The notes: generated from the sequence alone by a model not told the origin. 64,000 nucleotides of DNA from an uncultured Alphaproteobacteria bacterium (GCA_964647725.1 CAZYJI010000004.1:52633-116632); one strand, 5' to 3'. Shown: positions 1-64,000, counted from the stretch's first letter. A program made the numbers and translations.

Positions 1-34
1 CGGGATGATCGCGAATAAATTGAATATCGTGCAT
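1..34 (-). CDS. serS: seryl-tRNA synthetase, N-terminal 11 codons only (runs off the window)
   Basis: The reverse-strand ATG at 32-34 reads MHDIQFIRDHP. This resembles the conserved SerRS start (MxDIKxIRxNP). serS downstream of tatC is common in alphaproteobacteria. Confidence 0.45.
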   Translation of the reverse strand, partial: MHDIQFIRDHP

Positions 35-84
35 GGAAAAAATAGATAAAGGAAATATGGCCGGAAATCAACCGTTTGTTGGGT

Positions 85-897
85 TTATGCCTTATCAGCG
101 GCGATTAAATCCCGTTTTCCTGCCGCTTTTTCCTGGGCAATGCAGATCCAGACCGATATTTCATACAGAAAATACATAGGTATCGCCAACAATAGCTGGC
201 TGATCACATCCGGCGGGGTGACGATGGCGGCAATGATCAGGATGATGACAATGGCATACCGGCGACTTTCGGCCAGGGTTTGCGCCGTCACCAAACCGAC
301 CTTGTTCATCAGCACCAATAATACCGGCAATTCAAAACAAAACCCAAACGCCATAATAAGGCCGGTGACGATGGATAAATATTCATTCACCTTGGCTTCG
401 AGTTGAATCGGTAAACCTTCGGGGCCGCCCATGGTTTCGTAACTAAGGAAGAATTTCCATGCCATCGGAAATACGACGTAATAAGCCATGGCAGCGCCCA
501 TCAAAAACAGAATCGGCGTTGCGATTAAAAACGGCATAAAGGCGCGTTTTTCGTTTTTATACAGACCCGGCGCGACAAACATCCATATTTGGGTCAGTAA
601 TAACGGCAAGCAGATGAATAAGGCCATCCACATCGCCAATTTCAATTGGGTAAAAAACGCCTCAGCAATGCCGGTGAAAATCATTCGCGGGTTGGTATGG
701 CCCTTGGCAGCCATCGCATCGATCAAGGGTCTGGCCAGGAAATCGTAAACATGCCCGGCGAAATGAAAACTGATGCCAAAGGCGATCACAAATCCGACCG
801 CGACGTAAAACAGCCGCGTGCGCAATTCTATGAAATGCTGCATAAATGGCATTTCCATAAAATCACTTTCGGCTTTGCTGTCTTTTTTCTCAGTCAT
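85..897 (-). CDS. tatC: Sec-independent protein translocase TatC
   Basis: 270 aa polytopic membrane protein. It has the typical TatC N-terminus (MPFMQHFIELRTRL) and follows tatA and tatB. Confidence 0.93.
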   Translation of the reverse strand: MTEKKDSKAESDFMEMPFMQHFIELRTRLFYVAVGFVIAFGISFHFAGHVYDFLARPLIDAMAAKGHTNPRMIFTGIAEAFFTQLKLAMWMALFICLPLLLTQIWMFVAPGLYKNEKRAFMPFLIATPILFLMGAAMAYYVVFPMAWKFFLSYETMGGPEGLPIQLEAKVNEYLSIVTGLIMAFGFCFELPVLLVLMNKVGLVTAQTLAESRRYAIVIILIIAAIVTPPDVISQLLLAIPMYFLYEISVWICIAQEKAAGKRDLIAADKA

Positions 898-899
898 TA

Positions 900-1223
900 C
901 TATACTTTAGGATTTGTTTCTGAAGTTTCACTGGAACTATCTGATAATCCTTCTTGCAACTGGGCGGTGGTATTGTCCAATTCCCGCTGAATCTGTTCCT
1001 GGAAATCGGTGATGCCGTGTTTTTCCAGTTCCTGGCGGAATTCTTTGATTTCTTCGGCGTGGACCACTTCTTCGACTTGGGATTGGAAATCGCGCATGAC
1101 TTTGCGCGCCATGCGGGTGAACTTACCCACTTGCTTCATTACTTTGGGCATGTCTTTGGGGCCGATCACAACGATCGCCACAATGCCGATCAAAGCAATT
1201 TCGGACCAACCAATGTCGAACAT
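900..1223 (-). CDS. tatB: Sec-independent translocase TatB
   Basis: The MFDIGWSEIALIGIVAIVVIGPKDMP N-terminus is a TatA/B-type TM helix plus amphipathic helix. The gene lies between tatA and tatC. Confidence 0.85.
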   Translation of the reverse strand: MFDIGWSEIALIGIVAIVVIGPKDMPKVMKQVGKFTRMARKVMRDFQSQVEEVVHAEEIKEFRQELEKHGITDFQEQIQRELDNTTAQLQEGLSDSSSETSETNPKV

Positions 1224-1235
1224 GGGCGTTGCCGA

Positions 1236-1406
1236 TTATTCTTTATCGATTTTTTGCTGATCGTTTTTGTCGTCTTTGATTTCGGTTTTAAAGGCTTTGA
1301 TACCTTTGGCAAAATCGCCCATCACTTGCGACAGGCGGCCACGGCCGAACAACAACAAAATCACCACGATAACGACCAACCAATGCATTAAGCTGAATGA
1401 ACCCAT
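1236..1406 (-). CDS. tatA: Sec-independent translocase TatA
   Basis: [25 protein letters not shown]... is a TatA/E-type sequence. I chose the ATG at 1406 because a GAGG sits about 6 nt upstream. The track ORF extends to 1433. Confidence 0.85.
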
Positions 1407-1535
1407 AAGGACCTCGATGGATAGGAATTTCAATAAGATAGTCTATCATATCGGCAAATAATTGATATTTGCTCAATAATCGGCGTGTTTTTAAGCATTT
1501 TATAAGGGAATGTGGCGCTTTATTGCAATAAAACC

Positions 1536-2222
1536 CTATAGTTCCTCGTTATCCTCGGCATCCGTGCCTTCTGTTTCGGCGGACTCCTCGGCGGCTTGGA
1601 ACAATGGACCCATTGCGGCTGGGCGGTTTTTATCCAGTAATCCCGATGCTTTTAATTCATCGAATCCTGGCAAATCTTCGATCGCGGCAACGCCGAAATG
1701 CTGTAAAAATTCTTCGGTCGAAATCCAGGTTACGGGACGGCCTGGCGTTTCCCGGCGACGGCCTGGTTTAATCCATCCGGCCTGCAGTAAAATATCCAAT
1801 GTCCCCTGCGCCACCGATACGCCGCGAATATCTTCGATTTCGGCGCGGGTGACCGGCTGGTGATACGCGATGATCGCCAATGTTTCGACCGTCGCGCGGG
1901 TCAATTTGCGCTGTACGGTTTTTTCGCGCTTTAAATACGGGCCTAAACCCGCCGCAGTGCGGAGTGACCATGTGCCGCCAATTTCGGTCAATTGAAATCC
2001 GCGCGCATCGTATGTTTCTTTCAATTCGGCCAACAGCGGCTCGATATCGAATTCTTTTGGAAAGAACGATTGTAAATCCGCCAAGGACAATGGACGTTCG
2101 GTCGCGAAAATCAACGCCTCCAGCAGGCGTTTATGTTCCGCCCGGTCTTGGAATGGAACGACATTGTCGTTATCGGCGTCTTCGACGACGGCTTCTATGA
2201 TTGCGGCATTAGATTCGGTCAT
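1536..2222 (-). CDS. scpB: segregation and condensation protein B
   Basis: The sequence resembles ScpB winged-helix repeats (LEALIFATERPLSLADL ... AIIAYHQPVTRAEIEDIRGV). It overlaps the scpA stop. Confidence 0.9.
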   Translation of the reverse strand: MTESNAAIIEAVVEDADNDNVVPFQDRAEHKRLLEALIFATERPLSLADLQSFFPKEFDIEPLLAELKETYDARGFQLTEIGGTWSLRTAAGLGPYLKREKTVQRKLTRATVETLAIIAYHQPVTRAEIEDIRGVSVAQGTLDILLQAGWIKPGRRRETPGRPVTWISTEEFLQHFGVAAIEDLPGFDELKASGLLDKNRPAAMGPLFQAAEESAETEGTDAEDNEEL

Positions 2223-3031
2223 GCGGTCTCACTTTTCTTGCGGATATATAACGGTCCAAAATTTTGCAATTGGCGCAACTGCGCCTCGCCGGATTTGGCA
2301 AGCTCCAAGGATGCGGCGAATGTCGATGCGATAAACGATCTGCCGACAACGCCAGGCAATAATTCCACCGGCAAATACGACAATAACGATTCCCAATGTT
2401 GCGACAAGCCCATGCGTTGCCGCATATGGGTCATGGCGTGTTCAATGGTTTCCAGCAAATCCGGATTGATGGTAAATGTTTTTGCCGCCGTGACGCGTTG
2501 TTTAAAGTCGCCATAGGCCGACAATAAATCATATAGATTCACATCATATTGCGGATTATGAACGACGGTAATGCCTTCGGGTTCCGCGCGGCGAAACACA
2601 TCGATACCCAGGCGCGATTTCGATAATAATTGCGCGCCCGCTTTTTGCATCGACGCCAAACGCTGCAATTGCCATTGCAATGCTGCGGATAACTCTTCGG
2701 GTGTCGGTTCGTCTTCGGGCGGCGGATCCGGCAACAGCAACCGCGATTTCAAATAGGTCAGCCAGGCGGCCATAACCAAATAATCGGCGGCGATTTCCAA
2801 ATTTTGTTTTTTAGCCAGATGAATAAATTCCAGATATTGATCGGCAAGCGCCACGATATTGATTTGCGCCAAATCGATTTTTTGATCCCGCGCCAGATTC
2901 AATAAAATATCTAATGGACCTTCGTACCCGCCCAAATCCACGCGCAAACCGTCACCGCCAGCATTTTCATTGCTGGGTTGCGGCGGATGAACATCCGCTT
3001 CGAACGATGGATTAATAGTTTGCGTCGTCAA
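2219..3031 (-). CDS. scpA: segregation and condensation protein A (kleisin)
   Basis: LDGYEGPLDILLNLARDQKIDLAQINIVALADQYL is a characteristic ScpA N-terminus. The gene is translationally coupled to scpB. Confidence 0.9.
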   Translation of the reverse strand: MTTQTINPSFEADVHPPQPSNENAGGDGLRVDLGGYEGPLDILLNLARDQKIDLAQINIVALADQYLEFIHLAKKQNLEIAADYLVMAAWLTYLKSRLLLPDPPPEDEPTPEELSAALQWQLQRLASMQKAGAQLLSKSRLGIDVFRRAEPEGITVVHNPQYDVNLYDLLSAYGDFKQRVTAAKTFTINPDLLETIEHAMTHMRQRMGLSQHWESLLSYLPVELLPGVVGRSFIASTFAASLELAKSGEAQLRQLQNFGPLYIRKKSETA

Positions 3032-3723
3032 TGGCTGAATCCCCCGGCCAATAAAATAATTAAATTACCCAAGCTTGCGATACCGGCCTGCATAAAATGA
3101 CTGAATAAATCCAGATCCAGACCGTATCTTTCCCCCATCAAGGGCAGCAAGAAAATCAAGCTAACTAAGATAAATAGCCCATAACTTTCAAGCTTTGCAT
3201 AAGGTATAGCCCATTTTAAAGGCAGAATTCCAGTGATAATTCGCCCGCCATCCAGGGGTGGTAACGGAAACATGTTGAAAACTGCCAGGGCAATATTGAT
3301 CATAAAGGAATTGGACAAATTTTGCTGCAAAACATCAGCATATGGCCCGGCAAAATTAACCGTATGCAATAACAAGGCCGATACAAATGCCAGGAATATA
3401 TTGATCGCCGGCCCTGCCAAGGCGACCCAAATCATGTCGGTTTTGGGATGTCTTAGCCTTGTAAAATTCACCGGCACGGGTTTGGCGAAACCGAATAAAA
3501 ATGGCGCCTTGGCCAGAAATAAAAGCCCTGGCAATAAAATCGTGCCCACCGGATGAATATGCCGGAATGGATTGATACTGACCCGGCCCAAACGTTTGGC
3601 GGTATCGTCCCCCAAAATCCAGGCAACATATCCATGCGCGGCTTCGTGCAAACAAATCGCCAGCAACACCGGAATACCCCAATGCGCCAAGCCGCTGATG
3701 ATATCGGCCATATTGAAATCCAT
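3028..3723 (-). CDS. M50 (site-2 protease) family membrane metalloprotease
   Basis: It has an HEAAHG (HExxH) motif in a TM helix, is polytopic, and has a downstream LPPLDGG motif. Confidence 0.8.
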   Translation of the reverse strand: MDFNMADIISGLAHWGIPVLLAICLHEAAHGYVAWILGDDTAKRLGRVSINPFRHIHPVGTILLPGLLFLAKAPFLFGFAKPVPVNFTRLRHPKTDMIWVALAGPAINIFLAFVSALLLHTVNFAGPYADVLQQNLSNSFMINIALAVFNMFPLPPLDGGRIITGILPLKWAIPYAKLESYGLFILVSLIFLLPLMGERYGLDLDLFSHFMQAGIASLGNLIILLAGGFSH

Positions 3724-4707
3724 TTATGCGACCAGCTTGCTGTGCATGACCAAATGCAAGGCTTGTTCGAACCGTTGCGCGGCATTTTCATCCATCGCAT
3801 CCGGCAAAGCAGCGGCGATGGTTTGCATTTCATCGAATTTACCGCTGCAATGCAACACCACATCGCATCCAGCCTTTAAACTTTGCTTGGTTAAATCGGC
3901 GAAATCGCCTTTTAATGCCTTCATGCCCAAATCGTCGGACATCAATACACCCAAATATCCGATATCGCCGCGAATGACTTGGTCGATAATTTTCGGCGAT
4001 AAGGTTGCGGGCAAATCGGGATCGATATCAGTATATAAAATATGTGCGGTCATGGCGAGCGGCATGTCGCATAAAAATTTGAACGGCGCGAAATCGGTGC
4101 TTTTCAACGTGGCGTAATCGGTATCGACGCGCGGCAATTCCAAATGGCTGTCCGCCATGGCGCGGCCATGGCCAGGAATATGTTTGATCACCGGCAATAC
4201 GCCCGCATCGATCAATCCCAAACAGGCGCTTTGCCCCAATTGGGTAACCGGCCAGGATTTATCGGCAAAGGCCCGATCGCCAATCACATCATGCGCGCCT
4301 GGAATCGGAATATCCAACACCGGTGCGCAATTAACATTGATACCAAGATCGAACAACCCCTGCCCGATGCGAACATAATTATCGTAGGTTTTTTCCAGCG
4401 CCTCATCCGCGTTTGTGGCATATAAATCGCCGAATTGCCGCACCGGCGGGAATGCCGGCCATATTGGCGGTTTCAAACGCGCCACGCGGCCGCCTTCCTG
4501 ATCGATCAAGATCAGCAAATCGTTATTGCCGGTTACTTCGCGCATCGAGGCGGTCAATGATTTGACTTGATCCAGGCTTTCAATATTGCGTGCAAACAAA
4601 ATCGTGCCGACGGGATTGGTTTCTTGCAGAAACTTTTTTTCGGCATCGGTCAAAACCGTGCCGGAAACCCCGAATATGGCAGGACGCAGATTGCTATGGG
4701 GCGACAT
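3724..4707 (-). CDS. nagZ: beta-N-acetylhexosaminidase (GH3, peptidoglycan recycling)
   Basis: GH3 NagZ-like motifs are present: IDQEGGRVARL and KHIPGHGRAMADSHLELP. Confidence 0.9.
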   Translation of the reverse strand: MSPHSNLRPAIFGVSGTVLTDAEKKFLQETNPVGTILFARNIESLDQVKSLTASMREVTGNNDLLILIDQEGGRVARLKPPIWPAFPPVRQFGDLYATNADEALEKTYDNYVRIGQGLFDLGINVNCAPVLDIPIPGAHDVIGDRAFADKSWPVTQLGQSACLGLIDAGVLPVIKHIPGHGRAMADSHLELPRVDTDYATLKSTDFAPFKFLCDMPLAMTAHILYTDIDPDLPATLSPKIIDQVIRGDIGYLGVLMSDDLGMKALKGDFADLTKQSLKAGCDVVLHCSGKFDEMQTIAAALPDAMDENAAQRFEQALHLVMHSKLVA

Positions 4708-5605
4708 ACAGGCACCCCTGACCTTGCGCCTTTAAGGACGAACAAGCCGCGCTCGCAGATGCTTTGTCCGAAAAACCTTCGGCTTGAACGCGGTAATAAG
4801 TTCCCTTGCCCGGAATATCGGCGGAGCGGATATTCACCCGGCGGTTGCTAAGCACGGTTGGATATTTGCTTTTGAATAAGGCAGCCGCTTTTTCCGCTTG
4901 GGTTTTATCCGGCAAAGACGCCAATTGGATTTTATGCGCGCCACTGGCGGTTGGTGTATTGCTGGATGCCGGTTTTTCGATTTTTGCAGCAACGGTTTTC
5001 TTTGCCTCCGGTTTTGGCGCCTCGGCCTTTTTCACTGGCTCCGCCTTTGGTTCAGGCTTTTTCACTTCTTTTACAGGCTCCGGTTCCGATTTAGGTTCCG
5101 GCTGTTTTTGCGCCGCCGGTTGAATTTCCGGTTTTGGTACTTCGGCGACGTTTACTTCTTTAGTTGGCGCCAGATTCAAAGATTCTGGATTCCCCGCCGT
5201 ATTGGTGTTGCTACCGGCGCGGTCAATGGCGATAATTTCCATATCCGCATCGCCAGCCGTTTTGGTTGCAGGCTCCATCGGTTTTTCTGCGCTAGGCACC
5301 AATTTTTCCGGCGCGTTCGATTCATTGCCCTGAATTTGTTCATACACCAATTTATCTTGGTGTGGAATTTCCATGCCGCCTGGTTGATCCGGGCGGACTT
5401 TGAACGGTTCGGCGTCGGCGCTGATGACCGGCGTTACGCCGCTGATCCCGGTTTGCTGACCTTGGCTGAAGGCGTAAAATACAATGCCAACAAAAGCCAA
5501 TAACACGATCAATACGACATAGCGTTTGACCCGGCGCGGACGGCGGCCAGTTTCTTCTTCGCCAATACGTTCATCGCGATTCATCCGAAATTCATTTTCT
5601 GTCAT
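4694..5605 (-). CDS. SPOR domain-containing membrane protein
   Basis: N-terminal TM helix, a Pro/Lys/Glu-rich linker, and a C-terminal SPOR-like domain (HKIQLASLPDKTQAEKA...YYRVQAEGFSDKASASAAC). Confidence 0.8.
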   Translation of the reverse strand: MTENEFRMNRDERIGEEETGRRPRRVKRYVVLIVLLAFVGIVFYAFSQGQQTGISGVTPVISADAEPFKVRPDQPGGMEIPHQDKLVYEQIQGNESNAPEKLVPSAEKPMEPATKTAGDADMEIIAIDRAGSNTNTAGNPESLNLAPTKEVNVAEVPKPEIQPAAQKQPEPKSEPEPVKEVKKPEPKAEPVKKAEAPKPEAKKTVAAKIEKPASSNTPTASGAHKIQLASLPDKTQAEKAAALFKSKYPTVLSNRRVNIRSADIPGKGTYYRVQAEGFSDKASASAACSSLKAQGQGCLYVAP

Positions 5606-5608
5606 GGC

Positions 5609-7375
5609 TTATTCTTCCTTTGCGCTCATTTCTTTTACTGCTTGGACACCGAATACCGAAAGACCGCTTTCGATAATGCTCCGGCATGATTCTATCATAG
5701 CCAGCCGGGCGATGCTTTCTTCTTTCTTGCCTTCGATCAAAAATCGCAGTTCAGCGTGATCTTTGCCCTTGTTCCACAGACTATGGAACGCGGCCGCCAA
5801 ATCCTGGATATAAAAGCATAAACGGTGCGGTTCGTGGGCCAGGGCCGATGCCTCGATCGCGCGGGGCCATACGGCCATCAATCGGATCAGGGCCATTTCC
5901 GCGTCATCATTCAACAGGGCAAAATTGGCCTTTTTCAGGTTATCCGGGGTGATTGCCGCCGCGCCAAACATATCGGCCGCATGCCGCATGACCGAACAAA
6001 TCCGCGCATGGGCGTATTGCACGTAAAATACCGGGTTATCCTTGGATTGTTCTTTGACCTTTACCAAATCGAAATCGAACGCCACATCGTTTTTACGGGT
6101 CATAATGACGAAACGGAATACATCCTTGCCCACATCCTCGAGCACATCGCGCAAGGTTACAAATGTCCCTGCCCGTTTCGACATACGCACCGGTTCGCCA
6201 TTGCGCATGATATTGATTAACTGATTCAGCTTGCAATCCAATTCCGCCTCGCCGCCGCTGACAGCCTTGGTGGCGGCCGTAATTCGCCGCACATATCCGC
6301 CATGATCCGCGCCAAGGCAATTGACCAGATTTTTACCAGTGCGCAGATATTTATCGTAATGATACGCGACATCATTCGCAAAGTAAGTGTTGCTGCCATC
6401 CGATTTTTTTAAGGGGCGGTCGACATCGTCACCGAATTTGGTGGACTGGAACAATGTCTGCGGGCGCGGTTCCCAATCGTCCGGCGTTTTGCCCTTGGGC
6501 GGCTCCAGAACGCCGACATATAAAAGGCCCAGCTCTTCGAGGCGTTTGATCATAATTTCGACCTTGCCGGCCTTAATTAGCTCATGCTCGCTGGAGAATA
6601 CGTCGTGCCGTACGCCCAGGAATTTCAAATCGTCTTTGATCCAGCCAAGAATGTGATTGACCGCGAATTGACGCAGCGGCTCCAACCATTCGGGTTCTTC
6701 CTTGCCTATCCATTTTTTACCATCACGTTCGGCCAATGCGGCGGCGACTTCTTTCATATATTCGGCCGGATATAATCCAGCAGGAATTTCGCCGATATTT
6801 TCGCCAAAATATTCGCGGTACCGCAAATGCAAGGTGCGTGATAATTTTTCCACCTGCGCACCAGCATCGTTTAAATAATATTCACGGGTAACCTTGTACC
6901 CTGTTTTTTCCAGAACGGTCGATAACGCATCGCCAAATACCGCTCCGCGTCCGTGCCCCACATGCATCGGGCCGGTGGGATTGGCGGATACGAATTCGAC
7001 GTTAATCGGCTCGCCCTTGCCGATATTTTCAAAACCGTAATTGGTCGACGATTTTAAAATCTCGCCCAAGTGATTTTGCCATACGCCGCTTTGCAGACGC
7101 AGGTTGATGAATCCTGGCTTGGCAACCTCTACGTTCGCAACTTCTGGCAGAGATTTTAATTTGGCAACAATCTTCTCCGCAACATCCAATGGCGGCTTGC
7201 CAACTTGTTTGGTCAAAATCATCGCCGCGTTGGTTGAAATATCGCCATGCGATGCATCGCGCGGCGGCTCCGCCGTGATTTTGGATAAATCCAATTGGCC
7301 GGGCAATTCGCCGGCAGCGTTCAAATTCAGAATTATTTTTTCAATTTTATTTTTAAAATCGTTAAAGATGTTCAT
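5609..7375 (-). CDS. argS: arginine--tRNA ligase
   Basis: 588 aa class I aaRS with [14 protein letters not shown] (HIGH). The full-length architecture fits ArgRS. Confidence 0.97.
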
Positions 7376-7396
7376 TACTCACTCTCTATACTAACC

Positions 7397-7482
7397 TGTC
7401 ATCCTGAGCCGAAGGCGAAGGATCCCAATCATACAAACGTCTTTTACCGGACGAGATCCTTCGGCTACACCTCAGGATGACA
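7397..7482. repeat. 86-bp palindromic element, a gene-less copy of the inverted repeat that brackets the GIY-YIG gene at 25185-25574
   Basis: The left arm tgtcatcctgagccgaaggcgaaggatc is identical over 28 nt to 25185-25212. The right arm gacgagatccttcggctacacctcaggatgaca is its imperfect reverse complement. Confidence 0.85.
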
Positions 7483-7498
7483 ATCCATAAATTATCTA

Positions 7499-8707
7499 CT
7501 AACTCTTCGCGTACAAATCGAACAATCGTCGGTGTTCATCCAGCGCATATCGGTCCGTCATGCCGGCGATATAATCCGCCACAATGCGCGCCCTGCCTTT
7601 TTCGTTTTGGCCTTCCATATCGGCTTGCCAAGATTCCGGTAAACATTCCGGTTCGGCCAATAAAATCATGAACAATTCCCGCACCACGCGCCGCGCCTTG
7701 CTGGTCATGCGGTTGACGCGGTAATGGCGGTACATTCGGCGCATAAGAAATCGTTTCAATTCCATCAAATTTTCGTGCATCGGTTTGGAAAACGCCACGA
7801 CCGCAATTTTCGCGGCGCGAATATCATCGACCGATTCTGGATTCAATTTTTTCAACCGCTGCCGTGTTTCGGCCAGAATATCGGATACCATATTGCCGAT
7901 GACTTCGCGAATCGCCTCGTGCATCAAGCGGTCGGAATCGATTTTCGGATAAGATTTACGCACCCGCGCGATTACGCCGGATATCAATGACACGGAATCC
8001 AAATCATCGATGGAAAATAATCCGGCACGAATGCCGTCATCAATATCATGATTGCAATAGGCGATATCGTCGGCCAGTGCCGCCACTTGCGCTTCCGCGC
8101 TAGGGAACGTATTCAACTTCAAATCGTGTTTTTTGTTATAAGCCGCGATAGTGGTTGGCAGCGTCTTTTTATTCATCGGACCGTTATGTTTGACAACGCC
8201 TTCCAATGTTTCAAAAGTCAAATTCAATCCATCGAACTTCGCATAGCGTTTTTCTAGTTGCGTCAATACACGCAACGTCTGATCGTTATGATCGAATCCG
8301 CCGAACGATTTCATCACTTCATCCAATGCTTCCTCGCCCGCATGACCGAACGGCGTATGGCCAAGGTCATGGGCCAGCGCGCACGCCTCCGCCAAATCTT
8401 CGTCCAATTGCAGATTGCGAGAAATGGACCGGGCGATTTGCGCGACTTCCAATGAATGGGTCAAACGCGTTCTGTAATAATCACCTTCGTGGTTGACGAA
8501 CACTTGGGTTTTATATTCCAGTTTGCGGAATGCGCCGGAATGAATAATCCGGTCCCGGTCGCGTTGAAATTCGGTGCGGTTGGATGGCAACGCCTCCCGA
8601 ATCAACCGGCCGCGGCTTTGTGCCGCAGTGCAGGCATACACAGCCAAATCTTTGGAACGGTTTTCGTTTGCGACGCCGACTGGCGATTTAATGTTACGGA
8701 CAGCCAT
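7499..8707 (-). CDS. dgt: deoxyguanosinetriphosphate triphosphohydrolase-like HD-domain protein
   Basis: HD-domain motifs are present: RLTHSLEVAQIAR and AHDLGHTPFGHAGE. The C-terminus DYIAGMTDRYA is typical of the dGTPase family. Confidence 0.93.
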   Translation of the reverse strand: MAVRNIKSPVGVANENRSKDLAVYACTAAQSRGRLIREALPSNRTEFQRDRDRIIHSGAFRKLEYKTQVFVNHEGDYYRTRLTHSLEVAQIARSISRNLQLDEDLAEACALAHDLGHTPFGHAGEEALDEVMKSFGGFDHNDQTLRVLTQLEKRYAKFDGLNLTFETLEGVVKHNGPMNKKTLPTTIAAYNKKHDLKLNTFPSAEAQVAALADDIAYCNHDIDDGIRAGLFSIDDLDSVSLISGVIARVRKSYPKIDSDRLMHEAIREVIGNMVSDILAETRQRLKKLNPESVDDIRAAKIAVVAFSKPMHENLMELKRFLMRRMYRHYRVNRMTSKARRVVRELFMILLAEPECLPESWQADMEGQNEKGRARIVADYIAGMTDRYALDEHRRLFDLYAKS

Positions 8708-8832
8708 TAATACCCTTATTTCAATAAGCGAAATAAGCTAGCATATTGCAATTATTGAGCAAGTTTATTGCTGAAAAAATTGACTTTTTTCCATAAGTTA
8801 TTACATTATACCTAAGAAAGAATGGGGTTTTA

Positions 8833-9165
8833 ATGAGCGAGATGGTAAGTTTGACCGATAATGCCGCTAAACGCATTGCCGAAATGCAGGAAACCGAGAA
8901 AAATCCGGGTCTACGGCTACGGTTACGCGTGGATTCGGGCGGATGTTCCGGGTTTTCGTATGTGTTCGATTTCGACGATAAAAAGGCCGGCGACGACCTT
9001 ATTTTCGCCCATAATGGCATGGAATTGGTTATCGACCCTGTATCGTTGGAATTGGTGAAAGGCAGCCGGATCGATTATGTCGAAGAAATGATTGGCGCGT
9101 ATTTCGCGGTAAAAAATCCCAATGCCGCCAGCGGATGCGGTTGCGGCGTCAGTTTTTCAATCTAA
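8833..9165 (+). CDS. erpA: iron-sulfur cluster insertion protein, ErpA/IscA (HesB) family
   Basis: 110 aa with LRLRVDSGGCSGFSY and a C-terminal CGCGVSF motif. Confidence 0.9.
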   Translation: MSEMVSLTDNAAKRIAEMQETEKNPGLRLRLRVDSGGCSGFSYVFDFDDKKAGDDLIFAHNGMELVIDPVSLELVKGSRIDYVEEMIGAYFAVKNPNAASGCGCGVSFSI

Positions 9166-9177
9166 GGAATAGATATC

Positions 9178-9735
9178 ATGACCACCAACAAAGATGCCCT
9201 CGCCCTTGCCGCCATCGAATTGAACGATCGCGAAGCCTATGAAGCGGCGGTAGAAGATGGCGCGAGCCCTAATCCAGGAGCCAATCAAAATGTCGGCAAT
9301 TTGCGAAATGATTTAAATTCTGGATATGCCGAAGCCGTGCGTACAAAAAATATTCCAATGATGCTCGAAATTTTGGAAAACACTTTGGCCGGAACTAAGA
9401 TGGCGCTTAGCCCAATGGAACGGGAGTTATTATACGCCGCGCATAGCGGGGACCTGAACCAAATCGCCAATGCCTTGCGCGGTGTACGCAATCCGCAAAT
9501 TATCGATGCGGCACGCGATATTGCACAGTTTTCCGGCAATGCCGAATTCGCCAATGCCATGTACAGCGCCGGAAAAATCGCTAATGAAAATATGGCCGAG
9601 CTTGGTGAGAAATCCGATCAAATTCAACGCAATGCGATTTTGGCGCGCAATGCGAAATTGCAAGAACAATTCCGCCAGCATCAAGAAAATCAAGAATCCC
9701 GCGCCCCTCGCACCCGCCGCCGCACCGCCGCTTAG
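9178..9735 (+). CDS. hypothetical protein (helical, basic C-terminal tail)
   Basis: The ORF fills the erpA-xthA gap and ends 3 nt before xthA. I recognise no family. Confidence 0.55.
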   Translation: MTTNKDALALAAIELNDREAYEAAVEDGASPNPGANQNVGNLRNDLNSGYAEAVRTKNIPMMLEILENTLAGTKMALSPMERELLYAAHSGDLNQIANALRGVRNPQIIDAARDIAQFSGNAEFANAMYSAGKIANENMAELGEKSDQIQRNAILARNAKLQEQFRQHQENQESRAPRTRRRTAA

Positions 9736-9738
9736 TAT

Positions 9739-10509
9739 ATGAAAATAGCCTGTTGGAACGTTAATTCAATAAAATCAAGGCGGGAGCATTTGATGCGCTG
9801 GATGCACGATGTGCAACCCGATGTCGTTATGCTGCAAGAATTAAAATGTACGGCCGAGGATTTTCCGGCCCTAGAATTATCCGGGCTTGGGTACCATGCC
9901 GAATTGGTTGGGCAGAAAACTTATAATGGCGTCGCGATCCTATCGCGCCTTAAATCCCAGATCGTCCATTCCACCCTGCCTGGCGATGATGCGGATTTGC
10001 AGGCGCGTTATATCGAAGTCGATTTGCCGGATGGCTGGCGATTGATCAATATCTATGTGCCGAATGGCCAAGCGGTTGGATCCGATAAATTCGATTATAA
10101 ATTGAAATTTTATGAACGGCTGCGCGCGCATATTCAATTGGCGCTGGCAACTGAACGTAAAGTCGTTATTGGCGGCGATTTCAACGTGGCATTGCAAGAT
10201 ATCGATGTGTTCGATGCCAAGGTGTGCAAAGGCGAAGTGCTATTTTCCAATCCCGAACGCGCCGCGTTGCACAGTATTATCAACTTAGGTCTGGTTGATT
10301 GCTATCGCGCCCTCAATCCGGGTGCGATGGAATTTTCCTGGTGGGATTACCGTGCCGGTGGGTTCGAACGCAATTTGGGATTCCGCATCGATTATTTGTT
10401 TGCCAATGCCTATGCGGCGCAAAGATTGAAATCCGCGACCATCGATAAAACACCGCGCGGATGGGAAAAACCATCCGATCATACGCCCGTTGTTATTGAG
10501 TTGAACTAA
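9739..10509 (+). CDS. xthA: exodeoxyribonuclease III
   Basis: MKIACWNVNSIKSR, LQELK, and a C-terminal SDHTPV are EEP/ExoIII family signatures. Confidence 0.95.
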   Translation: MKIACWNVNSIKSRREHLMRWMHDVQPDVVMLQELKCTAEDFPALELSGLGYHAELVGQKTYNGVAILSRLKSQIVHSTLPGDDADLQARYIEVDLPDGWRLINIYVPNGQAVGSDKFDYKLKFYERLRAHIQLALATERKVVIGGDFNVALQDIDVFDAKVCKGEVLFSNPERAALHSIINLGLVDCYRALNPGAMEFSWWDYRAGGFERNLGFRIDYLFANAYAAQRLKSATIDKTPRGWEKPSDHTPVVIELN

Positions 10510-10919
10510 ACACCTACTTGCACAACGTCCGCGAATTTGGCGCGGAAGATTTGTTTTTGCATCAGACTGCGTTTCATGTGATCCATCGCCGCATCGACGG
10601 TGGCTACGTTTTTATAGGCATACATGACCGGCGCTACATCGCCCATGGATGGCCGGCTGACGGCACTGATGGCCAATGGCGCAACGGCTGGTTTGCCGAC
10701 TTTCATATACCGTTTTTGTGGAACCGGTTTATAAAAAGTATTTCTGATCGCTTTGCGCGCTGGATTTACGGCCGCGAATGCCAATCCACCGCAAGTCAAA
10801 GCCAATAATTTGTACGAAATTTTCGCTGGCAGGAATGCAAGGCTAGCGGCCATTTTAAAACTGCCAGTGATCGCGAAAAACACGAAACGGCAAACATAAC
10901 GGGATAAATTGAAATACAT
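10506..10919 (-). CDS. hypothetical membrane-associated protein
   Basis: 137-aa ORF with hydrophobic N-terminal segments. It is convergent with xthA and their stop codons overlap. A CtrA-type box lies upstream. Confidence 0.5.
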   Translation of the reverse strand: MYFNLSRYVCRFVFFAITGSFKMAASLAFLPAKISYKLLALTCGGLAFAAVNPARKAIRNTFYKPVPQKRYMKVGKPAVAPLAISAVSRPSMGDVAPVMYAYKNVATVDAAMDHMKRSLMQKQIFRAKFADVVQVGV

Positions 10920-11064
10920 GCCAAACCTGTTCTTTTATAGTTGTTTTATGGGTTCAGAATATATGGCGGGGGTTAGCAAATAGTTTAAATTAGCTAAAAT
11001 GTACGATAGTAAATTACGGCGGATATAAAGGTCACAGATATGGCCGTGAATGTGGCAAGAAAAA

Positions 11065-11080
11065 TTAACGCTTTATTAAC
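11065..11080. promoter_or_regulatory. CtrA-type box TTAA-N7-TTAAC
   Basis: The sequence is ttaacgctttattaac. It lies about 150 nt upstream of the minus-strand ORF that starts at 10919. Confidence 0.4.
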
Positions 11081-11085
11081 CAGCA

Positions 11086-11114
11086 CATAAAAAAGCGCCC
11101 GATTGGGCGCTTTT
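11086..11114 (-). terminator. rho-independent terminator of the small ORF 11137-11370
   Basis: Stem aaagcgccc / gggcgcttt with loop gatt. It is followed on the minus strand by TTTTTTAT. Confidence 0.6.
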
Positions 11115-11136
11115 GCAAATAAGAATAATCAAAGCT

Positions 11137-11370
11137 CTATTTCCTACTGCCTCTGGTACTTACTGCCTCTTCAGCAACTTTCCGCGCAACGGCAGAAGCA
11201 CTTAGAAGAGCTTGGGTCTGTTCAGGCCTATCACTTAGTTCCAGAAATTCGGCTGCAGAAGCGCCATGATGACCTGTCGAAGGAGTCAATCCGGTTTTTC
11301 GCGCATTCATTCTTCTAATAGTATCGGCCTGTTCTGGGCGGCCGTCCATTTCCCAAATTGTTAAATCCAT
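11137..11370 (-). CDS. hypothetical small protein (77 aa)
   Basis: AGGAG lies 6 nt upstream of the ATG and a terminator hairpin follows immediately downstream. I recognise no family. Confidence 0.5.
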   Translation of the reverse strand: MDLTIWEMDGRPEQADTIRRMNARKTGLTPSTGHHGASAAEFLELSDRPEQTQALLSASAVARKVAEEAVSTRGSRK

Positions 11371-11450
11371 TGATGGCTCCTATAACTTTTAATTTTGAAG
11401 CATAGTATACTTTTAGGATACAACAATCAATAATAATTTAAGCAATAAAG

Positions 11451-14183
11451 TTACCCAGCAATCCGTTTCAGGGCTGATTGCAATTTTTCCTGAATCTCGG
11501 CCGCTTCGGCGCGTTTTTCACGTACCTCTTCTACTGCGTCTTCGGCGGCGTTTTCCATGAATTTAGGATTGTTCAACTTGGCATCCAACTTGGCCAGCTC
11601 GTCGGCCAATTTCTTCATTTCTTTTTCCAGGCGCGCGCGTTCAACGCCAAGGTCGATTACATCGGCGACCGGCAATACGATGGTTGCATCGCGCACGATA
11701 CCGACCACTGCGCCTTTCGGCAAATCGCCGACGACATGATTGATGTCTTTCAACCGGGCCAGGCGCATGATGACATCGCGGTATTGATCCGCCTGCGCTT
11801 TTTTCGCAGGGCTGATATCCTTGAACAATAACGACAATGGCGCGGATGGGGAGATGTTCAACTCCATGCGCAGCGTGCGCACGGTGCTGATCACATCGAT
11901 CAACCAATTGACTTCATCGGCCGCATTTGCATCGACCTTAATCGCATCGTATTTCGGCCATGGTTCGGTGATCAATGGGCGATCATGATTGAACGATAAT
12001 TTTTCCGACAATTCCTCGGTAATGAACGGCATGAATGGGTTCAACATATGCGTCAATTGCGAGAGTGCCCAGGCGGTGGTTTTGCGTACTTCGGATGCCG
12101 CGATGATATCTTCGCTGGCCAGAATCGGTTTGGTGAATTCCAAATACCAATCGCAGAAACTGCCCCAGGTGGTGTGATACAGCATATTGGCCGCTTCATC
12201 GAAACGGTAATCCGCAATCGCCGCGGATAATTTCTTTTCCAATTGCACGATTTCACCGATGATCCATTTATTGATCACGTTGGTGGCGGTTGCGGGATCG
12301 AAATTCGCATCGAACGCGCAGCCATTCATTTCGCAAAACCGCGCCGCATTCCATAATTTGGTTGCGAAACTGCGATATCCGTTTATGCGGTCGGTAGACA
12401 TTTTAATGTCCCTGCCCGGCACCGATAACGCCGCCAAGGTGAATCGCAACGCATCGCAACCAAATTCATCGATGGTCGATAATGGGTCGATCACGTTGCC
12501 CTTGGTTTTCGACATTTTTTGTCCCTTGGCATCGCGCACCAAGGCGTGGATATAAATTTCGCGGAATGGCACGTCCTTGATAAAGTGCATGCCCATCATC
12601 ACCATACGCGCCACCCAGAAGAAAATAATATCGAATCCGGTTACCAAAACATCGGTTGGATAATACCGTTTTAATTCATTCCAATCGGCGCGCTTATCAT
12701 TGCCATTTTCCCAGCCAAGCGTTGAAAATGGCCAAAGGGCGGAAGAAAACCAAGTATCCAGAACATCTTGATCCCGAACCAGCACGATAATTTTATCGGT
12801 GTTTGCCGTGCGGGTTTCGACCGGCTTGTTCGGATCGTTCTGCACGTATACTTCGGTATTGTTGTAATGTTTTTCGGCTTGTTTGATAACATCCGCGTCA
12901 TCCATGCCGACAAAAACTTGCCCGTCCGGGCCGTACCAGGCAGGGATCTGATGCCCCCACCATAATTGGCGCGAAATGCACCAGGGCTGGATATTTTCCA
13001 TCCAGCTGTAATAGGTATTTTCCCATTTTTGCGGCACGAATTTAATTTTGCCCGTGCGCACCGCATCGATCGCCGGTTTCGCCAGCGTGACGGCATCGCA
13101 ATACCATTGATCGGTCAAATAAGGTTCGATGACGACGCCGGAACGGTCGCCGTGCGGAATGACCATGGCGTTATCTTCGATTTTTTCCAGCAATCCAAGC
13201 GATTCCATCTCTGCTACGAATTTTTCACGCGCCTTGAAACGGTCCATGCCGCGATATTCGGTTGGTGCCAATTCATTTAAATGGGCAGTTTTATCGAACA
13301 CATTCGGCATTGGTAAATTATGGCGTTTGGCGATTTCGAAATCGTTAAAATCATGCGCGGGGGAAATTTTGACCGCGCCACTGCCCTTTTCCCGGTCGAC
13401 ATATTCATCGGCAATAATTGGCAAAACATAATCCACCATCGGCAATTTGACTTTTTTGCCGATCAGTTTTTTATACCGGTCGTCTTCGGGATGAACCGCA
13501 ACCGCCGCGTCGCCGCCAAGCATGGATTCAGGGCGCGTGGTGGCAATCGTGATATAGCCATCCTCGCCAACCAGCGGGTAATGCAAATACCATAATTTGC
13601 CTTTGGTCGGGCGCTGTTCAACCTCCAAATCCGAAATCGCGGTTTGCAATTTTGGATCCCAATTCACCAAACGTTTATCGCGGTAAATCAATTTTTGTTT
13701 GTGCAATTCGACGAATACTTTGCGTACGGCATGAGATAAACCATCATCCAGCGTAAAGCGTTCGCGGTTCCAATCGGCGCTGGCGCCAAGGCGACGCAAT
13801 TGGCGGGTGATCGCCCCGCCCGATTCTTCTTTCCAGTGCCATACTTTTTCAAGGAATTTTTCCCGGCCCAAATCATGGCGGGTAACTTTTTGCTCGGCCA
13901 GTTGGCGTTCGACCACCATTTGCGTGGCAATCCCGGCGTGATCGGTGCCCGGCATCCACAACGCATCGCGGTTGGCACGGCGGTAATAACGAATCAGAAT
14001 ATCTTGGACTGAAAATGTCAACGCATGGCCCATATGCAAATTGCCGGTCACATTGGGCGGTGGCATCATGATGGTATAAGGTTTTTTAATCGATCCCGGA
14101 TGCGCGGCAAAGGTACCGGCCTGTTCGGCCCGTTCGTAATGTTTCTTTTCAATTTCGGCCGGGTTGTATGTTTTATCGAGCAT
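11451..14183 (-). CDS. valS: valine--tRNA ligase
   Basis: 910 aa with PPPNVTGNLHMGH (HIGH), KMSKTKGN (KMSKS) and a C-terminal coiled coil. Confidence 0.98.
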   Translation of the reverse strand: MLDKTYNPAEIEKKHYERAEQAGTFAAHPGSIKKPYTIMMPPPNVTGNLHMGHALTFSVQDILIRYYRRANRDALWMPGTDHAGIATQMVVERQLAEQKVTRHDLGREKFLEKVWHWKEESGGAITRQLRRLGASADWNRERFTLDDGLSHAVRKVFVELHKQKLIYRDKRLVNWDPKLQTAISDLEVEQRPTKGKLWYLHYPLVGEDGYITIATTRPESMLGGDAAVAVHPEDDRYKKLIGKKVKLPMVDYVLPIIADEYVDREKGSGAVKISPAHDFNDFEIAKRHNLPMPNVFDKTAHLNELAPTEYRGMDRFKAREKFVAEMESLGLLEKIEDNAMVIPHGDRSGVVIEPYLTDQWYCDAVTLAKPAIDAVRTGKIKFVPQKWENTYYSWMENIQPWCISRQLWWGHQIPAWYGPDGQVFVGMDDADVIKQAEKHYNNTEVYVQNDPNKPVETRTANTDKIIVLVRDQDVLDTWFSSALWPFSTLGWENGNDKRADWNELKRYYPTDVLVTGFDIIFFWVARMVMMGMHFIKDVPFREIYIHALVRDAKGQKMSKTKGNVIDPLSTIDEFGCDALRFTLAALSVPGRDIKMSTDRINGYRSFATKLWNAARFCEMNGCAFDANFDPATATNVINKWIIGEIVQLEKKLSAAIADYRFDEAANMLYHTTWGSFCDWYLEFTKPILASEDIIAASEVRKTTAWALSQLTHMLNPFMPFITEELSEKLSFNHDRPLITEPWPKYDAIKVDANAADEVNWLIDVISTVRTLRMELNISPSAPLSLLFKDISPAKKAQADQYRDVIMRLARLKDINHVVGDLPKGAVVGIVRDATIVLPVADVIDLGVERARLEKEMKKLADELAKLDAKLNNPKFMENAAEDAVEEVREKRAEAAEIQEKLQSALKRIAG

Positions 14184-14293
14184 GCGGGAATCCTATGGTA
14201 ATGAACCCATGTTTTGTAAAGGGTTTTACAGATAAATTGCAAGACTTAATGCGGATTCGGCATGCACGGCACGCTATGCCATGCTGGTGAAAT

Positions 14294-14524
14294 TTACCTA
14301 GAGCTTTTACCGCGTTTGCGTCCCCAGAAAGCAACAGCCAGGCCAATGCCCATCAAAGCTATGGAACCCGGGCTGGGTACAAAAATTGTTGTGGCATTAT
14401 CCTGCGCAGGGTCGCCTGTGCTAGGAACGACAATACGTGCGGAATTCCAGGCATGCTGACCCAAAAAAATGGGCAATGCCATGTCAGGGGTCTGACCATG
14501 ATCGGTATTAGGCAAATCGTTCAA
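14294..14524 (-). CDS. small protein with a PEP-CTERM-like C-terminal sorting signal
   Basis: The C-terminus VPSPGSIALMGIGLAVAFWGRKRGK has the shape VP-x-P, then a Gly-rich TM helix, then a basic cluster. It has a TTG start with GGAG upstream. No clear signal peptide is present. Confidence 0.4.
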   Translation of the reverse strand: MNDLPNTDHGQTPDMALPIFLGQHAWNSARIVVPSTGDPAQDNATTIFVPSPGSIALMGIGLAVAFWGRKRGKSSR

Positions 14525-14647
14525 TCTCGTTGCTCCGTAATTTTATTTTCCTTCTTGTATCATAAAAATTGCTGCAAAGCAATAATTTCCAGCTTACATA
14601 AGGAAAATCAATTAATTACAGGTCGAAATTAAATAGATATTGTAGGA

Positions 14648-14689
14648 ATAAAAATAAAAAGCGGGGGCCCTACAGGGAAGGACCCCCGC
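14648..14689 (-). terminator. rho-independent terminator of recA
   Basis: The minus strand reads gcgggggtcc-ttccctgta-gggcccccgc followed by TTTTTATTTTTA. It lies 48 nt after the recA stop. Confidence 0.7.
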
Positions 14690-14736
14690 TATCATGGCAG
14701 CTGCAAGAAGCCATGAATTTTATTTATATGGAAAGA

Positions 14737-15849
14737 TTATTCTTCGTCGCCACCATCGTCTTTATCGTCCGTTGCTTCCGGCCCTTTGGTCATTTTATTG
14801 GCCAGATTGGCGGCATTGGCGCGAAGCGCGGCTTCTAATTCCGCAGCAATCTTAGGATTATCCTTTAGATATTGCTTGGCGTTCTCGCGGCCCTGGCCGA
14901 TGCGGTTGTTTTTATAAGAAAACCACGCGCCCGATTTTTCGACCAGATTGGCGGTTACGCCCAAATCCAGCAATTCTCCGGTTTTGGAAATGCCTTCGCC
15001 GTACATAATATCGAATTCAACGGTACGGAATGGCGGCGCCAGTTTGTTTTTAACAACCTTAACCCGGGTCGATGATCCAACGATTTCCTCCCCAGCCTTG
15101 ATCGCACCAGTGCGGCGAATATCCAAACGGACCGAAGCATAGAATTTGAGCGCGTTGCCGCCGGTTGTGGTTTCCGGATTACCGAACATCACCCCAATTT
15201 TCAAACGGATTTGGTTGATGAAAATAACCGTAGTGTTGGAACGGGAAATAGAACCCGTCAATTTCCGCAAGGCTTGGGACATCAGGCGCGCATGCAATCC
15301 CATATGCGAATCGCCCATTTCGCCTTCTAATTCCGCCTTTGGCACAAGCGCGGCGACCGAATCGATAACCAAAATATCGACTGCCCCCGAACGAACCAGC
15401 GTATCGGCGATTTCCAGCGCCTGTTCACCCGAATCCGGTTGCGAGATCAAAAGATTGTTAATATCGACGCCCAATTTCTGCGCATAAGTAGTATCCAGCG
15501 CGTGTTCCGCATCGACGAAGGCCGCCGTGCCACCCTTTTTCTGCGCTTCGGCAACCACGTGTAGTGCCAATGTGGTTTTGCCGGAACTTTCCGGTCCATA
15601 AATTTCAATAATACGTCCCTTGGCCAATCCGCCAATGCCCAACGCCAAATCCAAACCCAAAGAACCGGTCGAAATCGTTTCGACCTCAATCTTGTCTTGG
15701 GTTCCCAATTTCATAATGGAACCTTTACCGAAAGAACGTTCAATCTGCGACAAGGCCGCTTCGAGAGCGCGTTTTTTCTCAGGATTCTCTGCGGATGTTT
15801 TTTTGCTGTCTTTTTCGTTGCTAACGGCGCGAAGCGAAGGATTGGCCAT
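14737..15849 (-). CDS. recA: recombinase RecA
   Basis: Canonical RecA sequence: [10 protein letters not shown], Walker [10 protein letters not shown], and an acidic C-terminal tail. Confidence 0.98.
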
Positions 15850-15900
15850 GATTTTTCCCCTGTGGTGGATGGTGAATAGGACTTATCGAATAACTCGAGT

Positions 15901-15929
15901 GTACACGTTTTGTTCTTTTTTACAAGAAC
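15901..15929. promoter_or_regulatory. candidate LexA/SOS operator upstream of recA
   Basis: GTACacgttttGTTC is one mismatch from the alphaproteobacterial GTTC-N7-GTTC box. It overlaps the palindrome GTTCTT-N6-AAGAAC. Confidence 0.3.
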
Positions 15930-15994
15930 CTATTTTTTATTTTCAAAATAATGGTGGAAAACTGTGGTTTTGCTTATTTACCAGAAACTTAGAC

Positions 15995-16900
15995 CTAGGG
16001 AATCCGGCCCCAACGGCGATGCAGCCACAACCACTGGTCGGCCCCGATCTTCGCGCTGATCCACTGCGCGTATTTTTCATTAACCCGTTTTGCAACCTTT
16101 CGAATCGCCTCGGCGGGATCATCGGGCAAGGACATTGTTTCCGGTAAAATTGGCGATTCGTACATCAGATCAAATTTACATGGGTCATTATCCCTGCCCC
16201 TGATGCAAAAAACCGGCACAATCGCGGCATTGTACCGCAATACCAATTTGATCCATCCGGTGCCGGTCATCGCGGGCTTGCCCAGGAAATCGATTTCTTC
16301 GCCATCGCTCATCCGTTGATCCATCAACAACGCAACACACCCGCCGCCGGACAATGTTTCGATCATTTGTTTAGATGCTTGCCGTCCCTTGGCCGCGAAA
16401 TTATGGCCGCTGCCAGCGCGGATTTTTTGGATAATCCAATCCATATAAATATTATTGGCGCGGCGATAAACAACGCTCACCTTCCATCCCATTTTTTGCC
16501 AATGATACGGTAAAATTTCCCAATTGCCCAAATGCGCGATCAAAAATACAACTGGCCGCTTAGCAATCAAACCCCCTGCTGCTTTTTCACCGCCAACCGA
16601 AACATCCTTATCATCAAACCGCAACCGCGACAGGCCGGGATATTCCGTAAAATTGCGGCCTAAATTATCCCACATACGCGTGATAATTTGTTCCTGCCGT
16701 TCGGGCGGCAAATCCGTCCAGACATGTTGGATATTTTTACGTGCCTTACGCGAAATGCCCAGGTGCGGACCGATCACACGCGCCAGCCCGCCGCCGATAT
16801 TGGACGATACGCGGAATGGCAAAATCCAAAATATGATTTGCAACAACGCCACCAGCGCCGCAAGCAATGGGTCTAATAGATATTGTTTTAAAAAAGTCAC
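15995..16900 (-). CDS. lipid A biosynthesis lauroyl/late acyltransferase family protein (LpxL/HtrB-like)
   Basis: N-terminal TM helix, an AHLGNWE motif, and a length and layout typical of the family. Confidence 0.8.
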   Translation of the reverse strand: MTFLKQYLLDPLLAALVALLQIIFWILPFRVSSNIGGGLARVIGPHLGISRKARKNIQHVWTDLPPERQEQIITRMWDNLGRNFTEYPGLSRLRFDDKDVSVGGEKAAGGLIAKRPVVFLIAHLGNWEILPYHWQKMGWKVSVVYRRANNIYMDWIIQKIRAGSGHNFAAKGRQASKQMIETLSGGGCVALLMDQRMSDGEEIDFLGKPAMTGTGWIKLVLRYNAAIVPVFCIRGRDNDPCKFDLMYESPILPETMSLPDDPAEAIRKVAKRVNEKYAQWISAKIGADQWLWLHRRWGRIP

Positions 16901-16906
16901 TGGGGA

Positions 16907-19444
16907 TTACGCTCCCATCAGCTCTTTAACTTTACCCGCAAGCTGCTTCAGGCTAAACGGTTTCGGCAAGAAATGGATATTCTGATCGCCGCCAATTTTT
17001 TCGCGCAGCGTATCTTCGGCATAACCGGAAATACAAACCACTTTGATATCCGGCATGATTTTGCGCACTTCGCGGATTAACGCGGGGCCGTCCATGCCGG
17101 GCATCATCACGTCGGTGACCAGCAGATCCAGTTTCGGGCGGTCTTCGATAATCATTTTTAATGCCGCATCGCCGCTAGCGGCTTCTAAAACTTTATATCC
17201 TTTATTACGTAACGCGCGGGTACTGAATGAACGTACCGCATCTTCGTCTTCGACCAATAAAATCGTGCCGACGCCGGTTAAATCGCTTGTGTTCTGATCG
17301 TCGCTTTCAGCTTCTGGTTTTGCTTGCGCTTCTTCGCCGCCCATATGGCGCGGCAAGAATACGGTGAATGTCGTACCGACATTGATGGTGGAATCTACAA
17401 TAATAAATCCGCCCGTTTGTTTGACGATACCGTACACGGTTGAAAGGCCCAGTCCCGTTCCCGCCCCTGGTCCTTTGGTGGTAAAGAACGGTTCAAAGAT
17501 GCGGGTTAAGTTTTCCTTTGGAATGCCAACGCCGGTATCCTTGACATCGATTTGTACATATTCGCCGGCCGGAATAACTTCGGATCCAAAATTGGCCGGG
17601 GTTTCAAACGTGGCGTTTTGGGTGCGTACCAACAACTCGCCGCCCTTTGGCATCGCGTCGCGCGCATTGACCACCATATTGATGATCACTTGTTCGAACT
17701 GAACTTGATCGACCTTTAACAATCCTAAATCGCGGCCATGGGTAATGTTCAATTTGATATTCTCGCCGATCAACCGGCGCAATAAATTGGCCAGTTCTGA
17801 TAAAATATCGGTGATGTTCAATACGCGCGGCTTCAATTGTTGCTGGCGCGAGAATGCGAGCAATTGGCGCACCAAATTCGCCGCGCGAGTGGAGTTTTGT
17901 TTGATTTGCTGAATATCGCCGAATGATTGATCGCCTGGACGATGGCGCAACAATAACAAATCGCAATAGCCCATAATCGCGGTCAGAATGTTATTAAAGT
18001 CATGCGCGATACCGCCGGCCAACTGACCGATCGCTTGCATTTTCTGCGATTGCACGAATTGGACTTCGAGGTTTTTCTGTTCGGTCACGTCGACGAAATG
18101 GATGACGAATCCGACGACAACGCCATATTCATCCTCCAACCTGCTAATATATAACGAGGCGACTTTTTCTTGCGCGGTTAAAACCTTGGTTTCCAGGATC
18201 GGCAACATATCGGTCGACGACATGGCGAAGGTAAAAATATTGGCAAGTCTTTCGCGATCGTCTTTCTTAATCGCATCCGCCACCGCACGGCCCTCGACCT
18301 TGCCAAGGGTTTTTTCCATCATCTTACGGAAAGTACGGTTGGCTTCGGTAATTCGGCCATTCAAATCGACCAGCGCGATACCCACCGGCGCGTCTTCGAA
18401 GAAACGTTTGAATAGCAGACGCGAACGTTTAAAGGCAGTTTCGAGGGCAATGTTGTTATCCATATGCCGGATAATCAAACCGCCGCCACGAATCGGATTT
18501 TCTTCCGCCTTGTCGGCGGAAAGTTGTTTTAAATTTACCTTCACCAATGTGGCATTAAACGTAACGCCCTTTTTATCTTTTAATGTGACCGAACTGATTT
18601 TTGGATGATCATCTCTGTCTTCCGTGGCGTTAACATCGCCTTCGCCTTGCGCGATCAGAAATTCATCCAGCTTCAATTTTTTACTGATAATTTCTCCGGG
18701 CGGCATGGCCAACCAATCCGCCATGGTATTGTTGATACCGATAATGATCCCTTCTTCGCCGAGGGTAAAAATACCGATCGGCACTTGATCGATCACATAC
18801 TGCAAAGCCGCCAGTTCCGGAGCGAGGTCCTGGTGCGTGCCGCTGCGCTGCGCATTTTGTACAATGCGCCAAACCGACATGCCGCGAAAACCCTTTAATG
18901 GCGCGGCCGCGACCAGCATCCGGGCGTTATAATTAGTGGGGGAATAAATACGGGTGGTCACCTCGCCGCTTTTGCCTTCGGACGCGCTGCTGCGCAGTAC
19001 GGAAAGATTATACCGCCCTTCCCTATCACCTTCGATCATCATTTTATCGAGCGCGGCTAATAATGGTTCATTTTTATTGGTGACAAAGCGGCCAGCGGAA
19101 AAATTGGATGAAAAGGTCCGGCCATCTTGGCCCAGAATTAATTGCGCATCATATGCGTATTCGAATGCGTCCCGGTAAATTTGCGATTCGACCACGCTTT
19201 GCTGTAAGCGTTGGAACTGGCGCAAGCTGAACCATAAAATCACCGCCAAAGATACGGAGATACCGATAAAAATATATAAAAGAACGCTTGGAAAATCGAA
19301 TTCGGTAAAAAAATAATAAAATACCAGATAAAAACTGGCGGCCATGGTTGCGCCAAGCAGCCATAAAATCGGGCTGACCAACACCGCGCGGCTTTGCTTG
19401 TTGGCCGGATCGTCCGTTCTAATATCTTCGCCTTTTAACAGCAC
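16907..19444 (-). CDS. cckA: cell-cycle hybrid histidine kinase CckA
   Basis: Two N-terminal TM helices and PAS regions. The DHp region QLAGGIAHDFNNILTAIMGYCDLLLLRH...NLVRQLLAFSRQQ is highly CckA-like. HATPase and C-terminal receiver domains follow. Confidence 0.85.
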   Translation of the reverse strand: MLLKGEDIRTDDPANKQSRAVLVSPILWLLGATMAASFYLVFYYFFTEFDFPSVLLYIFIGISVSLAVILWFSLRQFQRLQQSVVESQIYRDAFEYAYDAQLILGQDGRTFSSNFSAGRFVTNKNEPLLAALDKMMIEGDREGRYNLSVLRSSASEGKSGEVTTRIYSPTNYNARMLVAAAPLKGFRGMSVWRIVQNAQRSGTHQDLAPELAALQYVIDQVPIGIFTLGEEGIIIGINNTMADWLAMPPGEIISKKLKLDEFLIAQGEGDVNATEDRDDHPKISSVTLKDKKGVTFNATLVKVNLKQLSADKAEENPIRGGGLIIRHMDNNIALETAFKRSRLLFKRFFEDAPVGIALVDLNGRITEANRTFRKMMEKTLGKVEGRAVADAIKKDDRERLANIFTFAMSSTDMLPILETKVLTAQEKVASLYISRLEDEYGVVVGFVIHFVDVTEQKNLEVQFVQSQKMQAIGQLAGGIAHDFNNILTAIMGYCDLLLLRHRPGDQSFGDIQQIKQNSTRAANLVRQLLAFSRQQQLKPRVLNITDILSELANLLRRLIGENIKLNITHGRDLGLLKVDQVQFEQVIINMVVNARDAMPKGGELLVRTQNATFETPANFGSEVIPAGEYVQIDVKDTGVGIPKENLTRIFEPFFTTKGPGAGTGLGLSTVYGIVKQTGGFIIVDSTINVGTTFTVFLPRHMGGEEAQAKPEAESDDQNTSDLTGVGTILLVEDEDAVRSFSTRALRNKGYKVLEAASGDAALKMIIEDRPKLDLLVTDVMMPGMDGPALIREVRKIMPDIKVVCISGYAEDTLREKIGGDQNIHFLPKPFSLKQLAGKVKELMGA

Positions 19445-19584
19445 AGTGAAAAACCTGAATCGGTCGGGAGAAAAAATACTTAGTTTTCAAAGATATGCCC
19501 TTACCACAGGCAAAGCAAATGATTTCTGAGCGTATTGGTACGCCAGGGGAAAACCAAGGCAAAAAAGCATCTGCATGGCTAAGA

Positions 19585-20652
19585 TTATTTGCGTTTCTTG
19601 AATTTCATCACGAACGAAATGACTTCGGCAACGGCCTTGTAATGTTCCACGGGGATATCTTCGTCGATTTCGACCGTCGCATATAAAGACCGTGCCAATG
19701 GCGGGTTTTCCATAATCGGCACTTTGTGTTCTTCCGCCACGGCGCGAATACGCAAGGCAACGGCATCCACCCCCTTGGCCACCACGCGCGGCGCGCCCAT
19801 TTTTTCGCCTTCATACAACAAAGCGACGGCATAATGGGTCGGGTTGGTGACAACCACAGTCGATTTCGGCACCGCCGCCATCATGCGTTTTCTGGCCCTG
19901 TCGGCCCGAATCTGGCGAACCCGCTGTTTGATCATCGGATCGCCTTCCGATTGCTTGTATTCGTCCTTTAATTCCTGCCGGCTCATACGCATTTTTTGCA
20001 TAAAGGTCAGGCGTTGGTACAACCAGTCGACAACCGCAATGGCGGTTAAAACCGCAACCACCACCATCAAAACCTTGCCGGTTAGATTATACAGAGCCTT
20101 TAGTAAATCCGGCATATCGTAATGAATAAAATCCGGCGCTTGATCAAACATGGGACGTACGATCAGATAAATCACGCCGCCCACAATACAGATTTTAATA
20201 ATGCCTTTGACCAGCTCGACCACAGAACGCATCGAGAAAATACGTCCGAACCCCTTCATCAAAGAAATTCTTTCCAATTTCGGTTCAATATGATCGGGGG
20301 CGAATAAAATTCCATTCTGCAAAGCATGCCCCAAAAATGCGGCCGCCATTAACAGTAGGAATGGCAACAGCATCGTTACTATTACTTTCAATACAAGATC
20401 GGTTAAAAGATCGCCGATGTTGTTATCAGTGAACATCAAGTCTTGGGGGTGTTCCCAAAGTCCCACCAAATCCGAATACATATTTTTGGCGAACATCGGA
20501 CCGAACATCAACACCACGATCCCGGCCGCCAGGATCATAAACCAATGGGTAATTTCGCGGGATTGCGGGACTTGGCCCTTCTGTCGCGCTTCATCCAGCT
20601 TTCGTTGACTGGGATCTTCGGTTTTATCGGAATCGTCTGATTCTTCGGACAT
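19585..20652 (-). CDS. flhB: flagellar export apparatus switch protein FlhB
   Basis: 355 aa with a SEESDDSDKTEDPSQRKL start, 4 TM helices, and the NPTH autocleavage motif (VVVTNPTHYAVAL). Confidence 0.95.
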   Translation of the reverse strand: MSEESDDSDKTEDPSQRKLDEARQKGQVPQSREITHWFMILAAGIVVLMFGPMFAKNMYSDLVGLWEHPQDLMFTDNNIGDLLTDLVLKVIVTMLLPFLLLMAAAFLGHALQNGILFAPDHIEPKLERISLMKGFGRIFSMRSVVELVKGIIKICIVGGVIYLIVRPMFDQAPDFIHYDMPDLLKALYNLTGKVLMVVVAVLTAIAVVDWLYQRLTFMQKMRMSRQELKDEYKQSEGDPMIKQRVRQIRADRARKRMMAAVPKSTVVVTNPTHYAVALLYEGEKMGAPRVVAKGVDAVALRIRAVAEEHKVPIMENPPLARSLYATVEIDEDIPVEHYKAVAEVISFVMKFKKRK

Positions 20653-20656
20653 CGCT

Positions 20657-21430
20657 TTACCTTGGCACCAGGAATGGCGACATCGAATCGTTGAAGAAAT
20701 CCAGATACAAAAGCAGCATCGCCGAGAAACTGACCGAGATCAAAAGCAATCCCAATAAAATTTGCAGCGGCATCGCGATAAAAAACACTTGCATTTGCGG
20801 CATCAACCGCGCCAGCAATCCCATGCCCACAAAAAATACAACGCCTAACACCAGGAATGGCGCGGAAATTTGAACGGCGATTTTAAAAGAACGGTTTACC
20901 ACCTGGCTAAATGTTTGCGACATTTCTTCGACCGGCATCGCGCCGCCCGGCGGAAATATTTGATAACTATCCTGCATCGCGTAAAAAAACAAATGATGCA
21001 GATCGGTCAAAAACATCATTTCAATTCCGGCCAATGTTAAAAACACGCTGATCAGCGATCCTTGGGTTGCCAGCACGGGATTGAACATCACCGCCGCCGA
21101 AATACCCATTTGCGTGGAAATCACCATCCCGCCGACTTCCAGACAGGTCAATACCACCCGTGTAAAGGCACCGATAAAGGCGCCAATCAACGCTTCGCGC
21201 ACAATCAATGATGTCATGCCATAGGCATCTGGCGGCAAAGGCGGCAAACCATTTTTAACCAAGGGAAACATTGCAAAGCTGACCAGTACCGCCAAGCCTA
21301 AACGGATGCGTGGGCTGATAAATACCTCGCCAAATCCGGGCAGCATCATGAACATGCCGCCAAGGCGCGTCAGCACCAATAAAAAAGCGAACAGCAATTC
21401 CGGTACTAACAATTGCGCGATTTGCGGCAC
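20657..21430 (-). CDS. fliR: flagellar export gate protein FliR
   Basis: 257-aa polytopic protein. It lies between fliQ and flhB. Confidence 0.93.
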   Translation of the reverse strand: MPQIAQLLVPELLFAFLLVLTRLGGMFMMLPGFGEVFISPRIRLGLAVLVSFAMFPLVKNGLPPLPPDAYGMTSLIVREALIGAFIGAFTRVVLTCLEVGGMVISTQMGISAAVMFNPVLATQGSLISVFLTLAGIEMMFLTDLHHLFFYAMQDSYQIFPPGGAMPVEEMSQTFSQVVNRSFKIAVQISAPFLVLGVVFFVGMGLLARLMPQMQVFFIAMPLQILLGLLLISVSFSAMLLLYLDFFNDSMSPFLVPR

Positions 21431-21443
21431 GGTTTAGGTCCTG

Positions 21444-21710
21444 CTAATCGATGGTGATAATTTTATCAAATATCTCGTGGGTAAACGCCGTCAGCGAACT
21501 TAACATAAACGGCAAGAACAAGATCATGCCCATAAAAATGCAAATAATTTTTGGCACGAACGATAAAGTCGTTTCTTGAATCTGCGTCAATGCCTGAACC
21601 AAGGAAATGGCCAAACCGACGATCAAAGCGATGAGCATCATCGGCCCGCCGACTTTCATCATCACCCAAATTGCCTCGCGGCAAATACTGATAAATTCTG
21701 ATTGTTCCAT
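21444..21710 (-). CDS. fliQ: flagellar export gate protein FliQ
   Basis: 88 aa with a typical FliQ sequence (PMMLIALIVGLAISLVQALTQIQETTLSFVPK). Confidence 0.95.
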   Translation of the reverse strand: MEQSEFISICREAIWVMMKVGGPMMLIALIVGLAISLVQALTQIQETTLSFVPKIICIFMGMILFLPFMLSSLTAFTHEIFDKIITID

Positions 21711-21718
21711 AAAGATCA

Positions 21719-21837
21719 GGGTATAGGGTTTAGGGTATAGGGTATAGGGAAATTACTATAATAAAAGAAAAGGGATAAGTATTTGATGCAGTCGGGCCAT
21801 AAACACCCTACTACCCTATACGCTATCCCCTATTCCC
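21719..21837. repeat. inverted pair of TAGGG-type G3/C3-tract blocks in the fliE-fliQ spacer (G-quadruplex motif on each strand)
   Basis: 21719-21749 reads GGGtataGGGtttaGGGtataGGGtataGGG. 21806-21837 reads CCCtactaCCCtatacgctatCCCCtattCCC, an imperfect reverse complement. Confidence 0.8.
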
Positions 21838-21839
21838 TA

Positions 21840-22148
21840 TTAAATAGGCATACGCATGATTTCTTGATAGCCCGAGATCACTTTATCCCGTACGGCGACC
21901 ACGGCTTGCAAGGTTAATTCGGCCTTGCTGATCGCCGTAACGATATCGGTCAAATCTACATTGCCTTTCAGGCCAGCCATCGAAGTCGCTTCGGCTTGTT
22001 TGATCGTGCCCAAACTGTCGCCCAGCATATTTTGCAAGGTGCTGGCAAAATTATTGCCAGTGGCGGAATCACGGGCTTCTAATCCGGAGCCTCCCAGCAT
22101 TGGGGATTTGCCATAAGCGGCGGCGGCGTTAGTGAATCTGGCGTCCAT
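21840..22148 (-). CDS. fliE: flagellar hook-basal body complex protein FliE
   Basis: 102 aa. The C-terminus (AISKAELTLQAVVAVRDKVISGYQEIMRMPI) is typical FliE. Confidence 0.9.
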   Translation of the reverse strand: MDARFTNAAAAYGKSPMLGGSGLEARDSATGNNFASTLQNMLGDSLGTIKQAEATSMAGLKGNVDLTDIVTAISKAELTLQAVVAVRDKVISGYQEIMRMPI

Positions 22149-22174
22149 TATTCTTCTCCCTGTTCAACTCTATC

Positions 22175-22582
22175 TTATTTCAATAAGTCCAACGTAGACC
22201 GAATCATATTTCTGGATGTTTCGATCATGCTTAAATTGGCTTCGTAACTGCGTTGCGCTTCGCGCATATCGGTCATTTCAATAACCGGATTGATATTCGG
22301 CATAGCCACATACCCGTCTGGATCGGCCATTGGATTGGCCGGATCGAATTTCATTCTGGCCGGGCCTTTATCCTGACCATATCCGGAAACTTTTACTTTT
22401 TCGCTCCCCGTAGCTTTGTCCAACTGGGCCTTGAACGAAATCGTTTTGCGTTTGTACGGATCACCGCCTGGCACGCTTGGACCAGATTCGGCATTAGCCA
22501 TGTTTTCGGAAATTACTTTGATGCGGGCGCCCTGGGCTTTCAAGCCACTCGCGGAAACATCAATTGCAGTCGTTAAGTCCAT
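22175..22582 (-). CDS. flgC: flagellar basal-body rod protein FlgC
   Basis: SASGLKAQGARIKVISENMANAES plus a conserved C-terminal rod motif. Confidence 0.95.
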   Translation of the reverse strand: MDLTTAIDVSASGLKAQGARIKVISENMANAESGPSVPGGDPYKRKTISFKAQLDKATGSEKVKVSGYGQDKGPARMKFDPANPMADPDGYVAMPNINPVIEMTDMREAQRSYEANLSMIETSRNMIRSTLDLLK

Positions 22583-22595
22583 GATCCACCTTTAC

Positions 22596-23009
22596 CTAAA
22601 ATCCGCCGCCACGGCCAATGGCCAAACGCAGCATTTCAGAATATTTACGATACATGCTGGCCGCTTCGGTATGCATGTCTTTGGTCTTTGCGGCCATTAA
22701 CGCTTGTTCTTCGACATCCACACCATTGCCATTCAACGATGTTTCAGACGATAAACGGTATTTGCTAAATTCGCCTTCGGCACGCGTTGGGGTAATATGT
22801 TTCGAATTCGTCACGGCCAACGATGGGCTATGTGTTGCTTTTAAGACACTCTTAAAATCGAGTGGCTCGAGATCTTTGGCTTGATATCCGCGGGTGTTGG
22901 CATTGGCAATATTTTGCGCAATTAGGTTCTGGCGCGTAGCCGCCCATTTCATTTGGGATTGCAATGCCGTGAAAAGCTCGGGTTGTCTAGAATCCATTTT
23001 TTGTGCCAC
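22596..23009 (-). CDS. flgB: flagellar basal-body rod protein FlgB
   Basis: It carries the RQNLIAQNIANANTRGYQAKDL rod motif and is the first gene of flgBC-fliE. Confidence 0.9.
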   Translation of the reverse strand: MAQKMDSRQPELFTALQSQMKWAATRQNLIAQNIANANTRGYQAKDLEPLDFKSVLKATHSPSLAVTNSKHITPTRAEGEFSKYRLSSETSLNGNGVDVEEQALMAAKTKDMHTEAASMYRKYSEMLRLAIGRGGGF

Positions 23010-23103
23010 GTTTATAATTGTTTTTATTTAAATCCCCTGAAACGGCACTTGGTTCCCCCCAAATACCTATTCCAGGCATACATTCAGTTATAACTTATTC
23101 GGG

Positions 23104-23118
23104 TTAAAGACCGGTTAA
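23104..23118. promoter_or_regulatory. CtrA-type box TTAA-N7-TTAA between divergent flgB and csrA operons
   Basis: The sequence is ttaaagaccggttaa. Confidence 0.45.
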
Positions 23119-23192
23119 AGCTTTACCCACCCCCAAAAAAGGGGGTAATATGTGACATTCCTTCAGGTAGAAACTATTTCATAGGAAAATCA

Positions 23193-23465
23193 ATGCTTTA
23201 TTTAACTCGCAAGGTAGGCGAATCCGTCGTAATCAATGATCATATCGAGGTTACCGTGGTTGAAATTCGTGGCAAATCCATCAAATTGGGCTTCACCTTT
23301 CCCCAAACGGCCAGCGTGCTGCGGCGGGAATTATATGACCGCATTCAAGAGGAAAACAAAGCCGCTGCGGCAGCCGGCGATTTCGCCGCCAACCTGATCA
23401 AAGCGGGCAATGCCCCATCCGCCAGCCAGGCCTTGGCGAAACCAAAGCCTGATCCAAAAGACTAA
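23193..23465 (+). CDS. csrA: carbon storage regulator CsrA (flagellar, long C-terminal extension)
   Basis: MLYLTRKVGESVVINDHIEVTVVEIRGKSIKLGFTFP is the CsrA fold signature. At 90 aa it has a tail that the roughly 61-aa enterobacterial CsrA lacks. Confidence 0.9.
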   Translation: MLYLTRKVGESVVINDHIEVTVVEIRGKSIKLGFTFPQTASVLRRELYDRIQEENKAAAAAGDFAANLIKAGNAPSASQALAKPKPDPKD

Positions 23466-23800
23466 TGGCGGAATCGGAAAAAAAGGCAAGACGGCGCAAA
23501 GTTAAACAAAAAGTCGCCGTCGCGCTGAAACATGACCTTGAAACCGACGCGATCCCACGCATTACCGCAACCGGGCGTGGGAAGATCGCCGAGAAGATCC
23601 TGGAACTGGCCTTTAAAAATAACATCAAGGTACGCGAAGATCCCGATCTGGCCGAAGTGCTGTCCGCGCTAGAGGTGGATCTGGAAATTCCGGTCGAAGT
23701 ATTCGCCGCTGTTGCGGAAATCCTGTCATATGTGTACCGTGCCAATGGAATTACCCCGCCGTGGGAGAAAAAGAATGAAAAACCTTCCGCAGATCATTAA
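23465..23800 (+). CDS. FlhB C-terminal-domain-like protein (free-standing FlhB_CC / YlqH-like)
   Basis: It aligns by eye with FlhB residues after NPTH (VAVALKHD...PRITATGRGKIAEKILELAFKNNIKVREDPDLAEVL...EIPVEVFAAVAEIL). Its start overlaps the csrA stop (TAATG). Confidence 0.8.
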   Translation: MAESEKKARRRKVKQKVAVALKHDLETDAIPRITATGRGKIAEKILELAFKNNIKVREDPDLAEVLSALEVDLEIPVEVFAAVAEILSYVYRANGITPPWEKKNEKPSADH

Positions 23801-24116
23801 CGAAGTCGCCGCCATCAAAAACAGCGTGCAAGGCGCCATGGGCATGCTGAAAACCGGACAGATTATGGAATTGCATAATGTGGAATCCCGGGTCAAAGAC
23901 GTTTGCGCCACAATTCAAAATCTTCCCGCCAACGATCGCAAAACGGTGCAGCCGCACTTAATGGCGCTGCTGGATGATATGGATCAATATTATGCGGAAA
24001 TGAAATCGCGCCATGGCGAATTGCTGGAACAGATCAAGCAATTGAACCCTAACCGCCAGGCGATGAATGCGTACAGCAAAGCGGCCAATATCAAAAACAC
24101 GACGGACGAGGATTAA
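23775..24116 (+). CDS. hypothetical flagellar-operon protein (113 aa)
   Basis: ATG with GGGAGA 7 nt upstream. It lies between the flhB_CC-like gene and fliO. I recognise no family. The track ORF starts at 23712. Confidence 0.5.
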   Translation: MKNLPQIINEVAAIKNSVQGAMGMLKTGQIMELHNVESRVKDVCATIQNLPANDRKTVQPHLMALLDDMDQYYAEMKSRHGELLEQIKQLNPNRQAMNAYSKAANIKNTTDED

Positions 24117-24418
24117 TGGAAGGCGCAGTATATCTTAAATTTGTGGCATCGCTGGTATTCGTGCTGGCAATCCTGGGTCTGTGCGCGTTTTTATTGCGCA
24201 AATATGGCGGCATTGGCCCGGCGATGATGCCGCAACATAAACGGCGTATGAAAGTTTTGGAAATCATGCCGCTGGACCATAAAAAGAAACTGTTTTTAAT
24301 TCGTCACGACGATACCGAACATTTGATTCTAACCGGCCAGGGGCATGATTGTTTGATTTCCAGCCGCGCCGCCACATCCGACAATGCAAATTCCCAAGAC
24401 ATCAGGAAAACCGCATGA
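24116..24418 (+). CDS. fliO: flagellar biosynthesis protein FliO
   Basis: Single N-terminal TM helix followed by KVLEIMPLDHKKKLFLIRHDDTEHLI. It lies immediately upstream of fliP and overlaps it. Confidence 0.75.
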   Translation: MEGAVYLKFVASLVFVLAILGLCAFLLRKYGGIGPAMMPQHKRRMKVLEIMPLDHKKKLFLIRHDDTEHLILTGQGHDCLISSRAATSDNANSQDIRKTA

Positions 24419-25164
24419 AAATAAAACATATCCTTATCCTATTAGGTTTCGCGATTGCCAGTTTTGTGCTCGCATCTCCCGCGTTGGCGCAGACACTAAA
24501 TTTGGATATGGGTGAAAGCGGCGGTTCGGCCACCAGCCGTATTTTACAATTCCTGGCGCTGTTAAGCGTTCTAAGTTTGGCGCCGTCGATTTTGGTAATG
24601 GTGACGTCCTTTACCCGGATTGTTGTGGTTTTATCCCTACTCCGCAGCGCGCTGGGCGTGCAACAAACGCCGCCCAATTCCGTTTTAATCAGCTTGGCGT
24701 TATTTCTGACTTTATTCGTTATGATGCCGGTGTTCGAAGAATCTTACAAAGTCGGCATCGAACCGTTGATCGCCGAGCAAATCAACGAAATGGAAGCATT
24801 CAATCGCGGCATCGAACCATTCAAAGTATTCATGCTGGAACATACCCGCGATAAGGATTTGGGATTGTTCCGCGAAATGGCCAAGGTCGATACCGCCGTG
24901 GAAGTCGACAAAACGCCGTTACACGCCGTTATTCCCGCCTTTATGATCAGCGAATTGCGCCGCGCGTTCGAAATCGGCTTTTTAATATTCCTGCCGTTTT
25001 TGATTATCGATATGGTCGTCGCATCGATCCTAATGTCGATGGGTATGATGATGTTGCCCCCGGCCATGATCGCCCTGCCCTTTAAATTGATTTTCTTTGT
25101 GCTGGTAGACGGCTGGTACCTGATCGCCGGAAGCTTGGTGCAGAGTTACGCAACGGGCGGGTAA
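24415..25164 (+). CDS. fliP: flagellar export gate protein FliP
   Basis: Signal peptide, then LLSVLSLAPSILVMVTSFTRIVVVLSLLRSALG, which is canonical FliP. I chose the start at the ATG overlapping the fliO stop. The track ORF starts at 24349. Confidence 0.95.
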   Translation: MKIKHILILLGFAIASFVLASPALAQTLNLDMGESGGSATSRILQFLALLSVLSLAPSILVMVTSFTRIVVVLSLLRSALGVQQTPPNSVLISLALFLTLFVMMPVFEESYKVGIEPLIAEQINEMEAFNRGIEPFKVFMLEHTRDKDLGLFREMAKVDTAVEVDKTPLHAVIPAFMISELRRAFEIGFLIFLPFLIIDMVVASILMSMGMMMLPPAMIALPFKLIFFVLVDGWYLIAGSLVQSYATGG

Positions 25165-25184
25165 AACCAATTCATAAAAAAGAT

Positions 25185-25574
25185 TGTCATCCTGAGCCGA
25201 AGGCGAAGGATCTCGTCCAACAAAAGAATTCTTTATGAAAACTTATAGTGTCTATATCGCCACCAACGATAAGAGCACGGTTATGTATATTGGCGTCACC
25301 AATAATCTTGAACGCCGTATGTCAGAACATAAAGCCGGATTAATTGAAGGTTTTACGAAAAAATATAATATTCGCAAATTGGTATATTATGAAGATTACT
25401 ATGAAATCAAAACGGCGATTGACCGAGAGAAGACATTAAAAGGATGGATCCGGGCCAAGAAAAATGCGCTTGTTGAAACGGAAAACCCAAAATGGCAGGA
25501 TTTAAGTAAAGATTGGTACGGAAGGGAAGCCGCTTTGGATGCACGAGATCCTTCGCGTTCGGCTCAGGATGACA
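25185..25574. mobile_element. GIY-YIG gene cassette bracketed by 34-bp inverted repeats (putative selfish or MITE-related element)
   Basis: The left arm is 25185-25218 and the right arm is 25541-25574, its reverse complement with a few mismatches. The same arm sequence occurs at 7397-7482 without a gene. Confidence 0.45.
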
Positions 25575-25594
25575 GTAAAGAATTAGAAATCTAA
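25235..25594 (+). CDS. GIY-YIG nuclease family protein
   Basis: YSVYIATNDKSTVMYIGVTNNLERRMSEHK carries the GIY...YIG motifs. The C-terminal tail is encoded by the right inverted-repeat arm. Confidence 0.9.
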   Translation: MKTYSVYIATNDKSTVMYIGVTNNLERRMSEHKAGLIEGFTKKYNIRKLVYYEDYYEIKTAIDREKTLKGWIRAKKNALVETENPKWQDLSKDWYGREAALDARDPSRSAQDDSKELEI

Positions 25595-28500
25595 TTTATC
25601 GCAAACGTGCCCTTCTTGATCTTCTCGCGATAGAAGCTCATGAAGTTTTCATATTTGACCGCTTCATCCAGCTTGCCGGTCAATTCAGCCAGGCTGAGCG
25701 GTTCGTTAGCATCGACATTGGTAATAATCTCGAACGCTTCGAATTGCGGCATGGTTTTCATGCGCGCCCAATAGCTGCGTTTAATATGTTTCAATACATC
25801 GTCATCGCCATCCAGCGCCGCTGCAATCGCCAGATTCAAAACCCACTGTGCGGTTTGCGGCGGTAATTTGGCCGGTTCCGCCGATGGCGGTTCGCCGGAT
25901 TCTTGTTGTTGCTTGGCTTCGTCATCCAGCGATTCGACAATCAAGCGGTTCAATTTTTGCGCCACCATAGCCCAATTGCGCATCCGCCAATATATGTCGG
26001 CGCGCAACATATCGGACTCCCGGCCTTTTTCAGCAGCAATGAAATCCAAGGCTTCTTGCGGTTTATTTTGATCGAATAACGCGCGCGCCTTTAACAGGCG
26101 CCGTTCGGTAGCCAAATCCGCTGGAATTTGCGGCGCATTGCTGAGATCCAGCGCCTTGACGGCTTCTTCGGGCTTGCGGTCGGCAATATATACAAATGCC
26201 AGTTTCGCGCCAACGCGGGCTTTATCCTCGCCTTGCAAGCGGTAACTGATTTGGTGCGACAATAAATCCGCCGCGCGTTCCAGCAAATCGACTGCAATCA
26301 AACGATCCACCAGACGTTGAATAATTTTATCGCCATCTGGTCCGGTTGGCGTTAAATCGCGGAATTCATCAAACAGTCCCAGCGCGGTCAATGGCGGCAT
26401 ATTATCGGCCGCGCCATCCATAAATAATTTTTTGAATGTATCGGTCATCATATCGGTCAATTCAACCACATAGGGTTGATCGGCGTAATTGGTCACCGCC
26501 CGGCGCAGCGTGAATAATCCTTCGCGATAAAGCCCGTCTTGGATCTGCATCCGGCCAAGCATCTGCAATACATTGAATTCGAATTTATCGCCGCGCCAGG
26601 CGAAACGCAGCCGTTCCAGGCGCGCGATAATGTCTTCGCGTTTTAATCCGCCTGTTGCCTCGCCATGCTTGATTAACGCAAACTCCGCGCGCGGGCGAGC
26701 ATAAGGTTCCTCGCTTTTCAATACCGATTCCCACAATTTTACCGCGTCTTCCGGCTTGCTTTCGCGCATGGCGATTTCGCCGCGCCAATAATTTAGAATA
26801 TCGTGCATTTTGACCAATTCGGCGTCTTGGTTCAATCGGTCGATAATGGTTTTCGCCTGGTCGCTATGATTATTATTAATTTCCGATTCGATTTGCGCAA
26901 GGCCGATCATTTTTTTGGCATTGGCCGGCGGCGCATCGTTGGGTTGATCGGACATGGTGAAATATTGATCCGATGCCGCCCAATCATTTTGTTGCACCGC
27001 CAATACCGCACGCCAAGTGGCGATATCGGGCTGTTCATCGAAACGCTGATCCCGCAAATCCTCCGTCGCTTGCTTGTAATTTTGTTCGATAATATAAGCC
27101 GAGCCGCGAATCGCCAAAAATTCCGCGCCGCGGGCCAGCGTTTCATCCCACTTCGCGTTGACATTCATTACCGCAATCGCTTCGGCCATCCAGCCATGGG
27201 AATAATATAATTTGGCCAGTTCCATGCGCTTATCGATGCGTTCATCGGTTTTAAGCGATCCGATTTGCGCCAGCAAATCCTGCTCTTTATCAAAAAAGTT
27301 TTTGCGCGGATCGCCGCGCCATTCAGCGTATTTTAAAATCGCCGGATTGCTTGGCGGCCCTTCGTTGATCCATGGGCCATAAACATCTTTTTGATTGGTT
27401 TTATTCGGATCGGTTACTTCGACCGGTTTATTTTGTGCCAGCAATAATACGCCGGATTTCTTGACTACCATGAATCCGTCGAAATCCGGGCGGATTTCAA
27501 TGCCGGCTATTTTCGGGGTGATGGCAATACCTTGTGACGACGGTAAAAGGGTGAATTCGCTAAAATCACGCTCTCCGTTTACGCCGCGTCCAGGCACGTT
27601 GACCGTTGCAACAATAATCTGATCGCCAACCTCGGGATCGTTCAATTGCATCACGCGGCCGGAACTTGGCACCGTTAAATACAACCCAAACTGCCGGTCG
27701 GCAAATTCCTTGTATTCGGCGGGAATGGTAACTGCTGGACGGATTTTTTGCGATTTATAATCGATTTGCCAGGATCTGCGATCTGGCGTTGCCTGCGCGG
27801 TTGGCTCCAACCCCATCACGGTATGAATACGCAATGCGGTGGATGTCGGGCCTTTGATAATCTCCATGCCACCGATAATGTTCAAAACCGATTGCGTTTC
27901 CGGATTCATGATCATATTTGCCGGGCGGTCAAATACCATCCAGGCATAACCGGCGCGTTTGAAAATCGCCATGCCCACGGATTTCGGCCAAATGGCTTTG
28001 AAACTTAGAACGGTGTTGGTCTTGCTGACCACCAATTCGACATTTTGTACTTCCAGCGGATCATCCGCCGCTTCTTCGACGAGTGGCGGGGCAATTTGTT
28101 CAATTGGCGTTGGTTGTTCGACGACAGGATTCAAATCCGTTGTCGGCATCGCAAATTTTGCTTCTTCTTTTGGATCAACCGGTATTTCCGGTTTTGGCGG
28201 CTCGGCCGGTTTGGCTTCGACTGGCGACGTATCTGCCGGCGGAGCAGCTGTTACTTCCGGTTTTTTTACCGGCGCGGTTGGCGGCGGCATGGCGAAATCC
28301 AACACAACCGCCCTTTCTTTGGCATAATGCCGGATGGAAATTGGGTCCCGGCATTCATATTGAATTTTGGTGATGGCGTCCAAAACAATCGGCGCGGCCA
28401 TTTCGCAATCTGGAATTTTTATCTTGCGCAATTCTTGGTCCGGAATAGGAACGATGGCGTCGAATTCAACCGTAGCCTGGCGGCCTTGTTCATTCACGCG

Positions 28501-28995
28501 GTAAGGTATTTTTTCCGGCCATTCGAAAACCATGCGGTAAAAATCCGGGTGACGGGCGGAGCGGATTCTAACCGCGCCGGTGGACAATACCGGTTTTGGC
28601 GGTTTGGCCAATGCCTTGCCGTCCCCGGCCGCAGCGGCAGCGGATTTTGGCAATAACGTAACGGTTATGGTTTTGCCGATTTTTTCATCCATGATCGCAA
28701 CCGGATGCACAAGACCAACAATTAAGGTCTTTTTATCGGCGCTCAGGATTGCTTCGCTGACCAAGGATCGCAAAGCGGGTTTCAATTTGCGGGGATCTAT
28801 ATTTTGCGGAGCGTCGAAACGCACGATCAAGGATCCCCCGGCCAATTTCGCCGTGTAGGTTGTATCCGCATCTAAATCGAATTGAATGGTGGCGGCGCCG
28901 TCATGCATCGAAGCAGACACATTCGCCGCAAGCGCCAAGGACGGCGCCAGCAAAATTCCGATCAAACAAATTAGCAATCCAAGAAAACGGTGCAT
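25591..28995 (-). CDS. large secreted protein: AMIN-like N-terminal repeats, Pro-rich linker, C-terminal TPR-like helical repeats
   Basis: A signal peptide MHRFLGLLICLIGILLAPSLALA follows the ATG at 28995. The track starts 2 codons earlier at a TTG. The protein is 1134 aa and sits inside the flagellar gene cluster. Confidence 0.8.
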   Translation of the reverse strand: MHRFLGLLICLIGILLAPSLALAANVSASMHDGAATIQFDLDADTTYTAKLAGGSLIVRFDAPQNIDPRKLKPALRSLVSEAILSADKKTLIVGLVHPVAIMDEKIGKTITVTLLPKSAAAAAGDGKALAKPPKPVLSTGAVRIRSARHPDFYRMVFEWPEKIPYRVNEQGRQATVEFDAIVPIPDQELRKIKIPDCEMAAPIVLDAITKIQYECRDPISIRHYAKERAVVLDFAMPPPTAPVKKPEVTAAPPADTSPVEAKPAEPPKPEIPVDPKEEAKFAMPTTDLNPVVEQPTPIEQIAPPLVEEAADDPLEVQNVELVVSKTNTVLSFKAIWPKSVGMAIFKRAGYAWMVFDRPANMIMNPETQSVLNIIGGMEIIKGPTSTALRIHTVMGLEPTAQATPDRRSWQIDYKSQKIRPAVTIPAEYKEFADRQFGLYLTVPSSGRVMQLNDPEVGDQIIVATVNVPGRGVNGERDFSEFTLLPSSQGIAITPKIAGIEIRPDFDGFMVVKKSGVLLLAQNKPVEVTDPNKTNQKDVYGPWINEGPPSNPAILKYAEWRGDPRKNFFDKEQDLLAQIGSLKTDERIDKRMELAKLYYSHGWMAEAIAVMNVNAKWDETLARGAEFLAIRGSAYIIEQNYKQATEDLRDQRFDEQPDIATWRAVLAVQQNDWAASDQYFTMSDQPNDAPPANAKKMIGLAQIESEINNNHSDQAKTIIDRLNQDAELVKMHDILNYWRGEIAMRESKPEDAVKLWESVLKSEEPYARPRAEFALIKHGEATGGLKREDIIARLERLRFAWRGDKFEFNVLQMLGRMQIQDGLYREGLFTLRRAVTNYADQPYVVELTDMMTDTFKKLFMDGAADNMPPLTALGLFDEFRDLTPTGPDGDKIIQRLVDRLIAVDLLERAADLLSHQISYRLQGEDKARVGAKLAFVYIADRKPEEAVKALDLSNAPQIPADLATERRLLKARALFDQNKPQEALDFIAAEKGRESDMLRADIYWRMRNWAMVAQKLNRLIVESLDDEAKQQQESGEPPSAEPAKLPPQTAQWVLNLAIAAALDGDDDVLKHIKRSYWARMKTMPQFEAFEIITNVDANEPLSLAELTGKLDEAVKYENFMSFYREKIKKGTFAIN

Positions 28996-29020
28996 GAACA
29001 AGCCAATATTAGGGTAAATT

Positions 29021-29029
29021 ACTATACCA
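29021..29029 (-). promoter_or_regulatory. extended -10 element TGGTATAGT upstream of the 1134-aa gene
   Basis: The minus strand reads aTGGTATAGTaatttaccctaa. It ends about 26 nt before the ATG. Confidence 0.35.
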
Positions 29030-29126
29030 TATTCGGTTCATCAGAACGGGCTTATCCCACTTTAAAGATTATATTTTTTGCAACTGTGGGATTATCGCGC
29101 CGGGGCAACGAAGGGATTCTAAACGG

Positions 29127-29513
29127 CTAGAACGGCCCCAATACACTGGTCAATTTATTTTTAAGCGTATCGGCATTAAACGGTTTCAGGATAAAGTTTG
29201 AAACGCCGGCTTGTTTGGCTTTCATCACATCGTCCGGCTTACTGTCGGATGCGACCATGATGAATGGAATTCTTTTCAATTTTTCGTCGGCGCGGATAGT
29301 TTTCAATAACTGCAAGCCATCCATCGGCTCCATCCCCCAATCTGATATTACCAGACCGAAATCATCATTACGCAATTTCGCCAATGCGGTTTTGCCATCG
29401 GTCGCCTCTTCGATGTTGCGAAAACCCAGCTGGCTTAATAGCCCGCGCAAAATGCGCAGCATGGTTTTGTAATCGTCGACTATTAAAATTGGGATTTCCT
29501 TGTCAACTGCCAT
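29127..29513 (-). CDS. cheY: CheY-like single-domain response regulator
   Basis: 128 aa with ILIVDDY, LVISDWGMEPMDG and ILKPF receiver motifs. Confidence 0.9.
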   Translation of the reverse strand: MAVDKEIPILIVDDYKTMLRILRGLLSQLGFRNIEEATDGKTALAKLRNDDFGLVISDWGMEPMDGLQLLKTIRADEKLKRIPFIMVASDSKPDDVMKAKQAGVSNFILKPFNADTLKNKLTSVLGPF

Positions 29514-29523
29514 GGAACCCAGC

Positions 29524-30285
29524 CTATTGTGATTTAGGTGGTGGCGGTGTGCCCGGTTGCTCGGATTGCAAACCAGGGATATCTTTCTTCGTGGCCAATT
29601 CTGTGGTCAATTTTGCCGCCTTCATCGGATCCATTGCCGCCATAATCGGCGCCAATTTTGCTTCTTTCAGATTACGCGCAATGCGCACTTGTAAATCCAA
29701 GCCCAAATTGTCGAACCGCGCAGCGGCGTCTTTTGGTTTCATGGTTTCATAGGTTTTAACCAGGCTTAGCAGGCTTTCTTTTTCTTTGTTGTTCAGGTTG
29801 CTGGTCATTTTTTCAAGTTCGGATTTCGTGGCTTCTAATTCCGCCTTAAAGGTTTTCAATTCCGCCAATTTTTCTTCGATGCGCTGTTCGGTGATTTGCA
29901 ACAGACCTTCTTTTTGCTCGATCTGGCGTTCCCGTTCGTCCAATTGCGCCCGGCGCGCGGATAAGGATTGCAGAATATCCAATTCCGAATCGTTGAACAG
30001 CAATGGATCCGTCATGGTTTTAGATGGTTCTGGCGCGCCAGATGCCGCAGTTACGGGTTTTTCCGCAGGGGTTCCTTCCGCCGGTTTTTCAGCGGCAGCT
30101 GTGTCTGCGCCCTCTTTCGGTGCTTCTTCGGTTTTGGCCGCTTCGGCCGGTTTGGCTTCTTCTTTTGTGGCTTCGGCTTGCTGCGCAATCTCCTTGGATT
30201 CTGCCCAAATTGTTTCAATGCGTACGAACAGCATGAAGCAGCAGGTGAAAATCAAAAGCGGCAGGACGCGAATTTTTTCCAGCAT
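29524..30285 (-). CDS. motE: MotE-family flagellar protein (coiled coil plus MgtE_N-like C-terminus)
   Basis: Signal or TM helix, an Ala/Glu/Lys-rich region, a coiled coil, and a C-terminus MKPKDAAARFDNL...LAPIMAAMDPMKAAKLTTELA. Confidence 0.6.
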   Translation of the reverse strand: MLEKIRVLPLLIFTCCFMLFVRIETIWAESKEIAQQAEATKEEAKPAEAAKTEEAPKEGADTAAAEKPAEGTPAEKPVTAASGAPEPSKTMTDPLLFNDSELDILQSLSARRAQLDERERQIEQKEGLLQITEQRIEEKLAELKTFKAELEATKSELEKMTSNLNNKEKESLLSLVKTYETMKPKDAAARFDNLGLDLQVRIARNLKEAKLAPIMAAMDPMKAAKLTTELATKKDIPGLQSEQPGTPPPPKSQ

Positions 30286-30789
30286 CTATCGTAACCCTTT
30301 TAAAGCCTTTAATAGTTCTTTTTCCGCAGCCGATTGTCCCTCAGCTTCTTCCTGGAAGATATTTTCCAAGCTGCGCAAATCTTTTGTTTTAGCTTTTTTC
30401 TCAGCGGCTTGTGCCGATTTGCTCATCAAACCGGTTAAGTCTTGACCGGGCCGTTCGGTGCGCGATGAACTAATCGCGCCTTCTAATTGATTGGCCAGCA
30501 AATCGCCGCGTTCCAACATAAAGGTAATTTCGTCACGCAACGCACGCGCCTTGTCCACTTTTTCTTGCAACTCGCCGCCCATGATTTCCGATGTCTGTTT
30601 TAATCCTTTGATGCTGGCATCCGCCTTACTAGTGGCGTCATAAAATTTGCGCATCAGGCTTTCCATTTCTTCGCGGTCAGCGCGCAAAGCCTGAAGACGT
30701 TTATTCAGCATATAGGCATAAACAATCGTGACGCATAACAGCACCGCGATGACAATATCCAAACCTAGTGATAGCAATGACTGGTCCAT
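30286..30789 (-). CDS. TM plus coiled-coil flagellar-cluster protein (DUF6468-like)
   Basis: N-terminal TM helix (LGLDIVIAVLLCVTIVYAYML), then a coiled coil. The gene lies between fliM and motE. The family assignment is from memory. Confidence 0.55.
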   Translation of the reverse strand: MDQSLLSLGLDIVIAVLLCVTIVYAYMLNKRLQALRADREEMESLMRKFYDATSKADASIKGLKQTSEIMGGELQEKVDKARALRDEITFMLERGDLLANQLEGAISSSRTERPGQDLTGLMSKSAQAAEKKAKTKDLRSLENIFQEEAEGQSAAEKELLKALKGLR

Positions 30790-30790
30790 G

Positions 30791-31867
30791 TTATAAATTC
30801 GTCAACTTTCCTAATTTTCCATCGATGCGAACCGCCACGTTTTTGCCCTTGCGGCCGATTTTGGCGGAAAACATCGATAAATCGCCGCAACGCACTTCGA
30901 CCGGCGAATTGGGCTGTACATCCAGCATAATTTTATCGCCGATTTTCCAATTCATAATATCACCCAGCGGAATTATGACTTCGTCCAACACCGCGTGCAC
31001 CGGCATATCCGTGTACCAAAGTTCGGTGGCCAAATGGCTTTCCCAAATCGTATCGCGGCCGAATTTTTCGCCCATAAACATTTGCAAAAGCAATTCACGC
31101 ACCGGTTCCAGCGTTGCGTAAGGCAATAACAATTCCATCCGTCCGCCGCGATCATCCATATCGACGCGCAAGCGCGCCAGAATCGCGGCGTTCGCGGGAC
31201 GGGCGATCGTGGCAAAACGCGGATTGGTTTCAAGACGTTCCAGGCGGAATGTGACCGGGCTTAATGGATCGAATGCGGCGGTCAAATCGCCCAAAATAAC
31301 GTTGGCCATACGTTCGACCAGATTGCGTTCGATGGTCGTATATGGACGGCCTTCGATACGCATCGCGGCCGTACCGCGCCGACCGCCAAGCAAAACGTCG
31401 ACGATAGAATAAATTAGCGACGAATCGATAACCACGAGACCGTAATTATCCCATTCTTCAGCCTTGAACACGCCCAGCATTGCCGGCAATGGAATCGAAT
31501 TCAAATAATCGCCAAAGCGAATCGATGTGATATTATCCAGCGACACCTCGACGTTATCGGATGTCAAGTTACGCAAAGATGTGGACATAACGCGCACCAG
31601 GCGGTCGAACACAACCTCGAGCATTGGCAGGCGTTCATAAGACACCATGCCGGAATTGACGATCGCTTGGATGCCGGATGCGGCGGCGGCTTCGCTGCCG
31701 GCTTCGTCGAATCCGAGCAAGCTGTCGATTTCATCTTGGTTTAAAACGCGGCTACTCGCCGCCTCGTTTAGGGCTACTTGGTCGTCCCAACCGGCTTCGC
31801 CTTCTTTGGGCGCGCCTTCTTCGCCTTCGGCGGGCTTTGCTTCTTCTTCTGGTTTATCGTCGGCCAT
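30791..31867 (-). CDS. fliM: flagellar motor switch protein FliM
   Basis: LNQDEIDSLLGFD is the CheY-P binding N-terminal motif. A FliM middle domain and a SpoA-like C-terminus follow. Confidence 0.93.
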   Translation of the reverse strand: MADDKPEEEAKPAEGEEGAPKEGEAGWDDQVALNEAASSRVLNQDEIDSLLGFDEAGSEAAAASGIQAIVNSGMVSYERLPMLEVVFDRLVRVMSTSLRNLTSDNVEVSLDNITSIRFGDYLNSIPLPAMLGVFKAEEWDNYGLVVIDSSLIYSIVDVLLGGRRGTAAMRIEGRPYTTIERNLVERMANVILGDLTAAFDPLSPVTFRLERLETNPRFATIARPANAAILARLRVDMDDRGGRMELLLPYATLEPVRELLLQMFMGEKFGRDTIWESHLATELWYTDMPVHAVLDEVIIPLGDIMNWKIGDKIMLDVQPNSPVEVRCGDLSMFSAKIGRKGKNVAVRIDGKLGKLTNL

Positions 31868-31884
31868 CCATCAAACCTTTCAGC

Positions 31885-32430
31885 CTATTGCACCAAAATC
31901 TCTTTGAATAAAACGTCGTGAATTTTAATCGGCTCTGTCACCACATTCACCCGCGCCAGCAATTCTTCGCGCAAACGGTAAATACCGGCGGAACCTTGTA
32001 AATCCTCAACTTGCAACCCGCGCAAATATACTTGGAATTTATCCACGATACGCGGCGTAATTTTTTCAAGCTCGGTTTTTTCTTCTTCTTTTTCCACCTG
32101 CAAACTTATGGAAATTTTCATAAACGTGTTTTTCTTGCCTGTCGCGGAAAGATTCACGATAATTTCCGGCAAATCAAAATAAACGAAGTTTTCAATTTTC
32201 TTAGGCTCTTCCGGCGCTGCTTCCGCGTGTTCCGCATCGCCATGGCCGCCCAGCAGGCCCGAAAAATATAATCCAGCGCCGATACCCAATAACGCCACGA
32301 TCGGCAGCACGATGAATAAAATCAATTTCTTCTTTGATTTTTTACCGCCACCTTCGCCTTCGGCAGGCGCGCCTTCTTCGCCTTCTTTTTTCTCTTCTTC
32401 TTTTTTGTCTTCTTTTTTATCGTCGGCCAT
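31885..32430 (-). CDS. fliL: flagellar basal body-associated protein FliL
   Basis: Charged N-terminus, a single TM helix, and a C-terminus FQVYLRGLQVEDLQGSAGIYRLREELLARVN typical of FliL. Confidence 0.88.
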   Translation of the reverse strand: MADDKKEDKKEEEKKEGEEGAPAEGEGGGKKSKKKLILFIVLPIVALLGIGAGLYFSGLLGGHGDAEHAEAAPEEPKKIENFVYFDLPEIIVNLSATGKKNTFMKISISLQVEKEEEKTELEKITPRIVDKFQVYLRGLQVEDLQGSAGIYRLREELLARVNVVTEPIKIHDVLFKEILVQ

Positions 32431-32690
32431 GATGATGCCTATAGACTAATGGGATAAACGCGGGACCAAGAAAACCTGTGTACCTACACTTACAGTATAG
32501 GAATTTGGTTAACAAATACTTGCGGACCAGCTGTATAACCGGTCCACAATAAGAAAATATTATCTCATTTCAATGCCTTGCAACAGTATTGGCAAGAAAT
32601 ACCAGGCAGAATCTACCATCCATAGTGCTAAATCCGTATCACCGTGCCATAGCACCATATTAAACTATTGATTTGTATGTAATTTAACTT

Positions 32691-32706
32691 TGGCACAGAA
32701 GCTGCA
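32691..32706 (+). promoter_or_regulatory. sigma54-type promoter (TGGCAC-N5-CTGCA) for flgFGAH
   Basis: The sequence is tggcacagaagctgca. It lies about 55 nt upstream of the flgF start. Confidence 0.6.
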
Positions 32707-32760
32707 ACTCCCAATCCAGAAAAAAATAAAAAGACGTTGTTTTTGGAAAGGGATTTTAAA

Positions 32761-33492
32761 GTGGAAAGCAGTTCTTATATTGCCATATCTCGACAATCGA
32801 CGCTGATGCGTCAGATGGAGATTATTGCCAATAACATCGCCAACGTTTCAACACCCGGCTTTAAATCCAACAGCCTGGCCTTCAAAGAATATTTAGCCAA
32901 AAATAATAATGGCCAAGAAACTTCATATGTTCAAGAATTAGGCGTTATCACCGATTTTTCCCAAGGCCCTATTACCCATACCGGCGCGGATTTCGATCTG
33001 GCCATTAATGGCGATGGATTTTTCACCGTCGGCACGGCGGTTGGAAACCGGTACACCCGCGATGGGCATTTCCGCCTGGATGGCAACGGCCAAATCGTTA
33101 CCGAGGCTGGCGACCCGTTATTGTCGGATGGCGGCGCCCCGATTGTGGTGCCTTCTGCGGCGGAAAATATCATTATTACCAAAGATGGCACCGTATATGC
33201 GGATAAAGACGCCATCGGCAAAGTCGGCTTGGTCGGATTTAAAAACCCAGAATTATTAGAACGCGAAAGCGCCGGTTTATACAGAATTCCGGAAGGATCC
33301 ACCGATGCCCCAGTCGCTATTGAACAACCAGCCATGGTTCAAGGCAGTTTGGAATCATCGAACGTCCAAAGCGTGACCGAAATGACCAAAATGATGAACG
33401 TGTCGAGATCGTATGAATCGGCACAAAAAATGATTGAACGCGAAGATGAACGGGTGCGTCAAGCTATCCGCCGTCTAGCCCAAATGCAATAA
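32761..33492 (+). CDS. flgF: flagellar basal-body rod protein FlgF
   Basis: ANNIANVSTPGFK rod motif plus a conserved C-terminus. I preferred the GTG start at 32761, which follows GGAAAGGGA. The track ORF begins at a TTG at 32737. Confidence 0.9.
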   Translation: MESSSYIAISRQSTLMRQMEIIANNIANVSTPGFKSNSLAFKEYLAKNNNGQETSYVQELGVITDFSQGPITHTGADFDLAINGDGFFTVGTAVGNRYTRDGHFRLDGNGQIVTEAGDPLLSDGGAPIVVPSAAENIIITKDGTVYADKDAIGKVGLVGFKNPELLERESAGLYRIPEGSTDAPVAIEQPAMVQGSLESSNVQSVTEMTKMMNVSRSYESAQKMIEREDERVRQAIRRLAQMQ

Positions 33493-33503
33493 GGAGAAAA
33501 AAC

Positions 33504-34289
33504 ATGCGTGCCCTAAGTATTGCAGCCACCGGAATGCTAGCCCAGCAAACCAACGTCGAGGTTATCTCGAACAACATTGCCAACTTGAATACCACCGGCT
33601 TTAAACGCAGCCGCGCGGAATTCCAGGATTTATTGTATCAAAGCATGCGCCGGGTCGGCGCGCAAAGCGGCGGCGGCGGCGAAATCGTCCCAACCGGCGT
33701 ACAAATCGGTCTTGGCGTTCAAACCGCGGCGGTATATCGCGTGCAACAACAAGGCGCCCTGTCCCCTACAGAAAATCCATATGATTTGGCTGTTAAGGGC
33801 AAAGGATTCTTCCAAGTATTATTGCCAAATGGCGAAACCGCTTATACGCGCGCTGGCGCATTTACTTTGAATGCCAGCGGCCAACTGGTAACGCAAGACG
33901 GATATCAAGTTCAACCCAGCATCACAATTCCCAGCGATGCAGTCGAAGTAACAGTTAATCAAGAAGGCGCTGTATTAGTCAAACAGGACGGGCAGACTGC
34001 TTTAAGTAACGTTGGGCAATTGGATCTGGCGACTTTTCCAAACGAGGCTGGATTAAGCGCTAACGGTAATAACTTGTACTTGGAAACCGAAGCATCCGGA
34101 GCGCCAGTAACCGGCCAGCCTAATACCACAGGCTTTGGCGCTATTTTGCAAAGCTATCTGGAATCTTCCAACGTGAACATTGTTTCGGAAATCACCACTT
34201 TGATTACCGCGCAACGCGCCTATGAGATGAATTCCAAAGTCATCGAAACCGGCGATCAAATGATGGGCACTATCAGCCAAATGCGCTAA
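33504..34289 (+). CDS. flgG: flagellar distal rod protein FlgG
   Basis: MRALSIAATGMLAQQTNVEVISNNIANLNTTGFKR and a C-terminus LESSNVNIVSEITTLITAQRAYEMNSK are canonical. Confidence 0.96.
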   Translation: MRALSIAATGMLAQQTNVEVISNNIANLNTTGFKRSRAEFQDLLYQSMRRVGAQSGGGGEIVPTGVQIGLGVQTAAVYRVQQQGALSPTENPYDLAVKGKGFFQVLLPNGETAYTRAGAFTLNASGQLVTQDGYQVQPSITIPSDAVEVTVNQEGAVLVKQDGQTALSNVGQLDLATFPNEAGLSANGNNLYLETEASGAPVTGQPNTTGFGAILQSYLESSNVNIVSEITTLITAQRAYEMNSKVIETGDQMMGTISQMR

Positions 34290-34315
34290 TCGAAGTAAAA
34301 TAAGGAATCTTTAAA

Positions 34316-35059
34316 ATGTCCCGCATCGTTTTTATTTGTTTGGTTTTATTGCCTCTCGCCTTCGGCGCCCGCGCCGAAGACAAGCTGGCGGTGACGCCGC
34401 GCGTGATTACCGATGCGGAAATCATCGCCGCCGTCAAAGCAGCGGCGCTGGATCAAGGTTTCAGCGGCAGCACCCAAATTAAGGTCAGCCGCAACGGTAA
34501 AAATCTGATCAGCACCAATGCCGACGATCAGGTGATAATCGACAAGTTGGACATTAACAAAGCGTCGCAAAGTTTTACCGCTGAAATCAGCCTTAGTGCG
34601 ACAGAACGTCAAAAAGCCAATCTTAATGGCCGGATCATTTCCATGGTCAGCGTTCCAGTGCTTAGCACGCAACGCAATGCCGGCGAGACGATCGAAGACG
34701 CCGATATCGCTTGGGTTGATATGGAACAAGCGACCTTAGGCAACAGCGCCATTACCAATATCGAACAATTGGTCGGCAAAACAGCAAGACGTTTGATCGC
34801 ATCCGGCACCGTGATTCGTTCCGGCATGGTCAGTGCGCCGTTGATTGTTCGCAAAAACGATCTAATTATGATGCTGTATCAAACAGCAAATTTGACCATT
34901 AGTCACCAAGCACGCGCTTTGTCCGATGGTGCGATGGGCGATACGATCCGCGCATTGAATACACAAACCAATAAAATACTGGATGCCGTCGTAACAGGTT
35001 CGGATCAAGCGACCGTTGGCATCAGCAGCAATTCTAAAAGATCTTTGGCATCGAAATAA
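34316..35059 (+). CDS. flgA: flagellar P-ring assembly chaperone FlgA
   Basis: Signal peptide plus a C-terminal SAF-like region (GKTARRLIASGTVIRSGMV...VRKNDLI). It lies between flgG and flgH. Confidence 0.85.
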   Translation: MSRIVFICLVLLPLAFGARAEDKLAVTPRVITDAEIIAAVKAAALDQGFSGSTQIKVSRNGKNLISTNADDQVIIDKLDINKASQSFTAEISLSATERQKANLNGRIISMVSVPVLSTQRNAGETIEDADIAWVDMEQATLGNSAITNIEQLVGKTARRLIASGTVIRSGMVSAPLIVRKNDLIMMLYQTANLTISHQARALSDGAMGDTIRALNTQTNKILDAVVTGSDQATVGISSNSKRSLASK

Positions 35060-35074
35060 GTGGGAGTCAGTATC

Positions 35075-35830
35075 ATGAAAAAACCTCATAAACATTATAA
35101 AACAGCTTTAATCGCAGCTTCCTGCGTATTATTGTCCGGTTGCGCAACATTGGACCGCCTGGCCGAAGTTGGCGAACCCCCTGCCCTTAGCATACCCGTG
35201 AATCCGACCATGCAATCGGGTTATCGCCCGGTTACCATGCCTATGCCAGCCGCAGTACCCGATACACGCGAAGTCAATTCTTTGTGGCGCGCGGGTTCCC
35301 GTTCGTTCTTTAAAGATCAACGTGCCGGACGGGTTGGCGATATTTTGACCGTGATGGTGCAAATTTCGGATTCGGCAAAATTGGATAACGATACCGAGCG
35401 TAAACGCCAAAATGACGAGTCTTTAGGCGTTCCCGGATTATTCGGTCTTGAAGCGGAATTAGGAAAAAAATTACCAGACGCGATTGATCCATCCAGCCTG
35501 TTAAGCACCACCAGCGATTTAAACAATAAAGGCGAAGCATCGATCGACCGGAAAGAAGATATCAATATCAAGGTCGCCGCTGTGGTTACCCAAGTTCTGC
35601 CCAACGGCAATCTGGTTATTCTTGGTAAGCAAGAAATCCGGGTTAATCATGAATTACGCGAACTGACCGTCAGTGGCATTATCCGCCCGGCGGACATCAG
35701 TTCGGTCAACTCTATTACTTCCGATAAAATCGCCGAAGCCAGAATTTCATACGGCGGCCGCGGCGTGATGAGCGATGTGCAGCAACCACGCTATGGCAGT
35801 CAAGTGCTGGATATTTTGTTGCCGTTCTAA
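35075..35830 (+). CDS. flgH: flagellar L-ring lipoprotein FlgH
   Basis: Lipobox LLSGC, NSLWRAGSRSFFKDQRA, and a typical FlgH C-terminus. The ATG at 35075 has GGGAG upstream. Confidence 0.93.
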   Translation: MKKPHKHYKTALIAASCVLLSGCATLDRLAEVGEPPALSIPVNPTMQSGYRPVTMPMPAAVPDTREVNSLWRAGSRSFFKDQRAGRVGDILTVMVQISDSAKLDNDTERKRQNDESLGVPGLFGLEAELGKKLPDAIDPSSLLSTTSDLNNKGEASIDRKEDINIKVAAVVTQVLPNGNLVILGKQEIRVNHELRELTVSGIIRPADISSVNSITSDKIAEARISYGGRGVMSDVQQPRYGSQVLDILLPF

Positions 35831-35865
35831 ATTTCAAAGTTTCTACTCCCCCCAAAAAAACTTAT

Positions 35866-35898
35866 ATGGCCGGATCAAACCGGCCATTTTTCTTTTTT
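35866..35898 (+). terminator. rho-independent terminator after flgH
   Basis: Stem atggccgg-atcaaa-ccggccat followed by tttttctttttt. Confidence 0.7.
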
Positions 35899-36078
35899 AT
35901 TCTTTTGTGGAATACGAAAGTATTCCGCTACGGGCGTATGAAAAAATACAAACACTCCTTATGGTTGTATGTTTTCTATTTACTACAACCTATATATTAG
36001 TAAGATCTTAGGCAACAAGTCCTATTATAGAAGAATGAGCGGACATCTTCATAGAAGCTGAGCACTGGTGTTATCGCT

Positions 36079-37080
36079 ATGTTAATCGGAATCACAGAAC
36101 ATCAAGCGGAAGAAGCATTGGTAGAATTGATTAAAGAAATCAATACCAACCATACTAGCGCGTGGAGCATTGTGAATATCCGCACCAGCTATTTAAACAA
36201 TCTGCCGCACGATCAATTCGTCCTGACTATAAAACCCGCCATGCACAGCGCCATTGATGCTAAAATATTTTTCATGGAAAATCAGGACATATATCTGGCC
36301 TGGTGTGGAATGCCCAAACGCATTTTTGAAAAACTACGCGGCATTATTATTCCGCATATGTTGAAATCCGAATTTCAAGAAACCACCGATGATGTAATAA
36401 CATATTTCGATGCCCAATTGATGGCAGATGAATTGTGCCTGTTTCTTAGAAAATTTTTGAAAGACGACCTCGACTTGCCTTTAATAAAAATTGCCGATGA
36501 TCCCGACAAATCCATGACATCATCTGCCAAGCTAGTCCCCCTAGACAGTCCATCCACACCCAAAACCCAACTTCGAGAAGCCGCCAAGCCTATGACCAGT
36601 AACGCTCCGCCTCTTACATCTGCGTCGCTTCGCTATAATGAAAATCAAATAGAAAATTTCCTAAGCACGAAACTACAAAGGGTTGGCAGACAGCAATTGC
36701 GCGTTTTAATTGTCGAAGACCAACTTTTTTCCAAACAGCTGCTATACGGCATTTTGGGATATAAGTTTCATGTCGATACCGCCGAAACAATTGCCGAGGC
36801 GTGGAGGATTTATCTGGATGTTGTGCCGGACATTGCCTTTATTGATATTGAACTCCCCGACGGCAACGGCCATGAACTGGCAAAAAGAATAATAGAGCTG
36901 GACAATGCCGCGTATTTGGTAATGGTCACGGCACACCATTCCGCAGATGACGTGGAAATAGCCAGGAAGAATAACGTCAAGGGGTTTGTTGTTAAACCGT
37001 TCAGCAAACAGAAAATACTTTCTTATGTGGAGCGTTATACTTCGTCTGACAAAAATCCCCGCATACACGCAAGAGGATAA
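36079..37080 (+). CDS. response regulator with C-terminal receiver and an uncharacterised N-terminal domain of about 200 aa
   Basis: The receiver domain shows RVLIVEDQ, IAFIDIELPDGNG and VVKPF. I recognise no family for the N-terminal 200 aa. Confidence 0.85.
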   Translation: MLIGITEHQAEEALVELIKEINTNHTSAWSIVNIRTSYLNNLPHDQFVLTIKPAMHSAIDAKIFFMENQDIYLAWCGMPKRIFEKLRGIIIPHMLKSEFQETTDDVITYFDAQLMADELCLFLRKFLKDDLDLPLIKIADDPDKSMTSSAKLVPLDSPSTPKTQLREAAKPMTSNAPPLTSASLRYNENQIENFLSTKLQRVGRQQLRVLIVEDQLFSKQLLYGILGYKFHVDTAETIAEAWRIYLDVVPDIAFIDIELPDGNGHELAKRIIELDNAAYLVMVTAHHSADDVEIARKNNVKGFVVKPFSKQKILSYVERYTSSDKNPRIHARG

Positions 37081-37084
37081 TTCC

Positions 37085-37429
37085 ATGGGCGAAGTTCTCA
37101 ATTTATCAAATTTACGCGAAATGACCGGCGGCGATCCTTTTCTAGAAAAAGAACTATTTACCGTTTTTATCAGTTCTTCGGAAGAATGTTTACAAAGCCT
37201 ACAACAGCATACCGGTCCCAATGATACAGAACATTGGAAACGTCATGCTCACGCTTGGAAGGGAATAAGTTTAAACCTTGGTGCGGAAAACTTGGCCCAG
37301 TTATGTAAAAGCGCGCAAGACAATTACATGGCCGAACAAGAAATTAAACAGCGAATAACCGAAACCCTGCAACAAGAATACAGCAAAGTTAAGTCTGCCT
37401 TGAATATCGTTATGGATACCGCTTCATAA
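37085..37429 (+). CDS. Hpt (histidine phosphotransfer) domain protein
   Basis: 114 aa with HAHAWKGISLNLGAENL, which fits HxxKG...GA. It starts 4 nt after the RR stop. The track ORF begins earlier at 36986. Confidence 0.8.
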   Translation: MGEVLNLSNLREMTGGDPFLEKELFTVFISSSEECLQSLQQHTGPNDTEHWKRHAHAWKGISLNLGAENLAQLCKSAQDNYMAEQEIKQRITETLQQEYSKVKSALNIVMDTAS

Positions 37430-37461
37430 ATCATTATCAATACTTATATTTCCGAGGGAAA

Positions 37462-38439
37462 ATGCGTATAGGTTTTTATTTCATTTTCATCCTGATGTTA
37501 GGATCGCTGTTTTCTTACTCATCCACTGCCCTGGCCACCGATCAAAAATACAATCACGAGCCTATTCAACCCATTGTGGGCATCAGCAGTTTAGATCCCA
37601 AACGCGTTGAATTGGGTAAAAAGCTTTTTCACGATGTGCGGTTATCAAAAAATGAAAAACTATCTTGCGCTTCTTGTCATGAAATCCACACCAGCGGAAC
37701 TATAAATACCGCTTATCCTGTCGCCGGTGTCAGTGGCAAGGCCATATCGATCAATGTCCCCACTGTCTGGGGTAGCGCCCTGAATTTCACGCAATTTTGG
37801 GATGGTCGGGCCGCAACTTTAGAAGAACAAATCAGCGGGCCAATTTTAAACCCGGACGAAATGGGAAATTCCTGGCCCGAAATTATCGCCAAACTTAAAA
37901 TGATACCGGAATACAAACAAGCCTTTCTTGAAATATATAAATCGCCGCCAACGGAAAAGAACATCAAAGATGCTATTGCGACGTATGAACGGTTTTTAAT
38001 TCCAGTCAACGCGCCATTCGATAAATACTTGCTCGGCGAGGAATCAGCGATTTCCGCCGATGCCAAGGCGGGCTACCGTTTATTTAAAGATTTAGGATGC
38101 TCGTCATGCCATCAAGGCGCCAATGTTGGCGGCAATATGTTCCAAAAATTCGGAATTGTTGGTGATTACTTTATGGACCGCGGCCATCTTACTTCTGGAG
38201 ATTATGGCCGTTTTAACGTGACTAAAAAAGAAGAAGACCGTTATGTATTCAAAGTACCATCCTTGCGCAATGTCGCCAAAACCGCGCCGTATTTTCATGA
38301 CGGATCGGCCGCGACGCTGGAAGAAGCGGTTGACGTCATGGCCAAATATCAATTGGGGCGCACCTTGTCCCAAGACGAGCGCAGAAAATTGGTAGAATTT
38401 CTTAAAAGCTTAACTGGCACGCTGCCTGTACTGGAATGA
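37462..38439 (+). CDS. di-haem cytochrome c peroxidase (BCCP/MauG family), periplasmic
   Basis: Signal peptide, two CxxCH motifs (CASCH and CSSCH), FWDGRA, and [17 protein letters not shown]. Confidence 0.92.
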
Positions 38440-40991
38440 ACATGAAAAACCCTATGCGCAAGCATTTTATTTTTATTTTCGTGCTGGCGATCGCTGTGTG
38501 CTTTTTCTTTTATCAATCCTATTGGTCTTCCCGGAATACCTATGTGCAGATCCTTAGTGAATTGCGTTCATTGCGCGGTCTTAACGCCGAATTAAATGAA
38601 AACATCCTATTGGCTAGAAATAATTTACTGAGTAACTATGACGGCTTAGTCCGGCTTTCGCAATCGATGAACGAAACAACTCTTACCATACAAAACAAAA
38701 TCGAAGAAACGATACAGACGCCAAATGCGATATTCTTCCCATCTCCCTACAATTCAAAACAATATATTGAATTGGGCCGACAAACCAAAGCGGCCATTGA
38801 AAAATATATTTTATTCAACGGCACCCGCAGCGCAGTTTTAGAAGAATTCAAAGCAAAGAATGCAATCTTAAGAAATTCGGCGCATTATTTGCCTACAATC
38901 CATGTGGAACTGGCCGCCGCCTTGTATGACAAGCGCCATGACGATGTTGCCAACCATATTGACGAATTATATCAATATACATTGCTATATTTGAGCGATA
39001 CGAATGATCAAACAAAATCCGAAATTGAATCTCTGCTTGATAAAATTACTCTGCTGCAGCTCCAATTAAGCAGCGCGGATAAAAATAAACTGCATTACTT
39101 GGTCGCTCATACAAAAATTATTGTCGATGCATTAAGTCAGGTTTCGTCTTTAACACAATCGCTATTATCTCCGGAAAATAAGACCATATTAAACGACTTA
39201 AATACGTTAATATACCAAAGATTGGAAATCTCCCAGAACGCCGAAATATTTTTTAATGCGGGACTATTTCTACTCTCCCTAATTCTAATTTGTTATATCC
39301 TAGCAATTTTGACAAAACTGTACCGCACCGTAAACAAATTGGGCTCAACCAATTCTTTGTTGGTTGTTGCTAACAATGCCAAATCTGAATTCCTTGCCAA
39401 TATGAGCCATGAAATCAGGACGCCGATGAATGCGGTTATTGGCATGACTTCATTATTGCTGGACAGCAACCTCAACGATGAACAACGGCGATGGGCGGAA
39501 ATTGTTGGACGTTCCGGCGATTCGTTATTAACGCTGATTAACGATATTATGGATTTCACCAAAATCGAGGCCGGAAAATTCACCCTAGAATTGATCCCTT
39601 TCAGCCTATCTAAAATTATCGAAGAATGTATGGATTTGCTGGCGGTTACAGCAAAGGAAAAAAATCTGGAATTGTTGATGTATGCCGCCAATGAAATACC
39701 GGAAAATTTAATCGGCGATCCAGCGCGCGTGCGGCAAATATTGTTAAATTTATTGGGCAACGCCCTGAAATTTACTTTAGAAGGTTATGTTTTACTGGAA
39801 ATCCAAACCAAATTCTTAGACACCAAAAAAATCGCCATTTCATTCATCATCAAGGACACCGGCATCGGCATCGCGCCCGATAAAATCGAACATATATTTA
39901 CCATGTTCAGTCAGGCGGAAGCATCTACTACGCGACGTTTTGGCGGCAGTGGCCTTGGCCTTACAATTTGCAAAAGATTAACCGAAATGATGGGCGGCAA
40001 CACTGAAGTTAGCAGCCAGTTGGGCAAAGGATCGATATTCTCATTTACTCTGCCTTTCGATATTGCGGATGAAAGCACCGGCACCAAGGAGCCAAGCGGA
40101 TTTACACTGGAGAAAAAAGACATTTCCCAAGCCCGATTGTTGATTGTCGACGATTATCCAGTCAGCGCGGATATTTTATCTGCCTATTGCCGCAGCTGGA
40201 ATATTCAACACAAAGCTGTCAACAGCTCGGCTGCGGCCTATCAAGAATTATTGGCCATGGCGGAAAAAGGCGAACCATATCACATCGCCCTTCTCGATTA
40301 CCGCATGCCGGATCAAGACGGAAAAACATTGGGCCAGCGGATAAAATCCTCGCCGGCCATTCGCGAGACGGCGCTAGTTTTGTTAACATCCCACTTATAT
40401 GCTGGCAGCCAAGCAGAGTTAACGGCCATCGGCTTTTCCGGGATGCTGACAAAACCGTATTATCCAACGGAAATTCAAAAAACCATCATTCTCATTTGGG
40501 ATGCCTTGACCCGCAAACAACCGGTAAATTTCATCACTAGGCATTTTATTAAAGGCGGTTTCCAGGACCCACTATCCGAAACCCGTAAACAGAAATTACT
40601 GCAATTTCAAAATCGCAGAATTTTGGTGGTAGAAGATATGGCCATCAACCAAATGCTGATGACCAGCGTTCTGGCTAAATTCGGCTGTGTGACCGATATT
40701 GCGCATAATGGCGCTGAAGCCGTCGATATGTTCCAACAAAAAGATTATGATTTGGTTTTTATGGATTTCCACATGCCGGAAATGGATGGATTCGATGCCA
40801 CCCGCTTGATCCGCCAGCATGAGCAAGATGCAAAATTAAAACGCCACCCGATTATCGCTTTGACCGCGGATGCGTTGGAAGGAGACCGGGACAGCTCCCT
40901 GGCAGCCGGCATGGATGATTATGTCAGCAAACCCGTGCAAATGGCCACGATCGAAAAAACATTGAAAAAACACCTGCATCCCAATGCGTAA
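38436..40991 (+). CDS. hybrid sensor histidine kinase (periplasmic helical sensor, HisKA, HATPase, two receiver domains)
   Basis: Two TM helices flank a periplasmic region of about 250 aa. The H-box is [13 protein letters not shown] and the G-boxes are DTGIGI and GGSGLGL. Receiver domains begin at LLIVDDY and ILVVEDM. The start overlaps the peroxidase stop (ATGA). Confidence 0.93.
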
Positions 40992-41002
40992 GGGCGCGTA
41001 GT

Positions 41003-41449
41003 TTATTCTTTGTCTTCGTCGCGATGCGTGCGTTCGTATTTTTCGTGATTTTCTTGAGCTTCGAGGCACAAGGTTGCAATCGGCCGCGCTTCTAACCGGG
41101 CAAGACCGATTGGCGCGCCGGTTTCTTCGCAATAACCGTATTCGCCCTGTTCAATCCGTTCCATCGCCGCATCGATTTTGGAAATCAATTTCCGTTCGCG
41201 ATCGCGGGTACGCAGTTCCAGCGCCATATCGGTTTCCAGCGAAGCCCGGTCGGTAATATCCGGCTGTTGCAGGCTTTCTTCCTGAATGTGATGCAGGGTT
41301 TGTTTGGACTCGCGCAAAATTTCTTCTTTCCAAGCAATCAATTTGCGGCGGAAATATTCCAAATGCGCCGGGCACATGTATTCTTCTTTGGTTGACGGTT
41401 TATAATCCGGCGCCAAGGTCAATACGGCAGTTTGCGTTTTTGCGTTCAT
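41003..41449 (-). CDS. dksA: RNA polymerase-binding transcription factor DksA (two-Cys variant)
   Basis: 148 aa with the coiled-coil tip DITDRAS and the region YGYCEETGAPIGLARLEARPIATLCLEAQ. Confidence 0.9.
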   Translation of the reverse strand: MNAKTQTAVLTLAPDYKPSTKEEYMCPAHLEYFRRKLIAWKEEILRESKQTLHHIQEESLQQPDITDRASLETDMALELRTRDRERKLISKIDAAMERIEQGEYGYCEETGAPIGLARLEARPIATLCLEAQENHEKYERTHRDEDKE

Positions 41450-41575
41450 TACATCATCCTAACAGGATTAAAGATCAAAAAAATATAGGGTTCCAGATAG
41501 GCCAGTTCAAGCGAAAATGTTTAGAATGATTCACAAATTGGCGTTTTATCCCCCTCTGAAAAGGGTATAAAAATC

Positions 41576-41998
41576 TTATAAATAAGCCTCTAATTTGGCC
41601 AATTCGACCAAAGCACGAGTTTCAATTTCATCGATAATTTCCAGCATCTTTGGGCTAACGCCGGCGTATTCCCGTTGGCGTTGCATCATATCCGCCAGGT
41701 TGCGCAGCCGCGAAACAGGCACGCCGCCCATCAATAAATCGTGCAAAACACCTTCTAGGACATCCAATACTTCCTCGCCATGCTGCCGCGCCTTGGCATT
41801 TTTATCGGTCGCCGATCCCATCGCCTGAAGCGATAACAAAGAATCGACGTTGCTGACGGCGGAAGTGGACAGAACGCTTTGTGCTTCTTCGGTTTCCTGC
41901 AAATGGCTGGCAAAAGTCGAGCCGCCGGCAGATTTGGTTTTACCGGTTTTGCGTATGCCAGCGCTGGAGGTGACGGAATCTGTCGATTTGATCTTCAT
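41576..41998 (-). CDS. fliX: flagellar assembly regulator FliX
   Basis: 140 aa with a Ser/Gly-rich N-terminus and a C-terminus LEIIDEIETRALVELAKLE resembling Caulobacter FliX. It is divergent from flgI, as in Caulobacter. Confidence 0.7.
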   Translation of the reverse strand: MKIKSTDSVTSSAGIRKTGKTKSAGGSTFASHLQETEEAQSVLSTSAVSNVDSLLSLQAMGSATDKNAKARQHGEEVLDVLEGVLHDLLMGGVPVSRLRNLADMMQRQREYAGVSPKMLEIIDEIETRALVELAKLEAYL

Positions 41999-42045
41999 GG
42001 ATAACTCTGAATCTCTATTTAGAATATCGGACTTTTACACTAGCT

Positions 42046-42054
42046 ACTATACCA
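42046..42054 (-). promoter_or_regulatory. extended -10 element TGGTATAGT upstream of fliX
   Basis: The minus strand reads ctggtaTGGTATAGTagc. It ends 48 nt before the fliX ATG. Confidence 0.35.
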
Positions 42055-42223
42055 TACCAGATAAATATGTCCCCAATTGGACCAAAATCAGTAATTATGC
42101 AACGCCAGTATATGGCTTAAATACTTGAAATCAGGTGGGAATTTTTTGCCCACTTAAGGCATGTCTTACCCCTACCACCTCTCTAAAACCCAGAAATAAT
42201 GCTTATTTTTCAATGATTTGTTT

Positions 42224-42239
42224 TGGCACGATCCTCGCA
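42224..42239 (+). promoter_or_regulatory. sigma54-type promoter (TGGCAC-N5-TCGCA) for flgI operon
   Basis: The sequence is tggcacgatcctcgca. It lies about 50 nt upstream of the flgI ATG. Confidence 0.6.
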
Positions 42240-42289
42240 AGCAATAATACTGATTTATCAGCTTTTAACGAAAGAAAGCGAGTCGAGAC

Positions 42290-43420
42290 ATGTTTAGTTT
42301 TGGGGAAATTCGTAGAAAAATCATCTTATCGATCACTTTGATCGCGTACCTGATGTACGCCAGCCCAGTTGCCGCCATGTCGCGCATCAAAGATATCGCC
42401 GATTTCGAAGGCGTACGCGACAACATGTTGGTTGGTTACGGCTTGGTTGTCGGTTTGAATGGCACCGGCGATTCGCTCACATCTTCTGTTTTCACCAAAG
42501 AAAGTTTGATCGGTATGTTAGAACGTCTCGGCATCAATGCCCGGGATGATTCGTTGAAAACCAAAAACGTGGCCGCCGTTATGGTCACCGCAACTCTTCC
42601 TCCATTTTCCCGCCAAGGCAGCCGCATCGACATCACCGTCGCCACTATCGGCGATGCTAAAAGTTTGCTTGGCGGCACCTTGATGGTTACGCCCCTGCTC
42701 GGCGCTGATGGCGAAGTTTACGCCGTATCCCAAGGTCAAATCGCCGCCGGCGGATTTAGCGCCGAAGGCAAGGGCGGCAGCGTAACCCGCGGCGTTCCAA
42801 CCAATGGCCGCATCGCCAATGGTGCGATTATCGAACGCGAATTACCGTTCCAAATGAAAGAATTGCAGACTTTGAAAATTGCCTTGCGCAATCCGGATTT
42901 CACCACATCTTCCCGCGTAGCTGAAGCGATCAACAGCTTTGTCGGCACAACCGCCGCCAAAGCCAATGATCCAGGCACCATAGTAATTGAAGTTCCAGAA
43001 AAATATCAAAAAGATTCCGTTGCGTTCATCACCGATATCGAACAATTGCGCATCGCACCAGATCAATTGGCCCGCGTCGTAATTGACGAACAATCCGGCA
43101 TTATCGTTATGGGTGAAAATGTCCGTATCAACACGGTTGCCATCGCCCAAGGCAATTTGACCATCAAAATTACCGAAGCGCCGCAAGTATCGCAACCGAA
43201 CGCTTTTTCTGAAACTGGCGATACCGTCACCGTCGACCGTACCAAAATCGAAATCGACGATGATTCGGAAAAACGCATGACCATCATGCGCGCCGGTATT
43301 TCGATTCAAGATTTGGTCGTAGGCCTCAATGCCCTTGGCATTGGCCCGCGCGACATGATCAGCATCTTGCAAGCAATCAAAGCTGCCGGCGCGATGCAAG
43401 CCGATATCGAGGTGATGTAA
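42290..43420 (+). CDS. flgI: flagellar P-ring protein FlgI
   Basis: RIKDIADFEGVRDNMLVGYGLVVGLNGTGDS is canonical FlgI. The protein is 376 aa. Confidence 0.96.
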   Translation: MFSFGEIRRKIILSITLIAYLMYASPVAAMSRIKDIADFEGVRDNMLVGYGLVVGLNGTGDSLTSSVFTKESLIGMLERLGINARDDSLKTKNVAAVMVTATLPPFSRQGSRIDITVATIGDAKSLLGGTLMVTPLLGADGEVYAVSQGQIAAGGFSAEGKGGSVTRGVPTNGRIANGAIIERELPFQMKELQTLKIALRNPDFTTSSRVAEAINSFVGTTAAKANDPGTIVIEVPEKYQKDSVAFITDIEQLRIAPDQLARVVIDEQSGIIVMGENVRINTVAIAQGNLTIKITEAPQVSQPNAFSETGDTVTVDRTKIEIDDDSEKRMTIMRAGISIQDLVVGLNALGIGPRDMISILQAIKAAGAMQADIEVM

Positions 43421-43740
43421 TGGATATCGGAACTCCCGCAACTGTATTAGATATGATGCGCCCGGAAGCGAAATTGCCGAACGCATCGGCAACACCGAAA
43501 AATCTGCCAGCAATTAAAAAAGCGGCGCAAGAATTCGAATCGGTATTTCTAAGCGAAATGATGCAGCATATGTTTTCCGGCATTAAGCCTAATAAAACAT
43601 TCGGCGGCGGCCATAGCGAAGATATTTACCGTTCGATGCTGGTTCAAGAGTATGCCAATGCCATGAGTAAACAAGGCGGAATTGGCGTCAGCGATGCGAT
43701 CATGAAAGAGATGATCAAAATGCAAGGAGCTGCCCAATGA
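43420..43740 (+). CDS. flgJ: rod-binding protein (FlgJ N-terminal domain only, no muramidase)
   Basis: AAQEFESVFLSEMMQHMF is a rod-binding domain motif. The protein is 106 aa and its start overlaps the flgI stop. Confidence 0.8.
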   Translation: MDIGTPATVLDMMRPEAKLPNASATPKNLPAIKKAAQEFESVFLSEMMQHMFSGIKPNKTFGGGHSEDIYRSMLVQEYANAMSKQGGIGVSDAIMKEMIKMQGAAQ

Positions 43741-44198
43741 CCAAAACCATAGCGGTTGAAAACAAAAACGACTTTATCGATTTGTTGATCGGTGTCAGCG
43801 AACAATTGATCAATGTGATCAGCGAAGAAAACTCACTTTTGAAAGACCGCAAATACAATACCGCCGGCGGTTTGCAAAATGAAAAAGCCCGCCTAAGCTT
43901 TGCTTACGAAAATCAAATCCGCGTTTTGCGCGAAAATCCGGCCGTTGTGGCTTCGATCAGCCCTGATCAGAGAATTTTGTTAAATGATTTGGCTGCCCGT
44001 TTTGATGAAGCCGCCAGTGAGAACCTGCATTTATTGGCAGCGGCCAGACATGTAAATTTACGCGTTCTCGAAGCTATTCGCGACGCGGCAATAGAACAAG
44101 TAACCAGTACACGCGGTTACAGCAACCCGACCAACGCCCCTATTGCCAGCAAAGGCAATAAAGAAGCGCTGTCGGTTACTTTGGATCAGCGTTTATAG
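43737..44198 (+). CDS. hypothetical flagellar protein, possibly FlgN-like export chaperone
   Basis: 153-aa helical protein located between flgJ and flgK, where flgN-like genes often sit. There is no strong motif. Confidence 0.45.
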   Translation: MTKTIAVENKNDFIDLLIGVSEQLINVISEENSLLKDRKYNTAGGLQNEKARLSFAYENQIRVLRENPAVVASISPDQRILLNDLAARFDEAASENLHLLAAARHVNLRVLEAIRDAAIEQVTSTRGYSNPTNAPIASKGNKEALSVTLDQRL

Positions 44199-44223
44199 GT
44201 TTATTTAGAAAAGGATCGCTCCT

Positions 44224-45990
44224 ATGTCACTCACCCTCGCCATGCGCAATGCCCTGTCCGGCATGAATTTAAACCAGTTTGGTCTGGCGGTGACGTCGAA
44301 CAATATTTCCAACGTCAACACGCCTGGCTATACCCGCAAAATCGTCCAGCAAATGAGCCGTTCCGTCGGCGGCATTGGCGGCGGCGTCGATATCGCCGCG
44401 GTTTCGCGCCGGGTCAATGAAGGTTTGATCAAGGAATTGCGCACCCAAATGAGCCGTATGGGCTTGAATAATATGCAAGGCACCTATCTGGCCCGCGTTC
44501 AAGACAGTTTCGGCACGCCTGGTTCCGCCAACGCGATTAATGCCAATATCGGCCGTTTTGCCGCTTCGTTCGAAGCTTTGGGCGTTAATCCGCAAAATAC
44601 CCAAACACAAACCGACACCGTCAACGATGCCGTGCGTATGGCCAGACAAATCAATTCCATGGCAACCAGCACCAATAATCTGCGTGGTCAAGCCGATCAA
44701 GACATCGCCAGCGTCGTTACCAGAATCAATGAACTGGCCGAACAAATCGACTCTTTGAATGACGAGATCGTACAGGGCATCAACAATACCGCCGGCGGCC
44801 AATCGGTCACCGATGCTCAAGACCGCCGCGATCAAGCGTTGCGGGAATTGTCGGAATTGGTCGATGTTGCAACTTATACCCGCAGCGATGGCCGGACCAT
44901 GGTCACCATCGGCGGTTACAGCTTGGTCGGCGACGATGTGCAAACCGTAGCATACACCGCCGCTTCGGTGGTGAACCCTTCTACTGCATTCGGCGCGATT
45001 ACCATTGGTGGTGCTGGCGACTTAACTTCACGCGTTACCAGCGGGAAACTAAAATCGCTAATTACTTTGCGCGATACGACTTTACAAAATTATATGCAAC
45101 AATTGGATACCATGGCATTAGCGTTGCGCGATCGCGTCAATGCGGTTCATAACGACGGTACTTGTGTTCCAGCGCAACGCACCTTAACTGGCACGCAAAC
45201 CGGTCTTGCCGCCGGCACTGTTTTTCCAGCCAGTACTGGATCAGTCCGTATTGCGATTACCGATGCCAATGGCGCCATCGTACGCGTTATCGATTATGCT
45301 TTACCAGCGGCTGCTTCTACCGTTGGTGCAGTGACCACGGCGATCAACGCCGCCCTTGGCGCGGATGGAACCTGCACGATTAACGCCAGCGGCCAAGTAG
45401 TTATCCAAGCCACCAACGCCGCCAACGGCGTGGCTATTAATGAAAATACCGGCCAAGTCGGCGCCACCGGCCAAGGTCTATCCCATTATTTCGGCCTGAA
45501 CGATTTCTTCACCGGCACCGACAACGCCGGATTACACGGCGACTTAGCGATGGCGCTTGCAGTTAATCCAACCTTGGTATCAAACCCGGGTTACATTTCA
45601 CGCGGAGATCTGTCTTTGACTGCCGTGGCCACTGAAAACGGCGTTGCCCCGGGCGATGGTTCGGTCGCGCAGCGTTTGGCCGGTGTTTTCACAACACAAT
45701 ATTCCTTTGCTTCGGTTGGCGGCATGCCGGCAATGACCAATACGATCGGCAATTTCAGCGCTGCGCTGATTGCATTTAACGCAGGCCTCGCCGCATCCGC
45801 CATATCGGATTATGAGATTTCGCAAACCACATTGAACAATTTGGACCAACGCATTGGCAGCGATAGCGGCGTCAGCATCGACGAAGAAATGTCCAACATG
45901 GTGGTTTTGGAAAATGCCTATAACGCATCGGCACAGGTGATCCGCACCGTGAACCAGATGTTCGACGAATTAACCAGAATCTTAGGATAA
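44224..45990 (+). CDS. flgK: flagellar hook-associated protein 1 FlgK
   Basis: N-terminus ALSGMNLNQFGLAVTSNNISNVNTPGYTRK and C-terminus SGVSIDEEMSNMVVLENAYNASAQVIRTV. Confidence 0.92.
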   Translation: MSLTLAMRNALSGMNLNQFGLAVTSNNISNVNTPGYTRKIVQQMSRSVGGIGGGVDIAAVSRRVNEGLIKELRTQMSRMGLNNMQGTYLARVQDSFGTPGSANAINANIGRFAASFEALGVNPQNTQTQTDTVNDAVRMARQINSMATSTNNLRGQADQDIASVVTRINELAEQIDSLNDEIVQGINNTAGGQSVTDAQDRRDQALRELSELVDVATYTRSDGRTMVTIGGYSLVGDDVQTVAYTAASVVNPSTAFGAITIGGAGDLTSRVTSGKLKSLITLRDTTLQNYMQQLDTMALALRDRVNAVHNDGTCVPAQRTLTGTQTGLAAGTVFPASTGSVRIAITDANGAIVRVIDYALPAAASTVGAVTTAINAALGADGTCTINASGQVVIQATNAANGVAINENTGQVGATGQGLSHYFGLNDFFTGTDNAGLHGDLAMALAVNPTLVSNPGYISRGDLSLTAVATENGVAPGDGSVAQRLAGVFTTQYSFASVGGMPAMTNTIGNFSAALIAFNAGLAASAISDYEISQTTLNNLDQRIGSDSGVSIDEEMSNMVVLENAYNASAQVIRTVNQMFDELTRILG

Positions 45991-46008
45991 TAACAGGAGG
46001 GTACGATC

Positions 46009-46167
46009 ATGAACAAAAAAACTAAAATGTCCAATTACTCTTTATACAAACGCAATTTCTTGTCGGACGATTTAATTGAAAACAAAGAATCCGACAATTG
46101 CGACGTTGCAAAGAACCCGTCTTTGGCAAAACGCAAAATGACTTTTACCGCTGCATTAATGAGGTAG
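46009..46167 (+). CDS. unannotated 52-aa ORF between flgK and flgL
   Basis: ATG preceded by AGGAGG with a 7-nt spacer. The product is MNKKTKMSNYSLYKRNFLSDDLIENKESDNCDVAKNPSLAKRKMTFTAALMR. The stop lies 4 nt before the flgL ATG. It falls below the ORF-track size cutoff. Confidence 0.4.
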   Translation: MNKKTKMSNYSLYKRNFLSDDLIENKESDNCDVAKNPSLAKRKMTFTAALMR

Positions 46168-46171
46168 TATC

Positions 46172-47179
46172 ATGGCTTTCCGTGTCGGCGATTTCGCAAA
46201 GTTCAGCAGCATCAATCTGCTGATTCAAAACTCGCAAGCGCGGGTATCGGCCTTGCAAATTCAGGCCGCCACCGGCCGCCGCGGCGAAAGCTATTCCGAC
46301 ATTGCGCCTGCGGCCAACCAAGCCCTTAGCCTGGAAAACAGTTATATGCGCGTCAAGCGTTATCAAGACAATATTAGTCTTGCCGATCAGAAAATCGATG
46401 ACTTTGAATCGGCCATGGCCAGCATGCAGGATATTGCCGAACAATTTAAAACTTTGCTGACCGGCGCATTGAATGCGAACAATGCCGACTTGATTTCGCT
46501 CAGCACCCAAGCCCAATCGATGCTGGACAGCATCCAAAACAGCCTAAACAAACAGGTGGACGGAAAATATTTATTTGCCGGCAGCATGACCAATACCCGG
46601 CCCGTGGATACCACGCGTTGGGGCGCGCCAATGCCTATTCCAACGAACTTTAACGCGCCGGCGGCCTATACGGTTCCAGCATTGCCGGCAACACCGACCA
46701 CATTTCCAGTTGTCATTGGCGCGAACGCCACATCGGAATATTTTGGTTACTATATGGGCAACACCGCAACGCAAACCATTCGCGCGGATGATAATTTGTC
46801 GGTGTCGATCGGCACCACTGCTTCTAATCCAGCTTTTGCACAGTTGATTTATGCCTTGCGTCTGGCTGCGACAATCGGCGCGGCGCCAACGGCGGAACAA
46901 AACGACCGCTTGGAAGGCGCCAACACCATTATGACCACCGTTATTGGCAGCTTGGCCGATATTCGTTCCAATATCGGCGCGCAGGGCAGATTATTGCTCG
47001 ACACTAAAGAATCGCATGGCGCCTATCTGGGCAAGGTCGAAGATCTGGTGCAAGACTTGCAATCGGCCGATATTCCACAGACCATGGCCCGGCTTAGTGC
47101 AGAACAGACACAGCTAGAGGCTTCTTTTATGACTATTTCGCGGCTTAATCAGGTAAGCCTTGTGAACTTCTTACGTTAA
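46172..47179 (+). CDS. flgL: flagellar hook-associated protein 3 FlgL
   Basis: Flagellin-type N- and C-terminal helices (C-terminus DIPQTMARLSAEQTQLEASFMTISRLNQVSLVNFL). It lies downstream of flgK. Confidence 0.88.
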   Translation: MAFRVGDFAKFSSINLLIQNSQARVSALQIQAATGRRGESYSDIAPAANQALSLENSYMRVKRYQDNISLADQKIDDFESAMASMQDIAEQFKTLLTGALNANNADLISLSTQAQSMLDSIQNSLNKQVDGKYLFAGSMTNTRPVDTTRWGAPMPIPTNFNAPAAYTVPALPATPTTFPVVIGANATSEYFGYYMGNTATQTIRADDNLSVSIGTTASNPAFAQLIYALRLAATIGAAPTAEQNDRLEGANTIMTTVIGSLADIRSNIGAQGRLLLDTKESHGAYLGKVEDLVQDLQSADIPQTMARLSAEQTQLEASFMTISRLNQVSLVNFLR

Positions 47180-47186
47180 TTTTAAT

Positions 47187-47717
47187 ATGGAGCGTCGTAT
47201 GCTTAACCAAGGATGTGCAACAAAAATGGCCCCAAACGATCCAGCCCCACCGGCCATGCAAGCCGAAACCACCTCCGATAACCCGAATGTGGTTCGGATT
47301 ACCAATAATTTAGGCACTTTTGAATACGACCGCAGCCTGGCGATCAATTTTCCAATCGGCATCGTCGGATTTCCAGATGTGCATGAATTCGGCCTGGCAA
47401 CCTTGCCGAATATGCCGCAATTCAATTTGTTACAGTGTTTGGCTGAACCGCGCCTTTCTTTTATCGTATTGCCGACCGATCCCGACACCGCCCCAATCGA
47501 CGCCGAGGATTTAAAAGAAGCCGCCGATACTTTAGGCATTCAAAAATCGGATTTGGTGGTTATGTTCGTTATCACCATCCGCACATTGGCCCCTGGCCAA
47601 GGCATTACCATGTCGATCAACCACCGCGCCCCTATTTTGGTCGACAGCGCCCGCCGGATTGCCCGCCAATTCGTGCTTTCAAACAACAAATATTCCGTTC
47701 AACACGTGATTGGTTAA
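47187..47717 (+). CDS. fliW: flagellar assembly factor FliW
   Basis: FPIGIVGFPDVHEFGL...FNLLQCLAEPRLSFIVLPT...INHRAPILVD resembles FliW. The true start may be the internal ATG at 47256. Confidence 0.8.
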   Translation: MERRMLNQGCATKMAPNDPAPPAMQAETTSDNPNVVRITNNLGTFEYDRSLAINFPIGIVGFPDVHEFGLATLPNMPQFNLLQCLAEPRLSFIVLPTDPDTAPIDAEDLKEAADTLGIQKSDLVVMFVITIRTLAPGQGITMSINHRAPILVDSARRIARQFVLSNNKYSVQHVIG

Positions 47718-47726
47718 GTTAGCAAT

Positions 47727-47742
47727 TTAAGCTTTGCTTAAC
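47727..47742. promoter_or_regulatory. CtrA-type box TTAA-N7-TTAAC upstream of the CDP-sugar operon
   Basis: The sequence is ttaagctttgcttaac. It lies in the 77-nt fliW-rfbF spacer. Confidence 0.4.
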
Positions 47743-47794
47743 TTTTACTAGACTATAAGGGATAATAAGGTCCCTCCCTAAGGTTTTTACTCTC

Positions 47795-48598
47795 ATGGTT
47801 GCACCACACGAAATCGGTAAAATGGACGCCATTATTTTATGCGGCGGCCTTGGCACGCGCTTGCGCGAAGAAACCGAATTCAAACCCAAACCGATGGTCG
47901 AAGTCGGCGGCCGCCCGGTTTTGTGGCACATCATGAAACATTACCATTCTTTTGGAATTAAAAATTTCATTTTATGCCTTGGATACAAAGGCGATGCGAT
48001 CCGCGATTATTTCTTGAACTATCACTTTAGGAACAGCGACTTCGCGATTGATTTTTCAACCGGTGATGTCGAAACCCTGACCAATACCTACCGCGAAGAC
48101 TGGCGGATCGTATTGGTGGAAACCGGCCGCGATACATTGACCGGTTCCCGCATCAAACGGGCGCTGAAATATGTACGCAACGATATATTCATGGCGACGT
48201 ACGGCGATGGCGTCTCCAACATCGATTTAAAGGCATTATTGGACACGCATCAACGCGCGCAAAAATTGGGCACGGTTTCCGCCGTGCGCCCATCGTCCCG
48301 GTTCGGCGAACTTGGCATTCAAGAGGGCATGGTCAACAGCTTTGCCGAAAAACCGCAAGTGGCCGAAGGCTGGATCAATGGCGGGTTCATGGTATTGAAC
48401 AAAAAATCTTTCGATCATGTCGATGAAGATTCAACCGACATCAGTTTGGAAAACGGCGTTTTGGAAAAACTGGCCCGCGACGATGAATTGGCAGTGTATC
48501 AGCATGGCGGATTCTGGCAATGCATGGATACATACCGCGAAATGGAAATGCTGAACAATATGTGGAACAAGGGTCAGGCGCCATGGCGTCTGTGGTAG
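47795..48598 (+). CDS. rfbF: glucose-1-phosphate cytidylyltransferase
   Basis: AIILCGGLGTRLREETEFKPKPMVEVGGRPVLWHIMKHY is canonical RfbF/DdhA. The start may instead be the ATG at 47822. Confidence 0.93.
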   Translation: MVAPHEIGKMDAIILCGGLGTRLREETEFKPKPMVEVGGRPVLWHIMKHYHSFGIKNFILCLGYKGDAIRDYFLNYHFRNSDFAIDFSTGDVETLTNTYREDWRIVLVETGRDTLTGSRIKRALKYVRNDIFMATYGDGVSNIDLKALLDTHQRAQKLGTVSAVRPSSRFGELGIQEGMVNSFAEKPQVAEGWINGGFMVLNKKSFDHVDEDSTDISLENGVLEKLARDDELAVYQHGGFWQCMDTYREMEMLNNMWNKGQAPWRLW

Positions 48599-48602
48599 GC
48601 GC

Positions 48603-49721
48603 ATGTTTTCTTTTCTTTCCCGTCCCAAATCCACCCTTCCCCACCCCTTAGATAAAAATTTCTGGCAACATAAACGCGTTTTCATCACCGGCCATACCGG
48701 TTTTATCGGCGGCTGGTTGTATTTCTGGTTGCGCGATATGGATGCGGAGTTGGCTGGATTCGCCCTTTCCCCATCCAGCAATCCAAGTTTTTATGACCTG
48801 TCTGGCATTAAAAATTCTGGCGAACATTATATTGCCGATTTGCGTGATGCCAATGCCGTCAAAAAAGCCGTCACCGAATTCAACCCGCATATTATTTTGC
48901 ACCTTGGCGCGCAGGCGTTGGTCCGCCCCGCATTCAAAGATCCAGTCGATACATTTTCGACCAACGTCAATGGCACGATTCATGTTCTCGAGGCCGCGCG
49001 GCAATGCAAGGAACTGCAAGCGGTTTTGATTTTCACCACCGATAAGGTTTATGAAAATATCGAAGTTCAGCGTGGTTATAGCGAAGATGATAAATTAGGC
49101 GGTTACGAACCTTATGGCGCCAGCAAGGCTTGCGCGGAAATCGTGACATCGTCTTATTGGCATAGTTATTTCAAATCACGCCAGATTCCATTTGCCACGC
49201 TGCGTGCCGGCAATGTGATCGGCGGCGGCGATTGGTCGGTCGATCGGTTGATTCCGGACGCGGTGCGTGCCTTTGGCAGTGGTCAGCCATTAATTCTACG
49301 TCACCCGCAATCGGTGCGGCCATGGCAGCATGTGCTGGAACCTTGTTATGCCATTATGCGTATTGTCGAAGAAATTACAGAGCATAAATCGCCGCTTTTA
49401 TCTTTTAACATCGGCCCCGATGCCCGCGATTGCCAAACCGTGGGTTGGATTGCCGACCGTTTTGTGGCAGAATGGAATACGCAATTGAATACCAAGGCCA
49501 CATGGCAACATGTGCCGGACAACACCATATACGAAGCAAAATTATTGATGCTGGATAATCGCCTTGCCCGTAAAACGCTGGGTTGGAATCCGCGCTGGAC
49601 CACGGAACAAGCGATTCAACAAACCGCGCACTGGTACGCGGCGCAGCAAAAAAATAAAAATATCGAAACCACCACGCGTGGACAGATTATGGAATTTATC
49701 AATGGGGATCACCATGGCTAA
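48603..49721 (+). CDS. rfbG: CDP-glucose 4,6-dehydratase
   Basis: FWQHKRVFITGHTGFIGGWL and YGASKACAE (YxxxK). The length fits RfbG/DdhB. Confidence 0.93.
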   Translation: MFSFLSRPKSTLPHPLDKNFWQHKRVFITGHTGFIGGWLYFWLRDMDAELAGFALSPSSNPSFYDLSGIKNSGEHYIADLRDANAVKKAVTEFNPHIILHLGAQALVRPAFKDPVDTFSTNVNGTIHVLEAARQCKELQAVLIFTTDKVYENIEVQRGYSEDDKLGGYEPYGASKACAEIVTSSYWHSYFKSRQIPFATLRAGNVIGGGDWSVDRLIPDAVRAFGSGQPLILRHPQSVRPWQHVLEPCYAIMRIVEEITEHKSPLLSFNIGPDARDCQTVGWIADRFVAEWNTQLNTKATWQHVPDNTIYEAKLLMLDNRLARKTLGWNPRWTTEQAIQQTAHWYAAQQKNKNIETTTRGQIMEFINGDHHG

Positions 49722-50985
49722 TGTATCGAATCTCGCCGCGAAACAGGAAAAACTGGCGCCAAAAAATACCTGCCGTTTTTGTCAAAGCAATTTATCGCAA
49801 AGCCTGTGCGATTTGGGGATGAGCCCGCCATCCAACCGGTATTTGCGCGAAGACCAATTAAAAGACATGGAACCGTTTTATCCATTGCATGCCTATGTGT
49901 GCGACCAATGTTTCCTGGTACAATTGGAGCAATTCCACACCGCCGAGGAAATATTCGCGCACGATTATGCCTATTTTTCCTCCTATTCCAGCAGCTGGAT
50001 CGCCCATTGCGCCAAATATTGCGAGCAAATGCAGAAACAATATGGCATCGGCAAAAGCTCGCTGGTGATCGAAATCGCCAGCAACGATGGATATTTATTG
50101 CAGAATTTCGTCAAGGCTGGAATCCCGGCCCTGGGCATTGAACCGGCCGCGAATGTGGCCAAAGTCGCGATTGAAAAAGGCGTGCCGACACGAGTTGAAT
50201 TTTTCGGTGTCTCTTGCGCCAAGAAATTAGTATCCGAAGGCCGCCAGGCAGATTTATTGCTGGGCAATAACGTGCTCGCCCATGTGCCGGATTTGAATGA
50301 TTTCGTAGCGGGATTGAAAATCTTGCTGGCCCCGAAAGGCATTATCACTTTCGAATTTCCGCATTTGTTGAAACTGATGCAGGAAAATCAGTTCGATACG
50401 ATTTATCATGAACATTTCTGTTATTTCTCCCTGCTCGCCATCGCCAAGGTATTTGCGCATCATGGTTTAATCATATTCGATGTCGAAGAATTGCCAACCC
50501 ATGGCGGATCGTTGCGTATTCACGCCTGTCATCAAGGCCATCGCCCACTAACCGATGGATATCAGGCAGTGCTGAAAAAAGAATTGGCCTATGGCCTAGA
50601 TCAAGTCTCCACCTATGAAAAATTTGCACAGCAAGTGCGCGTGACCAAGCAAAAATTGCTGGAATTCCTGATCGAAGCCAAACAAAAAGGCAAAAAAATC
50701 GCCGGATACGGCGCTGCCGCCAAAGGCAATACATTATTGAATTATTGCGGCATTCGCGGCGATTTCCTGGATTATGTGGTGGATCTAAATCCACATAAAC
50801 AAAATATGTTTTTACCCGGAACGCACATCCTGACCTTTGCACCGGAAAAATTGAAACAAACCAAGCCGGATTATGTTTTGATCCTGCCATGGAATATCCG
50901 CGACGAAGTCGCCAACCACCATGCCTATATCAAGGAATGGGGGGGCAAGTTCGTCGTGCCGATTCCAGAAGTGAAAGTATTATAG
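49714..50985 (+). CDS. SAM-dependent sugar C-methyltransferase (zinc-ribbon N-domain, MTase, C-methyltransferase C-domain)
   Basis: CRFCQSNL...LCDLGMSPPSNRYL...YVCDQCFLVQL is the N-terminal zinc-binding module typical of NDP-hexose C-methyltransferases. The ATG overlaps the rfbG stop. The track ORF begins at 49564. Confidence 0.85.
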   Translation: MANVSNLAAKQEKLAPKNTCRFCQSNLSQSLCDLGMSPPSNRYLREDQLKDMEPFYPLHAYVCDQCFLVQLEQFHTAEEIFAHDYAYFSSYSSSWIAHCAKYCEQMQKQYGIGKSSLVIEIASNDGYLLQNFVKAGIPALGIEPAANVAKVAIEKGVPTRVEFFGVSCAKKLVSEGRQADLLLGNNVLAHVPDLNDFVAGLKILLAPKGIITFEFPHLLKLMQENQFDTIYHEHFCYFSLLAIAKVFAHHGLIIFDVEELPTHGGSLRIHACHQGHRPLTDGYQAVLKKELAYGLDQVSTYEKFAQQVRVTKQKLLEFLIEAKQKGKKIAGYGAAAKGNTLLNYCGIRGDFLDYVVDLNPHKQNMFLPGTHILTFAPEKLKQTKPDYVLILPWNIRDEVANHHAYIKEWGGKFVVPIPEVKVL

Positions 50986-51512
50986 TGAAATTTATCGCCA
51001 CATCTCTTGTGGGTTTATATGTTATTGAACCCGAATTGCAAACTGACGAACGCGGTTTTTTCGCGCGCACTTGGTGCGGTGAAGAATTTATCAAACAAGG
51101 ACTGAATCCCAAATTGGCTCAGTGCAATGTTTCGTTCAATAATAAGGCCGGTACGTTGCGCGGCCTGCATTATCAAATCGCCCCGCGCGAGGAAGCCAAG
51201 TTGGTCCGTTGCACCATGGGCGCGATTTTTGATGTGGCCGTCGATATTCGCCCGGATTCCGATACATATTTAGAATGGTTCGGCGTGGAACTGACCGCCG
51301 AAAACAGATGCGCGATGTACATCCCCGAAGGTTTCGCGCACGGGTTTCAGACGTTGACCGATAACAGCGAAGTATTTTACCAAATGGCTGAATTTTATTA
51401 TCCGGAATTGGCCAAAGGCCTGCGCTGGGATGATCCAAAAATCGGCATCGATTGGCCGAAAATCACCCACCGGATCATATCGGACCGAGATTTGGCTTAT
51501 TCCTTATTATAA
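50985..51512 (+). CDS. NDP-4-dehydro-6-deoxyhexose 3,5-epimerase family protein (RfbC-like cupin)
   Basis: ERGFFARTW and LRGLHYQ motifs. The GTG start overlaps the upstream stop. The track ORF begins at 50889. Confidence 0.88.
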   Translation: MKFIATSLVGLYVIEPELQTDERGFFARTWCGEEFIKQGLNPKLAQCNVSFNNKAGTLRGLHYQIAPREEAKLVRCTMGAIFDVAVDIRPDSDTYLEWFGVELTAENRCAMYIPEGFAHGFQTLTDNSEVFYQMAEFYYPELAKGLRWDDPKIGIDWPKITHRIISDRDLAYSLL

Positions 51513-51643
51513 GCCACTACTTAGCTCTTCCCCTTACTTATCCTTGGTTATATTATTTCGTTACCGAATTTGTTCTTGAGATTCGGCATATTTTTATACT
51601 AGGCTCATTTCCAGCAACCTAACCATATAGAATAGAGGGTGAG

Positions 51644-52426
51644 ATGAGCTGGATATGCGACGTTGTTGATTATAACCAACGCACCGAAACAGCGTGGTTA
51701 ACTTCCCGTAAGCCGGAAATAGTTTGGGTTGGCCAGGACGGGCAAAATTTTGATACGACTGTAAACCAAGCAACAGACACCTTAATCAGCCACATCGAAA
51801 GGCAAAAAAGAACTGTTTCCCCATTAGTTTTGCTGGCTTATGCTTGCCGCGCGGATGAAGCCATTAAAGCGCGGCAAGATGCGCCAATCGCGCTCGACGT
51901 TTTCTGTTTAATTTGTTTAATACCGAATGAAAAAGGATGGCGTTCGCATCCCGTATTAAGGGAATTCTTTAACGAACAACGCACCGCCGTAGATTTTGCG
52001 CATTTCTGGCACACGGTTTTATCGCCGGATCAAAGAACATTAATTGCTGCACATATAGTCCGTACCTGCCAAAGCGAAGTTTTATTGCAAACAAGACAAG
52101 GGCATATAAATTTTAACTGGCCACTGATGGATCGTATTTATCAAACTTTAGTACCTGAAAACATGACACAAGATGATGCGATTCGAGCTGCTCAAGCTTA
52201 TGGCAGCGCAAAAGACTCAAGTTACCTTGACCAGAACATTAGCAGCGCCAATTACATCATTGAGAATGCTGAACGTTTATGCACAATACTTTTACCAACA
52301 GCGATTCCATACCGAGATTCTTTACGGGAAATCCAAAAGCGCAGGCACGTTGCCGCAAATCCAGCCCCTGCCCCGGTTCTTCCTAGAAAAATAAGAAATA
52401 CCAGGGCTCTTGTTGCCCAAAAATAA
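51644..52426 (+). CDS. hypothetical protein (260 aa, no recognisable domain)
   Basis: A long ORF with GAGGGTGAG just upstream of the ATG. It is visibly more AT-rich than its neighbours. Confidence 0.55.
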   Translation: MSWICDVVDYNQRTETAWLTSRKPEIVWVGQDGQNFDTTVNQATDTLISHIERQKRTVSPLVLLAYACRADEAIKARQDAPIALDVFCLICLIPNEKGWRSHPVLREFFNEQRTAVDFAHFWHTVLSPDQRTLIAAHIVRTCQSEVLLQTRQGHINFNWPLMDRIYQTLVPENMTQDDAIRAAQAYGSAKDSSYLDQNISSANYIIENAERLCTILLPTAIPYRDSLREIQKRRHVAANPAPAPVLPRKIRNTRALVAQK

Positions 52427-52432
52427 GCGGGA

Positions 52433-55072
52433 CTATTCGCTGGCGGCTTTTTTCTTGGGCGCGCGTCTGGCCTTTGGTTTGGCTGGTTTTTCTGCCGTCT
52501 CGCTCGCATCGCCACCCGCCGCTGCTTTCTTCGCGCCAGCTTTGGCGATTTTAGCATCCAATAATTCCACCGCTTGATTCAAATCCACCGTATCGGGATC
52601 GACCGATTTCGGGATCGAGGCATAGGTTTTACCCCATTGCACATACGGCCCGAAACGGCCCTTGCCGGATTTGATCGGCTTGCCGTCGGTTGGGTGATTG
52701 CCCAACACCTTGGCCGGCGTTACCGCGACGCGGTTGTTGGACGGTTTATCCTTTGCCTCAGCGATCACCACGACCGCGCGGTTGATGCCGATCGTGAAAA
52801 TATCTTCGGCTGGCGGCAAGGTGACATATTTCGCGCCATGTTTCAGGAACGGCCCGAAACGGCCAAGCCCGACTGCGATCATTTCGCCGCTTTCCGGATG
52901 TTTGCCGATATCGCGTGGCAATGCGAGCAAGATCAGCGCTTTTTGCAAATCGATATCGTTCGGCGACACGTTTTTCGGCACGGCCATGCGTTTCGGCTTT
53001 TCCCCTTTTTTCACCGCTTCGCCCAATTGCACATAAAAACCGTACGGACCCTTGCGGATCGTGACCATCATGCCGGACACGGAATCGACGCCCAATTCTT
53101 TTTGATTTGGAAAATCGGCGGTACCAGTGCCGTCATCGGCTTGGGCGACCGCCAATTGTTTGGTGAATTTACATTCCGGATAATTCGAGCAGCCGATAAA
53201 GGCGCCGAATTTACCCAGTTTCAATCCCAAACGGCCGCCATCGGACGGACATTTGCGCGGATCGCGGCCATCGGTTTGCGGCGGGAAGAAATGCGGACCC
53301 AGTTCGGCATCCAAACGATCAATGACCTGTGTGATCGTTAAATCTTTGCAAGATTCGATATTGCCGGTGAAATCACGCCAGAAGTCGCGCAACACTTGTT
53401 TCCAATTTAAATTGCCAGCGGAAATATCGTCCAGCTGTTCTTCTAAACCTGCGGTAAATCCATATTCCACATAGCGGGTAAAATATTCCGATAAGAATGT
53501 CGTGACCACGCGGCCGCGATCCTCGGGGATAAAGCGTTTTTTATCGATGCGGACATAATCGCGGTCCTGCAATACCTGAATGATGCTGGCATAGGTCGAT
53601 GGACGGCCAATGCCCAATTCTTCGAGCTTTTTAACAAGGCTGGCTTCGGAATATCTTGGCGGTGGCTGAGTAAAATGCTGATCGCCGCGAATATTTTCCT
53701 TCGCGGTTTTCTCGCCGACTTCCAATGCCGGTAAACGTCCGCCTTCTTCTTTGTCGTCGGCATCGTCCAAGGTTTCTTGATACAATTTCAAGAATCCGTC
53801 GAACACAACGACCGATCCGGTTGCGCGGAAAATGCTTTTTCCATCTGTGCTTTTTAAATCGGCGCCGACTTGATCCAATACCGCGCTTTCCATTTGGCAG
53901 GCAACGGTGCGTTTCCAGATCAATTCGTACAAACGATGTTGTTCGCCGTCCAAATATTTTTCCATTTGTTGCGGCGTTCTGAAAATATCGGTTGGGCGGA
54001 TCGCTTCGTGCGCTTCTTGGGCGTTTTTCGCCTTGCTGACATAAGCGCGCGGGGAATCCGGCAAATAATTCTTTCCGTAATCGCGTTCAATGAAACGGCG
54101 AGCCTGGCCAATCGCTTCGCCCGACAATGTGATACCATCGGTACGCATATAGGTGATCAAACCAACGGTCTCGCCGCCAATTTCAACGCCTTCGTATAAT
54201 TGCTGCGCCAAACGCATAGTGCGGGATGCGGTTAGGCCTAATTTCCGCGATGCTTCTTGTTGCAAAGTCGATGTGATGAACGGCGCGTATGGATTGCGGC
54301 GTACGGTTTTCTTTTCAATATCGTCAACGGTAAATTGTTGCGATTGCAGGGCGGCGAGAATTTTATCCGCCGCATCCTTGTTACCGATATCGAACTTGTC
54401 TAATTTTTTGTCGAAATGGGTTAAACGCGCTTCGAAACTTTGGCCCTTGGCGGATTTGAAGGTGCCCAAAATGCTCCAATATTCTTGGGGCTTGAACACT
54501 TCGATTTCAGATTCGCGTTCGCAAATCAAACGCAGCGCCACCGATTGCACCCGCCCCGCCGAACGCGAGCCCGGCAATTTGCGCCACAAAATCGGCGAGA
54601 TATTGAACCCGACCAAATAATCCAGCGCGCGGCGCGCCAAATAGGCGTCGACCAATTGCGAATCGATATCGCGGGCATGGTCGAATGCTTCCTTGACCGC
54701 TGCCTTGGTAATTTCATTGAACGTCACCCGGCGGACATTCACGTCCTTAAGTGCCCGTTTTTCTTGTAAAACTTCTTTCACGTGCCAGGAAATCGCTTCC
54801 CCTTCGCGGTCCGGATCGGTCGCCAGATATAAAGTATCGGCGTTTTTAAGGGCGCGGACGATTTCGGCGATACGTTGTTCGCCCCGGTCATCCAGGTTCC
54901 AGATCATGGAAAAATCTTCGTCCGGTTTTACCGAACCGTCTTTGGATGGCAGGTCGCGGATATGGCCAAAACTGGCGATGACGGTATAATCCGACCCCAG
55001 ATACTTATTAATAGTCTTGGCCTTGGCTGGCGATTCGACGATGACGACGTTGCTCACCTGGTATCCCCTCAA
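52433..55072 (-). CDS. topA: DNA topoisomerase I
   Basis: The Toprim start VVIVESPAKAKTINKYLG, 879 aa, C-terminal zinc-ribbon-like repeats and a Lys-rich tail. Confidence 0.98.
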   Translation of the reverse strand: MRGYQVSNVVIVESPAKAKTINKYLGSDYTVIASFGHIRDLPSKDGSVKPDEDFSMIWNLDDRGEQRIAEIVRALKNADTLYLATDPDREGEAISWHVKEVLQEKRALKDVNVRRVTFNEITKAAVKEAFDHARDIDSQLVDAYLARRALDYLVGFNISPILWRKLPGSRSAGRVQSVALRLICERESEIEVFKPQEYWSILGTFKSAKGQSFEARLTHFDKKLDKFDIGNKDAADKILAALQSQQFTVDDIEKKTVRRNPYAPFITSTLQQEASRKLGLTASRTMRLAQQLYEGVEIGGETVGLITYMRTDGITLSGEAIGQARRFIERDYGKNYLPDSPRAYVSKAKNAQEAHEAIRPTDIFRTPQQMEKYLDGEQHRLYELIWKRTVACQMESAVLDQVGADLKSTDGKSIFRATGSVVVFDGFLKLYQETLDDADDKEEGGRLPALEVGEKTAKENIRGDQHFTQPPPRYSEASLVKKLEELGIGRPSTYASIIQVLQDRDYVRIDKKRFIPEDRGRVVTTFLSEYFTRYVEYGFTAGLEEQLDDISAGNLNWKQVLRDFWRDFTGNIESCKDLTITQVIDRLDAELGPHFFPPQTDGRDPRKCPSDGGRLGLKLGKFGAFIGCSNYPECKFTKQLAVAQADDGTGTADFPNQKELGVDSVSGMMVTIRKGPYGFYVQLGEAVKKGEKPKRMAVPKNVSPNDIDLQKALILLALPRDIGKHPESGEMIAVGLGRFGPFLKHGAKYVTLPPAEDIFTIGINRAVVVIAEAKDKPSNNRVAVTPAKVLGNHPTDGKPIKSGKGRFGPYVQWGKTYASIPKSVDPDTVDLNQAVELLDAKIAKAGAKKAAAGGDASETAEKPAKPKARRAPKKKAASE

Positions 55073-55096
55073 AGTTATAAAGTTGTCTCTTATACT

Positions 55097-56263
55097 CTAA
55101 TGATAGAATAATGCAACTTTATTTCCAGGGAAGCGCTGTAAACGGCCTGCCAGCTCGAGTTCCATGATCACAGAAAGCACGATTGGCGCGGGCAAACCGG
55201 ACATCCGTATGATGTCATCCACAGGGGTTGGGGTGGCGCTTAGAAGCTCCAATATAATAGGTGTGGCGTCAGCGATCATCTGTTCCGCCTTTTCTTCGGT
55301 AAAGGCCAACGCCTTGAAAAATACGTCTGATTTGGTTTCAACCGATGGCGCCTGGATGCGGCGTAAGACTTCGAGAATATCCGCCGCCGATTCGACCAAG
55401 GTCGCGCCTTGTTTGATCAAACTGTTGGTGCCCTGACAACGCGGATCCAGCGGTGATCCGGGTACGGCAAATACTTCGCGGTTTTGATCCAGCGCGCAGC
55501 GCGCAGTGATCAACGATCCCGATTGCAATGCCGCCTCGATCACAACGACGCCGAGCGATAAACCGGAGACAATCCGATTACGGCGCGGGAAATGCCGCGC
55601 TTGCGGGTTGATGCCCCACTGAATTTCGCTGACTAGAACGCCTTGATCCGCGATTTGATCGTATAGGTTTTGATTATCCGGCGGATAAACTTGATCAACG
55701 CCGCCCGCCATGACCGCAATCGTTCCGGTGCGCAGTGCGGCCAAATGTGCCGATGAATCGATGCCGCGCGCCAGACCCGATGCGACGATATACCCTGCAC
55801 TCCCCAATTCCCCAGCCAGTTTTTCGGTAAATTTACGCCCAGCGGCAGAAGCATTGCGTGTGCCAACAATGGCGACACAAGGTTTTTGCAGCAAATGCCC
55901 ATGGCCGCGCACCGACAGGATCGGCGGCGCATCCTCGATTTGTTTCAGCAATGGCGGATATTCTGCCTCGGCCGCGACGATAATACGCGCACCGCCCTTT
56001 TCATGCGTTTTCAATTCCGCTTCGGCATCGGCCAGGGTGCAGATTTTCAAATTGCCATTTTTGCCGCCACGCCGCGCCAAATGCGGTAAGGCCTCGATCG
56101 CTTTTTTCGCGGTGCCGAACCGTTGCAGCAATTGATAAAAAGTAATCGGCCCAACGTTTTCACAGCGAATCAACCGCAACCAATGCAGTTTTTCTTCCGA
56201 AGAAACCGAAGGTTGCGCCGCATAATTTGGCGCGGTGTTAGAGCGGAACGCCGGTGCCGTCAT
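55097..56263 (-). CDS. dprA: DNA processing protein DprA
   Basis: VAIVGTRNASAAGRKF...SGLARGIDSSAH...GSLITARCALDQNREVFAVPG are DprA motifs. The dprA-topA synteny is typical. Confidence 0.93.
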   Translation of the reverse strand: MTAPAFRSNTAPNYAAQPSVSSEEKLHWLRLIRCENVGPITFYQLLQRFGTAKKAIEALPHLARRGGKNGNLKICTLADAEAELKTHEKGGARIIVAAEAEYPPLLKQIEDAPPILSVRGHGHLLQKPCVAIVGTRNASAAGRKFTEKLAGELGSAGYIVASGLARGIDSSAHLAALRTGTIAVMAGGVDQVYPPDNQNLYDQIADQGVLVSEIQWGINPQARHFPRRNRIVSGLSLGVVVIEAALQSGSLITARCALDQNREVFAVPGSPLDPRCQGTNSLIKQGATLVESAADILEVLRRIQAPSVETKSDVFFKALAFTEEKAEQMIADATPIILELLSATPTPVDDIIRMSGLPAPIVLSVIMELELAGRLQRFPGNKVALFYH

Positions 56264-56921
56264 CTTGGTTATCCTGCCGTGGTGCGGATTTTTTCTTTAA
56301 ATCGATCTTGGTTTCGCTGCCATTCAGCAGCCGTTGGATATTGGTTTTATGTTTGGCAATAACGATCACCGCGATAATACAAATCGTAATAAATAACGTA
56401 CCGGAAAAATCGAACACATATTTGCCGATGAACGGCGCGATAAAAGTTGCGACAATTGCCGAAAGCGATGAATATTGAAAACTAAATGCCATTCCCACCC
56501 AAATAATGAATAACATCAACCCCCATACCGGATTGATCATGACGAAAGCGCCGAATGTGGTTGCAACGCCCTTGCCGCCCTTGAATTTCAGCCAGACTGG
56601 GAAAATATGCCCCAGCACCACCGCCAACGCCGATATAGCCGTGTAATAGTCTTTTAATTCCATCAAATGGCTGGGCATTAAAACGTGTGTGCCCAGATAT
56701 ATCGCACCCGCGCCCTTTAAAGCGTCCAACAATAATGTCAGCGCTGCAAGCCCCTTGCGTCCGGTGCGCAGTACGTTGGTGGCGCCGATATTGCCCGATC
56801 CGATTTTTCGAATATCGCCGAGGCCCGCATATTTGGTAACGATCAAGCCGAACGGAATCGCGCCGATAAAATAGCAAAATAAAAACACGAACGTCAGACT
56901 GATCAAATCGAATATAGTCAT
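56238..56921 (-). CDS. plsY: glycerol-3-phosphate acyltransferase PlsY
   Basis: The GSGNIGATNVLR motif in a polytopic protein. A charged C-terminal tail overlaps the dprA start. Confidence 0.93.
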   Translation of the reverse strand: MTIFDLISLTFVFLFCYFIGAIPFGLIVTKYAGLGDIRKIGSGNIGATNVLRTGRKGLAALTLLLDALKGAGAIYLGTHVLMPSHLMELKDYYTAISALAVVLGHIFPVWLKFKGGKGVATTFGAFVMINPVWGLMLFIIWVGMAFSFQYSSLSAIVATFIAPFIGKYVFDFSGTLFITICIIAVIVIAKHKTNIQRLLNGSETKIDLKKKSAPRQDNQDDGTGVPL

Positions 56922-57841
56922 TATTTACCCGTTAAAATCCATTCCAAAATCGCCATGCGCATCGCAACGCCGGCGCTGACCTGATCCAGAATAATACTGT
57001 GTTTTGGATTATCGGCCACCGCCGAATCAATTTCAACCCCGCGATTCATTGGGCCGGGGTGCATCACCAAAACGTCCGGTTTGGCATGTTTCAATTTTTC
57101 CGTATCGAGCCCATAATGAAACGCATATTCGCGTTCATTCGGGATTTCATCGGTTTGCATGCGTTCTTTTTGAATGCGCAACATCATCACGATATCGGCA
57201 TCCTTGATCCCTGCCCGCAGATCGGTGAAACTTTGCACCTGTCCGCCAAAATAATTTGGCGGCATCATCGATTGTGGCGCGATCACGCGCACCTTCGCGC
57301 CCATTTTCAAAAGGATTGGAATATTGGACCGCGCCACGCGGCTGTGCGCGATATCGCCGCAAATGGCGACCGTCAATCCAGCGATATTTTTCTTGTGCTG
57401 ACGCATGGTCATCACATCCAACAAACCTTGGGTTGGATGTTCGTTATTGCCATCGCCCGCATTGATAATCGGAATTTGCAACTGTGGCGCCAATTCTTTT
57501 AAAATACCGGTTTCCGGATGCCGGATCACAAAACACGATGCGCCCATCGCCTGAATATTTTGCAACATATCCAGGAATGTCTCTCCCTTGTTCAAACTGC
57601 TGCGATCGATGGCAACGTTAATGACATCGGCACCAAGCCGTTTGGCCGCGACTTCGAATGAAATACGGGTGCGTGTGGAATCATTAAAAAATAAATTGAC
57701 CACGAACTGGCCCAACAGGATTTTTTTCAAATCCGCCGGCGTGTATTTGTTGTTTAAATCATCCGCGCGCTGAAACAGCGATTCGATTTGATTCAGCGGT
57801 AAATTAGCGGTGCTTAATAAATGGCGTGGTTCTGCGGACAT
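56921..57841 (-). CDS. pyrB: aspartate carbamoyltransferase catalytic subunit
   Basis: DSTRTRISFE, HPTQGLLD and HPGPMNRGVEI motifs. Confidence 0.97.
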   Translation of the reverse strand: MSAEPRHLLSTANLPLNQIESLFQRADDLNNKYTPADLKKILLGQFVVNLFFNDSTRTRISFEVAAKRLGADVINVAIDRSSLNKGETFLDMLQNIQAMGASCFVIRHPETGILKELAPQLQIPIINAGDGNNEHPTQGLLDVMTMRQHKKNIAGLTVAICGDIAHSRVARSNIPILLKMGAKVRVIAPQSMMPPNYFGGQVQSFTDLRAGIKDADIVMMLRIQKERMQTDEIPNEREYAFHYGLDTEKLKHAKPDVLVMHPGPMNRGVEIDSAVADNPKHSIILDQVSAGVAMRMAILEWILTGK

Positions 57842-57906
57842 GCCGCATGGTTATAATTTATTAACCGGCATTGCGCAAGGCGGGATGGTTCTTGGAGGAG
57901 TAAAAA

Positions 57907-58089
57907 TTACTCTAAGTTTTGATTTAAAAATTCAAAACCACCACCAAAGAACATCCAAGCGGCAATCACGATGATCGGGATAATGATCAAGAACCACACC
58001 CAACCCGCAATACGCCAACTGGCGGCGGATCCAAAAACTTCGTTCCAATCTGTGTCGTCGTCACTCATAAGGTTTAGTATAGCGTTCAT
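57907..58089 (-). CDS. hypothetical small membrane protein (60 aa)
   Basis: Acidic N-terminus followed by a Trp-rich TM helix (WRIAGWVWFLIIIPIIVIAAWMFF). The only support is ORF-level. Confidence 0.35.
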   Translation of the reverse strand: MNAILNLMSDDDTDWNEVFGSAASWRIAGWVWFLIIIPIIVIAAWMFFGGGFEFLNQNLE

Positions 58090-58438
58090 ATCAGGGGTTT
58101 TTGGCCAAAATATTTGAATTCACGGTTAATATTACTGTTGACAGCGGCAAAATTGTAATTTCCTTAAAAGATATTTAGTGCACAGGAATAAAAGAAAGTT
58201 AATATTCGCTTTTGTTAATCCCCCGGGGTTGGTATATAAGAGATTCGATTACGCGCGGAATTACAGTCCGCGCCACAACGCCCAAATCGCCGAGGCAATT
58301 AGGGTTGATGTGGCGGCTAATTACCGAGGCGTAAAATACGAGGCCTAGCACCTCGTTGAGATTTTTATAATGCGGAGACGTGCCACCGTGAGCGCAAAGC
58401 GCGAGCGGCAAATAAAAAGGCCACGTCGAAGCGTATGC

Positions 58439-58532
58439 GGAGACGTGGCCGAGTGGCTGAAGGCGGCGGTTTGCTAAACCGTTATACGGTTGTAAAGCCG
58501 TATCGAAGGTTCGAATCCTTTCGTCTCCGCCA
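58439..58532 (+). tRNA. tRNA-Ser (anticodon GCT), CCA encoded
   Basis: Acceptor stem ggagacg/cgtctcc, anticodon arm gcggt-ttGCTaa-accgt, a long variable arm, T-loop ttcgaat, and a 3' gcca. Confidence 0.9.
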
Positions 58533-58763
58533 TTGAGTTCCGCACAAGTTGGCGGGTTCGCGTATTCGGCGGAATTGATCCGAGATTTCAAACGCTTGTG
58601 GCGAGGTTTTATTCTCCGCTACCCACACAAGCCTACATTCTCCAGGACATTTAAAAAATTATAGGCCATTTTCTCCGACCATTTCCCGCCAGTTCGCCTT
58701 TTGGTAATATGGCGAGAGAAAAATAGCGAAAGGCGAAGTGGGTTTGGTGCGAGACTCTTTGCA

Positions 58764-60485
58764 CTAAGATTCGGCCCCGAGTAGGACTTTCTTAAAAGCA
58801 ATCCCACATTTAAATTTTCTATCTTCTGTTAAGTATTTATGGCTATTCATTAGCTCGTACTGCGACATGAATGGCAAATCTTTAATTCCAAAGTTTTCGG
58901 CCTCATGAAGCACACAAAATATGATTTTGTAATCCCCCTCTAAAACATCAATGCTTTTCTCAGGAATTATGGATTTAAAAATTGCTTTATTTTTACCCGC
59001 ATTGACTTCATCGGTATTTGTTTCAATCCAATCTGTCATTTCTTTACGACAAACCGCATCCGTTGAGAACGCTCTTGAATAAAATCGTCCTTGAGTAAAT
59101 AAATGACTAATAGATGATGCGCCGGATGAATATTTTTTGACGTGTATTAAATGCTTATCTGCAGATAATAAGTCGCATACCTCATATTTTTTTTCTGAAG
59201 CAATTGTTATCTTTGCCTGATCGAACAAAAACAAAGATCCAGAACTCTGACACGCGGCAGCATTGTATATTTCCTCCCTATTTTGATTCCTTTCAGAATC
59301 AAATATTCTTATATTGCTAGGAAGATAATCCACACTCATATTTAAGTTGTTGCTTTGAAAATATCTTTTAACTTTTTCTTGCAAATCATTTGAAACTTCT
59401 CGCCACTGGCCATTTGACAATATGTATATTTTCTCATTAAGAGTGACTTCTGCCACCACGCATTGATATGCATCCCATTTTTCATAGGTTTTTTCTTGTT
59501 CGTGGTCATAAGTGTATATAGGCCATGACTTAATTGTAGATATTTTAAGATTAGCAATGCGCCGCCTTGGGGCGGCAATCAAATCATGTATATTTAAATC
59601 TTCAAATAAGGGGGGTGTTACTTGCCCTTCTTTCTTTTTATAACAATATGAAATATCGCTAAACTCTACAAACTCAGGAGGCGCAAGGTGGATCTTAGAA
59701 AAATTTTTATTGGATATTGTTTTGCATAGGATCGTATCTAGTTGATCTGTAATTTCTGGATCAGTTTCATGTCTCAATATATCATATACCTTAAAATCAG
59801 TCTGCTTATAGTCTTCGGAATGATACCTTTCCTCCATCTTCTTACATAGCTCTACTAATTTTGCCCAATCAAGAGGAGCATTTTCCGCAAACTTAAGAGA
59901 AATGCTGTCTTTGCCTTTAAATGAATCAATTATATTTTTGTAATCTTTATGCACACACCCAGAAATGGTGCGTAATAATTCGGATTCATTATTGATACCG
60001 AAAACTTTTAAATTAGCGCCCGTACTTGCCTGGCGCTCCGTTTGCTGACTAATGGATTCGTGTACAGTGGTCTGAATTTTTCTTAGATCATCTATATCAC
60101 AAATATTCATACCCACCTTGATACCAAAGTCTCTGGTAATATGATTCTTATCAAGGTAGCTGTCCCCATGTTGGCCAAAAGTAGCTACATAGCAAATATA
60201 TGTATTTTCTACCTTAATTTTTATAGCCAATATTGCCCTAGGAAACTTATTGAAGGCGCTATATCTATATTTAGTCTCAGAAAAAGCTGAATTAAGAAAG
60301 GCAATCCAAGGCACCTGACTTTCTGTTTTTTCTGCTCCTCCACCTACCGCATATTTAATGTATGCTTCGTACCCAGCGGCTTCATTATTAATATGATCAT
60401 AATTAGATAAATCACCTTTTAAAAATGCACCAAAATCTCTACCAACTTTTATTTTATATAGGTTAACCTTTTTCAATTCTGTCAT
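58764..60485 (-). CDS. DUF6119/TIGR04141-like protein with a C-terminal PD-(D/E)xK-like motif (last gene of the island operon)
   Basis: 573-aa AT-rich ORF. The N-terminus VNLYKIK and the C-terminal block YEVCDLLSADKHLIHVKKYSSGASSISHLFTQG match my recollection of the sporadically distributed TIGR04141 family. This was not verified by a search. Confidence 0.55.
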   Translation of the reverse strand: MTELKKVNLYKIKVGRDFGAFLKGDLSNYDHINNEAAGYEAYIKYAVGGGAEKTESQVPWIAFLNSAFSETKYRYSAFNKFPRAILAIKIKVENTYICYVATFGQHGDSYLDKNHITRDFGIKVGMNICDIDDLRKIQTTVHESISQQTERQASTGANLKVFGINNESELLRTISGCVHKDYKNIIDSFKGKDSISLKFAENAPLDWAKLVELCKKMEERYHSEDYKQTDFKVYDILRHETDPEITDQLDTILCKTISNKNFSKIHLAPPEFVEFSDISYCYKKKEGQVTPPLFEDLNIHDLIAAPRRRIANLKISTIKSWPIYTYDHEQEKTYEKWDAYQCVVAEVTLNEKIYILSNGQWREVSNDLQEKVKRYFQSNNLNMSVDYLPSNIRIFDSERNQNREEIYNAAACQSSGSLFLFDQAKITIASEKKYEVCDLLSADKHLIHVKKYSSGASSISHLFTQGRFYSRAFSTDAVCRKEMTDWIETNTDEVNAGKNKAIFKSIIPEKSIDVLEGDYKIIFCVLHEAENFGIKDLPFMSQYELMNSHKYLTEDRKFKCGIAFKKVLLGAES

Positions 60486-60515
60486 TTAATAGCTCAAAAT
60501 AAAAACTAAGTAGAT

Positions 60516-60704
60516 TTAAGAAACAACATTGTCGGCGATCATTTCTCTTAGACTTTCTATACTTAAGCGTGTTCCTAAGACCTGCAGTAACTCGCTCAGC
60601 TCTTTCACTTCCTTGAGACGCGGGTCTGGAACTTTGGGCTTTAGCTTCAGATAACTATCCAAACAAAGAATCAGCTCATCTCTAATCCAAGGGGGATTAC
60701 GCAT
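60516..60704 (-). CDS. 62-aa ORF resembling the N-terminal module found on some HNH-type nucleases (stand-alone or truncated)
   Basis: The ATG lies 1 nt after the stop of the 831-aa gene (TAGaATG). The sequence is NPPWIRDELILCLDSYLKLKP...ELSELLQVLG. Confidence 0.45.
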   Translation of the reverse strand: MRNPPWIRDELILCLDSYLKLKPKVPDPRLKEVKELSELLQVLGTRLSIESLREMIADNVVS

Positions 60705-60705
60705 T

Positions 60706-63201
60706 CTATTCTACATCCGCCGAATTTAATGCCGTTGAAGTGTCAACGATTTTTGGTAAATTTTCCGCCAGTGCCAATACTACATATGCGGCCCCACGGG
60801 CCGCCATTTTCCGAAAATCATCGGCAAACTCGGCAATATTGTTGACATTATTTTGATTGGCAGCATCCGAATGCTTCTTAAAAGATCGTTCAAAACCTAG
60901 CATTAATATCCTCATGCCAAGAATATATTTTTCTGTAACAACGTCTTTAGCCACCTTTCCACGTTGCTGCATTCTATATTTCAAATGATAAACATTATCA
61001 TAATTAATTTTATATATGACTTCATTATCTCCTAGATCTTGGATATAACCACCCTCATTCTCATCAAAACCCTCGGGCCATTGCTCGACTTTATATCCCG
61101 GTATTTCTTCACCAGTTCTAGACAAGAGAACACATAAAGGAAGCCCATGCGTGGGAGCCTCTGCTCCTTTTCCTTCCCCTTGTTTGCCATCTCCCGACTT
61201 AGGCTTAGCATTTTCGCGCTTCTTTGGATCTTGAATTTCGGCTTCTTCGACGATCCTAATTTTTAGAACTTCGGATTCAATCGGAGAGGAAATAGAATCG
61301 TCTTGCAACCCCATTTTGAATGTTAACTCATTACCTACTTCTATTTTGTCTTTGGCAGGCTCAAGATAAATAATTAAGCGGCCATTATATAAATGACTTC
61401 TTATTCCGAATTTATCTCTTACACTGTCAGGAATAAGCAGATGGCCGCGATTATCGGGTCGATTCAAATACCCATTCTCGGCGTCGGTTCTAGCAGAAAT
61501 AGGGCGCGCCTTATTTATCGGAATATCAATATATCCATCCACATATTTCTCTTCTAAACGTAGAAATGTGGGGCTGAACTTACCCTCAAAATGGCCTGAA
61601 CCGCTCTCCGCACCATTTCTTCCGCCTGCCGCCGGTAAGCGTATCTGAGGATCTCTATTAGAAAGCAATCCCGCAAGATTTGGATCAGCATTTACGAGTT
61701 TTTGGAATAGCGCATTGCTCTCCGAATCTTTTGCCAATTCAAATTCTTGTTGGGCAATTTTATTCTGCAGTTCTTTTAATGCTTCGGATTCTCTAATTAC
61801 TTTTGTGATTTCATTTTTATATTTTTCACCTAATGTCGTGTTACTGACGTGCTCTCTATCACCCTTCCAAATATCATTATGTGCTCCAAATTTTAATTGG
61901 CTAGCGTCAACAATAATTACAACGCGATCCTTTAGAGCAGGCAAACCACAAGATTGAGATAAATATCCGCGTGATTGCTTAAATTGGACCTGGCCGTTCA
62001 CGGCATGAAAAACTCGAGTGTTAGACTGCCTAAGCCAGCTAGGAATGTCATGCTTCAAAGGAATCGCACTGATCGTTATTTCGCCCAGTTTTGAGTCTTT
62101 GATTTCTCCTACATGAATCTTATCTTCCGATGCTGCAGCCGCATCATCTTCTAGATCTTCCAATCCTTCTTCTTTATGCGACCTACGGAGTAAGAATTCC
62201 ATTCCATAAAAGGGGCGCGGATCTATACCCTCCGCGCGGTCACCACCGCGCTTCTTCGCCGCCTCTAGTTTTTCTTTTGTAGTAGGAAGCTGTCTAAAAT
62301 CTAAAAGCCTAAAAGGCAGGATAGTTTCCACCAAATTTTCATTTAATGCTTCACGTGAGCCTCTAAAGCTCAAGAACTTCGAATCTACTTTGTAATCATA
62401 TAGTTTAATAACGGTACCAGCACCTAGCAGAACTTGCTCATATGTTTTATTGGTCATCGTTTTGAACGGAAATAATTTATCCATTTCAAATGAAGGTATC
62501 TCTTTATTCGGAATAAAATATTCGGCTACGGGCATATTATCTCCCGCATCTGGCCGGCGGCGGACCAAAGTCCACCCCCACATTCCTTTTCCATCAAAAC
62601 GTCGAGAAATAATTAATTTATACCACTTTTCTCCGCAATAACGCAGGACACCAGATGATCCCATGTTGTATTTGCCCTGTACAAAAGGCACCCCTCTCTT
62701 ATTTCCTTTACTTAGGGATAAAAAAGTATTTTCAAAATCTTTTGGATTTTGCCCTTCACCATTATCAACAAAAGTATAACAGGGTAGCCCCTCTTTTTTA
62801 TTTTTTGCACCGGTTATACCGATCACTAGATTTTTTATTGCAAAAGTACGAAGCCAGTCATCCTTTGGATCAAGATTAACCAACTTCCCTCCACGAAGAT
62901 TTTTAACCAGCTTGTCCACCGCCTCATACATCGTTTTTGGAGCATCAGATCCTTTAGGATCAATTTTTGCTTGATATGCATGCTTTAACAAAACCGCATC
63001 AACCATATTTGTCATAAGTTCGGTAAGAGCTTTGCCACCATCCGAAGCTTGATTTGAAGTTACGTTAAAATTTGTTTCTCTGCGATCTAACGGCTCCCAA
63101 TTTTTGGAGTCGCGCATTTCTTTGTTCGCAGACAAAATTTTATCTACTTCTTCTTCCGACTCAGCATACAAAAGGGAAAGGCACAGTGATTTGCTGTCCA
63201 T
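60706..63201 (-). CDS. GHKL (Bergerat-fold, HATPase_c_3 / MORC-like) ATPase, 831 aa, with a large uncharacterised C-terminal region
   Basis: N-box ELMTNMVDA (ExxxNxxD), G1 box FVDNGEG, G2 box GKYNMGSSG. GGAG lies 8 nt upstream of the ATG. Confidence 0.8.
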   Translation of the reverse strand: MDSKSLCLSLLYAESEEEVDKILSANKEMRDSKNWEPLDRRETNFNVTSNQASDGGKALTELMTNMVDAVLLKHAYQAKIDPKGSDAPKTMYEAVDKLVKNLRGGKLVNLDPKDDWLRTFAIKNLVIGITGAKNKKEGLPCYTFVDNGEGQNPKDFENTFLSLSKGNKRGVPFVQGKYNMGSSGVLRYCGEKWYKLIISRRFDGKGMWGWTLVRRRPDAGDNMPVAEYFIPNKEIPSFEMDKLFPFKTMTNKTYEQVLLGAGTVIKLYDYKVDSKFLSFRGSREALNENLVETILPFRLLDFRQLPTTKEKLEAAKKRGGDRAEGIDPRPFYGMEFLLRRSHKEEGLEDLEDDAAAASEDKIHVGEIKDSKLGEITISAIPLKHDIPSWLRQSNTRVFHAVNGQVQFKQSRGYLSQSCGLPALKDRVVIIVDASQLKFGAHNDIWKGDREHVSNTTLGEKYKNEITKVIRESEALKELQNKIAQQEFELAKDSESNALFQKLVNADPNLAGLLSNRDPQIRLPAAGGRNGAESGSGHFEGKFSPTFLRLEEKYVDGYIDIPINKARPISARTDAENGYLNRPDNRGHLLIPDSVRDKFGIRSHLYNGRLIIYLEPAKDKIEVGNELTFKMGLQDDSISSPIESEVLKIRIVEEAEIQDPKKRENAKPKSGDGKQGEGKGAEAPTHGLPLCVLLSRTGEEIPGYKVEQWPEGFDENEGGYIQDLGDNEVIYKINYDNVYHLKYRMQQRGKVAKDVVTEKYILGMRILMLGFERSFKKHSDAANQNNVNNIAEFADDFRKMAARGAAYVVLALAENLPKIVDTSTALNSADVE

Positions 63202-63223
63202 CTAAACTTCTCCGATTTATGTT

Positions 63224-63448
63224 TTATTTCAATGAGAACTCGCCTTCGGTCGACTCCCCGGAATTCTCAAATCTATACTTACAGGCCTTAAGTTCTTTGT
63301 TCAGGGTCGAGAATACTTTGTCTATATCCCCTGCAGAATAATTGTAGCTGGCCTTATTTGATAAATTCCCAATCAATCGAATGGTTTTAATCGCGTTATT
63401 GACGCGCTTATTGGCCAACCTTATGAAATTTTCTCTCTTATCGCTCAT
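63224..63448 (-). CDS. 74-aa helical protein, first gene of the island operon
   Basis: The ATG at 63448 has GGAG upstream. The product begins MSDKRENFIRLANKRVNNAIKTIRLIGNL. The track ORF extends to 63535 through an AT-rich region. Confidence 0.55.
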   Translation of the reverse strand: MSDKRENFIRLANKRVNNAIKTIRLIGNLSNKASYNYSAGDIDKVFSTLNKELKACKYRFENSGESTEGEFSLK

Positions 63449-63582
63449 TACATTCTCCAAATAAATTAGGATTATATTCAAAATATATCGCATATATATA
63501 AAATATACGCAATATATATTTTTGAGTGCGGCCAACGGGCATCGGATATATAGTAGAGTTGGGCTTATCCACCTACATAATG

Positions 63583-63610
63583 TTGATTTTCTTGAATTTT
63601 TTCTTATAAT
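63583..63610 (+). promoter_or_regulatory. near-consensus sigma70 promoter of the methyltransferase gene (-35 TTGATT, 16-nt spacer, -10 TATAAT)
   Basis: The -10 element ends 8 nt before the ATG at 63619. This implies a leaderless or near-leaderless mRNA. Confidence 0.5.
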
Positions 63611-63618
63611 GACACCCT

Positions 63619-64000
63619 ATGTCCCGCCCTACATCCATTTATGATCTTCACTCCCATCGGTTGACCGCCTTAAAAGCGAAGTCACATAAAGAACCATGTT
63701 TCTTTGCCGTAGATTTCTTTTGCGGAGCGGGGGGCACCACTAGAGGCTTAATCGATGCCGGAGGATATGTAATTGCCGGTATTGATAACGATCGCCTATG
63801 CGGCAAGACATTTTCCGACAACAATCGTAATCTTTCATTGGACAAATCATATGCAAAATACCTGCAATATGATGTATTTCCTAAGAGGCCAGATTACCCC
63901 ACCGGCCAACAGAAAGAGCTATCTCTAGAACTCGAAAACTTAATCGGCCCCTTGCGTAAAGCATATCCGCATATCCCATTAATGTTTTCAATTTGTGCGC
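63619..64000 (+). CDS. dcm: DNA (cytosine-5)-methyltransferase, N-terminal 127 codons (continues beyond the window)
   Basis: Not in the ORF track because it is open-ended. My translation gives MSRPTSIYDL...AVDFFCGAGGTTRGL (motif I, FxGxGG) and ends ...PLMFSICA, the start of motif IV (PCQ). Confidence 0.88.
   Translation, partial: MSRPTSIYDLHSHRLTALKAKSHKEPCFFAVDFFCGAGGTTRGLIDAGGYVIAGIDNDRLCGKTFSDNNRNLSLDKSYAKYLQYDVFPKRPDYPTGQQKELSLELENLIGPLRKAYPHIPLMFSICA

Follow-up and report, generated by a model that had tools for sequence, protein, structure and literature searches.

A cytochrome c peroxidase gene coupled to a DAHL-domain hybrid kinase gene: a candidate haem-based co-sensor within an alphaproteobacterial phosphorelay operon

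Why should an operon encoding a phosphorelay also encode a periplasmic peroxidase, and what might such a protein contribute to a sensor kinase with whose gene its own gene overlaps? These questions are raised by a four-gene block from an uncultured Alphaproteobacteria bacterium (GCA_964647725.1 CAZYJI010000004.1:52633-116632). The term 'window' is used here for the whole stretch of DNA analysed, 64,000 nucleotides in length, with positions counted from its first letter. Open reading frame (ORF) and domain searches place four co-directional genes at 36079-40991, in the order response regulator (RR), Hpt, di-haem cytochrome c peroxidase (CCP), and hybrid kinase, the latter of H-D-D architecture.

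The operon and its phosphorelay

35866..35897, plus strand: intrinsic-terminator-like hairpin 3' of flgH (scan and sequence)
36079-37080, plus strand: RR, 333 aa (ORF and Pfam REC)
37085-37429, plus strand: Hpt, 114 aa counted from an internal ATG (PF01627)
37462-38439, plus strand: CCP, 325 aa, periplasmic and di-haem (PF03150 and cytochrome c domain)
38436-38439, plus strand: ATGA, the CCP stop TGA over the kinase start ATG (direct sequence reading)
38436-40991, plus strand: hybrid sensor histidine kinase, 851 aa

An initial annotation of this DNA had described the same gene order, intergenic gaps of 4 nt (RR/Hpt) and 32 nt (Hpt/CCP), and the ATGA overlap, and all of these are confirmed upon reading of the sequence, as too is the H-D-D architecture (H325, D621 and D777 all are present). 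A good Shine-Dalgarno sequence was not found 5' of the ATGA, which is consistent with coupling of translation through termination-reinitiation. A second candidate start codon for the kinase lies at 38442.

The terminator that the annotation had placed ahead of the block was found as well, that is, an 8-bp stem containing 6 G-C pairs (35866-35887) which is followed by a T-run, TTTTCTTTTT, with this hairpin standing between the flgFGAH operon and the four genes. The hairpin can be read also on the minus strand. Flanking genes are flgF, flgG, flgA and flgH to the 5' side, and dksA and fliX (minus strand), then flgI, to the 3' side. That the block is more AT-rich than its flanks likewise holds, with the difference being real, yet modest: GC is 0.432 versus 0.482 and 0.498 in the 5-kb flanks, which is the 19th lowest value among 237 segments of equal size.

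The kinase consists of DAHL, HisKA, HATPase_c and two REC domains:

Residues 10-30, nt 38463-38525, plus strand: first hydrophobic segment (TM1)
Residues 32-271, nt 38529-39248, plus strand: periplasmic DAHL domain
Residues 272-296, nt 39249-39323, plus strand: second hydrophobic segment (TM2)
Residues 315-380: HisKA, H325 present
Residues 427-542: HATPase_c
Residues about 567-690: REC1, D621 present
Residues 729-843: REC2, D777 present

Scores are 77.6 bits for HisKA, 98.7 for HATPase_c, and 136.1 for REC across the two domains. Identity with TorS was considered and rejected, as the models TIGR02956 (395 vs 676.5) and NF008543 (263.7 vs 982) score below their cut-offs, with matches in the kinase core only.

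On the output side, Hpt is a stand-alone protein (PF01627, 46.4 bits) with its His56 found within an HAWKG motif (nt 37250-37252). The RR is built as follows:

Residues 1-128, nt 36079-36462, plus strand: N-terminal alpha/beta domain with invariant W75 and G77
Residues 129-~180: disordered linker
Residues 209-317, nt 36703-37029, plus strand: receiver (REC), 65.2 bits

An AF2 model gives pLDDT of about 90 for both RR domains and below 50 for the linker. As its phospho-acceptor the RR has D256 (nt 36844-36846), accompanied by T284 and K306, so that the residues of a His-Asp-His-Asp relay are complete, i.e., H325, D621, D777, Hpt H56 and RR D256. The RR N-terminal domain is novel. As no recognisable DNA-binding domain was found in the RR, this protein probably acts instead via protein-protein contact.

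The peroxidase, the DAHL domain and their linkage

The CCP matches PF03150 (CCP_MauG) at 178.9 bits versus a cut-off of 25.6 and PF00034 at 40.7 versus 21.3. Its sites were assigned by alignment to the solved structures 1eb7, 3o5c, 1iqc and 9qdt:

Residues 1-25: Sec-type signal peptide (..STALA/TDQ)
C69-x-x-C72-H73: peroxidatic haem motif
C213-x-x-C216-H217, with ligand Met293: electron-transfer haem motif
N98: Ca site
W113: inter-haem Trp
Q123 and E133: catalytic residues

In 1eb7 the equivalents of C69/C72/H73, C213/C216/H217, M293, W113 and N98 are, respectively, C51/C54/H55, C197/C200/H201, M275, W94 and N79, and catalytic Gln104 and Glu114 (P. aeruginosa numbering) both are kept, as Q123 and E133. 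The distal His71 of the P. aeruginosa enzyme, on the other hand, is not found at the aligned position of the window CCP, which holds V90. Within the classical subgroup of bacterial CCPs (BCCPs) this distal His gives rise to a bis-His resting state and thereby to reductive activation.

The window CCP is 45-50% identical to the characterised peroxidases 9qdt, 3o5c and 1iqc. Its best match among solved structures is 9qdt (E 4e-83, over residues 26-320), a 'Probable cytochrome c peroxidase' which we take to be E. coli YhjA, a tri-haem quinol peroxidase. It is the di-haem part of YhjA that the window CCP resembles. YhjA shares with the window CCP a loop without the distal His (Val instead), along with the catalytic and haem residues, but is also anchored in the membrane and bears a further haem domain at its N-terminus, whereas the window CCP is soluble, di-haem, and supplied with a signal peptide. 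YhjA is described as a quinol-driven enzyme (PMC10301912). It is not known to have a DAHL neighbour. The classical CCPs (P. aeruginosa 1eb7, Shewanella CcpA 3o5c, N. europaea 1iqc and Marinobacter 1nml) have in common with it the PF03150 fold, both CXXCH motifs, the Met, the Trp, the Ca site, and the Gln plus Glu. They differ in carrying the distal His71 where the window CCP, with its gene tied to that of a sensor, carries Val, and differ as well at the clade-specific substitutions N52A, W73G, P119W, N202Q and Q209N.

Of the 'BCCP/MauG-type' label that the initial annotation had applied, therefore, the first half stands, given the PF03150 match and the catalytic set, and the second does not: the MauG/MbnH equivalog models fall far below their cut-offs (TIGR03791, 163.5 vs 443.85; TIGR04039, 170.5 vs 362.85), and the ligand is Met rather than Tyr. 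As judged from these alignments and models, the haem protein is a YhjA-like BCCP and not a MauG-type one.

What lies downstream is a kinase whose periplasmic part matches PF19443 (DAHL) at 92.6 bits versus a cut-off of 38, between the two hydrophobic segments. As had been claimed for the kinase, no haem-binding motif is present in its periplasmic part: residues 32-271 contain zero CXXCH and indeed zero Cys. They do contain all of the family-invariant residues of the DAHL alignment (Y68, D69, E136, F138, K139, N142, N147, S148 and H225). Predicted secondary structure is all-helical, a single-sequence tertiary model was unusable (pLDDT 44), and a profile search found no solved structure with a sequence match to the DAHL profile. 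The NCBIfam 'VirA-like' model NF010411 also matches this region (E 1e-24, under its cut-off), which we take as a matter of name only and not as evidence for VirA homology.

Is this pairing of genes peculiar to the window? A forward search, with the window CCP as query against GTDB species genomes, returned 39 loci, 38 of them evaluable, and in 34 of those 38 the next same-strand gene encodes a PF19443 DAHL domain. These loci span Elusimicrobiota, Nitrospira, Alpha-, Beta-, Gamma- and Zetaproteobacteria, Cyanobacteria, Bdellovibrionota, Myxococcales, Campylobacterales and Entotheonella. In reverse, a DAHL motif, itself derived from CCP-linked DAHL domains and covering only domains with that motif, was used to query metagenomes. 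From its matches the 80 loci closest to the window were retained; 74 of these extended far enough upstream to be judged, and 73 of those 74 have a CCP directly upstream. Adjacency of CCP and DAHL genes, for which the initial annotation had proposed a search, is strongly conserved in both sets.

The 4-nt stop/start overlap is the commonest CCP/DAHL arrangement (49/72 loci), and is seen also in independent gene calls for two cultured isolates, Marinobacterium rhizophilum and Porticoccus sp. W117. What DAHL proteins carry as outputs, by contrast, is shuffled: kinases, hybrid kinases, GGDEF-EAL, SpoIIE-type, one class III cyclase, and Y1_Tnp-like. Altogether, the coupling of a CCP to a membrane sensor is found here and in >100 unrelated bacteria. 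Pairwise identities of CCPs and of their DAHL partners are correlated (Mantel r = 0.73, with 0/999 permutations reaching r), though linkage along with correlated divergence is expected for any two genes of one inherited operon. CCPs of this subfamily and DAHL sensors are linked tightly, in both directions and across phyla, and the pair appears to mark a dedicated two-protein input module. Adjacency, overlap and output shuffling all favour the earlier suggestion of a fixed pairing between the peroxidase and the all-helical periplasmic domain.

The DAHL-linked CCPs possess a signature of their own. A distal-ligand His is present in 0/107 of them versus 4/4 canonical solved BCCPs. Among the evaluable loci without a DAHL neighbour (n=4), the distal residue is His in one (L036) and T, N or D in the other three, that is, hydrophobic in 0/4; it is His as well at a locus found at a contig end (L041). 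None of the 107 DAHL-linked CCPs departs from the two CXXCH motifs, the inter-haem Trp or the Ca-site Asn, and 106 of them have the Met ligand. At the catalytic positions, 33 of the 107 carry a non-acidic, mostly hydrophobic residue (usually Leu, Ile or Val) instead of Glu, and 19 carry something other than Gln. The window CCP displays the full clade signature: no distal His, CA-x-CH, W138, Q218 and N225. In some relatives a His follows 3-5 residues after the distal position, and may in those proteins serve as an alternative haem ligand.

Location within a flagellar regulon had been taken as a hint of redox control of motility. This link is not supported, as both the CCP-DAHL and RR-Hpt pairs occur elsewhere in non-flagellar contexts, with the flagellar position common only to one close relative (proteins 71-78% identical). 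On rhizobial plasmids the CCP-DAHL module is seen beside a hybrid-cluster oxidoreductase gene, and the RR-Hpt cassette elsewhere is paired with MHYT hybrid kinases. The four-gene block probably is a self-contained signalling operon that was assembled from two evolutionary cassettes, one for input and one for output. Overall, the earlier interpretation is partly supported.

Co-sensing and its alternatives

The CCP, in our estimation, likely serves the kinase as a haem-based co-sensor that detects peroxide or redox state, and is not simply a detoxifier. The peroxidatic haem of the secreted CCP would react with H2O2, with some other small ligand being less likely here, and the electron-transfer haem would report on how reduced or oxidised the periplasmic donor pool is. 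The DAHL domain, itself without haem, would touch the CCP directly and so read the changes in haem state and conformation, and this readout would set the kinase's autophosphorylation at H325. The phosphoryl group would leave H325 for one of the kinase's own receiver Asp residues (D621 or D777), with Hpt H56 next in the chain and RR D256 last. We infer not just this sensory role but also that CCP and DAHL touch, what the signal is (H2O2, redox state or gas), and the direction of regulation together with its cellular output. If the co-sensor reading is true, then the CCP-DAHL pair represents a variant of co-sensor-dependent signalling.

The same two-protein sensor might instead respond to something other than H2O2, i.e., with an open peroxidatic haem binding NO, O2, CO or sulfide, or with the His/Met haem reporting the redox state of a periplasmic cytochrome c or quinol pool, as with H-NOX/NosP co-sensors. 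Loss of the catalytic Glu from about 30% of DAHL-linked CCPs, and of the distal His from all of them, would make the distal pocket hydrophobic, with haem attachment still strictly conserved, and the signal may thus differ from peroxide in some members. The pairing of the RR-Hpt cassette with MHYT hybrid kinases and the oxidoreductase gene adjoining the rhizobial modules point in this same direction. For the window we nevertheless think a non-peroxide signal unlikely. Gln is present in the window CCP and in 120/120 of its closest database relatives, with Glu in 119/120 of those relatives, a degree of conservation that would be surprising if that branch were not under selection for peroxide chemistry; the His/Met haem, inter-haem Trp and Ca site, moreover, are retained as in working peroxidases.

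With every catalytic residue in place, and 45-50% identity to known peroxidases, the CCP may simply be an active enzyme. Its role could then be confined to detoxification or respiration, with its gene co-expressed alongside that of the sensor either as cargo or because the pathway acts on the enzyme, and with DAHL sensing a small molecule of its own. The DAHL domain of the C. jejuni chemoreceptor Tlp10 is reported to bind small molecules/metabolites directly (work cited in PMC9796306), and a DAHL domain consequently may need no protein partner. Against this, the 4-nt overlap persists over at least 10 phyla despite a changing sensor output, and the catalytic Glu has been lost from about a third of the family. 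Outputs, furthermore, include c-di-GMP enzymes, a PP2C-type phosphatase, a cyclase and a chemoreceptor, none of them direct transcription regulators, and an enzyme that was no more than a regulatory target would not stay with non-transcriptional transducers. Neither docA (CCP) nor Cj0358 mutants of C. jejuni, in addition, display peroxide sensitivity (PMC3156733). We consider this explanation quite improbable.

Highly improbable, lastly, is that CCP plus H2O2 oxidises or cross-links a DAHL residue (e.g., Y68 or H225, a Tyr and a His that are invariant in that domain) as a signal or maturation step, for while the CCP_MauG superfamily includes enzymes, MauG and MbnH, which modify partner proteins encoded alongside, the ligand here is Met (M293, kept in 106/107) rather than MauG's Tyr, the NCBIfam models reach only 163 and 170 bits versus cut-offs of 444 and 363, and the top matches of the window CCP are true peroxidases.

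Relation to known systems

Co-sensor-dependent signalling as such is familiar. With TorT-TorS, LuxP-LuxQ and ChvE-VirA, a periplasmic protein encoded by a neighbouring gene delivers the signal to the periplasmic domain of a (hybrid) kinase, with a multistep His-Asp-His-Asp relay following. Those partners are solute-binding proteins, whereas the partner in the window is a two-haem redox enzyme.

The closest likeness, as based on published descriptions, is that of C. jejuni DocA (Cj0020c, a CCP) and DocB/Tlp10 (Cj0019c, a DAHL chemoreceptor), for which gene order, overlap and translational coupling are the same, i.e., a CCP upstream of a DAHL transducer, with DocA dispensable for peroxide resistance and both genes sharing one colonisation phenotype (PMC3156733; PMC13462783; PMC9796306). 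That phenotype is a defect in chick colonisation, as seen with both docA and docB (tlp10) mutants (PMC3156733). The output of Tlp10 differs in that it is a chemoreceptor feeding CheA, versus the hybrid kinase phosphorelay of the window. DocA-Tlp10 is the only such pair discussed in print, and there as speculation: its functional link occupies one sentence of a 2026 discussion.

Haem proteins acting upon kinases also have been described. In the HbpS-SenS-SenR system of Streptomyces, an extracytoplasmic haem-binding accessory protein modulates a sensor kinase under oxidative or redox stress (PMC4991794, PMC3754957). Those proteins and folds are unrelated to the ones considered here, however; the organism is Gram-positive, HbpS is octameric and haem-degrading, and the system is without a phosphorelay. 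H-NOX/HahK and NosP/NahK resemble the window more in arrangement, as each involves a separate haem protein which is co-cistronic with a hybrid kinase that signals via Hpt. H-NOX and NosP nonetheless are cytoplasmic, b-type haem sensors of NO, whereas the window CCP is periplasmic, c-type and di-haem, with peroxidase residues kept. The C-terminal part of the window kinase matches the NahK/ErcS model NF041832 at 204 bits, below its cut-off of 400.

The four-gene block and its haem protein

The operon at 36079-40991 belongs to a large family, not described until now, in which a periplasmic di-haem cytochrome c peroxidase (CCP) is encoded beside a membrane protein carrying a periplasmic DAHL domain (PF19443). 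Its genes, along with the hairpin preceding them, are as follows.

35866-35897: hairpin with T-run, 3' of flgH
36079-37080, + strand: response regulator (RR), 333 aa; REC at residues 209-317 (Pfam)
37085-37429, + strand: Hpt protein, 114 aa; Hpt domain (Pfam)
37462-38439, + strand: CCP, 325 aa; CCP_MauG and cytochrome c domains (Pfam)
38436-40991, + strand: kinase, 851 aa; DAHL, HisKA, HATPase_c and two REC domains (Pfam)

ORFs, Pfam and the sequence itself bear out the initial annotation as to gene order, intergenic gaps (4 nt, then 32 nt), the overlap of CCP stop and kinase start (ATGA at 38436-38439, with a further ATG at 38442) and the kinase being an H-D-D hybrid. That is, the phosphotransfer residues are intact (kinase H325, D621 and D777; Hpt H56; RR D256), and the H-D-D description therefore holds. 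The terminator placed ahead of the block was likewise found, i.e., as the hairpin and T-run. Upstream lie flgF, flgG, flgA and flgH; downstream are dksA, fliX and flgI. The block had been described as visibly more AT-rich than these flanks, and the difference is real, though modest: GC is 0.432 versus 0.482 and 0.498, the 19th lowest value among 237 equal-size windows. No Rfam family matches within the block, the whole window giving one match, a tRNA-Ser at 58439-58529.

The haem protein is a bacterial di-haem CCP and not MauG. Its best solved relatives are 9qdt (E 4e-83; PDB title 'Probable cytochrome c peroxidase'), which we take to be E. coli YhjA, followed by Shewanella CcpA (3o5c, 2e-78), the N. 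europaea enzyme (1iqc, 2e-72) and that of P. aeruginosa (1eb7, 3e-66). Of the earlier label 'BCCP/MauG-type', the first half thus stands on these matches whereas the second does not, as the protein falls well short of the cut-off in both the MauG and the MbnH model and has a Met ligand. Mapping onto 1eb7 locates two CXXCH haem motifs (C69/C72/H73 and C213/C216/H217), the Met ligand M293, the inter-haem Trp W113 and the Ca-site Asn N98, along with a retained catalytic pair, Gln Q123 and Glu E133. The position of the distal His71, which in classical enzymes closes the peroxidatic haem, is instead occupied by Val90, the same residue as in 9qdt.

The CCP and the DAHL domain are both periplasmic, the CCP having a typical Sec signal peptide as its N-terminus and the kinase a periplasmic segment (residues 32-271) flanked by two hydrophobic helices. 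That segment contains no Cys and hence is unable to bind haem c, consistent with the earlier statement that the kinase lacks a haem-binding motif. An insertion of about 20 residues in its DAHL domain (97-117; region 38436-39350) occurs, within our DAHL alignment, solely in the window and its close relative L001. A DAHL profile run against PDB sequences returned coiled-coil noise only (best E 0.0035), and a single-sequence AF2 model of the domain (pLDDT 44.5, pTM 0.22) was too poor for a fold search. Membership of the kinase in the TorS family was ruled out by model score.

CCP-DAHL linkage across phyla

The adjacency of CCP and kinase, along with their stop/start overlap, is conserved well beyond the window. 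In a close relative, locus L001, the CCP is 78% identical and the same four genes occupy the same flagellar position. At 62% identity, in an unrelated, non-flagellar context, the next gene encodes a DAHL-HisKA-HATPase kinase, with an 8-nt overlap. More generally, with the window CCP as query and one genome taken per GTDB species, 39 loci at 41-59% identity were recovered from Elusimicrobiota, Nitrospira, Alpha-, Beta-, Gamma- and Zetaproteobacteria, Cyanobacteria, Bdellovibrionota, Myxococcales, Campylobacterales and Entotheonella. The immediately downstream, same-strand gene encodes PF19443 in 34 of the 38 evaluable loci. The exceptions are informative: at the distal-His position a Thermocrinis CCP (L036) has the classical His, two Bacteroidetes loci have Asn or Asp, and L008 has Thr. 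A CCP at a contig edge, not evaluable for its neighbor (L041), likewise has the classical His.

The association holds also in the reverse direction. The motif FK[SA]xNA[VLI]L[RK]N, taken from a 10-sequence DAHL subset, retrieved more than 600 metagenomic stretches, of which at least 450 were confirmed and the best 80 kept. Among those 80, 74 loci had at least 900 bp upstream of the DAHL gene, and in 73 of these a CCP gene lies directly upstream on the same strand. The commonest spacing, as in the window, is a 4-nt overlap (49 of 72 loci), and overlap recurs in the independent gene calls of two cultured isolates, Marinobacterium rhizophilum and Porticoccus sp. W117. Linkage is thus two-way, cross-phylum and translationally coupled, and comparative genomics strongly supports the pairing. 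An RR gene directly precedes the CCP gene in 18 of 83 related loci, so that an 'embedded' peroxidase is not unusual for this family. The identities of CCPs and of their DAHL partners, which average 47% and 25%, respectively, are correlated (Mantel r = 0.73; 0 of 999 permutations as high), though operon co-inheritance by itself also yields such divergence, a point against the co-sensor model.

On plasmids of Rhizobium etli 8C-3 and Agrobacterium fabrum Kin001 the CCP-DAHL pair, annotated generically as 'cytochrome c peroxidase' and 'ATP-binding protein', is followed by a response regulator. These plasmid pairs adjoin a divergent FHA-domain gene and a hybrid-cluster oxidoreductase gene, and were not placed in the rhizobial subgroup described below. 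Separately, a DAHL-linked CCP from Elusimicrobiota (L004:5539-6888) is 449 aa long and shows, N-terminally, an additional weak match to the query's first-CXXCH region; it may thus be tri-haem, like YhjA, while having stayed coupled to a DAHL kinase.

Shuffled outputs, relaxed catalytic residues and a proposed sensing role

Behind this constant pair the outputs are shuffled. CCP-linked DAHL proteins end in HisKA/HATPase, hybrid and PAS-containing kinases, but also in non-kinase domains, i.e., GGDEF-EAL (12, from two Pfam scans), SpoIIE plus an anti-sigma-type ATPase (2), a class III cyclase (1) and, in cyanobacteria, an IS200-like Y1_Tnp domain (5). Outputs can differ even among close CCP relatives. 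A constant pair joined to exchangeable transmitters is the hallmark of a sensory input unit; an enzyme that was simply under the control of the pathway would not be expected to show this pattern. It is highly probable that the two proteins, CCP and DAHL, form a joint input unit.

The Y1 cases (L007:4748-6262, L014:7109-8566, L044:4920-6434, L085:1061-2539 and L101:2308-3777) are an odd, sensor-to-HUH-nuclease-fold architecture, with the Y1 transposase domain (PF01797) ending the DAHL membrane protein in place of a kinase, as seen in Calothrix and three metagenomic contigs.

Catalytic residues, in turn, are relaxed. The distal position is His in 4 of 4 canonical solved enzymes but in 0 of 107 DAHL-linked CCPs, where it is Ile, Val, Leu, Met, Phe, Tyr, Ala or Gly. 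In 33 of these 107 a non-acidic residue, mostly Leu, Ile or Val, stands in for the catalytic Glu, and 19 have another residue for the catalytic Gln. Both CXXCH motifs are present throughout, as are the Trp and the Ca-site Asn, and 106 retain the Met ligand. What is conserved, that is, is haem binding and haem-to-haem coupling rather than peroxide turnover. Clade positions include, in the window, A70, G92, W138, Q218 and N225 (versus P. aeruginosa N52, W73, P119, N202 and Q209), with N225 100% conserved in the clade. Among the window CCP and its 120 closest database relatives, however, Gln is present in all and Glu in 119 of those relatives, so peroxide chemistry probably is still used in this branch.

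In a rhizobial subgroup (L021, L025-L027, L029, L031, L032, L034, L038 and L040) the distal His position of the CCP is occupied by Tyr (Gln in L031), the catalytic Glu has become Leu or Ile, and some members have an RR gene upstream. NCBIfam NF010411 ('VirA-like sensor kinase'), which matches the window's DAHL region, may have been built on kinases of this subgroup.

Mechanistically, the CCP would bind the DAHL domain, and its haem state, i.e., peroxide-reacted versus resting, or instead the redox state of the His/Met haem, would set kinase activity. Phosphate then could pass from H325 to D621 or D777, to Hpt H56 and on to RR D256, with the RR presumably acting via protein contacts. Taken whole, this view of CCP-DAHL as an input unit, with the CCP as haem-based co-sensor, seems likely. 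The idea of the CCP as the kinase's sensing module is thus partly supported: its pairing stands, and a sensing role is the best explanation available. That H2O2 is the signal in the window operon we hold to be evenly balanced. The same sensor might instead respond to NO, O2, CO, sulfide or the redox state of a donor pool, which is the favored reading for Glu-less branches but is the less likely one here.

The closest known case is in C. jejuni, where docA (cj0020c), a CCP gene, lies immediately upstream of docB (cj0019c), encoding the Tlp10 chemoreceptor (PMC3156733, PMC13462783). The DAHL partner there is thus a chemoreceptor, whereas in the window it is a hybrid kinase. A CCP that is simply a detoxifying enzyme riding in the operon is contradicted by the gene overlap, by the non-transcriptional outputs, by loss of the Glu from about a third of members, and by C. 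jejuni docA mutants being without a peroxide phenotype (PMC3156733). MauG-like modification of the DAHL domain by the CCP is contradicted by the Met ligand and the MauG/MbnH model scores. Against the co-sensor model, on the other hand, the Tlp10 DAHL domain is reported to bind metabolites directly (PMC9796306).

More broadly, and tentatively, as we rate this at a little under even, the DAHL domain may not be primarily a small-molecule receptor but rather be dedicated to the docking of a periplasmic di-haem co-sensor and to transduction. CCP-DAHL pairs would then be widespread haem-based peroxide, redox or gas sensors, in 10 or more phyla and at least 446 DAHL clusters (50% identity), with Glu-less branches being pure sensors derived from an enzyme. 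An exhaustive phmmer search found 446 DAHL representatives. If true, this class feeds two-component systems, c-di-GMP turnover, cyclases, partner-switching phosphatases and chemotaxis, and DocA's mattering in colonisation but not in peroxide resistance is accounted for. Loss of the catalytic Glu in about 30%, with haem sites kept, would clearly document the evolution of a sensor from an enzyme.

Gram-negative peroxide sensing is known in the cytoplasm, i.e., OxyR and PerR, and we know of no established dedicated periplasmic peroxide or redox receptor. A peroxidase serving as the input subunit of many transmembrane transducers would fill that gap. Periplasmic or extracytoplasmic accessory proteins feed sensor kinases in TorT-TorS, LuxP-LuxQ and ChvE-VirA, and in the cytoplasm H-NOX and NosP, likewise separate haem proteins, control hybrid kinases that have Hpt relays. 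The haem protein HbpS acts with SenS as an extracytoplasmic accessory (PMC4991794). The accessory-protein concept thus is known but a di-haem c-type peroxidase in that role is not established. In the openly accessible literature searched, the linkage appears in one docA/tlp10 sentence of a 2026 paper only, and the four papers naming the DAHL domain leave a CCP partner unmentioned. A co-sensor role for the CCP would give this domain a function and explain puzzling DocA phenotypes. Cultured carriers of the module are C. jejuni, M. rhizophilum, Porticoccus sp. W117, Pseudomonas zanjanensis and the Rhizobium/Agrobacterium plasmids.

The output cassette and the rest of the window

The AF2 model of the RR (28 homologues; mean pLDDT 82) has two confident domains with a disordered linker between. 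The C-terminal domain is a standard receiver, which dominates the fold search. The N-terminal domain (128 residues, 36079-36462) is a confidently folded alpha/beta domain with invariant W75 and G77, and is without Pfam, NCBIfam or PDB sequence match; its profile against the PDB gave a non-significant gelsolin-like match (E 0.4). Relationship to a degenerate GGDEF domain was rejected (hhalign probability 0.8%).

Homologues of this domain are found in Alphaproteobacteria, outside of flagellar loci and always with an Hpt gene next, the pair being partnered elsewhere by MHYT-domain or other hybrid kinases. The RR-Hpt pair is a mobile cassette, and the window operon is thus an RR-Hpt output cassette fused to a CCP-DAHL input cassette. 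Redox control of motility, at which the location had seemed to hint, is not upheld, as RR-Hpt homologues and CCP-DAHL relatives sit in non-flagellar contexts; motility is an unlikely output of this operon. In 4 of 5 other loci (L123, L124, L125, L126 and L127) the kinase adjoining the pair is an MHYT-domain hybrid. About 7 kb from the cassette in L126 is a second CCP_MauG gene (L126:15821-16876), beside a 136-aa gene and an MHYT hybrid kinase, and di-haem peroxidase genes thus may also be associated with non-DAHL sensors.

Elsewhere in the flagellar region, between fliP (24349-25164) and fliL/fliM, is a 1136-aa ORF (25591-29001, − strand) for which Pfam gives no family at E <= 1e-5. Within the window, GC is lowest at 58439-63201, which looks like a genomic island integrated at tRNA-Ser and consists of the following.

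58439-58532: tRNA-Ser(GCT)
58764-60485, − strand: DUF6119 protein, GC 0.35
60706-63201, − strand: 831-aa ORF, no Pfam match, GC 0.41
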